Source: Candidatus Micrarchaeota archaeon (GTDB lineage: Archaea > Micrarchaeota > Micrarchaeia > Anstonellales > JAGGVH01). Taken from it: a stretch of DNA of 40,904 bases. Where the stretch lies: the NCBI GenBank assembly GCA_021158105.1, contig JAGGVH010000037.1, forward strand, positions 1 to 40,904. Direction: 5' to 3'. Position numbers and translations under genes: made by a program. Below are positions 1 to 40,904 of the stretch, in pieces. Position 1 is the stretch's first letter; each line of letters starts with the position of its first letter. Below the pieces are notes generated by a model. That model did not search any database. It was not told where the DNA came from and saw only the letters and a program-made list of their open reading frames with translations.

Positions 1-205
1 CTGACGTTTTAGGATATGCAGGAACGTTGACCTCTACAACCTTGCCCCCTCCGTACAAAGTCAATCCTTTATAATTTACCCGTGCGGTCGGTCCTGAAAC
101 TGTTGACTCTACAACTGTAACGGGCTTGTTTTCTGTGACGCACCCCATCACACTTAAAATGACCAGACCGGTCACGAGCAATAAAAGGAATTGTTTGGCA
201 ATCAT
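1..205 (-). CDS. Partial lipoprotein-like secreted protein (N-terminus only; runs off the window start)
   Basis: Minus-strand ATG at 205 reads MIAKQFLLLLVTGLVILSVMGCVTENKPV..., a signal peptide with a lipobox-like Cys, open to position 1. It is not in the ORF track because it is incomplete. Confidence 0.35.
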   Translation of the reverse strand, partial: MIAKQFLLLLVTGLVILSVMGCVTENKPVTVVESTVSGPTARVNYKGLTLYGGGKVVEVNVPAYPKTS

Positions 206-328
206 AATCTCACCCTTATACTTATCACTATTTCCATTTGAAACATTTAATAAACTACATACAATGACCTTATAAATATTATTGTTATAGGTTTAACAAA
301 ACTTAAAGTTTAATAGGTTGGTGGAGGA

Positions 329-841
329 ATGGGATGCGACAAATTTTTTTATTATCTAAACATTTTAATTTTCATAGGATTAATCATCACGATCATAATG
401 TTTATATCGTCAGGCAAACTGGTCGAACCAGTCATACTTTTTATTGTAAGCATAGTGGTTATGCCACCTGACAACACATACGACGCAGAAATTAAAGAAT
501 GCAAAATAGTCCTAAGAAAATGGTTTCTTTTAAGTGATAAATTCTCTATCAACAGTGCAACACTGAAACTCTTCTATAAAAACCCTAAATTTCCATATTT
601 ATTTAGAGGAATTATTACCATACACAATCATCCTGATGAATATATTATTGCAACAAACAGGTTGTGTTGGGGATGGTGTGTAAACAGTTTTCTTAAGAAA
701 TATGTTGAAAATGATGGCAAAGTTGAAGTATACCTTGAAAATGAAATGGTTAAATTTGACAAAAGGGAATTAATCCTTGGAGAACCAGAAATATTAAAAA
801 AGATGTTCAAACAGACTTCACATAAAAAACCTAAAAAATAA
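329..841 (+). CDS. Hypothetical membrane protein (N-terminal TM helices)
   Basis: 170-aa ORF with a hydrophobic N-terminus (FFYYLNILIFIGLIITIIMFI) and a lysine-rich C-terminus. No motif recognised. Confidence 0.4.
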   Translation: MGCDKFFYYLNILIFIGLIITIIMFISSGKLVEPVILFIVSIVVMPPDNTYDAEIKECKIVLRKWFLLSDKFSINSATLKLFYKNPKFPYLFRGIITIHNHPDEYIIATNRLCWGWCVNSFLKKYVENDGKVEVYLENEMVKFDKRELILGEPEILKKMFKQTSHKKPKK

Positions 842-892
842 GGTAGAGTTATAAGAAATGAATTTAAATGTTAATACTTATAAAATTAATTG

Positions 893-2074
893 ATGAGCAT
901 AAAAACCAAAATAATACTTGGTACAATGATAGGGGTGGCGTGCGTTGCAGGGATTTCGTCTATAACAACAATAAATACAAAAAAACCATTAGTCGACAGT
1001 CCTAAATATGTTAAAATAAAACAAAAAGAAATACGATTTGACATCTCAAAATATATTAAACCATTAAATAATAAACCAATATTAAAAGAATGGAGTTTAT
1101 ATGGGCATCTGCTTAATAAAGATAAAACTGATTTTGAGATATTGGTAAACACTGCAGGATGTAATATGATTGTTTTTGACGGGAAAGAATACTCATACCA
1201 TGACGTCATCGTTGGCAAGCTCAGAGGGCGTAAACACAGTAAATATGATTTTAGAACACCTAAAAGGAAGATGAGAGTAAGTCATGTAGTATTTAATCCC
1301 TGGTGGCATCCGCCACATAGGTGGTGGGCAAAAAAAGAAAAAGATATACCCCCGGGACCTGACAACCCATTAGGACCTGTGAAGATAATACTCAAAAATT
1401 CAAGCTACCGTATTCATGGGAACAATATGAAACTTTTTCATTCAGGACACATATCTCATGGATGTATAAGAATGAGGAATGATGAAGCGATCGAATTAGG
1501 AAAAAAAATCAATGGTGCACTTCATTATGGTAAAAAGGTCATTGTCAACATTGTTTACAAGCCAGTAGTGTTAGAAACATTTAATATTGAAAACACTTCT
1601 TTTATTTTTCTAACAGTATATCCTAATTACTATCATGAGAAAGTAAATTATAAAAAGGAGCTAAAAACACAGGTTGCATTGATACTAAAACATTCACAAG
1701 AAGATATATCATTAGATATCACACCATTATTAAAAAATTTAAGAAAACCGGGCACATATTTATACAGAGTAAAAAGAGGTCTGGACAAAATAGTTCTTGA
1801 AAAACAAGAGTATGCTCCATTATATGTTGTTAAGAATAGCAAAGATACGATTGATGTTTATGTAAACAGTGGAATGAGTTTTTCAACTAAAAGAAAAATC
1901 CTTAAGAGAGGATTGGGCGAAAGATATAACAATGAAATAGCAAACAATATCATTTATAAGAATGGAAAATACAGAATCATTTTCAACGGTGATTCAATCA
2001 ACATCACAACTTCTCAAAACAGTTTTTCCTGTTTCACAACAACCAACCCTGTTAATTTTTCGTATAATTTTTAA
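893..2074 (+). CDS. L,D-transpeptidase (YkuD) domain protein with an N-terminal signal anchor
   Basis: Catalytic motif HGNNMKLFHSGHISHGCIRMRNDEAIELG (HG...SHGC[IV]R[LM]) preceded by a signal-anchor helix. The track start at 890 is TTG, and an in-frame ATG sits at 893. Confidence 0.6.
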   Translation: MSIKTKIILGTMIGVACVAGISSITTINTKKPLVDSPKYVKIKQKEIRFDISKYIKPLNNKPILKEWSLYGHLLNKDKTDFEILVNTAGCNMIVFDGKEYSYHDVIVGKLRGRKHSKYDFRTPKRKMRVSHVVFNPWWHPPHRWWAKKEKDIPPGPDNPLGPVKIILKNSSYRIHGNNMKLFHSGHISHGCIRMRNDEAIELGKKINGALHYGKKVIVNIVYKPVVLETFNIENTSFIFLTVYPNYYHEKVNYKKELKTQVALILKHSQEDISLDITPLLKNLRKPGTYLYRVKRGLDKIVLEKQEYAPLYVVKNSKDTIDVYVNSGMSFSTKRKILKRGLGERYNNEIANNIIYKNGKYRIIFNGDSINITTSQNSFSCFTTTNPVNFSYNF

Positions 2075-2150
2075 AACAACCCAATGATTCTAAATACCAA
2101 AAATTTATTTTGCAAAAGGTTTAAAAACATAATATATCATAATTAATAAC

Positions 2151-2906
2151 ATGAAACGTGTTAAACTCTCACAAAATAAAAAAATTATAAATAATGCTAA
2201 AAAGATATTGATGAGTACTATAATAGGTTCTATGTTAGTTGCAGGAGTAGGAGGTATCACCAAAAATATAAAACATAAAAAGAATTCTCCTGTGGTATTA
2301 TCTTTACCTTTCGAAAGTTATGAACCTTTGATTGAAGACAACATAACATCTGGACCTATTAAAGTTTGCCTTACAAACATGTCAGAACAGAAGTTATTTC
2401 AGGAAAAGGTCGGTGAATTGGCATTAGAGTTAGCACTTAATCAGACATATGTAGGGAGATATAAATATTCTTATGACGACTGTTATGACTTTCTCACAAA
2501 AGTTGCATGGGCTGTAAAATACAGGACACACATTAATAATGTCAGAAAAAAGAGGTGGAATGGTCATAAAAATGTTTATGCTCTCGGATGGAACAACAGG
2601 ATACAATTCAACAGAAAACAGCTAGACATACAAACCGGTGATTTTATCTATGTTGCACACTCGCCTGTTTCATACCACCATACACATTGGGGGGTGTGTA
2701 TAAGAATAAACAATGAGATATATGTAGTCCACAAAATAAGTTCTAGACCAACTATCAGCACACTGGACTGGTTCATAAGAAACTGTAAAAGGGATAGGTA
2801 TGTTAAGATATTACGAAACAATCAAACAGTTGAAGAACCTGTTGTTGTGTCAATACCGTCATTAAAAGATTTGGCAGAAGCCAGTATTAAAAATGATAAA
2901 CTTTAA
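2151..2906 (+). CDS. NlpC/P60-like (papain-fold) cysteine peptidase, membrane-anchored
   Basis: N-terminal TM helix. Cys in SYDDCYDFLTKVAW and downstream HWGVCIRINNEIYVVHKIS are spaced like the Cys...His...His triad of NlpC/P60 enzymes. It is adjacent to the L,D-transpeptidase gene. Confidence 0.4.
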   Translation: MKRVKLSQNKKIINNAKKILMSTIIGSMLVAGVGGITKNIKHKKNSPVVLSLPFESYEPLIEDNITSGPIKVCLTNMSEQKLFQEKVGELALELALNQTYVGRYKYSYDDCYDFLTKVAWAVKYRTHINNVRKKRWNGHKNVYALGWNNRIQFNRKQLDIQTGDFIYVAHSPVSYHHTHWGVCIRINNEIYVVHKISSRPTISTLDWFIRNCKRDRYVKILRNNQTVEEPVVVSIPSLKDLAEASIKNDKL

Positions 2907-3286
2907 TTTGTTTTTTCCATTTCTTTAATAAACTTGTTTACTTTGTTTCCAATATTTTCCCAATATCTTAAATGTATCAATCCTGCCAACTTCTTTCTTA
3001 CGATTGTATCAGTATTGATTGATAAACATCTACAAACCTTCTCAACATTTTTGCACAACCTATCCCCTTCATTATCAATGTCAGTTAATATGATAACATT
3101 TTCTGCTTTGATTCTTTTTAATAATTTTTCAATGTTCTCTTGTCCTCTGCTTTGGACAACATAAACATCATTGCACCCAAGCTCACGCAGTGCATCTTTA
3201 TCCTTTTTACCCTCAACCAGTACAATGTTATTTTTAAGTTTGTTTATCAATGCCTTAAACAGTTTAAACTCATCTTTATGCTTCAT
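2903..3286 (-). CDS. Small Toprim-domain protein (COG1658 / RNase M5-like)
   Basis: IVLVEGKKDKDALRELG ... VIILTDIDNEGDRL matches the Toprim E...DxD signature. The start was moved to the internal ATG at 3286 (MKHKDEF); the 30 upstream residues in the track ORF look non-coding. Confidence 0.5.
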   Translation of the reverse strand: MKHKDEFKLFKALINKLKNNIVLVEGKKDKDALRELGCNDVYVVQSRGQENIEKLLKRIKAENVIILTDIDNEGDRLCKNVEKVCRCLSINTDTIVRKKLAGLIHLRYWENIGNKVNKFIKEMEKTN

Positions 3287-3339
3287 GATTATCACAAAAG
3301 ATATAAGAATATAAACATTTTGTTCTTTATGTAAGAGGC

Positions 3340-5115
3340 ATGAAGAAGATGACTGGCAAACAACTAAAAGAAACATTCTTAAAATATTTTGAGAGCAAAG
3401 GCCATGCGATCATTGAATCATCATCGCTCATACCAGAACATGACCCTACTGTCCTGTTCACAACAGCAGGCATGCATCCGTTGACGCCTTATTTGTTAAG
3501 CCAACCACACCCGTTAGGTAAAAGGCTGGCTGATGTTCAAAAATGCTTGAGAACAGATGACATTGACGAGGTAGGTGACAACTTTCACCACACATTTTTT
3601 GAAATGCTGGGCAACTGGTCGCTTGGAGATTACTTCAAAGAAGAAGCAATATCATTCAGTTTTGAATTCCTTACAAAAGTATTGGGAATGCCCGTAGAAA
3701 AGTTGGCTGTGAGCTGCTTTGCAGGCGACGAGCATGTTAAAAGAGACGACGAATCAGCAAATATCTGGGAACGTTTAGGAATTCCAAAAAAGAGGATTGC
3801 ATTCCTGGACAGAAAAAATAATTGGTGGGGTCCAGCTGGCGAGACTGGTCCGTGTGGTCCAGACACTGAAATGTTTTATTGGTCGAGTGATGAGCCCGCC
3901 CCAGAACGATTTGACCCTAATGATGACAGATGGGTGGAGATATGGAATGACGTATTCATGGAATACAATAAAACAAAAGAAGGAAAGTTTATCCCGCTCA
4001 AACAAAAGAATGTTGACACAGGCCTCGGTGTTGAGAGGGTGACTGCAATATTACAAGGTTATAATGATGATTATAAAACCGAATTGTTTTGGCCGATAAT
4101 CCAAGAAATTGAAGCCATAACAAACAAAAAATATGAAACCCATACAAAACTGATGCGGATCATAGCAGACCATTCCCGTGCGATAGTGTTCATATTGGGC
4201 GACGAGCATGATGTCATACCATCCAATGTTGACCAAGGATACATCTTACGACGTTTAATCCGCAGAGTAATCAGAACATTCAGGCAGATGAATGTCGGCA
4301 TAGAAAATAACAGTTTAATACCGTTAGCTGTAAAGATAATTGAGATGTATAAAGATGAATATCCACTGCTTGAAAAGAAAAAGAAATTTATAATTGACGA
4401 GATTAAAAATGAAGAACTCAGGTTTAAACGCACGCTTGACAACGGACTGAAAGAATTTAACAGGATAATTTCAAACTTGAAACCTAACGACAAGATGTCT
4501 GGCAAAGATGCATTCCTTCTCTTTCAAAGTTATGGTTTTCCAATAGAAATAACTCAGGAACTCGCAAAAGAGAAAGGGTTGGATGTTGACATAGAAGAGT
4601 TTAATAATGAATATAAGAAACATCAAGAGAAATCACGAAAAGGTGCTGTTAAAAGGTTTAAAGGCGGACTGAGCGACGCATCTGAACAGACAATTAAACT
4701 TCACACTGCCACCCACATATTAAACGAAGCACTACGGAGAGTGTTGTCTAAAGATATCAGACAGAAAGGCAGTAACATTACACCTGAGAGACTACGGTTT
4801 GACTTTAACTTTTCGCGAAAACTTACAAAGGATGAGATAAAAAAGGTTGAAGATGAAGTAAACAGAGTAATAAAAAAGGGATTAGAAGTTAAGAGGGTAG
4901 AAATGTCATTAGATGAAGCACTCAAAACCGGTGCACAGGCAGAGTTTGGGGCGAAGTATCCCAATCGTGTATCAGTTTATTTCATAGGCGACTACTCCAA
5001 AGAAATATGTATGGGGCCACATGTTAAAAACACTAAAGAGCTTGGAACATTTAAAATCATAAAAGAAGAGTCAAGTGCTGCAGGGATAAGAAGAATAAAA
5101 GCAGTGTTAATCTAA
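3340..5115 (+). CDS. alaS: Alanine--tRNA ligase, bacterial-type, compact (591 aa, catalytic + tRNA-recognition + editing core, no C-Ala domain)
   Basis: The N-terminus FLKYFESKGHAIIESSSLIPEHDPTVLFTTAGM...HHTFFEMLGNWSLGDYFK aligns closely with bacterial AlaRS motifs. The editing-domain HxxxH (HTATHILNEAL) and GPHVKNT...GTFKI are present. The ORF ends right after the editing core. Confidence 0.85.
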   Translation: MKKMTGKQLKETFLKYFESKGHAIIESSSLIPEHDPTVLFTTAGMHPLTPYLLSQPHPLGKRLADVQKCLRTDDIDEVGDNFHHTFFEMLGNWSLGDYFKEEAISFSFEFLTKVLGMPVEKLAVSCFAGDEHVKRDDESANIWERLGIPKKRIAFLDRKNNWWGPAGETGPCGPDTEMFYWSSDEPAPERFDPNDDRWVEIWNDVFMEYNKTKEGKFIPLKQKNVDTGLGVERVTAILQGYNDDYKTELFWPIIQEIEAITNKKYETHTKLMRIIADHSRAIVFILGDEHDVIPSNVDQGYILRRLIRRVIRTFRQMNVGIENNSLIPLAVKIIEMYKDEYPLLEKKKKFIIDEIKNEELRFKRTLDNGLKEFNRIISNLKPNDKMSGKDAFLLFQSYGFPIEITQELAKEKGLDVDIEEFNNEYKKHQEKSRKGAVKRFKGGLSDASEQTIKLHTATHILNEALRRVLSKDIRQKGSNITPERLRFDFNFSRKLTKDEIKKVEDEVNRVIKKGLEVKRVEMSLDEALKTGAQAEFGAKYPNRVSVYFIGDYSKEICMGPHVKNTKELGTFKIIKEESSAAGIRRIKAVLI

Positions 5116-5249
5116 ACCTTTTTGACAAACCGGGTTATCATTGTTTTTAAGTTGGGACTACTTTTCCTTTTTCCTGCTTCTTTCTTGGCTTTTGCCTTAC
5201 TCTTTTGAACCTTTTTCCTTGACTGTCTCCTCTTTGCAGACTCAAACAT
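5112..5249 (-). CDS. Small lysine/arginine-rich protein (45 aa; possible ribosomal-protein-like, eS30-like C-terminus ...TRFVKKV)
   Basis: Minus-strand ATG at 5249 to TAG at 5112 gives MFESAKRRQSRKKVQKSKAKAKKEAGKRKSSPNLKTMITRFVKKV. The plus strand here is strongly pyrimidine-rich, matching AAA/AAG codons on the minus strand. It overlaps the alaS stop by 4 nt and is below the ORF-track size cutoff. Confidence 0.35.
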   Translation of the reverse strand: MFESAKRRQSRKKVQKSKAKAKKEAGKRKSSPNLKTMITRFVKKV

Positions 5250-5329
5250 TAAACATCACCTCATGTCCTTGACTAATATCTGTTATCTATTACACATTAT
5301 TTAAAAACCTAACCATTCAAATAAATGCT

Positions 5330-6037
5330 ATGAAATATAAATCTACTGTTAATTTCAATAAAAAAAATAAAAGAAAATCAAAAGGTAGAGATAATAAAAA
5401 GGAAAAGGTTGAAGAGATAGTATTAGATATAGCATTAAAGGTTGCAAAAGAAGGCAAAGGTGCGTTGTTTGTAATAGGAAACATTAAAAAAAACAAAGAT
5501 TATGTTTGTATGTACCCAAACCTGTTTGAAAAGGTTAGGATCAATATATTAAAAAAGAAAAGTATAATACCAATCATACATAACCTTTCAACACTTGACG
5601 GTGCAGTGATAATAAAACCTGACGGTACAATCGTTGCATACGGCGCCAGAATAAAAAATGTTAAGAATCTCCAAGGGTATGGCACGCGCCATGCTGCTGC
5701 ACGCGGGGTGTCATCATTAAACACATTAGCCATTGTAGCATCAGAAGAACATCACATAGTAAGAATTTTTAAGGATGGCAGTATAATAATGGAGATTAAC
5801 CCATACACTAAAACTGTTGAAAAAAATCTTAATAAGATCATAAGACTGTTAAATTATCCTGAGATGAGTGCAATGGTTGCGGGCGCATTGGGCTCTGCAG
5901 TATTGCTTGGCACAACTGCTGCCGGTGCAGTCACTGCCACAGCAGTCCTCCCGGGAGTAATGGTGTTCACAGGCGGTTATGTTGTATCGCGGAAGATTAT
6001 GAATTTCCTTGAAGAACTTCAGAAGAACAAATCATAG
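5330..6037 (+). CDS. Diadenylate cyclase (DAC/DisA_N) domain protein with C-terminal transmembrane segment
   Basis: DAC signatures GALFVIG, LDGAVIIKPDGTIVAYGARI, GTRHAAARGVS (the RHR region) and LAIVASEEHHIVRIFKDG are present. The N-terminus is Lys-rich and the C-terminus is hydrophobic (MSAMVAGALGSAVLLGTTAAGAVTATAVLPGVMVF). Confidence 0.75.
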   Translation: MKYKSTVNFNKKNKRKSKGRDNKKEKVEEIVLDIALKVAKEGKGALFVIGNIKKNKDYVCMYPNLFEKVRINILKKKSIIPIIHNLSTLDGAVIIKPDGTIVAYGARIKNVKNLQGYGTRHAAARGVSSLNTLAIVASEEHHIVRIFKDGSIIMEINPYTKTVEKNLNKIIRLLNYPEMSAMVAGALGSAVLLGTTAAGAVTATAVLPGVMVFTGGYVVSRKIMNFLEELQKNKS

Positions 6038-6054
6038 ATGTAGAGGTGAAATGA

Positions 6055-7140
6055 ATGAATATATATGAAGGTGATTACCGTAAACTTATGATAGTCCCAA
6101 TATTATTGGTATTGGTTGCATTATTCTTTATTCCAAACATTAAACTGGGCATAGATTTCCAAGGTGGCACAGTCATACGATTGTACACACAAAACCCTGT
6201 TAACATCACTTCATTATCCAACAGTCTAACATCAAACGGATTAAAACCAAGAGACATCAAACAGATAGATACTCAAATCGGCAATGTTATAGAAATTGAA
6301 CTTTCACAAGATGAAAAACTAACTCGCGCAGAGGAATTACGGGGCGAATTTTATACGCATTTTGACAGGTATTCATACCTTGAGAGTATACTTAACAACC
6401 CGTCACTCAACGAAAATGAAAGGAACAAATATCAAAAAGAATATGGTACATTAAAAGCAATGTTCAAAAATTATACAACTGAAATGTTTACAATGAGCAG
6501 TTATTCTGGAAGTTATGACGATGCCAACAGTATGCAAAAGATGTTTGATGCTGCTTACAATAAAGTCAAAGAAGATTATCAAGACAGGGTTTCATCAGCA
6601 ATAAACATCCAATACGATTCAATAGCAGTCAAATCAGTTTCACCGTCATTAGGGATTAAATTTATTGAACGCGCGGCATCTGCAGTAGTATGGGCATTAT
6701 TGTTATCAATGGCATTAGCATTTTTTGTGTTTAGGAAGATTGAAACCAGTTTAATCGTGTTCAGCGGTGCAATGGCAGACGTAATAATCGCAGCAGGCGG
6801 CATGGGACTGTTCAACATTCAGCTAACATTGTCATCATTTGCCGCACTTATAATGATGTTGGGGTTCTCGCTTGACACTGATATGCTATTGACTATGAGG
6901 TTGATTAAACAGAGGAAAGGCACGTTGAGGGAGGCTGCATGGAACACGCTTAAAACAGGGTCTACAATGAGCATAACTGACCTGATTTCGTTCAGTGTGC
7001 TTTTAATCCTGGGATACATAACACATCTTACTACATACTCTGAAATCGCATCAGTCGCAGTGATAGGATTATTAGGTGACATGATAGCAACATGGATGTT
7101 CAACGCTCCACTTATTATGCTGATGCTAAAAGAAAGGTGA
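6055..7140 (+). CDS. secF: Protein-export membrane protein SecF
   Basis: Carries the GIDFQGGT motif, a periplasmic domain and the C-terminal multi-TM SecD/SecF domain. A strong RBS (GAGGTGA) precedes it. At 361 aa it is the shorter paralog, with the archaeal order secF then secD. Confidence 0.75.
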   Translation: MNIYEGDYRKLMIVPILLVLVALFFIPNIKLGIDFQGGTVIRLYTQNPVNITSLSNSLTSNGLKPRDIKQIDTQIGNVIEIELSQDEKLTRAEELRGEFYTHFDRYSYLESILNNPSLNENERNKYQKEYGTLKAMFKNYTTEMFTMSSYSGSYDDANSMQKMFDAAYNKVKEDYQDRVSSAINIQYDSIAVKSVSPSLGIKFIERAASAVVWALLLSMALAFFVFRKIETSLIVFSGAMADVIIAAGGMGLFNIQLTLSSFAALIMMLGFSLDTDMLLTMRLIKQRKGTLREAAWNTLKTGSTMSITDLISFSVLLILGYITHLTTYSEIASVAVIGLLGDMIATWMFNAPLIMLMLKER

Positions 7141-7145
7141 TTATT

Positions 7146-8747
7146 ATGGACAACGCTACAAATATTAGAGTTTATGTGTTTGCAATCTTTGTATTGTTAG
7201 CTGTGCTTTCAATGGGATACAGGTTTTACACCAACGGCTCCCCAGTATTCTTAGGCATAGACTTTGCAGGTGGAACACGGATACCTATACTGTTGGAAAG
7301 GCCTGTTGACAGTGCAACAATGGAACAGATTGTCGACACGATCAAAAAGAGAGCATCGTCGTATGCATTGACAGAGGCCAGAGTACGGGCACTGGGCAGT
7401 GATGAATTGGTAGTAGAACTACCAAGCAGCAACGAGGAATATGTGTCAAAGGTTGAAGAGATATTGTCATCAAAAGGCGTATTCATTGGCGTGATAGACG
7501 GTACAATCGCAGTGTCTGGTGATGAGATATATCAAGGCACCATTCATGATACTACTGCACAAGAAGCTCCGGAACATCGCGGTAGCGGTCCCGGGTTTTG
7601 GTCGGTAGGGTTCTCAGTAACAGAGAAAGGCAAATCAATGATGGCAAACGCTGCATTCGGAAAACCGAACTATCCTGTTTATATGTTCCTTGACAGGCCA
7701 ACAAACGCAGTCATATTAATCCCAAAAGATGCGATGTGGAAGAATGTTGACGAATTAAAAGAAAAGTTTGGTGGCAAGCCAGTAACATTATCAGATGACA
7801 CATTATTGAACGCTCTAAGGGATGCAATGAAACTTGAAGGGGATGACATCCCAGTCTACATTTTAGAAGACAATAGTTCTTATCAAAACATCAAACCATT
7901 AAACAATAAAACTGTTGTCCTTGTTCCTGATACTGTTTCAGATGACATTGTTGAAAACTTGAAAAATAAAGGGTTTAAGGTTGAAAAGAAACCATACAAT
8001 GATTTTGTTCCAAATTATGAAGTCAACAGTGCACTGACATTTGTTGCTGACGAATGGCCGATTGCAGGACTAATGAATGCACCAGGGATATCACCTGACA
8101 TGACACATGGCACTGCAGGATATTCTTACACAATAAACGGTGAAGAAAAAGGCGGTTCAATCGCAGAATCAGTTGAACTTGCAAAACAGGAGAAGAAAAA
8201 GATTATGTCAATATTAAAAGGCGGTGCACTGCCTGTCCAGATCAGCTTAGGGAACAGAACTATAATCCCCGCACCGTTGGGTGGCAAGTTCTTAGAAATG
8301 AGCTTGTTCGGCGCGCTTGGTGTCATACTTGCAATTGCAGTTTTTGTGGGGATCAGGTATAAAAAACCTAAAGTGATAATAGGATTATTATTAACCAGCT
8401 TAGGCGAAGTTTTAATATTAGTATCAATAATCGGTGCGTTCTCGATAGATTTAGGTGCCATGGCAGGGATAATTGCAGCCATTGGTACGTCAGTGGATTC
8501 AGAAGTAGTAATAACCGATGAACTGCTAAGCAAAAAGGGCAACATAAAGGATAGAGTTGACAGAGCATTCCAGATTGTAATGACAACAGGAGGCATTGCA
8601 GTGATAACCATGCTCCCGTTACTGTTCTCAGGGTTAACTGAAATAATCGGATTCGCAATATCAACCATGACTGGCACATTGATTGGTATGTTTATAAGTA
8701 GGCATGCATATGCGTACTATGTAAGAAAAGTTGTATTAAAAGAATAA
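7146..8747 (+). CDS. secD: Protein-export membrane protein SecD
   Basis: Carries the GIDFAGGTR motif, a large extracytoplasmic domain and a C-terminal TM bundle. The start was moved to the internal ATG at 7146 (MDNATNIRV), which follows the RBS AGGTGA. The track ORF from 7092 would overlap secF by 49 nt. Confidence 0.75.
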   Translation: MDNATNIRVYVFAIFVLLAVLSMGYRFYTNGSPVFLGIDFAGGTRIPILLERPVDSATMEQIVDTIKKRASSYALTEARVRALGSDELVVELPSSNEEYVSKVEEILSSKGVFIGVIDGTIAVSGDEIYQGTIHDTTAQEAPEHRGSGPGFWSVGFSVTEKGKSMMANAAFGKPNYPVYMFLDRPTNAVILIPKDAMWKNVDELKEKFGGKPVTLSDDTLLNALRDAMKLEGDDIPVYILEDNSSYQNIKPLNNKTVVLVPDTVSDDIVENLKNKGFKVEKKPYNDFVPNYEVNSALTFVADEWPIAGLMNAPGISPDMTHGTAGYSYTINGEEKGGSIAESVELAKQEKKKIMSILKGGALPVQISLGNRTIIPAPLGGKFLEMSLFGALGVILAIAVFVGIRYKKPKVIIGLLLTSLGEVLILVSIIGAFSIDLGAMAGIIAAIGTSVDSEVVITDELLSKKGNIKDRVDRAFQIVMTTGGIAVITMLPLLFSGLTEIIGFAISTMTGTLIGMFISRHAYAYYVRKVVLKE

Positions 8748-8758
8748 TAGGTGAGAAT

Positions 8759-9190
8759 ATGGAACAACTGATAAATAAAAACAAAGAAAAAGAACAACTT
8801 ATCGAAACTGTAAAATCTAAGATTGCTGAGGTATGGAAGAGAAAAATAATTAGCGATGATGAACTGATAAAATTGTGCAACTCGTTCGGTATAGATGTCA
8901 ACCTTATAACAAGAACTTTAAGCGCAGAAGCTGAGATGAGCTGGTTCGTAGACCCTGAAGATTTACCAGAAATCAGAAGACCAAAAGATCCTACAAAACC
9001 GCCGCCGTTTGAATACATAACATTCAGAGAAGGTTATGATAACATAAAACTACTCTCAGATATAAATATAAAAATAAAAAGCGGAGATATCAATAACATC
9101 AAAAAACTTATCATCAAGCTTGATGATATACTAAAACAAGACAAACACAACATTGACATTACCAACCTTACACCAAAACCTGTTAAATAA
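8759..9190 (+). CDS. Hypothetical protein
   Basis: 143-aa ORF that closely follows secD. Charged, coiled-coil-like, no motif recognised. Confidence 0.4.
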   Translation: MEQLINKNKEKEQLIETVKSKIAEVWKRKIISDDELIKLCNSFGIDVNLITRTLSAEAEMSWFVDPEDLPEIRRPKDPTKPPPFEYITFREGYDNIKLLSDINIKIKSGDINNIKKLIIKLDDILKQDKHNIDITNLTPKPVK

Positions 9191-9194
9191 CCTT

Positions 9195-10625
9195 TTATGG
9201 TTGTTCTTCAATGTTATTGATTATCCTTATATATTCAGCAAGTTTTCTTGCCCATGTTGGCATCTTATCCATCGGAGTTAGCTTGCGACCCACTATTTTC
9301 TTGTGGGACTTCTGATACACAATCTTTAGAATGTTTAGATATTCATCACGTATATAATCAAAATCATCATCAGTTAGTTTGGTTAAGAGTTCTTTATAAA
9401 ACTCATACTTTTTGAGCTTGCCCCAAAAAACTCTATACCTTATCTTATCAAGCGGATTGTTGAACCTCCTTAAATAAGGTGCACCATAATAATCTGAAGG
9501 TTTGATTTCATCACTGCCTAAAGCGTTCTTAATATCTTTTTCAAGAGTAGGGATTTCGTTTGACAAGAACTTTATCATACCTAAGTATACAGTATTAACA
9601 AACTCTTTCTCGGTTAAATACGGCAACTGCTTACCTATTGCATAAATCCCTTTATATGATTTCTTCAGTGCTTCCCTCATAACAGATGGCACATACCATT
9701 CATCAGAATTACCATCTGTCTTGTAGTAACCTCTATACAAACCGTCTGTGACCATTTTAGCCATGATATCCATTAGTGGCACAAAATCAATGCTGTATGC
9801 TTCATAATCCTGCTCATACATCTTCTCATCATACAACATTTCAGCTTCTGCTCTCCATGTGAAGAACGTATCATACTCTTCTTTAAACTGTTCTTCTGGT
9901 GCAGTATACAATTCACCAATGTTTTCCCACCTCTTAAAAATAATGCTGTTATTGATTACTTTCTTGTCAGATATGATTACCTTACGGCCTAACACGTCTT
10001 TTCCCCCAACATATTTCCATGGGAATTTGTAAGGCGGGTTTTTAACATCAAACAATGAGTCATACCCTTCCAATACCCTGTTATCATGGTATTCTGGGAT
10101 AACATGGATTAATGTTTTGGGGAATTTGGTAATCTTTACTCTATCAGGAGAGTATAACATAAAAGTAACTGTCTCTAAAAATAAAACCCTTTCCTGCTCA
10201 CGTTTTAACTCATCACCTGTTACCTTATCAAGCATCATCTTCTGCAGAGTTTCGATCTCATACCTTCGAATGTCAAGAATCATATCATACATAAGGTTAA
10301 ACGTCATACGAATAGCCTTGTCCGTCTGTTCAGGATTTAATCTTTTAAATTCACTTTTTAATCTTTCACTAACATCAGACAAATAATCTTCTGGAGATGC
10401 AGAATCTTCATTCTGGCAAACATTCTTTAGATACCTCCTAAAACCCTCTGCCTCATGAACAATTACAGGAAACACCTTTTCAACAGTGTCAGGATCTCTT
10501 ATAAACTTATTAACCATCTCAACCCATGGATTGAACGCATATGACTTAAAAATGTTCTCATTTTTTGATTTATCTGTGTCTGATTGCATATCACGAACAT
10601 CTTTTTCATTTGGTTTCGGTTTCAT
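9195..10625 (-). CDS. Hypothetical protein (476 aa), downstream partner of the 1011-aa gene
   Basis: Long ORF on the same strand, 19 bp downstream of the 10645..13680 gene, so a likely operon. Aromatic-rich and soluble-looking, no recognisable motif. Confidence 0.5.
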   Translation of the reverse strand: MKPKPNEKDVRDMQSDTDKSKNENIFKSYAFNPWVEMVNKFIRDPDTVEKVFPVIVHEAEGFRRYLKNVCQNEDSASPEDYLSDVSERLKSEFKRLNPEQTDKAIRMTFNLMYDMILDIRRYEIETLQKMMLDKVTGDELKREQERVLFLETVTFMLYSPDRVKITKFPKTLIHVIPEYHDNRVLEGYDSLFDVKNPPYKFPWKYVGGKDVLGRKVIISDKKVINNSIIFKRWENIGELYTAPEEQFKEEYDTFFTWRAEAEMLYDEKMYEQDYEAYSIDFVPLMDIMAKMVTDGLYRGYYKTDGNSDEWYVPSVMREALKKSYKGIYAIGKQLPYLTEKEFVNTVYLGMIKFLSNEIPTLEKDIKNALGSDEIKPSDYYGAPYLRRFNNPLDKIRYRVFWGKLKKYEFYKELLTKLTDDDFDYIRDEYLNILKIVYQKSHKKIVGRKLTPMDKMPTWARKLAEYIRIINNIEEQP

Positions 10626-10644
10626 ACAACCACCTCATACTTAC

Positions 10645-13600
10645 TCAACGGTTTGGATTGGCATATGTTTTAGTCGTTTTCAACATCGAAGACCTCTTGG
10701 CACCAGTCTGTTCAACCATCAACGCAGAACGGTTAACTAATCTTAACCCATGCAATGGATTAATGCCATACGGCTGGACCTTACTTATCTCACCTAACCC
10801 TTGATATGATTTCAGTGCATCAACCACAGATTTACCTTCACTATTAGTAAAATATGGCAAGTCACTCATCCGAATCTTTTTTATAGACCTTATTTCTTCT
10901 AAATTAAACCCAGAATTCTTTAAGTATTTCACTGCAGATTCCATAACATCTGACCTGGACGTAGAACTTGAATTGTAATATGTGATAACCCTCATAGCCG
11001 CCCGCTCAGCAGGGTCAACCACATGTCCCAAAACAGTTCTTGTTTCTTCAACAGTAGTCACAGGAGTAATCTTAAGTTCTGCACTAATCCCATTAAGATT
11101 CTTGTTCATGTTGTACAACCATTGTTTGAAATTTGCTGAAATATCAACATTCTGTGAAGAGGAGATTATATATGTACTCGGTCCAACCCTCACTACCTCT
11201 GCTGATGACAAAAGGCCGTCAGGCATACTGTTCTCAGTAATTGCTATCCGATAATTACCCATATCATGTCCCACCAAATTATAATGGATTATGTCAAGCT
11301 TGTTAGCTTTATCAACTCTTAACAATCCTTTGCCCTGGTTTTCAATGGACAGACCTGAGAAAGTTTTCTTCAATTCAGGACTTTTGACATAATCGTTAAC
11401 ATCAACAACATAAACCTTCCTACCTTGTTTAACCATTTTTGCAGCATACCTTTCAGCTTCAGATTGTTTCATTGAACCGAGTGACCGGTTGTTCACTACA
11501 CTACTCTTCCCAAAAATTATAGTGCTCAATTGTTCTGCCTTTTGAGAACTCTGTTCAGCTGCACCTATCAGTTTATTGATTCCTTCATTCTTGACAATAT
11601 AATATGCATTATCTACTGAAAGCATATTTTTACCTTCCCAATGCACCCTTAAAAAGTCATCAACGGTTTGTTCTGAGATTATACCCTTCTTAACGATAGG
11701 CCTTAACGACTTTCTAACTGCATCTTCAAAACCCATAAAATGTTTATTATAAACCTGGTTAAACACGTCGTCTGGTGCAGTAGTAATAAAATAAAGTTCG
11801 TCACCACCTTGAAGGTTGGCCATGGTCTTATAACCCATTCCTTCAATTTCCTTTCTAACACGGCCAAACATCTTTTTATATTCTAACAAAACTGCATCTC
11901 CAAACCTTTTTGAAGTAGTATTATTAATAGTACTAGTATTGGCCTTGTCAAAAGAATAGATGTATACTTTATCAATGTTAGGGTCAGCATTAAGCTTTTC
12001 AAGAAATTTTGTTGTATTCTTTCCCAACTGGGAATTATTAACACTTGGAACCCGCATTTCAGATGTAAAATAATCTATCATCCTGTACTCTGCGACCCCG
12101 GCAACAGCTGTACCTGCCAACATTGCTGACTGGATAACAATTGGCATGACAGGACTTTTTCCTTCTTTTACTAATTCTCCATACACCTCAGCGTTCTTTG
12201 CAGTACCGCCATAATACAACACACCCATACCTGCCATTTCTGTGCCAGACAACCCGATCTGTAATCCATAACTTAACGTGCCAGACATTCGTGTGGCAGC
12301 ACTCAACGCGCCAATTCCTGAACGTGCCACTGGCGCAAAACTGACAATCATCGTGCCAAGCTCCAACTGGGTGTCTGCAGATGCCAAATCAAAGGTATTA
12401 GTCCTGATTTGTGTGTAAAGTTTTGATGCGCTCTCCAGAGCAAAATAACTCGATCCTATATAAATCAATCCTACGCCCACACTTGCCCCGACACCTGTCG
12501 CACTTAACGCTGCACCGCCCACTATCGCTCCAGCGGCCAATACATCATCAGCAGTCATCTCCTTCTTCTTCTCAACAAACGTACCATCACGAAACCCATA
12601 AACACCCGGTGCAAACCGTGACACATCAACAAGTCGTTTTACTAAATTGTTAGCAACTTCATTCTTATTGTTCTCACCAACATAATCCTCCAATGCCTCA
12701 CCAGTCATAGGGTTGACTGCAATAATCTTTGTAACATTTTCTCGTACTGGTGCCATGACACCAAGCCGCCCCAATTCATTTGGCGACCTTTCAACTTTCT
12801 TAACTGTCACTTCCCTCAACAGCACTGGAACTGTTGACAATGACAATGCAGTGCCATCAGGATTTTTAGTAAGATATCTAATAGGATAAACAATTATCCC
12901 CTTCTCCTTTAAATATTCTGGGCGTATACATCTATTTGTCAAATCACTAATATCTTCCTTGCTTAAACCCAAGTTCTCTAAAGCCTTTATGTATTTTTCC
13001 TGTGAAATTAATGAAGCATCAATCAGATTAATCTGTGCAACCGAAGATTTTAAATCCTCTGAAGAAGGCGTATAACCTTTTGTTAGAACATTATCCTTAA
13101 CCTCATTAAATTTCTTATCAACTTCCTGCCTGATCTGACCGATAATTTCGTTTTCAGTATTAGTACTGACCTGTTCAGTGTAATGAAATTTTGCTTGGAT
13201 CTTAACAGGCCTAATATTAGAAATCTCACTAATCACATCAGGATTAAGATTAATCTTTGTTTTAGCAGACATTGCAATCTCATTCAGTGCATTAGATACA
13301 TCATTAGCGAATTCGGTATCATTACGAACAACAGAAGCATTGTTTATTCTCTCGTTAAAATTCTCAATCTTATTTGTTATGTCATTATGACTACCAAGAT
13401 AACTTTTGATTGTATTCAAATCCCTCATCATCATTTCAAACTCGTCGTTACTGATGTCTACCTTATTCCTAAACAAACTGTTCAGAGCATCATCAAACGT
13501 CAACCGGTTTGTAGGAGTGGCATACTTTGTAATATCGATTGATACAGTTTGATTACTGGCGGCCCATTCTTTCTTCCTTTGCATTGCACGTTCTTGAATC

Positions 13601-13680
13601 TTTTGGGCCAACTCTTGCAGTCTCTTGGTTGCATTTTCAACCTCAGCTTTATCCTTTTCCATCAAAAACGGTCCTGACAT
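10645..13680 (-). CDS. Large (1011 aa) membrane-associated protein with N-terminal coiled coil, central Gly/Ala-rich glycine-zipper segment, possible GGDEF-like palm region
   Basis: ATG at 13680. Residues 1-300 are heptad and charged (coiled-coil-like). The central stretch AAGAIVGGAALSATGVGASVGVGLIYIG...GLQIGLSGTEMAGMGVLYYGG has GxxxG repeats. Downstream, SFDKAN...FGDAVLLEYKKMFGRV...ANLQGGDELYFIT weakly resembles the GGDEF A-site region. Confidence 0.55.
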   Translation of the reverse strand: MSGPFLMEKDKAEVENATKRLQELAQKIQERAMQRKKEWAASNQTVSIDITKYATPTNRLTFDDALNSLFRNKVDISNDEFEMMMRDLNTIKSYLGSHNDITNKIENFNERINNASVVRNDTEFANDVSNALNEIAMSAKTKINLNPDVISEISNIRPVKIQAKFHYTEQVSTNTENEIIGQIRQEVDKKFNEVKDNVLTKGYTPSSEDLKSSVAQINLIDASLISQEKYIKALENLGLSKEDISDLTNRCIRPEYLKEKGIIVYPIRYLTKNPDGTALSLSTVPVLLREVTVKKVERSPNELGRLGVMAPVRENVTKIIAVNPMTGEALEDYVGENNKNEVANNLVKRLVDVSRFAPGVYGFRDGTFVEKKKEMTADDVLAAGAIVGGAALSATGVGASVGVGLIYIGSSYFALESASKLYTQIRTNTFDLASADTQLELGTMIVSFAPVARSGIGALSAATRMSGTLSYGLQIGLSGTEMAGMGVLYYGGTAKNAEVYGELVKEGKSPVMPIVIQSAMLAGTAVAGVAEYRMIDYFTSEMRVPSVNNSQLGKNTTKFLEKLNADPNIDKVYIYSFDKANTSTINNTTSKRFGDAVLLEYKKMFGRVRKEIEGMGYKTMANLQGGDELYFITTAPDDVFNQVYNKHFMGFEDAVRKSLRPIVKKGIISEQTVDDFLRVHWEGKNMLSVDNAYYIVKNEGINKLIGAAEQSSQKAEQLSTIIFGKSSVVNNRSLGSMKQSEAERYAAKMVKQGRKVYVVDVNDYVKSPELKKTFSGLSIENQGKGLLRVDKANKLDIIHYNLVGHDMGNYRIAITENSMPDGLLSSAEVVRVGPSTYIISSSQNVDISANFKQWLYNMNKNLNGISAELKITPVTTVEETRTVLGHVVDPAERAAMRVITYYNSSSTSRSDVMESAVKYLKNSGFNLEEIRSIKKIRMSDLPYFTNSEGKSVVDALKSYQGLGEISKVQPYGINPLHGLRLVNRSALMVEQTGAKRSSMLKTTKTYANPNR

Positions 13681-13734
13681 GATTAAATTTAGTAAACCAC
13701 GATTTTAAATAACTTTCTTTTAAAATTTGTTATC

Positions 13735-14265
13735 ATGAAACAAAACAAAAGTCATGACCTACAACACAAAAACCTTAAACACAAAACAAAAAGTGCACCA
13801 AAACCAAAAATTATCACACATGACAATAAAAAAATTCATGAATCAGTCGGGGCAGTCATAATAAGAAACAAAAAGGTTTTGATGATTGACCGTGCTAATT
13901 ATCCATACGGATGGGCGTGCCCTGCTGGTCATGTCGATGCAGGAGAAAAACCTGACACTGCCGTTGTAAGAGAAGTAAAAGAAGAGACAGGGTTAAACAT
14001 AACATTTGCAAAAGAAGTCATGACAGAGTTTGTTGAATGGAACGATTGTGTTTACGGCGTCAAAGGACACTTGTGGCATGTGTACATTGCAACAGGGGAA
14101 GGTGAAGTGAAAATCAACAAAGAAGTTAAAGACTGGGCATGGAAAACATTAACTGAGATTGAACAGTTGTCATCAAATAATAAACTCGAGCCTGTGTGGG
14201 CTTACTGGTTTAAAAAGATTAGAAATGTAAGAGTTTTAGATTTTATTGATTCATTATTGATTTAA
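13735..14265 (+). CDS. NUDIX hydrolase
   Basis: Nudix box GHVDAGEKPDTAVVREVKEETGL (Gx5Ex7REUxEExGU). It has a basic N-terminal extension and is divergent from the large gene, with starts 54 bp apart. Confidence 0.7.
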   Translation: MKQNKSHDLQHKNLKHKTKSAPKPKIITHDNKKIHESVGAVIIRNKKVLMIDRANYPYGWACPAGHVDAGEKPDTAVVREVKEETGLNITFAKEVMTEFVEWNDCVYGVKGHLWHVYIATGEGEVKINKEVKDWAWKTLTEIEQLSSNNKLEPVWAYWFKKIRNVRVLDFIDSLLI

Positions 14266-15819
14266 TTGATTTAACAATTCTAAAAACAACTTTTTATTTT
14301 GGTCATCTAACCCTGAAGAATAAAGATTACTTTTAAATTCGGATATATCATGGGAAGTAAAACCTAAACCTATATTATTTTTGTGTTTTATGCTTAACTT
14401 CAGAAATTTCATAGAATTATCATAGTCATCAAACAAAAAATTTAACTTTGATAATGTAAAATAATCTGGAACGCTCCAACTATCAAGGTCATAATCAGTA
14501 CTAACATTATTGTTTGCAAAGGCTACAATTTCTTTTAATGATGGCTTTTGATTAAGTGAATCCAACCTTTCAGCAATAGGCGTAACCTCTCCAGCGATGT
14601 TAATATATTTAGCTGACATAATAGCCAATTCTCCTGCAGTGCTCATTTTCCCATGTTTCGCATAAGATTGAGCGGCAAAATAGGCAAGATAACTAAACAT
14701 AGAAAAGCTATCAAAAATATCCTTTTTCCTTGACAACATACCTTCCATTCCTCTCCCAATACTTTCTTCTCTATGAGCAGAATAATAGTTGATTTCTTCA
14801 TACATATATTTTAGGTCAAGCAACCGGTATTCTATTTCTTTAGATAATGGATTATCAAAATTATTATGATTTTCATGCGAAACCATCTTGTCAATAATTC
14901 TTTTAACATAATCCAAATTCTCATTAGTCATATCTTTTGAGAAATTATGTAAAATTATCAAAAAATAGTAAGAATACTTAAACCCGTCCATATCAACATA
15001 CATGCCGTGAGATGTAGAATCAATTGAGTAATGGTATTCACCAACCATTTCTAAAAATTTATCCTCTTCATTTATATAATACTCAATAGAATCCAATGAT
15101 GAAGATGTATATAAATCAAAATATTCATCCATGACTAACCTTGTAAGGTAACTTAATTGATTTGGGTCTTTGATTGTAGGAATAAAACGTTTACAAAGTT
15201 TAATAAATTCATTACCAGAATATTTTTCTATAAAAGGAACTGCAATGTTAAAATACATACTATCATTAGTTTTCTCGCTCAACATATACAAATATTCTAT
15301 AATTATAGAATTAGTTCTTTCAATAAATGATGGATCTTCTAATTTTGATAATGAGGTTGTGTCCAACTGCGACCTGATAACATTAAATTGCTTATCAACC
15401 TGTTCCACGTCTTCATAAGGTAAAACCGGAAGAAGGTTCTCAATATTGCTCATATAGTTTTCATACTTTGACGTCCATGTCAATAAATAATAAATAATCG
15501 ATGCATTCTTTTTATCTTTATTTGATATCCCATCCGCATATTCGACCAAAGGAGATGAATCACCAGTTTTAAGATAATAGTCTATCAAAAATTCACCTAA
15601 AAGTAAATCTTCTGTTGAAAGACTATTACTTTTTACAATAAAATTATTATCATCCAGTAAAGGTTTGAATTCTTTTATAAAGTATGTTGTATTTTTATGA
15701 ATAGTTTCTTCCAATGGTGCACCTGCTACTGTTGAAAAAGTCAACATTGCACTGCTTAAACCTAATATCCTCATACCTTTTTTAAACCGAACCATATTAT
15801 ACATTATGTCCACAAACAT
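14254..15819 (-). CDS. Secreted hypothetical protein (signal peptide)
   Basis: 521-aa ORF. MRILGLSSAMLTFSTVAGAPLEE looks like a signal peptide, and the true start may be that internal Met. Asn/Tyr-rich, no motif recognised. Confidence 0.5.
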   Translation of the reverse strand: MFVDIMYNMVRFKKGMRILGLSSAMLTFSTVAGAPLEETIHKNTTYFIKEFKPLLDDNNFIVKSNSLSTEDLLLGEFLIDYYLKTGDSSPLVEYADGISNKDKKNASIIYYLLTWTSKYENYMSNIENLLPVLPYEDVEQVDKQFNVIRSQLDTTSLSKLEDPSFIERTNSIIIEYLYMLSEKTNDSMYFNIAVPFIEKYSGNEFIKLCKRFIPTIKDPNQLSYLTRLVMDEYFDLYTSSSLDSIEYYINEEDKFLEMVGEYHYSIDSTSHGMYVDMDGFKYSYYFLIILHNFSKDMTNENLDYVKRIIDKMVSHENHNNFDNPLSKEIEYRLLDLKYMYEEINYYSAHREESIGRGMEGMLSRKKDIFDSFSMFSYLAYFAAQSYAKHGKMSTAGELAIMSAKYINIAGEVTPIAERLDSLNQKPSLKEIVAFANNNVSTDYDLDSWSVPDYFTLSKLNFLFDDYDNSMKFLKLSIKHKNNIGLGFTSHDISEFKSNLYSSGLDDQNKKLFLELLNQLNQ

Positions 15820-15847
15820 TTAAAAATAATAAACACAAGATAAATTT

Positions 15848-16840
15848 ATGACAAGAAAAAAACAAACCAAAGATTATGACAGCCCATATTTGAATCTTAT
15901 AGCAAGACAGGGATATCACATCATAGGACATCATTCTGGGATTAAACCGTGCAAATGGTTTCATGAATCATTGCGCGGGGGGATACAATGTTATAAAAAT
16001 AAGTTTTATGGTATCAAATCTCATCAGTGTATGCAGTCAACACCTGTCCTGCAGTTCTGTACTAATGCATGCATATTCTGTTGGAGGATGATGCCTGAAA
16101 AAAAGAATGATGACCTGCCCCAGCCGGGGTTCAAGTGGGACCCGCCAGAATTCATCGCTGAGAAATTGATAGAAGAACAATTAAAATTCGTTCAAGGGTA
16201 TAAAGGCTATGACAAGACACCAAAAGACAGGTTAGAAGAGGCATTACATCCCAAGCTTGCCACGTTGTCATTGACAGGTGAACCCACGATTTATCCCTAC
16301 CTCAGCGAACTAATAACCGAGTTTAAAAAACGCGGGATGTATGTGTTCTTGGTAACAAACGGCACGCTCCCTGAGAGATTAAGAAAGTTAAAAGAACTGC
16401 CCACACAGTTGTACATTTCAATGGATGCACCTGATAATGAAACATTTCAAAAGGTATGCAGGTCGCACCTTACAGATGGGTGGGAAAGATATAACCAGTC
16501 ATTAGAATTTCTAAACACAGTAAAAGGCAAAACTCGGACAGTTCTCAGGATGACGTTGATAAGAGGACATAATGACAATAACCTTAAAGGGTATGCTGAA
16601 CAGATAAAAGTGGCACAACCCGATTATGTTGAGGTTAAAAGTTTTGTGTATGTGGGAGGAGCACGAAACCCTGACAGGGGACTGAAATTAAGTGACATGT
16701 TACGTATTGAAGAGATAAGAAAAATCGCAGATGAATTAAGAAAGATGACCAGTTATATCATAACCGATGAGCATGTGCCGTCACGGGTCGTACTATTATG
16801 CAGGGATAAAAATGCAATTGATAACAGGTTCATTGAATAA
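15848..16840 (+). CDS. taw1: tRNA 4-demethylwyosine synthase Taw1 (TYW1 homolog), radical SAM
   Basis: N-terminus YHIIGHHSGIKPCKWFHESL and radical-SAM cluster CTNACIFCWR (Cx3Cx2C) are present, as is the typical TYW1 C-terminal region. Confidence 0.75.
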   Translation: MTRKKQTKDYDSPYLNLIARQGYHIIGHHSGIKPCKWFHESLRGGIQCYKNKFYGIKSHQCMQSTPVLQFCTNACIFCWRMMPEKKNDDLPQPGFKWDPPEFIAEKLIEEQLKFVQGYKGYDKTPKDRLEEALHPKLATLSLTGEPTIYPYLSELITEFKKRGMYVFLVTNGTLPERLRKLKELPTQLYISMDAPDNETFQKVCRSHLTDGWERYNQSLEFLNTVKGKTRTVLRMTLIRGHNDNNLKGYAEQIKVAQPDYVEVKSFVYVGGARNPDRGLKLSDMLRIEEIRKIADELRKMTSYIITDEHVPSRVVLLCRDKNAIDNRFIE

Positions 16841-17888
16841 CCCTTCTTCGTTTTGCCATTTCCATAAGATATTTAGTCTTGTGGTTTATTACATTTGAAA
16901 GATTCCTTAACAATGCAAGATTAACATTTGTATCGCTTGTGAACAGTTTAGTCTCATCATCAACAGGGAGAGCACCATAAGGATATTGTTCAATGATAAT
17001 CTTAAGGTCTTTAGGAGTAACATCAAGAAACTTGGCAATCCCAACAAGTGCATTGTTAGAAACATCAATCATTTCCAATGATATGTGGTATGCAAAAAAT
17101 AATTGCCTAATCTTAGGGTAAACACGTTGGACAAGGATGGTCCTTATCAATTTCATGTTAGGATCAAGTTCAACATTGACACTTTGTATGTCATCGTTTT
17201 TTTGCGGTTCAGGAACAACATTTTCAAAAATTTCATTTTCATCCAATAGATTCAAAGGATCAATAAAACCCTTTTCAGCATCACTTTCAGCATCCACACC
17301 AGCATCATCTGACAACACGTCAAAAGGGTCCATTAAAAAATCAACCTCCGGCGGTTCAATGATTTCAGGAGATTTATTCTGCTTAGTATCAGTTTCAATG
17401 TTAGTTTTACTGGTTTCATCTTCAACCTTTTTTATAGCGTCATCAATAAAACTTAAACGTGTATGAACGTCAACTGCCTCTAATATTTTAATAGTGTGCG
17501 ACACAGTAAATAAAACATTAGAATATTCCTCATCACTCAAATTAAGCTGTGCCTTGTCAACATTACCCAGCGCATATTCTATCAAGTTTATCATCACCTT
17601 TTCATCCTTAACAATCTGTCTGCTCCCGCTGTATCCCAAGAATACATTTCTTATTACTTCTGCAGACACCATTGCACAAAAAACAGGGTTGTCAGCTGAA
17701 TCATGCTTTATATGGTAAAGATAATCAAAAGCCATTTTTTGAATATTATAAACCAACAAAGAAACACTATACTTTAAACGATCATCAGGATCATCTTTAA
17801 CCCATTCGTTATTATTCTTAAGTTTGCTCTGTCCAATAGCACCATTATTAAGTCCTTTAAAATAGGTTTTCATGATAATACTACTCAT
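16830..17888 (-). CDS. Hypothetical acidic protein
   Basis: 352-aa ORF with a very acidic central region (DDAGVDAESDAEKGFIDPLNLLDENEIFENVVPEP). No motif recognised. Confidence 0.45.
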   Translation of the reverse strand: MSSIIMKTYFKGLNNGAIGQSKLKNNNEWVKDDPDDRLKYSVSLLVYNIQKMAFDYLYHIKHDSADNPVFCAMVSAEVIRNVFLGYSGSRQIVKDEKVMINLIEYALGNVDKAQLNLSDEEYSNVLFTVSHTIKILEAVDVHTRLSFIDDAIKKVEDETSKTNIETDTKQNKSPEIIEPPEVDFLMDPFDVLSDDAGVDAESDAEKGFIDPLNLLDENEIFENVVPEPQKNDDIQSVNVELDPNMKLIRTILVQRVYPKIRQLFFAYHISLEMIDVSNNALVGIAKFLDVTPKDLKIIIEQYPYGALPVDDETKLFTSDTNVNLALLRNLSNVINHKTKYLMEMAKRRRVIQ

Positions 17889-17917
17889 TAAAAATTTATA
17901 AGCCTTGTGCTTTGAAT

Positions 17918-18946
17918 TTATATCTTAAACCTTAGCACTGCCACCAAACCACCAAAACCTTTCAACTTCCTGCCAGAATCACTGTCAGACGAGAATAATA
18001 CATAATTAACATTTTTCTTGTCGGCCATGGTGAGTATTTGTTGTACATCTTCCCTTTTTATAAGTTCTTCGTGAACCAAAAGCCTGTCAATTGCACCGTA
18101 ATCCATTGCAAGCTTAACCTTCTCAATACCATAAACACATAACCCGTCATCCTTGCCTATGTGCATCATTGCTTCATTCAACAATCGCGCCTCTTCAGCA
18201 AGCTGATGCTCTTTAACAACATTTGACAATGAATTCTTGACAACTTCATTAACCCCTGCCCTTCCGGAAACAGAAGTATTAACAAATAACGTCCGTTCTA
18301 AGAGTTGGTTATTATTCTTTTCTATATATTTTTTTAATGCGTCTTTTGTAAACCCCGGTCCTCCTACTATAACCTTGCCTTCAGGGAAAACTGTTTCAAT
18401 CATCTTAACAACCTCACTTATGTATTTTATGAAATTATCAGAATAGTTAGGGTCACGCTTTGATGTGTGAGAATAGACCTCTCCAACATCTTCAGTGCCA
18501 TAAGCCAACACTTTAGAAAAAACTGCAAACTCATCATCAAGGACTACTATCCCCAGTTTAACCTTTTGCGAATGCGACAATGCCGTTTTTATTATATTCA
18601 GATCACTGGAATTAAACTCCTTCTTAATTTTAATACTGTTATTAGGTTTAACTTCAATAGTATGGTACTGCCCGACCTGAACAAACTCTTCTGGTCTTCC
18701 AGATGCAATCCTCCCAGTGACACGGAGGCTGACACCGTACTTTGAAAATTCAACCTTCTCAGCTTCAATTGTTATGTACACCGGCTTGCGTTCGGCGGGT
18801 GCATCAGGCCTGGGCCTGAACAATCGCAAACTCTTACCGCTAACCATAGCCCCAGGCGTTATAACCTTTTCTAAATACCACAAATCCTCAACACCTTCTG
18901 GGGTTGCTAACAATGTCTGTTCTTTCTTGTTGATCTGTGCCTTCAT
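17918..18946 (-). CDS. pelA: Protein pelota (Dom34 homolog), mRNA surveillance
   Basis: The N-terminal EDLWYLEKVITPGAMV motif, overall length and domain order match archaeal Pelota. The eRF1-type GGQ motif is absent. The central region is VIVGGPGFTKDALKKY. Confidence 0.8.
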   Translation of the reverse strand: MKAQINKKEQTLLATPEGVEDLWYLEKVITPGAMVSGKSLRLFRPRPDAPAERKPVYITIEAEKVEFSKYGVSLRVTGRIASGRPEEFVQVGQYHTIEVKPNNSIKIKKEFNSSDLNIIKTALSHSQKVKLGIVVLDDEFAVFSKVLAYGTEDVGEVYSHTSKRDPNYSDNFIKYISEVVKMIETVFPEGKVIVGGPGFTKDALKKYIEKNNNQLLERTLFVNTSVSGRAGVNEVVKNSLSNVVKEHQLAEEARLLNEAMMHIGKDDGLCVYGIEKVKLAMDYGAIDRLLVHEELIKREDVQQILTMADKKNVNYVLFSSDSDSGRKLKGFGGLVAVLRFKI

Positions 18947-18972
18947 GATAGATAAAAAGAAGAAAAGGGTTT

Positions 18973-19758
18973 TTATACGTTCTCATCAGTTGCCAGATGT
19001 TTCTCCAAAGTATTAATAATATCTTCTGCGTCTTGTTTTAATTGTTTACTCTTATGTTCATACTCGTCTGCCCTTTCCAATAAGTGGTCTGCGTATGACA
19101 AAAGGTCCTGGATTAACTGTTTAGCATGTTCAACTTCTGTTCCAACTTTTGTCCTGACCAGTCGTGTGAACAAACGATTAGGAGGAGATGCATCTTCAAG
19201 CCTTTTTCTTTTCTTTAACACCCCTACCATTTCTAAAACTCCTATGGACAACATACTCAACACTGATAACCCTGCTAATATTTCTGATGCAAGCAGGTTG
19301 TTCAACTGATAAAAATAATATAAAGACGCTCCGCCAGTGATTATTGCAATGGGTAATCCTATAAATATAGAATTCCTTTGCAAGTTTATTATGTTTTTCA
19401 TGTTTGCAAGAATATCAGTTTCATAATTCTCACGGTCAGTTATAGCATTATCCAACTTAATCTTTTCTTGTATGTTTTTTTGGTCATCAATCTTAACATC
19501 AACACGATCCTCAACCAGTGTTGCCATCTGTTTAAGCTGTTCAATCATCTTTGATGCTTCATTATAATTTATATACATCTCTTCAACAGACATATTATCA
19601 GAAAGGTGTTTCATCTTCATAATTTCATCCAACAATAATGTCGCCTCACTGATTTTGCCTTTCTTAATATCCTTTTCCGCATAAAAAACCATCTTTCTAA
19701 TCTTCCTTAACATCGCCTTATCATATTTTTTATGTTTTTTTGTGTTCAATTTTGCCAT
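18973..19758 (-). CDS. Hypothetical membrane protein (coiled coil - 2 TM - coiled coil)
   Basis: 261 aa with two central hydrophobic helices (IFIGLPIAIITGGASLYYFYQL and LAGLSVLSMLSIGVLEMVGVL) flanked by charged helical regions. It lies upstream of the shared promoter motif. Confidence 0.45.
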   Translation of the reverse strand: MAKLNTKKHKKYDKAMLRKIRKMVFYAEKDIKKGKISEATLLLDEIMKMKHLSDNMSVEEMYINYNEASKMIEQLKQMATLVEDRVDVKIDDQKNIQEKIKLDNAITDRENYETDILANMKNIINLQRNSIFIGLPIAIITGGASLYYFYQLNNLLASEILAGLSVLSMLSIGVLEMVGVLKKRKRLEDASPPNRLFTRLVRTKVGTEVEHAKQLIQDLLSYADHLLERADEYEHKSKQLKQDAEDIINTLEKHLATDENV

Positions 19759-19792
19759 ACAACCACCAAATTACATCAGTCCACAAATAATA

Positions 19793-19832
19793 TTATGTGT
19801 GAAAATGTTTAAAAATATTGAGTATGTTGGGA
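19793..19832 (-). promoter_or_regulatory. Archaeal promoter (TATA-like TTTTTAAA on the minus strand) with a conserved element shared with the 39264..39307 copy
   Basis: Plus-strand ATTATGTGTGAAAATGTTTAAAAATATTGAG... The TATA centre is about 53 bp upstream of the 19758 start codon. It is nearly identical over about 29 bp to the sequence upstream of the DprA-like gene. Confidence 0.45.
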
Positions 19833-19878
19833 GATTTAGAAAACAGAAAGATTTATTTAATTTTATATAGTTAAATAT

Positions 19879-20586
19879 GTGATGTTTAACCCATTAAACT
19901 CAGTAGGATGGATAATAAAGAACGGAATAAAAGTTTTAATATTAATAGTCATCATTGGTTTAATCCTGTTCTTTTTGTACTCACCAGATAAAAATAAATA
20001 TTTAGGATCTCTCCCAAATTTTTTAAACAATGGTAATGACGAAAATGCTGATATAGTTTCTTTTGAGCCTGAGAAAGTTAAAGAATTTTATGATGCTGTA
20101 TTAACAGAAGACACGTTAGATAACCTAAAGGGTAACATCCCAAAAGTAAAAAATATTAGTTGCAATAATGATGAATGCAACATAACCACAGAATATAAGA
20201 CAGAGAATGGAACAATGACTGAAAACATTACAATGATAAATGGTAACATACTAAATCCATCATCAGAGTATATTATACCAGACCCTGAACATGCAATTTA
20301 TACTGGCAACGGCGACATTTCAGAAACAGACGAGTATTCTAATCCTTCAATAGAAAAGAATACATTAAACATTTCTGTTGAAGGTGATATTAATTGCGGT
20401 ATTAATGTTTCTGAAGTTATTTATTCATTATATCCGAATGGAAATGTTTACATTGTCATATCAGGAACGTCAAAGCAACCAGAAGATTGCATCACTCACA
20501 AAATATATTCTGTTTCAGTTCCACTGCCAAAAGATTATAAAGTCAGAAAAACGTATGTTACATTCCCTTATGGAAAAAAGGTGTAA
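19879..20586 (+). CDS. Hypothetical secreted/membrane-anchored protein
   Basis: N-terminal TM anchor (ILIVIIGLILFFLY), Asn-rich with many N-x-S/T sequons, and several Cys. Confidence 0.45.
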   Translation: MMFNPLNSVGWIIKNGIKVLILIVIIGLILFFLYSPDKNKYLGSLPNFLNNGNDENADIVSFEPEKVKEFYDAVLTEDTLDNLKGNIPKVKNISCNNDECNITTEYKTENGTMTENITMINGNILNPSSEYIIPDPEHAIYTGNGDISETDEYSNPSIEKNTLNISVEGDINCGINVSEVIYSLYPNGNVYIVISGTSKQPEDCITHKIYSVSVPLPKDYKVRKTYVTFPYGKKV

Positions 20587-20591
20587 AACAC

Positions 20592-21221
20592 TTATCTGAT
20601 TACCATTGGTCTCCTCTTCAAAACTGTTCCAATCCTGTTTTTTAATTTCTCAGGAACATTATACTTTTCATAACATTGCTGCCATAAATCGTTTAAAGCC
20701 TGCTTAGGATTATCAGAATTCTGCACTTCACTGTGCAAAGAAAGCAAATTTGACAACATATTGATGTAACTTTCGGATATCCTCCTGTGGACATACCACT
20801 CGGAAATCATCTGGTCGAATAGATTTTTTTCAACAGTACCATTATACCTGTGCTCTCTTTTAAAAATATTGAACGCCGCAATGCCTACCCTTTCTACGTT
20901 TAAGATATCTATACGTTTATCACCAGTAAACTTCATAAGATATGCTGCCAGATATAGATATTTCCCATGAGTTTCAGCCAATTCTTCTAAGCATTCAACC
21001 TTGGTTTCTATGTCAATCTCTTTGTCGCCCAATATAAAGAAGGCAAGAGATGACGTACCAGGCGTTTTTGCCATCTCATCTATAATCTCACGATTGTCAG
21101 ACCAAATCCCTTTCCGTAAAACATTAAGAATTCTTTTTTTAGCATTATACTTTTCACTGTTTGTAGCATCTTCAGAAACCCAAATCTTTATGTCATCTTT
21201 TGGGTTATAGTTGTCAGCCAT
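20592..21221 (-). CDS. Hypothetical protein
   Basis: The ORF was trimmed to the internal ATG at 21221 (MADNYNPKDD...). The 27 upstream residues (MYLCVKHYLNLCTVF...) look like translated promoter sequence. Confidence 0.45.
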   Translation of the reverse strand: MADNYNPKDDIKIWVSEDATNSEKYNAKKRILNVLRKGIWSDNREIIDEMAKTPGTSSLAFFILGDKEIDIETKVECLEELAETHGKYLYLAAYLMKFTGDKRIDILNVERVGIAAFNIFKREHRYNGTVEKNLFDQMISEWYVHRRISESYINMLSNLLSLHSEVQNSDNPKQALNDLWQQCYEKYNVPEKLKNRIGTVLKRRPMVIR

Positions 21222-21304
21222 AATTTTATTTTGAAAGTATAAGTTTAAAATTCTTTTGAAAACAGTACAAAGGTTTAAATAATGTTTCACACATAAATAC
21301 ATAT

Positions 21305-22321
21305 ATGGCGACTAAAAATAAAACATTATTGAAAAAATATAAAAAAAGTAAATCAAAAATTATAAAATATCTTTTAATGTCATCGCTCATTGGAAGTGTA
21401 ATGACTGGGGGATATGTTGGAATTAAAACATTCTATAACCACAAAAAATACATTGAAACAATGAATAGTATGAGGATAAACGACCCAGTATTGAAAATGC
21501 ACACTTTTAATGAAGATACAATGTTTGTTCATATCAATGAAAAGGAGGAATATAAATGTTTTATGTTAAAAATGATTGTGCGTAAAGTCGTAAATTCGGA
21601 TATCTTAGATGGAGAAGAAGAGATATACTCAAAACTTGGGATAGACTTAAAAAATGAAGATTTGACACCAAAAACAAATGATACATTATCACTGATTTTT
21701 CCGACATATCATCAAAATAATCGTATAAACATTTATCCTGATAGGAAATTAATACTGATAGGTAAGCTTTATGAAAAGTTTTTTCCAGGTGATTCATTTT
21801 ATAATGCAATAGGCAAAGGAGTGTTTTATACACTGATTCCCGGTCCTGCAATAAGTGAGCTATTTGATAGGAATACTCAAAAAAAATATATCTCAGCAGC
21901 TTCTGATGCACAATTTAATAATGTGTTTGATTTGTTTAAACAGAATGGTACTTGTTATCAACAATCATTAGCCATAGTTTCAATCCTTCACAGCTATGGA
22001 ATAAAAGCAGGAATCGTTGGACTGCTTAGCCCTTTTGACACTGAAGGTCATGTTGTAGTGTTCATACCTGATGAAAACATAATAATTGACCCAACTACTG
22101 CATTGACAGGCAACACAGTCTATCATGGATTTGATAAATATTTTAATGATGTTGGCTTACCAATTTCAAAGCCACAGATATACATGATAAATAGTGTTTC
22201 TTCTTATGATGATGAATATTATGAGTTGGCAGATATCAAACATTCTAAAAAGATTATCAAAAAACTTGAAAAGATTGGCGCGCTTGCGAAATATGTATCC
22301 ATCTTTAATTTGGAAGATTAA
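21305..22321 (+). CDS. Transglutaminase-like cysteine protease superfamily protein, membrane-anchored
   Basis: N-terminal TM helix. The Cys-His-Asp arrangement GTCYQQSLAIVSILHSYG ... EGHVVVFIPDENIIIDPT is typical of the transglutaminase-like core. Confidence 0.5.
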   Translation: MATKNKTLLKKYKKSKSKIIKYLLMSSLIGSVMTGGYVGIKTFYNHKKYIETMNSMRINDPVLKMHTFNEDTMFVHINEKEEYKCFMLKMIVRKVVNSDILDGEEEIYSKLGIDLKNEDLTPKTNDTLSLIFPTYHQNNRINIYPDRKLILIGKLYEKFFPGDSFYNAIGKGVFYTLIPGPAISELFDRNTQKKYISAASDAQFNNVFDLFKQNGTCYQQSLAIVSILHSYGIKAGIVGLLSPFDTEGHVVVFIPDENIIIDPTTALTGNTVYHGFDKYFNDVGLPISKPQIYMINSVSSYDDEYYELADIKHSKKIIKKLEKIGALAKYVSIFNLED

Positions 22322-22367
22322 CGATAAAAGTTAACTTTTTAAACTCTTTTAAAAAGAATAATACAAT

Positions 22368-22544
22368 GGGCCCGTAGCTCAGCTTGGATAGAGCGGCAAT
22401 CGCGTTGACTGTAAGCCTTCTAAGCTGATGGTCGAGGGTTCCGACCTTTTTTCTTTCAAAAAGAAAAAAGGTACGTTATCAAAAAAGAAACGTACTGAAA
22501 ACTGAAAAGAGAAAACAGGTCGCCTAAAAATCCCTTCGGGCCCG
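22368..22544 (+). tRNA. Intron-containing tRNA, probable tRNA-Arg (anticodon UCU); exons 22368-22441 (with an internal ~16-nt insertion) and 22528-22544
   Basis: 5' acceptor GGGCCCG pairs perfectly with CGGGCCC at 22537-22543, followed by discriminator G. The D arm is canonical: GCTC/AGCTTGGATA/GAGC. The anticodon loop is CTTCTAA (C32 U33 UCU A37 A38) with stem TAAGC/GCTGA (one A.G mismatch). The variable loop is TGGTC. The T stem is GAGGG...CCCTT, and joining the exons gives T loop TTC|AAAT. Confidence 0.55.
22442..22527 (+). other. 86-nt tRNA intron at non-canonical position 56/57 (T loop) with bulge-helix-bulge motif
   Basis: BHB: central 4-bp helix GGGT(51-54)/GCCT(22522-25) (G.U, G:C, G:C, U.G), 3-nt bulges UC|C and AA|A with cuts after the 2nd nt, intron-intron helix GACC(22443-46)/GGTC(22518-21). 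An internal hairpin GTACGTT...AACGTAC is also present. Confidence 0.5.
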
Positions 22545-22595
22545 AACCTATTTATGCTTTTTCTTTTCCAATAAAATATAAAAAAGAAGAAAGGT

Positions 22596-24308
22596 TTAAC
22601 CACAGGTTGCAGTTGAACCTGATGATGAACTGCCACTGGCCACTGGACCAAAACTGGGTGCTGCATTGCCATAACTGCTCAAATCTGTATCACACTCAGG
22701 TGGTTTGTCTTTAAGGCGCGCGCATATAATTTCTTTTATTTCTTCTGCATTTCTTGGCATTTGAACCTTTTTACCGTTTAAAACAGACGTTGGCGACCCT
22801 CTAACACCATACTCATCGTTTTCATCTGCATATATTGGAAAAGAGGTTCCCTGAATACCGTATGTATCTGTTGTCTCGTTTGCACATTGCGAAATGACAG
22901 TCTTGTCAATCTCCATCTTGTCCATACAATCGTCTGCTTTGCCAGCCTCAACAAAACACTCTAAGTAATCCCAAAACTTGTCAGGATAATTCTTGTTGAT
23001 GCAGTATTCGTCCAAATTGTCACTGGTTTCCTGTGGACCGTGCATAGTATACTGTACAAACTTATTATTTATACTGACACTTGAAACGTTTTCAAACAGT
23101 TCTGCCACTGGTATGACTGCCTTTTGCATTTGCAATCCAAAAGGACAATGCGACATTATGTATATGTCAAGTGTAACATTGTTATACCCATCCCCGATAT
23201 AATTCTTCAAATCAGGAGACTTCAGTTCAACTGAAAATGCATCGTCATTCTCATTGACTGTGTAATACCGGGTGGAATTAAGCTTACTTATCATTTCTTG
23301 TTTGTCATCACTACTGATGTTTGTTATCTCTAAATATGGAAGATAATCCGCACTAATGTTATCAGTTGTAGAGTTGTAGGTTTTAGTAGTGTAATCCAAC
23401 TTTATACCAATATTTTCTAACCCATCAAAATATTTCTCATCACCGGAAGTCTTAACATACAATATCCCCTGTGCTTCAATCACCTTTCCAAGGTAATGGT
23501 CTGCATCACTCAATAAAATCGGCTCACCCACATATTCATTGTCCATATCTTTAATGCTCCAACCAATTTGCGGGGCAATTTGTGGATTAATCAACTGAGG
23601 AAACACTAAATCAACTGCGATTTTATTATCCTTGTCCAATTTTGTCTTATCAAGAACAAAAACAGGAGCATGCTCAACACCATACCTTTCAAGCTCCTTT
23701 TTAGTGTCATCATCCAGCGTAACGTATTGATAGTCAAATGTCAACCCATAATATTGTTTCAATGAATCAAAAAAGTTTAATGCTGACTTGTCGTCATCAT
23801 TAACTATGTAGACTGTTGCATTGACAGGTTCAACATCGGGTTTTGTACATCCCGAATAATCGCACATGTTGCCAGCAGTTATCGCAGGATTGGCTGACAT
23901 CTGAACAGGAAGGTAGTTGCTATTAAGAATATAATACAGAAAACTACCCTTTTTGTTTTTGATATTATCCTGCAACATTGCAACGTCCTGGTCATACGTC
24001 GGATTTTGCTGTTTACATATTGTTTCAGCATCACTAGACTTATTATAAAGCACCTTGCTAAAATCAACACATCGTGTTTGTATGTTTGCACCGGTCAACT
24101 CGCTTAAACGCGAAATTATTACAGCACTTGAATTGTCCCTCGGGTCAGTAAACAGAACAAAGTTGCCTGCCCCGGATCCAGACAGGTTTGTTGAGTTAGC
24201 TCCTGGCGTGCCAGGCCCCGGACCTATGCCCGGGATTGTACATCCTGACATAAACATCAATCCAAACGCTAACGTAAATGCTAAAGTTAATAGGATTACA
24301 TTTCTCAT
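22596..24308 (-). CDS. Secreted lipoprotein-like protein with thioredoxin-fold-like repeats
   Basis: Signal peptide plus Cys (LMFMSGCTIPG) followed by a Gly/Pro/Ser linker. There are many N-x-S/T sequons and a C-terminal HCPFG monothiol motif with other Cys. Confidence 0.5.
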   Translation of the reverse strand: MRNVILLTLAFTLAFGLMFMSGCTIPGIGPGPGTPGANSTNLSGSGAGNFVLFTDPRDNSSAVIISRLSELTGANIQTRCVDFSKVLYNKSSDAETICKQQNPTYDQDVAMLQDNIKNKKGSFLYYILNSNYLPVQMSANPAITAGNMCDYSGCTKPDVEPVNATVYIVNDDDKSALNFFDSLKQYYGLTFDYQYVTLDDDTKKELERYGVEHAPVFVLDKTKLDKDNKIAVDLVFPQLINPQIAPQIGWSIKDMDNEYVGEPILLSDADHYLGKVIEAQGILYVKTSGDEKYFDGLENIGIKLDYTTKTYNSTTDNISADYLPYLEITNISSDDKQEMISKLNSTRYYTVNENDDAFSVELKSPDLKNYIGDGYNNVTLDIYIMSHCPFGLQMQKAVIPVAELFENVSSVSINNKFVQYTMHGPQETSDNLDEYCINKNYPDKFWDYLECFVEAGKADDCMDKMEIDKTVISQCANETTDTYGIQGTSFPIYADENDEYGVRGSPTSVLNGKKVQMPRNAEEIKEIICARLKDKPPECDTDLSSYGNAAPSFGPVASGSSSSGSTATCG

Positions 24309-24429
24309 GTTTTACACCTCCAAACTTTTCAAATTCAGTTCTACTTACTAAGAATAAAGGCACTCGCCCCCGTTACTAATACTCATTATGATAACTTTAA
24401 ATATGTTTCGATATTGTTCGGCTTAAACT

Positions 24430-25431
24430 TTATTCATTAAACACATAATCACACTGTTCTGGCATGTCAAGCTGTGCTGAGAGGAACAGCTTAACATAAC
24501 CAATTATAGGTATACGGAAAATAATCCTTCCTTTAATATTATCCTCAGGAATAAGATGATTACCACCGTAACCCGGATAATAAACCTGAAGGTCAGTAAT
24601 CTGGTTATTATCACCCTTTGTAAGATAATATATCCCCTTCTTTGTCTTTATCTTAACAACTGCACGGTGGACGATGTCGCCAACATAAGAAAACAAGTCG
24701 CCTTTGTTAGGCTGATAAACAACAATACTACCATCATCACTGTGGGGATAAAGCTTAATTTCCTGGGCAGTATCAACCTTTTTTACTGACACTACACACG
24801 GCACATAGAACATATCACCATCCTTTATGTTACGCCTCTCACATTTTCCATAATGAAATTCCAACTGTCCATGCCGTTCAACAAACTTATCAGGATTAGT
24901 AACATACAATGCACAGAATGGGTCATCACGGTTTAACATACAAAAACTGTCTATTGAACCATTGACAACCTTTGAAACGTTGCCTATTGTAACCACAGCC
25001 TCAGGACCGATATCAGACACATCATCAAGGTATAGCGTTCCATAAGTATTAAATTCATCACCGCGCACCAATACCATGTCACCCCTCTCAAGATTTGGAA
25101 GCATTGAACATGACACTACTGCACTGATAGGTGTTGATGTGTTCAACAAGAATGATATGCCATACCAAATACTAACCGCTACAAGCAATCCGACTACCAA
25201 CTCTTTAAGCTCAGACTTGATCCCACCAGTCAATACTCCTTTTATCACATCTTCAACAACCATTAAAACAAAAACCAATCCCAACATTAAACCATAAAAA
25301 TTCCCATGGAATATGATAAACATCACAGCAAACAACAAAAACAGTATTATTAATACATAATATTTATCAATAACTTTAAAGAAATCCAAAATCTTTTGTT
25401 TAGTATTATCCTTCAAATAATTCACCGTCAC
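24430..25431 (-). CDS. Signal peptidase I, archaeal/ER (Sec11) type
   Basis: Has box B/C SCSMLPNLERGDMVLVRG (compare SGSMxP...GD), box D GDIVHRAVVK with the catalytic His, and box E TKGDNN. N-terminal TM segments are present. Confidence 0.65.
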   Translation of the reverse strand: MTVNYLKDNTKQKILDFFKVIDKYYVLIILFLLFAVMFIIFHGNFYGLMLGLVFVLMVVEDVIKGVLTGGIKSELKELVVGLLVAVSIWYGISFLLNTSTPISAVVSCSMLPNLERGDMVLVRGDEFNTYGTLYLDDVSDIGPEAVVTIGNVSKVVNGSIDSFCMLNRDDPFCALYVTNPDKFVERHGQLEFHYGKCERRNIKDGDMFYVPCVVSVKKVDTAQEIKLYPHSDDGSIVVYQPNKGDLFSYVGDIVHRAVVKIKTKKGIYYLTKGDNNQITDLQVYYPGYGGNHLIPEDNIKGRIIFRIPIIGYVKLFLSAQLDMPEQCDYVFNE

Positions 25432-25439
25432 TTAAAAAG

Positions 25440-25703
25440 TTAAAACAATGAACTTTCTAAAGAATCTATAACCTTATCGAGTTTTCCCAACCCTTTCATA
25501 ATCCTATCAATCGGCTTGCCCTTCTTTGTCCTAACCATTAAAATTACATTTTCAACCTGTGGATGCTCCTGCAACGCCGAAACAAACTCAACATCACTAT
25601 CTTCTGCGAGCACATCCCTAAGCGCATAGAAGATTGAAGGGTCTTCATCTATAAATTTAAGTTCAACATAATTGTCTTCATTCTTAACTATCTCAATGTT
25701 CAT
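25440..25703 (-). CDS. rpoL: DNA-directed RNA polymerase subunit L (Rpo11)
   Basis: MNIEIVKNEDNYVELKFIDEDPSIFYALRDVL...VEFVSALQEHPQVENVILMVRTKKGKP follows the RpoL pattern. The start was moved to the internal ATG at 25703 (MNIEIV). Confidence 0.6.
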   Translation of the reverse strand: MNIEIVKNEDNYVELKFIDEDPSIFYALRDVLAEDSDVEFVSALQEHPQVENVILMVRTKKGKPIDRIMKGLGKLDKVIDSLESSLF

Positions 25704-25744
25704 CTTATCACCTTCCTTCTTATCCCTTCCCCTTTTATATCTAA

Positions 25745-26509
25745 TCATTTTTTCTTCAACATTTTCTTTATTTTGTTAACAACCTGCTCGCGTTTACTGT
25801 GTTTGGTTTCTGTTTTACCATAAACCCTCTTCCTACGATTTGTCTCGTACGACTTTTTATATTTTGGAACTTCACTGTGATTACGCTCATGTTCATGACC
25901 CCTATGAGTTCTGCCGCGCCCGGCTGAATGGTCGTTGTAACTTGTCCTGCGGCTGCTTCTCCTATGACTTAAACTACGTTCTCTACTTCTATGGCCTGTT
26001 CCGCGGTCACGACTTCCACGGTCCCTGGCAGATGAAGATGATTTAGGTTTAATCTTGCGTCCAAAACGCGGGATTACCACGCCCAACCCTTTACCTTCCA
26101 TACTAATATCAACAACATTCTTACGCGGGCTATACTTTATAACTTCTGCACGGATTATGTCGCCTATCATCAATACGTCTCTCATCTCTTTAACATAACC
26201 ATAACCCAACTTTGATATGTGAAGTGCTGCCCAAATGTCAGGGTTGGCATACCTGACATCTTCTTCATTCTCTGCAGGTATGATGGACACAATAGCCATT
26301 GAACCTAATATGTTTTCAACCATGCCATAAACGACTGTGCCCGGCGACAGGTTTAAAACCCTCTTAACAGGATTAACATTAACTTCACCGCTCTTATTCT
26401 CAGACTCGCCGACCACTAATGAATATATCTCATCATTTTCTAAATAGGTATACTCGCCACTCATAAATTCTTCTGACGACCCTAATTCTGAACCAGGATA
26501 AACTCGCAT
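25745..26509 (-). CDS. csl4: Exosome RNA-binding subunit Csl4 with S1 domain; zinc-ribbon replaced by Arg/Ser/His-rich low-complexity tail
   Basis: VYPGSELGSSEEFMSGEYTY and AALHISKLGYGYVKEMRDVLMIGDIIRAEVIKY align closely with archaeal Csl4 N-terminal and S1 regions. The C-terminal 100 aa (SSSSARDRGSRDRGTGHRSRERSLSHRRSSRRTSYNDHSAGRGRTHRGHEHERNH...) has no CxxC pairs. The gene is adjacent to rpoL, as in other archaea. Confidence 0.7.
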   Translation of the reverse strand: MRVYPGSELGSSEEFMSGEYTYLENDEIYSLVVGESENKSGEVNVNPVKRVLNLSPGTVVYGMVENILGSMAIVSIIPAENEEDVRYANPDIWAALHISKLGYGYVKEMRDVLMIGDIIRAEVIKYSPRKNVVDISMEGKGLGVVIPRFGRKIKPKSSSSARDRGSRDRGTGHRSRERSLSHRRSSRRTSYNDHSAGRGRTHRGHEHERNHSEVPKYKKSYETNRRKRVYGKTETKHSKREQVVNKIKKMLKKK

Positions 26510-26562
26510 GGGTTATGTTTAGTTAAAATGGGTTTATAAACGTTTTGATAAAAAACAAAAGG

Positions 26563-27252
26563 TCATCTGACAACAGTTCCCCTGTGAGCTTCTCCTCTCA
26601 ACGCCTTTGCCACATCATTCACGTTCTTTGCACTTATAAAGTGCAGTTCAATCCTGTGCCTCTTTGCAAGCTTAGCAGCCTTCTGGTCAAAGATTATGTT
26701 CTGACTGGGAGCATACCCTTTATTTGTTACAATACTAACAAGTTCATCGTGTGACATTGTTTTAATCTTAACTGCATTCTTATGTTTGCGCGGGTCCATG
26801 TTATACACTGCATCAACATTACTGATGTTTATAACTTTTAAAGCGCCAGAGTTCGCTGCCAACCTTACTGAAACATAATCTGTTGTATGGCCGGGTTGTG
26901 TGCCCCCCATGAAAACATAGTCATGCCTCTCCATTGCACGCGATGCACATGATACTGTCCGGCACACATCATGAAAAACGTTTAAGCCGTAACCGGCAAA
27001 ACAACTTAACACTGCCTGTGCATTGACACGTGTTGAATATATGCCAATCATATCAAGGAGGTAACTGTCATCATTTATCCTTCTGACTTCAGCAACCATA
27101 TTGCGCGCCAGTCGTCCGCCACCGATGACAATCCCAAACTTATACATCTTAATACCTTTTAACAACTCACAAAAATGCGTTATAAACTGGATATTAAGCC
27201 TTCCGGGATTAACCACGCTCCCGCCCAACGAAAAAATTATCCTTTTCTTCAT
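26563..27252 (-). CDS. pyrH: Uridylate (UMP) kinase
   Basis: IIFSLGGSVV and GIVIGGG carry the amino-acid-kinase fold motifs. The length (about 229 aa) is typical of archaeal PyrH. Confidence 0.75.
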   Translation of the reverse strand: MKKRIIFSLGGSVVNPGRLNIQFITHFCELLKGIKMYKFGIVIGGGRLARNMVAEVRRINDDSYLLDMIGIYSTRVNAQAVLSCFAGYGLNVFHDVCRTVSCASRAMERHDYVFMGGTQPGHTTDYVSVRLAANSGALKVINISNVDAVYNMDPRKHKNAVKIKTMSHDELVSIVTNKGYAPSQNIIFDQKAAKLAKRHRIELHFISAKNVNDVAKALRGEAHRGTVVR

Positions 27253-27263
27253 TAAACCACCTT

Positions 27264-28508
27264 TTAATACAACAATCCAAAAACATAAAGCGGAATTTCA
27301 TTATCTTTGAACATAATGGTTTCCTTTACTAAATAACCATTCTTTTTATTTTTAAGTTGTGCCCACCTCTTTGCCTCCCCGCCTATTTCAAATATATTCT
27401 CCCCTATGATGTAGTCAGGAGTTCTCCGTTCTACTCCGGTTTTCAGATATTTTGCATTACCAACATGCTGTATAAAAAAATCTTCCCTTATCCCACCAAG
27501 GGAAGGAGTTATACCATAACTTTTACACAATGCACTCCTGAAAGATAAAGGCATTAAAAGTTTATCTTCACTTCTTATTGCTTTGTGCCCAACACCTTCT
27601 GGAGGTATGACATATAATAATCCTGAATATGACAACATCTTTACAATTTCCTGAGCAACCTTTGTGCCTCTATCAATACTGTTTGCAATACGTGTATAAC
27701 TTACCTCTCCAGGTGGAGAACTTGCAATAAATTTTACTACTTTAAACACTGAATCAATATAATGCACATCAACCTCCCTCAAAGATTGCAGGTCATACCT
27801 AACAATCCTTTCCAAGATATTAATGTAAACGTCAGGTTTATCATTAAAAAAACAAGCAGGAAGTGCATTCTGCTGTGTGTAAATCCCAAATTCATTAATG
27901 TAAGGCATAATCTGTTTAACGATTTTTCTAAGTTTGTTTGGAGCAAGTATATCTGAAAGTTCTATTCTATTTATACCCTTCTTGACTTTGAAATATAAGT
28001 ATTCCCTGAAAGATAATGGTTTGAGTTTAAATATTGTTGCACGCCTGGACAATTCTGATCCTTTTGTTTTAAGCGCAACTGCTGAAGAACCAGTTATGAC
28101 AATATTCGAATGTGTTTCATCATAAAATATTTTAATATCCTTTTCCCAGTCAGGAATAGAATGAATTTCATCTATAAGAAAAGTAGTATAGCCCATAATC
28201 TCAAAATAATGCAATATATCCAACAAATTAACACCATACTTAAGAATGATGTCGCCATTCAGATATATAGATTTTTCAATAGAATATAATAAAGTTGAAA
28301 GGATAGTCGTCTTGCCAACACCTCTCAGCCCAGATATAATATACAACCCTTTTTTAGATTTAATTTGCGAGATAATTTCTATGCTAGAATACCTGAGGTT
28401 ATCTACTCTTGCCTGTTCTGCAGTTTTCATTGACATTGTCATTATATTAGTAAACAAAATTTCCTGCATATGTATTTTAAGAACAATAAGGTTTATATTT
28501 GTTTCCAT
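27264..28508 (-). CDS. AAA+ ATPase, COG1373 family (AAA_14 + DUF4143)
   Basis: Walker A YIISGLRGVGKTTILSTL and Walker B FLIDEIH are present, with a DUF4143-like C-terminal half. It is paralogous to 39421..40623. Confidence 0.65.
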   Translation of the reverse strand: METNINLIVLKIHMQEILFTNIMTMSMKTAEQARVDNLRYSSIEIISQIKSKKGLYIISGLRGVGKTTILSTLLYSIEKSIYLNGDIILKYGVNLLDILHYFEIMGYTTFLIDEIHSIPDWEKDIKIFYDETHSNIVITGSSAVALKTKGSELSRRATIFKLKPLSFREYLYFKVKKGINRIELSDILAPNKLRKIVKQIMPYINEFGIYTQQNALPACFFNDKPDVYINILERIVRYDLQSLREVDVHYIDSVFKVVKFIASSPPGEVSYTRIANSIDRGTKVAQEIVKMLSYSGLLYVIPPEGVGHKAIRSEDKLLMPLSFRSALCKSYGITPSLGGIREDFFIQHVGNAKYLKTGVERRTPDYIIGENIFEIGGEAKRWAQLKNKKNGYLVKETIMFKDNEIPLYVFGLLY

Positions 28509-28656
28509 GTAACCATAAACTTATAGTTTTTTGTGCTTTATACAACATAAAATAAGACACATCTTGACAGTTTGTAACATTTAGGATACAAACTTTTACT
28601 ATTTTATGGATACTGTGACACAAATTTAAATAAATCAACAAACCACTTATAACACT

Positions 28657-29817
28657 CTATTCTTCTCCTTTAAAAACCTTTACGACCTCACTCGCAGGCG
28701 CATCTGTCCTTATACCTGTCGGAGTAAAATGTGTAGGCGCTGCATAATACCCCTCACTCGTGAGTTTATCAATAACATCATTATTCTTAGGAGATGACAA
28801 CCTTAGAACCTTTCCCATGTAATGCAGATCATAATACAACAACCCTTTTTCGTTCAACATAATGTTGATAATCTTAAGCGCTCTGTCTTCTTTTCTCTCA
28901 ATTGCGATCTGTTTCATCCTTTTTAATACCTCTGGACTGTGTAGTTCACTCAAATATATTAGGCCGCCAATGAGTTCATCGTTATTCTTTTCTAACCCTT
29001 GTGAATAAAACTGATTAAGAGGTATGGAGTGGTATTCAAACGTCTTAGGATTAAACTTCACATAGCCCAAATTATTTAATTCCTGCTCCCTTGCACCAAC
29101 TGCACCGCGAACAACATAACATATAACTTTAACATAATGCCTGTGAGAAAAACTCATCAACGGCATAATCTTATAATCATACTCATGTGCAACCCTGGCA
29201 ATGTGCGCAAGCAAGATCCGCGTGCCAAACTCATACAAGAACATGTCATGAATAGGTTTGGAATGGTAAATCTTAGGTGTTGCCCTGCGATGCGCGCCAT
29301 GTAGCACTGCTGTATCAGTGGCAGTCACAGACAACACTGCCTTTTTTGTTGAAGAATTTGAAAGGAATGAACTTACACTCGCATGAAGATAAGGTGCAGG
29401 CGTGCCAAACGGGTCCAATTCAATAAAATTATATTCATGATGAGTGCTAAGATGAGTCAATATATTCTCACAGAACACACCAGCAGAAGATGAAAGATTA
29501 TTAAGCATAATATTTTTTTCTATGACCGGACAAACACGTCGGTTCGCTTCAACAAAATTAACAAGCTCAACATTATCATTCTCTTTTACATACCGCAAAC
29601 CGCGAATCCCAGAAGCTGCAAACCCGTCACAGATCTTAAGTTTATCATTAAGGTTGCCAAGCGCACCCACCAATAATGACGACATTGTCCTGTTCAGCTC
29701 CATCTGCGGATTGTAGAATGCTCTACCTATAACAAATTTCACATTACCCTCTACTAAAATCTTATCACTGTTTACATTACCAGTATTATCACTCATCACA
29801 AATAATAAAAGCCACAA
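28657..29817 (-). CDS. trm1: tRNA (guanine(26)-N2)-dimethyltransferase Trm1
   Basis: FYNPQMELNRT, SGIRGLRY, ELDPFGTPAPYL, VTATDTAVLHGAH and THFTPTGIRTDAP align along the whole length with archaeal Trm1. Confidence 0.75.
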   Translation of the reverse strand: MWLLLFVMSDNTGNVNSDKILVEGNVKFVIGRAFYNPQMELNRTMSSLLVGALGNLNDKLKICDGFAASGIRGLRYVKENDNVELVNFVEANRRVCPVIEKNIMLNNLSSSAGVFCENILTHLSTHHEYNFIELDPFGTPAPYLHASVSSFLSNSSTKKAVLSVTATDTAVLHGAHRRATPKIYHSKPIHDMFLYEFGTRILLAHIARVAHEYDYKIMPLMSFSHRHYVKVICYVVRGAVGAREQELNNLGYVKFNPKTFEYHSIPLNQFYSQGLEKNNDELIGGLIYLSELHSPEVLKRMKQIAIERKEDRALKIINIMLNEKGLLYYDLHYMGKVLRLSSPKNNDVIDKLTSEGYYAAPTHFTPTGIRTDAPASEVVKVFKGEE

Positions 29818-30055
29818 AATTTAAAAATTAATGATATGATATCCACATTGATTTTGTTTTATAATCCAAAAATATTAATTTGATTAATAATATATAAACA
29901 TGTTAAAAAAATACATTGTCTGTTATAAATAATAGTTTAATAAGTAATAAATTTATCTCGTAAAAAACTAGTTATTAAAAAAGTAATGAAAAACAGGTAA
30001 ACATTTATAAACAAACCTTCAGACATGAGTTACAAGCTATATTAAAAAACCATAA

Positions 30056-31987
<1,932 letters not shown>

Positions 31988-32006
31988 TGCGGTGATGTAT
32001 AGGTGA

Positions 32007-34397
32007 TTGATAATGGAGATAATAAAACCTGTTGAAAAAGAGATGAAAGAATCTTATATTGATTATTCTATGAGCGTAATCGTAGGCCGCGCACTTCCTG
32101 ATGTGAGGGACGGATTAAAACCTGTCCACCGCAGGATATTGTATGCAATGTATTCAATGGGTAACGTTCACAATAAACCGTACAAAAAGAGTGCGAGGAT
32201 TGTCGGCGAAGTGTTGGGTAAATACCATCCGCATGGCGATACTGCAGTGTATGATTCCATGGTCAGAATGGCACAGGAATTCTCGATGCGTTATGTATTG
32301 ATAGACGGTCAGGGCAACTTCGGGTCGGTTGACGGTGATTCTGCGGCTGCGATGAGGTATACTGAAGCGCGGTTGTCACAACTCGGAGAAAGCATGTTAA
32401 AAAACATTGAAAAGGATACGATTGATTTTATTCCAAACTTTGACGGTACATTGAACGAGCCGACAGTGCTGCCCACAAGAATACCAAACCTTATCATTAA
32501 CGGGTCATCAGGAATCGCGGTCGGTATGGCAACCAATATGTTGCCCCATAACTTGAACGAAGTGATTGACGCGTTGATACTGTTGATTGACAACCCAAAC
32601 AGCAGTCTTGATGACATAATAAAACATTTGCCAGGGCCTGACTTTCCCACTGGCGGAATAATAATGGGGAGAAGAGGAATATTAAGCGCTTATGCTCATG
32701 GCAGGGGCAGTATAACAGTAAGGGCCAAGACTGAGATTGTCGAGACAAAGAAAGGAGCACAGATCAGGATAACAGAACTACCTTACCAAACCAATAAGGC
32801 CAACATGATTTCTAAGATTGCAACACTTGTCAAGAATAAAAAACTTGAAGGGATAAGGGACATCAAGGACATGTCAGACCGAAGAGGGTTATTGGTCATT
32901 ATTGATATTGAAAAAGGGTATGATGCAAACGTTGTGCTCAATAATTTATACAAGCATACCGACCTTGAAAAGAATTTTGGAGTTATTAACTTAGCACTTG
33001 TTAATGGCGTGCCGCGGCTGCTGAACATGAAACAATTGTTGACAAAGTTTATTGAATTCCGAAGAGAAGTCGTGCTTAGAAGGACAAAGTTTGACCTTGC
33101 GAAGGCTGAAGAGAGAAGACATATCGTCCAAGGATTAATCATAGCAGTTAACAATATTGATGACACTGTCAGGATTGTTAAGCAGGCAAACGACCCGAAA
33201 GATGCAGCAGAACAGTTAATGGCACAGTTTGGGATAACTGATAAGCAGGCAAAAGCTATACTGGACATGAAACTTCAGAGGTTGACGGGACTGGAAAGGA
33301 ATAAACTTGACAGTGAACTTAAAGAACTTGAAGACAAGATTAGAGAGTATAAGAACATTATTGAAAATGATAATGTCTTGATGAATGTGATAAAAGAAGA
33401 GCTTGTTGAAGTTAAAAATAAATTTGGCGATAAGAGAAGGACTGAAATTTCAGAGGATTTTGAAGAAGTTATCGAAGATGACGAACTTGTAAATGATGAA
33501 GCAGTTGTTATAATATTAACACAGAACGGTTATGTCAAACGTGTTCCGCTTGATGAATACAAGGCGCAGGGCAGAGGAGGAAAAGGAGTCATAGGAATTA
33601 AAACAAAAGAGGACATGGTCAAAGACATCATAACTGCTAAGAACAGGGACTGGTTGTTAGTGTTCACTGACAACGGCAAAGTATACTGGTTAAAAACGTA
33701 CAGGATACCTGAGATGGGACGGTATGCGCAGGGAAGGCACATCAAAAACCTGTTACAGATTGGAGATGCTAACGTTCGCGCTGTCATCCCGGTCAGGGAA
33801 TGGGACGGTTACCTGTTCACTGTAACAGAAAAAGGCGTTGTAAAAAGGACAAGGTTGTCAGCGTACAGCCACCCGCGGGCGACAGGCATAATCGCATTAA
33901 AACTTAAAGAGGGTGATAGAGTTGTCGACGTTAAGAAGACAAGCGGTACTGATGACGTGATAATAATAACACACAATGGCATGGCAATACGGTTTGATGA
34001 GAACGATGCGCGGGAGATCGGACGGACCGGGCAAGGCGTGAGAGGCATCAGATTACGCGGTGATGACAAAGTTGTGTCACTGTGCATTGCAAAGGGCCAG
34101 ATATTAACGATTACTGAACAGGGTTACGGCAAACGGACAAACGTTGACAATTATAGGAAGCAACACAGGGGCGGCCACGGAGTCATCGGGATTAAAACTG
34201 TAAAAGGCAGAGTTGTGTCAGCGCATAATGTTTCTGATGATGACGAGGTTATACTGTTAAGTTCATCAGGCAGGATGGTCAGGATACCTGTGAATTCAAT
34301 AAGAGAAGTAGGAAGGAACACAATCGGTGTAAGATTGATGAGGTTGGACGAAGGAGAAAACGTTGTAGCCAGTACAGTGATCAAAACCAGTAAGTAA
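32007..34397 (+). CDS. gyrA: DNA gyrase subunit A
   Basis: [29 protein letters not shown], active-site [10 protein letters not shown] and a C-terminal beta-pinwheel repeat region. It follows gyrB by 19 bp. Confidence 0.9.
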
Positions 34398-34403
34398 ATT
34401 TGT

Positions 34404-35144
34404 TTATTTTAATGTACGCAAAAACTTATTGACAGCAGTGGTGATGTCTGTTTTCTCAGATATACCTTTCCATTTATCAACATTGCGCACAAGATTCACC
34501 ACTACTATGTCTGCACCATTAAACACTGCACTTTCAGCTTCCTTAAAACTGATCCCGCCAGCAGCCGATATCACAACATTAAACTTGCTTCGTATCCTCC
34601 TAACATGACGATATTCAATAAGTTTACCCCATACATTCTCTTCATCTCTACCTATGTGCAACTCAACAACATTTGGGGGCGTTTTAAGTTTACGCAGAAC
34701 TTTTAACGGGTCATCAACATGTATCATATCAATCACTGATGACATATTAAACTTTTTGCACTCTGCAATAAACAAATCGATTGTTTCTTTTGATGATGTT
34801 CCCAATACAGTGGCAGCATTTGCACCACTTAATGCAACTTCCTCAACTTCCTGAACTGCACCGTCTGTAGTTTTGATATCAGCAAGGATTAATCCATTCC
34901 ACAGCTTCCTAACATTTTTTATTGCATCAGAACCTTCAAGTTTAATGTATGGCGTTCCTACTTCAATAATTATGTTATCCTCTTTAGGGATCTGACAAAG
35001 AATTCTTTCCATGAATACTGTATCATAATTGAATGCGATCTGAAGATATCTTTTACTTTGAACTATGACGTTAGACTCCAACGGTTTAGAAAACAAACTG
35101 TTTGCTGTAATGACAGAACTGGCATGTGGATTCATCTTATGCAC
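34404..35144 (-). CDS. OMP-decarboxylase-superfamily protein, probably 3-hexulose-6-phosphate synthase (HPS)-like
   Basis: LQIAFNYDT...IIIEVGTPYIK...LADIKTTDGA...GANAATVLG... matches the HPS/KGPDC pattern (LQVALD, EVGT, ADxK). There is an N-terminal extension of about 30 aa. Confidence 0.5.
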   Translation of the reverse strand: MHKMNPHASSVITANSLFSKPLESNVIVQSKRYLQIAFNYDTVFMERILCQIPKEDNIIIEVGTPYIKLEGSDAIKNVRKLWNGLILADIKTTDGAVQEVEEVALSGANAATVLGTSSKETIDLFIAECKKFNMSSVIDMIHVDDPLKVLRKLKTPPNVVELHIGRDEENVWGKLIEYRHVRRIRSKFNVVISAAGGISFKEAESAVFNGADIVVVNLVRNVDKWKGISEKTDITTAVNKFLRTLK

Positions 35145-35156
35145 CAGAATTATATT

Positions 35157-35966
35157 TTATTTGCCCTTACCTTTAACGGTTTCTGTTAACAATTTACTCA
35201 ATTCCCCAAACTGGGTGGGTAATAATATAACTATCTTCTCAGACGGGTCAGCTGCAATATCAGACACTGTCTGCAGAGTCCTAAGCATTATCCCGCTGCC
35301 GGCCGGGGACGATGCCAATTTCTTGGCGGCATAAGTTAAGTTCTCAGCAGCATTCTTTTCACCCTCTGATTTGATAATGATGGCGCGCCTTTCCCGTTCA
35401 GCTTCAGCTTGTGCAGCCATTGCACGTTTCATCTCAGCAGGCAGTTCAATGTCTTGCATGCGAATCGCTTCAATGTCAATGCCCCAAGAGTCTGTTTCAA
35501 CATCAACTATCTTACCGATCTTCTCACCAATCTGCTCCCTTTTTTCTAACACTTCATCAAGCTCAACACCGCCAACCACATCCCTTAACGCAGTCTGAGC
35601 ATATTGGCTGACTGCATATGTATAATCCTGTATCTCAATAGTCGCTTTGACAGGGTCTTTCACCTTAAAATAAACTACACCGTTAACCTTCACTGGAACA
35701 TTATCAGAAGTCATGACTTCCTGAGTAGGAATGTCTATCGTTTTAATTCTCATGTCAACCTTGCGCATCGTTTCAAGCAGTGGTATTACAAAGTTTAACC
35801 CGGGTTTTAACGTGCCAACATATTTGCCAAGCCTGAATTTGACTCCGCGCTCATACTGATAAATGATTTTAATTGAATTTAACATTATACCCAACAATAT
35901 CAAAAATAATGTGCCAAACAAGTATACAAAACCAATCAGAACACCACTCATAAAATCACCAATCAA
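35157..35966 (-). CDS. SPFH/band-7 (stomatin/prohibitin-like) membrane protein
   Basis: An N-terminal TM helix is followed by YERGVKFRLGKYVGTLKPGLNFVIPLLE, the classic stomatin-family core, and then an Ala/Glu-rich coiled coil. Confidence 0.75.
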   Translation of the reverse strand: MIGDFMSGVLIGFVYLFGTLFLILLGIMLNSIKIIYQYERGVKFRLGKYVGTLKPGLNFVIPLLETMRKVDMRIKTIDIPTQEVMTSDNVPVKVNGVVYFKVKDPVKATIEIQDYTYAVSQYAQTALRDVVGGVELDEVLEKREQIGEKIGKIVDVETDSWGIDIEAIRMQDIELPAEMKRAMAAQAEAERERRAIIIKSEGEKNAAENLTYAAKKLASSPAGSGIMLRTLQTVSDIAADPSEKIVILLPTQFGELSKLLTETVKGKGK

Positions 35967-36037
35967 TCTATCATAACAAAGTTTATAAATCTTTATATAA
36001 GCTGTTTTAATGTGAAAAATAAAAATGGGAAAATGTA

Positions 36038-36871
36038 TTAAAACAAAAAGTCAGATGGTTCAATAGAACGAATTATCAATTTATACATAGGTTTATTAGA
36101 AGTGCTACTCTTAACAAATGCAGCATACTTGGGACTAAAAAAGAATGAGGAATCTTTAACAATAAAATCACCTGTGTTTATCAATTCTTTAGCCAATTCT
36201 TTTGATCTGTCACGACCAATGCCACTCCTTTCTAATATCTCAATAATTTCGTCTAATGAATACCATCTATTTTTTTTAAACATCTTAACAAGATTAAGAT
36301 TAGCTTTTATACATGTATTTTTTGGATAATCATAATTATCCGGTGCAAATGATTTCAAATCAGTTTCATGCAAAGGCGACATTTTTTGCCAACACCATGC
36401 TTTAATAGGTGTTTTTGTCTCAAGAATTTCTTTTATTGACATATCATTAAATTTATTATTAGGGTTTTTTGCTAACCTGTATTTGTCAGGAGATCCAATC
36501 CTTATAATTTTTTCAAATCCCACATAGATCGGCGTATCTAAAATAAATCCTATCACAAAACCCCCACATGTGATCAACTCTTCAGATAACTCTTTTGACC
36601 TAGGATAACTAATATTATTCTTCTCTAAAATGTCGATAACCTCTTCAAATGTATAAGGTTGCGACTTTACTTTAAACGGGTTCTTTGTCAGTCCAAACAT
36701 CTTTACAAGCTTAGCATTGGCCTTAAAATATGTTGAAATTTTATTTAAGTCTTTCCCAGGAGCAAACAGAGCCACCTCTTCTTGGGTTAAAGGAGTCAGT
36801 TTTACTGTACCAATAGTAGAGTGATAAAATGTATTATCCCTTATATCTTTTGAAACTGCCATAGATTGCAT
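36038..36871 (-). CDS. Hypothetical protein with internal tandem duplication (two ~130-aa repeats)
   Basis: Repeat 1 ...FKVKSQPYTFEEVIDILEKNNISYPRSKELSEELITCGGFVIG and repeat 2 ...FKKNRWYSLDEIIEILERSGIGRDRSKELAKELINTGDFIVK. Each repeat is preceded by a FAP(G/D)...KANxxLVKMF segment. Confidence 0.45.
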   Translation of the reverse strand: MQSMAVSKDIRDNTFYHSTIGTVKLTPLTQEEVALFAPGKDLNKISTYFKANAKLVKMFGLTKNPFKVKSQPYTFEEVIDILEKNNISYPRSKELSEELITCGGFVIGFILDTPIYVGFEKIIRIGSPDKYRLAKNPNNKFNDMSIKEILETKTPIKAWCWQKMSPLHETDLKSFAPDNYDYPKNTCIKANLNLVKMFKKNRWYSLDEIIEILERSGIGRDRSKELAKELINTGDFIVKDSSFFFSPKYAAFVKSSTSNKPMYKLIIRSIEPSDFLF

Positions 36872-36900
36872 TTAAATCCCCATTATAATAATACATAGTA

Positions 36901-37716
36901 ATGTTTATAAATATGTTTACATATGTATTTAATATGAAAATTAAAGATATATTTTACGACAAAATTAATAAGTATCCAAAACTCCTAACACGACCCAAGA
37001 ATAGTGCTGCTGTGTTTACTAAGAATTCCTTATTCATAATAGAGAAGAGCAACGGAACTAACGGTTTTGGGAATGGCGAAATAATATCAATAACAACTTT
37101 TAGAATGTCAAGACTTGGAGAACCTACACAGTTTGGGAAGTTTAAAGATGCAGTCGAACGCGCCAAGTCAATGGGGTTGAAAATTAAAGGCCTGCCAAGG
37201 ATGCTGATCACCATCGAACATGATAAGAAGATTGAAGTTACAACTGATGAAGAAGTCATGTATTACACGTTTTCTGAGAATTATTGGAACATGCTATGGC
37301 TTCCTGACACGTTTGCAGACTGGAAAGATACTTCAAACTATTATTATAAAAAACAGTTTAATTATTGGTTTACGCTGCACAGGAATGATAATGCTAAAGG
37401 TATAGTGTTTGTCAACCGCGGCGTCATAATAAATGACATATCAATGTCCAGTTCAACATATTCATACAACGTCCGCGGGTGGACTGGACTGACCAAGTAT
37501 GGACGGTCTGAATACATTACACTGGTCAGGATTGACGGGGCGCACGGGTATTATCATATACATTTTAGCGAGGTCAAGAATGGTGGGATGGTATTACTAC
37601 CAAGTTATGACGTTCAGAATATTGAAGTGAGAGTGTCAGAATCCAAGCTGAAATACCTAAACAGAAAACTTAAACGGTTGAACGAAAAAGAAAAAGGATT
37701 AGTAATCGTTGGCTAA
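36901..37716 (+). CDS. Hypothetical protein
   Basis: 271-aa ORF, aromatic-rich. No motif recognised. Confidence 0.45.
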   Translation: MFINMFTYVFNMKIKDIFYDKINKYPKLLTRPKNSAAVFTKNSLFIIEKSNGTNGFGNGEIISITTFRMSRLGEPTQFGKFKDAVERAKSMGLKIKGLPRMLITIEHDKKIEVTTDEEVMYYTFSENYWNMLWLPDTFADWKDTSNYYYKKQFNYWFTLHRNDNAKGIVFVNRGVIINDISMSSSTYSYNVRGWTGLTKYGRSEYITLVRIDGAHGYYHIHFSEVKNGGMVLLPSYDVQNIEVRVSESKLKYLNRKLKRLNEKEKGLVIVG

Positions 37717-37717
37717 A

Positions 37718-38533
37718 TTATTTTTTGCATATTATCATAAAATGTTCACTGATTCCAACAATGCTGGGTTCTGTACATGTATTGATATGCGTTTCCCATA
37801 AGATTGCATTATACTTTTTTAATTTGTAAATTTTATTATACCTCTTTTCATGAGTTGAAAAGATGCCTTCAAGACCAACCATTTTCACAACTCTTGTTTT
37901 AGTTTCAAATTCTCCCTTCAATTCTTCAGGTGAATAAAGGTGGAGCGGTGCAAATCCATACCCTCCATAGTAATCCCCTTTTAGAGTATACCTCCTATAA
38001 ACATCCGGTTTTTTGAGCATTTCAGGCATTAAATAATTGATTGAATTCATGCATACTGCTAATCTACCTATTACAGAAACAAAAATTGGAGCATTTTTCT
38101 TTGCAACCCTTATTAATTCACTTATTGCTTTTTTTCTCTGCCTTTTATTTACAAGATGTGATAGTGCTCCACCCAAACAAAGAACAGAATCAAACGTATT
38201 ATCCTCAAACATTGAAAGATTGTCAATAGAACCTTGTACAACATTTTTTACTTTGTCCTGGACGTTTTCTTTTTTAATTTTCTTCTTTGCAATATTTAAT
38301 AATTCTGGGGCAAGGTCCAACAAAACAACATTATACCCCTTTTTCGCTAAATAAATAGTATACCTACCCGGACCACCACCAGCATCTAAAATCAAACCTT
38401 TACGCGGAAGGTAATGGTTAAGAAAATGTTTAGTTGTTTCAAACTCTACCTGGTTATATGGACTTTTAATTAACCTTCTCCATTCTTTAACCCCATATTC
38501 TTCATAAAATTTTTTAACAAGTTTTTTTGTCAT
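37718..38533 (-). CDS. Class I SAM-dependent methyltransferase
   Basis: Motif I ILDAGGGPGRYTIYLAKKGYNVVLLDLAPELL (GxGxG plus an acidic residue ending beta-2). Confidence 0.6.
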   Translation of the reverse strand: MTKKLVKKFYEEYGVKEWRRLIKSPYNQVEFETTKHFLNHYLPRKGLILDAGGGPGRYTIYLAKKGYNVVLLDLAPELLNIAKKKIKKENVQDKVKNVVQGSIDNLSMFEDNTFDSVLCLGGALSHLVNKRQRKKAISELIRVAKKNAPIFVSVIGRLAVCMNSINYLMPEMLKKPDVYRRYTLKGDYYGGYGFAPLHLYSPEELKGEFETKTRVVKMVGLEGIFSTHEKRYNKIYKLKKYNAILWETHINTCTEPSIVGISEHFMIICKK

Positions 38534-38612
38534 GAGGATATTTAAATCAAATAAGTTTTTAAAGTGGACTTAAAATATTTGAACATGAAATATTTCATAA
38601 ATACTATTTATG

Positions 38613-39263
38613 TTATGTCAATTCATACTTTTCAACTGGAAATTCGTTAAACATAAACCGGTTCTTTGGCACATCTAAAACATAAACAGGTTTGCCATAC
38701 TTTAACCCGAATTTTAAAGTCCATAAACTTCCACTGTTTGGTCTTGCCTCAACAATTATAACCTTATCAGCAAGCTGGACCATTAATTCATTCCTCTGGA
38801 CAAAATGATACTTTTCAGTTTGTACCCAGTCATCAAACTGGGACAGGATTAAAGCGTTATGCTCAAGTGCATGCTTAAACATACAGATGTTTCCTTGCGG
38901 CGTAGGCCTAGTGATCGGCACTGGGAAAACAATTATTTGTCTGCCCAAGTATACAACAGTCATCTTTATAACTTCAAAATCTATCCCTATCGCACCGCCA
39001 GTGATTATTATGTTTGATTGCTTGATTTCGTTCTCTGCAATATCAACAGCTGCAAGACGTCCGCTAAAACTTGCACGCCTACTTCCTGCGATCAATGTTT
39101 TTGGAGAATCTTCAAGAATGTTAATGTTGCCAAGATAATTAACCTTGACAGTCCTGTTATCACATCTTAAACGTATTTTGCCCATTGGCATAAAACGTAT
39201 AAATCTGTTCCAATCATTGATTATATGGCTGTGCGAACGAGTCTGTGAATAAGACATAAACAT
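38613..39263 (-). CDS. DprA/Smf-like Rossmann-fold (SLOG-type) protein
   Basis: IIITGGAIGIDFEVIKMTV...GRQIIVFPV...NALILSQFD resembles the DprA core (GxAxGID...H..AL...IAV...ISE). The track start at 39347 is TTG. The start was set at ATG 39263/39257, immediately downstream of a TATA-like element, so the transcript is probably leaderless. Confidence 0.45.
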   Translation of the reverse strand: MFMSYSQTRSHSHIINDWNRFIRFMPMGKIRLRCDNRTVKVNYLGNINILEDSPKTLIAGSRRASFSGRLAAVDIAENEIKQSNIIITGGAIGIDFEVIKMTVVYLGRQIIVFPVPITRPTPQGNICMFKHALEHNALILSQFDDWVQTEKYHFVQRNELMVQLADKVIIVEARPNSGSLWTLKFGLKYGKPVYVLDVPKNRFMFNEFPVEKYELT

Positions 39264-39307
39264 GTTATGTGTGAAAAAGTTTAAAAGTATTAGCACATCG
39301 GTTGGGG
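39264..39307 (-). promoter_or_regulatory. Promoter element (TATA-like) nearly identical to 19793..19832
   Basis: Plus strand GTTATGTGTGAAAAAGTTTAAAAGTATTAG...TTGGGG shares TTATGTGTGAAAA[T/A]GTTTAAAA[A/G]TATT with the copy upstream of gene 18973..19758. Confidence 0.4.
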
Positions 39308-39323
39308 CATAGATATAAAACTT

Positions 39324-39388
39324 GTATTTTGTAAAATCATTGGACAAAATACATTACATTTTGTAAAACTGTTGAACAAAATACAAAA
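39324..39388. repeat. Direct repeat copy 1: two tandem ~30-bp palindromic units (CATTTTGT-n11-ACAAAATR)
   Basis: ATTTTGTAAAATCATTGGACAAAATACAT plus CATTTTGTAAAACTGTTGAACAAAATACAA. It sits between the divergent DprA-like and ATPase genes. Confidence 0.6.
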
Positions 39389-39420
39389 GTTTAAAAATAT
39401 ATCTATATAAAACAACAAAT

Positions 39421-40623
39421 ATGAAAACTATGGATATTGAACTAATAAATGACATTATTGAGATGGATGCTAAAATGCGGAGCAACGTCCCAAAGATTAA
39501 AAGGTTTGATTACCCATCCATATTTAAACAAAATAAAGCGTTTACCGGCATCGCAGGACCCAAAGGTGCAGGAAAAACAGTCATGCTCAGACAAAAACTT
39601 TTAGAAACTGAGAATGCTTTATATATCTCATTAGACAGTATAGAAATAGATGATTTGTACAGTATTGTGAATTATTTTTCAGATGAACGAGGCATAAAAA
39701 CCTTTTTGTTTGATGAGATACATTACTATCGCAAATGGGAAAGAGATCTTAAGAAAATTTATGATTATCTCAATGTAAATGTCTATTTCACATCATCAGT
39801 CTCATTAAAGATATATAAAAGTTCATACGACTTAGGCAGAAGAGTTAGAATAAAAAAACTTTATCCCTTTTCATTAAGGGAATACCTGTTTTTTAAAGAG
39901 AATGTTAAAAAAGAAAAACTTAACATTAAAGATATATTCTCAAAAAAGAAAATAAAAGATATATTAAAATATGATTATCTTTATCCTCCGTATATAACTG
40001 GAGGATTATACCCCATGCAATTGGAAGACAACGAAGACCAAGATAAGTTTATGAACATAATCAAAAGCATCATCGAAAGGGATATCCCAAGAGCGTACAA
40101 TTATTCATTGGAAGATGTTTTTAATATAAAAGAAGTATTAAAATTTATAACAACATCACCAGTAGAGGGTGTATCATATTCTTCTATATCAAGAAATGTA
40201 GGAATAACAAAATACACTGTTATGAAGTATATCAAAGCTTTAGAAGATTCTTTCATCTTATCAGTAATTGAACCTAAAGGGACGAACATAAAAAAAGAAC
40301 CAAAAATATTAATATTTCCGCCATTCCGTGAAACATTTGCAAAAAATAATAATTTCCTGACCGGTTCAGTAAGAGAAGACTTCTTTATCCTATCAATGAA
40401 AATAGCAGGATACAATGATGTATACTATCTGAAAGGGATAAGAGGAAGAAAAACACCCGATTATTATATACCATCGGAAAATATGGTATTGGAGATAGGA
40501 GGGAAATCTAAATCGTTTACTCAGTTTAAATTTATAACTAAAAATATTAAAAAAGTAATATTGACCTACCCAGGAACACTAAAAGAAGGGACTGCACCGT
40601 TAATATCTGTTGGGTTTTTATAA
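39421..40623 (+). CDS. AAA+ ATPase, COG1373 family (AAA_14 + DUF4143)
   Basis: Walker A FTGIAGPKGAGKTVMLRQ and Walker B FLFDEIHY are present, with a DUF4143-like C-terminus. It is a paralog of 27264..28508, has a TATA-rich upstream region, and is flanked by direct repeats. Confidence 0.65.
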   Translation: MKTMDIELINDIIEMDAKMRSNVPKIKRFDYPSIFKQNKAFTGIAGPKGAGKTVMLRQKLLETENALYISLDSIEIDDLYSIVNYFSDERGIKTFLFDEIHYYRKWERDLKKIYDYLNVNVYFTSSVSLKIYKSSYDLGRRVRIKKLYPFSLREYLFFKENVKKEKLNIKDIFSKKKIKDILKYDYLYPPYITGGLYPMQLEDNEDQDKFMNIIKSIIERDIPRAYNYSLEDVFNIKEVLKFITTSPVEGVSYSSISRNVGITKYTVMKYIKALEDSFILSVIEPKGTNIKKEPKILIFPPFRETFAKNNNFLTGSVREDFFILSMKIAGYNDVYYLKGIRGRKTPDYYIPSENMVLEIGGKSKSFTQFKFITKNIKKVILTYPGTLKEGTAPLISVGFL

Positions 40624-40640
40624 TATTATCTATTGCAATC

Positions 40641-40706
40641 TGCATTTTGTAAAATCATTGAACAAAATACATAACATTTTGTAAAACTGTTGAACAAAAT
40701 GCAAAA
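40641..40706. repeat. Direct repeat copy 2: two tandem palindromic units, ~93% identical to 39324..39388
   Basis: CATTTTGTAAAATCATTGAACAAAATACAT plus CATTTTGTAAAACTGTTGAACAAAATGCAA, starting 18 bp after the ATPase stop codon. Confidence 0.6.
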
Positions 40707-40858
40707 TATAATATGTTTATTATACCCGATATGCTTTTTAAGTTTGAATTCACTTATGCATCTTTAATTTGTGTCATTTTAAATCACCATATAATCGATT
40801 TTATGTTAATTACATTATGCATAAATTTTAGAAATATTTATCTTTTATTCTGGCAGAT

Positions 40859-40880
40859 AGTTTCCTTTTGAAAAGGAAAC
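40859..40880. repeat. Perfect 22-bp palindrome GTTTCCTTTTGAAAAGGAAAC (possible terminator or protein-binding site), with a further TTTCCTTTT copy after it
   Basis: The two 10-nt arms are perfectly complementary around a GA centre. A degenerate copy of the TTTTGT...AAA motif follows (ACTTTTGTGCAAATCTTTCCTTTT). The window ends 24 bp later. Confidence 0.4.
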
Positions 40881-40904
40881 TTTTGTGCAAATCTTTCCTT
40901 TTTA

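Follow-up and report, generated by a model that had tools for sequence, protein, structure and literature searches.

Do two acceptor strands whose starts lie 169 nt apart (GGGCCCG at 22368-22374 and CGGGCCC at 22537-22543) still belong to one working tRNA gene? The question was raised by a sequence-only reading of a 40,904-nt stretch of archaeal DNA (hereafter the window), which proposed a tRNA-Arg(UCU) gene with an 86-nt intron at position 56/57 and a second intron of 16 nt, expected a standard scan to miss it and suspected a DPANN host. We conclude, at a probability of roughly 0.88, that positions 22368-22544 of the plus strand hold a functional-looking tRNA-Arg(UCU) gene with two protein-spliced (BHB-type) introns in Candidatus Micrarchaeota (DPANN). 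The suspected host agrees with the NCBI record of a contig protein, Csl4, which is listed under Candidatus Micrarchaeota archaeon on a 40,904-nt contig, so that the window is the entire contig, and the core of the proposal stands, as the in silico spliced product of 75 nt is called tRNA-Arg(tct) by ARAGORN. To ARAGORN and Rfam the contig is tRNA-free, yet it encodes the decoder of AGA/AGG; DPANN tRNA complements are undercounted by automation unless BHB-aware tools are used.

Gene anatomy and detection

The acceptor, D, anticodon, variable-loop and T regions can all be read in the sequence and assemble into tRNA-Arg(UCU), as had been claimed (Table 1). The D arm is GCTC/AGCTTGGATA/GAGC, and the anticodon loop CTTCTAA (22417-22423, with the anticodon TCT at 22419-22421) sits on a 5-bp hairpin. 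The T-stem halves GAGGG (22434-22438) and CCCTT (22532-22536) have the 86 nt between them, whose removal (22442-22527) leaves the T loop TTCAAAT, again as proposed. CCA is not encoded at the 3' end, where AAC comes next. The three exons are collinear, on one strand and within 177 nt, and the gene is thus neither a split nor a permuted tRNA gene.

Table 1. Features of the tRNA-Arg(UCU) locus and other genes of the window (positions in the 40,904-nt stretch)
Feature	Position	Strand	Description
A/T box TTTTTAAA	22336-22343	+	candidate archaeal TATA box, with the mature 5' end ~25-32 nt downstream, predicted from sequence
Second A/T box TTTTAAAAA	22347-22355	+	candidate, predicted from sequence
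Exon 1	22368-22398	+	tRNA positions 1-29: acceptor GGGCCCG, U8 A9, D arm with G18 G19 A20, G26, G27 C28 A29; identical or near-identical to ortholog exon 1
Intron A ATCGCGTTGACTGTAA	22399-22414	+	16 nt, position 29/30, BHB scan
Exon 2	22415-22441	+	tRNA positions 30-56: rest of the anticodon arm, variable loop TGGTC, GAGGG, T54 T55 C56
Intron B	22442-22527	+	86 nt, T loop, position 56/57, BHB scan
T6 run	22447-22452	+	6 nt into intron B; possible oligo-T stop for archaeal RNA polymerase, predicted from sequence
Exon 3	22528-22544	+	tRNA positions 57-73: AAAT, CCCTT, CGGGCCC, discriminator G
T-rich stretch TTTTTCTTTT	22558-22567	+	T5/T4, 14 nt past the discriminator; candidate oligo-T terminator
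AlaRS ORF	3340-5115	+	591 aa
ORF	10645-13680	-	1011 aa
Taw1/TYW1	15848-16840	+	radical SAM, wyosine formation
Upstream neighbour	21305-22321	+	338 aa
ORF overlapping the tRNA	22379-22672	-	97 aa
tRNA neighbour	22596-24308	-	
AAA_14 ATPase ORF	27264-28508	-	
Trm1	28657-29817	-	m2,2G26 methyltransferase
Gyrase (GyrB + GyrA)	30062-34397	+	bacterial-type
AAA_14 ATPase ORF	39421-40623	+	paralog of the first; also with DUF4143

The spliced product is a class I tRNA with a canonical cloverleaf (anticodon UCU, A20, C35, G73, T loop UUCAAAU) and the full set of canonical tertiary-pair bases. Its anticodon stem GCAGC/GCTGA carries a G27·A43 mismatch, the sole unpaired position, which is invariant in 31/31 distinct spliced sequences (the window and 30 orthologs; loci retrieved from outside the window carry L numbers). 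Compared with the uninterrupted ortholog L138, 71/75 nucleotides are identical, and the four differences consist of G26/A26, the compensatory exchange A50-U64/U50-A64, and G49·U65/G49-C65. The uninterrupted orthologs L138, L153 and L174, which serve here as a proxy for the spliced product of the window, score 67.1-69.6 bits with the covariance model RF00005 (gathering threshold 29). The matches listed for a degenerate exon-2 pattern are mostly bacterial, include L014, and comprise tRNA-Arg(TCT) genes across bacteria and archaea, which confirms the identity of exon 2. The locus occurs in identical form on an independent JGI metagenome contig (L001); this contig has no gene call at the place of the 97-aa ORF that overlaps the tRNA, and we treat that ORF as spurious.

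As the sequence-only reading had expected, the gene escapes standard scans. ARAGORN made zero tRNA calls on the whole window, with or without the intron option, and Rfam returned nothing for the window at the gathering score and no tRNA hit for the 321 nt around the locus (22300-22620) at E<=10. The interrupted orthologs L136 and L014 are likewise missed by RF00005. Within the 40.9-kb window, no tRNA D-arm match other than that of tRNA-Arg(UCU) was found, and ARAGORN with the intron option together with a D-arm/T-arm motif scan revealed no other hidden tRNA. Such silence of the standard detectors would also suit a decaying pseudogene, in which two insertions inactivated tRNA-Arg(UCU), processing no longer takes place and another copy provides the function. 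The copy count rests on the 40.9-kb window, and a second, uninterrupted copy may exist elsewhere in the genome. All three exons are intact, however, the only stem mismatch is the one common to all spliced sequences, and the changes relative to uninterrupted orthologs are compensatory, so that we consider decay improbable.

Splice motifs and folding

The BHB scan required a 4-bp helix, a 3-nt bulge directly 3' of each strand and a cut after the second bulge base; in the chance control, the exons were held fixed, the introns were shuffled and the motif was required at the exact junction. Both introns have precisely this central-helix and bulge geometry at the junctions that a canonical tRNA requires. 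In intron A, the central helix GCGG (22393-96)/CTGT (22409-12) is flanked by the bulges CAA (22397-99) and AAG (22413-15) and followed by a 3-bp inner helix TCG/TGA, and an equally good motif arose at the required junction in 419/200000 shuffles (0.2%). Intron B has GGGT (22436-39)/GCCT (22522-25) as its central helix, TCC (22440-42) and AAA (22526-28) as bulges with cuts after the second base, and an inner helix of 5 bp, GACCT (22443-47)/AGGTC (22517-21); only 19/200000 shuffles (0.01%) did equally well. The sequence-only reading was right about a second 16-nt intron with a relaxed motif, but its coordinates for it (about 22396-22411) have to be shifted to 22399-22414. For intron B, it had correctly given the 56/57 position, the 4-bp helix, the two 3-nt bulges and the cuts two bases in, and had counted one base pair too few in the inner helix (4 instead of 5).

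Neither motif has an outer helix. Both are therefore relaxed BHB motifs, and their 3' cut sites lie in unconstrained single strand and not in true bulges. A strict hBHBh' motif, with an outer helix of at least 2 bp, is absent from both window introns (H1 = 0). The strict motif is the substrate of the α4/α'2 euryarchaeal EndA. The value H1 = 0 recurs in all orthologs interrupted at 29/30 or 56/57, as opposed to H1 = 5 bp for the 59/60 introns of relatives. The T-loop motif is thus not a strict hBHBh' motif, and the implication that intron A is the more relaxed of the two does not hold, as both have a central helix, bulges and an inner helix and lack the outer one. The absent outer helices would fit a pseudogene, but each insertion carries a precise cleavage motif of a kind that seldom arises by chance.

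The position of intron A was weighed against two other readings of the same nucleotides. The 26/27 placement of the sequence-only reading would give a TAAGC stem, seen in 0/31 spliced sequences, and was rejected; L014, which has no insert in the anticodon stem, carries GCAGC/GCTGA, the exact product of the 29/30 junction. Alternatively, only the T-loop insert might be an intron, with the 16 nt kept in a mature RNA that would resemble a class II tRNA, with a different anticodon arm and a long variable arm, and when only 22442-22527 is removed, ARAGORN indeed accepts a 91-nt fold as 'tRNA-Thr(cgt)'. This fold is rejected because its loop CGCGTTG has G33 and U37 instead of the conserved U33 and purine 37. 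Moreover, its stem GCAAT/ACTGT carries a mismatch, and what it takes for a 'variable arm' has the 7-nt loop CUUCUAA of a perfect anticodon arm and not the short loop of a class II tRNA. In orthologs that lack the 16 nt, UCU is read from that same hairpin, and the 16 nt have their own BHB. Being contradicted by the ortholog comparison as well, the class II-like tRNA has next to no probability, and we retain intron A at 29/30.

Without constraints, the precursor folds with an MFE of -64.0 kcal/mol (z = -5.6), in which the acceptor and T stems are kept and the T loop is prolonged into an intron rod; intron B itself is predicted to form a long, A/U-rich rod that contains an internal hairpin. The unconstrained MFE prefers the T stem over the GGGU/GCCU helix, which counts against the two-intron reading. 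When the precursor is folded with BHB constraints, as the earlier reading had advised, the conformer exceeds the MFE by only 1.8 kcal/mol for intron B and by 4.7 kcal/mol for intron A.

The T6 run in intron B could end archaeal transcription ahead of exon 3, and this would speak for an inactivated gene or for a functionally split one. In the latter, transcription would stop at T6, exon 3 would be transcribed separately, and the rod would hold the two RNAs for trans-splicing as in Nanoarchaeum. The intron arms form a long predicted duplex able to hold two pieces, and examples of split tRNAs have been described from DPANN and Crenarchaeota (PMC4090602). On the other hand, no more than 86 nt separate the pieces, which are contiguous on one strand, the 17-nt exon 3 has no evident promoter of its own, and L136, L148 and L236 have the same layout with 29-nt introns that contain no T run. 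AT-rich archaeal genes often contain T runs, and L180, L132 and L168 likewise carry T5-T8 runs in their long T-loop introns. A split gene is therefore very improbable, less so only than the class II-like tRNA, and a single cis-spliced gene is preferred.

Two further candidates for the nature of the inserts were rejected. No group I intron core was found by Rfam over 22300-22620 at the gathering score or at E<=10, and the introns of 16 and 86 nt lie outside the anticodon loop; group I introns in tRNA genes are typically longer than 200 nt and located in the anticodon loop. Against a box C/D guide RNA, intron B has CUGA twice but lacks a RUGAUGA C box, and no Rfam family reaches its gathering score there. 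A BLAST search of the window and of the 240+ fetched loci found no second copy of intron B, and there is thus no sign of intron transposition.

Orthologs and covariation

With a tighter exon-2 pattern, 120 loci were obtained from a metagenome collection, representing 48 distinct archaeal-type genes. Nine of the 48 are uninterrupted, 10 have a 29/30 intron only, 19 have a 59/60 T-loop intron only, four combine 29/30 with 59/60, four combine 29/30 with 56/57 (the window, L136, L148 and L236), and two belong to no assigned class. The comparison with related genes that had been recommended thus yielded orthologs both with and without these introns. In a Micrarchaeaceae MAG (L014), the T loop of this gene is interrupted by a 21-nt intron, in the layout GGGCCCATAGCTCAGCTTGGATAGAGCA-GCAGC-CTTCTAA-GCTGA-CGGTC-GCGGG-TTC[21 nt]AAAT-CCCGC-TGGGCCCG.

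The position and motif of the 29/30 and 56/57 introns are conserved while the intron sequence drifts. Introns at 29/30 occur in 18 distinct genes including the window and measure 16-32 nt; the 17 others (19-32 nt) share the position and the helix, in which GCGG (or GCAG) is always paired with an intron-side CCGC, CCGT or CTGT. Introns at 56/57 always have GGGT/GCCY (GCCT or GCCC on the intron side), no outer helix and unrelated inner helices, and are 29 nt long in each of L136, L148 and L236, 86 nt in the window and 198 nt in L180. The inner helices of these introns, such as GACCT/AGGTC, GGTTAAG/CTTAACC and GGC/GCC, vary in sequence and length with their pairing kept. The 59/60 introns (13-71 nt) have the strict motif, with the central helix TTCA/TGRA and the intact 5-bp T stem as the outer helix. 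The recurrence of the same sites and relaxed motifs in independent lineages, with unrelated intron sequences, implies selection for splicing and argues against a decaying gene.

When the 31 distinct spliced sequences are aligned (A1), the cloverleaf pairs 95.2% of cells, as against 88.7% after shuffling. Compensatory changes are present in six pairs, the observed covariation score was reached by 0/500 shuffles, and sliding the partners by 1-3 columns lowers the pairing to 29-49%. Most of exon 2 was prescribed by the search pattern, which left exons 1 and 3 and the introns free, so that the conservation of exon 2 is partly by construction and the informative covariation comes from the acceptor and D stems and from the 3' half of the T stem.

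The first ~260 nt on the minus strand of L180 (Ga0315294_10000034) hold a related tRNA-Arg(UCU) gene whose 5' end is off the fetched stretch. Its 198-nt 56/57 intron has a GGGT/GCCC helix, an AA|A 3' junction, several hairpins and a T8 run, and exceeds the 11-129 nt range given in the 2014 review PMC4090602. The 86 nt of intron B had been called unusual; the intron is long, but in view of this published range and of L180 it is not exceptional.

Proposed processing pathway

The flanks hold elements that could drive and end transcription, and their presence also speaks against a pseudogene. The upstream A/T box may act as a promoter: L136, L148 and L236 have CTTTTATAC at -33 to -27, and in most orthologs an A/T box is centred at about -25 to -34. 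Termination would take place at the downstream T-rich stretch; T runs of at least 4 within 40 nt downstream are found in about half of the orthologs.

From these elements and the motifs we infer the following course. A single precursor of ~180 nt or more would be transcribed from the A/T box ~30 nt upstream and would refold transiently, so that the 3' ends of introns A and B pair with bases 24-27 (GCGG) and 51-54 (GGGU), respectively. Each pairing would create a 4-bp helix with two flanking 3-nt bulges stacked on an intron hairpin, in which EndA would cut after the second bulge base (22398|22399, 22414|22415, 22441|22442 and 22527|22528). An RtcB-type ligase would then join the three exons, RNase P and RNase Z would trim the ends, and CCA would be added enzymatically. 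That an endonuclease and a ligase process this gene can be inferred with high confidence. As the outer helix is absent from both motifs, EndA would need a broad specificity, like that of the ε2 enzyme of Micrarchaeum/ARMAN-2 or of (αβ)2 enzymes. Neither an EndA nor an RtcB ligase gene was found in the 40.9-kb window, and the enzyme type is therefore taken from the phylum, presumably ε2 after ARMAN-1/2 (PMC3239211, PMC4033280).

Genomic context

Pfam hits on the contig include Csl4/Rrp4, Pelota, RpoL, Trm1, Taw1, AlaRS, SecDF and gyrase; Csl4, Pelota, RpoL, Trm1 and Taw1 mark the host as an archaeon. Homologs of Csl4 with 57% and 50% identity are located on L242 and L243, where the gene order is shared and the contigs stop before the position of the tRNA. 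Two tRNA modification enzymes, Taw1/TYW1 and Trm1, are encoded on the same contig as the tRNA, which has G26. The AlaRS ORF comprises the catalytic domain and stops just after the tRNA_SAD domain. A typical archaeal AlaRS has ~900 aa, and the enzyme may be truncated or split as in some DPANN archaea. Several large ORFs, among them the 1011-aa ORF and both neighbours of the tRNA, had no Pfam match, and the upstream neighbour had no homolog but itself among 5.8 billion proteins. The window further contains the two paralogous AAA_14 ATPase ORFs and the gyrase genes listed in Table 1.

In many ortholog loci (L123, L124, L128, L143, L152, L159, L164, L170, L176, L183, L200, L224, L238, L240 and others) a small conserved ORF lies ~10-20 nt 3' of the tRNA, starting near ATGAAAGAC with a 'LLNDNSVPRNVK'-like motif. 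The window does not have this linkage and has a 570-aa minus-strand ORF instead. In L003, L053, L068 (twice), L084 and L094, tRNA-Arg(TCT) is represented by an isolated 3' part that starts with the anticodon loop and has no 5' half upstream. These isolated parts, one of them in a Methanosarcinales MAG, resemble attachment-site duplicates of integrated elements, which suggests that tRNA-Arg(UCU) is an integration target. The region from the T loop to the 3' end of tRNA genes is a common integrase target.

Comparison with known systems

The ortholog series, with no intron, 29/30, 59/60 and 56/57 introns, their combinations and T-loop introns of 13-198 nt, could serve to trace how introns are gained, slide and expand, and could probe how broad-specificity endonucleases treat motifs without an outer helix. 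Among the nearest counterparts of the window gene are the 59/60 relatives (L014, L123, L124, L130 and others), in which the orthologous gene has near-identical exons, an interrupted T loop and in some cases a 29/30 intron. They differ in that the intron lies 3 nt further 3' and has a strict hBHBh' motif, whereas the 56/57 intron of the window unzips the T stem. One may speculate that a Micrarchaeota-like sub-clade moved the T-loop intron of tRNA-Arg(UCU) from a strict 59/60 site to a relaxed, T-stem-unzipping 56/57 site and then expanded it to a long rod (29 to 86 to 198 nt), possibly with functional rods; we rate this scenario as unlikely, at about one chance in ten. If it were true, the rods could be stable excised or circular RNAs, or could shield the region from the T loop to the 3' end.

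Introns at 29/30, 56/57 and 59/60 are among the known non-canonical sites, and archaeal tRNA introns have lengths of 11-129 nt with medians of 12-25 nt (PMC4090602). The archaeal tRNA-Trp(CCA) box C/D intron resembles intron B in being unusually long (~65 nt) and structured (PMC4090602); it differs in its location at 37/38 and its C and D boxes, a guide RNA in intron B being unsupported. Among Thermoproteales, the tRNA-Pro(UGG) of Pyrobaculum islandicum has introns at 25/26, 37/38 and 56/57 (Sugahara et al. 2007/2008, as cited in PMC4090602). These genes share with ours several introns per gene, relaxed HBh'/hBH motifs and presumed processing by EndA and ligase; they belong to Crenarchaeota with an (αβ)2 EndA and have introns mostly of 12-25 nt, unlike the AT-rich DPANN genome here with its much longer T-loop intron.

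Another close system is that of Candidatus Micrarchaeum acidiphilum ARMAN-2, from the same phylum-level lineage. In this archaeon, 56% of tRNA genes are disrupted, T-loop introns included (Fujishima et al. 2011, PMC3239211), and ARMAN-1 and ARMAN-2 are among the lineages with multiple-intron tRNAs (PMC4033280). The likeness extends to T-loop sites (59/60; 53/54 with 59/60), to relaxed hBH/BHL motifs, of which an hBH motif at 59/60 is cleaved in vitro by the ε2 EndA of ARMAN-2, and to genes that ordinary tRNA finders miss (PMC3239211). The examples described there are tRNA-Cys, -Pro and -Ile with introns of 13-25 nt, as against tRNA-Arg(UCU) with introns at 29/30 and 56/57, the latter of 86 nt, in the window. 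The intron positions are already documented, the gene type is known from DPANN archaea and the known mechanism is unchanged; the gene is distinctive only in the size of its T-loop intron and in its membership of the minority 56/57 class.
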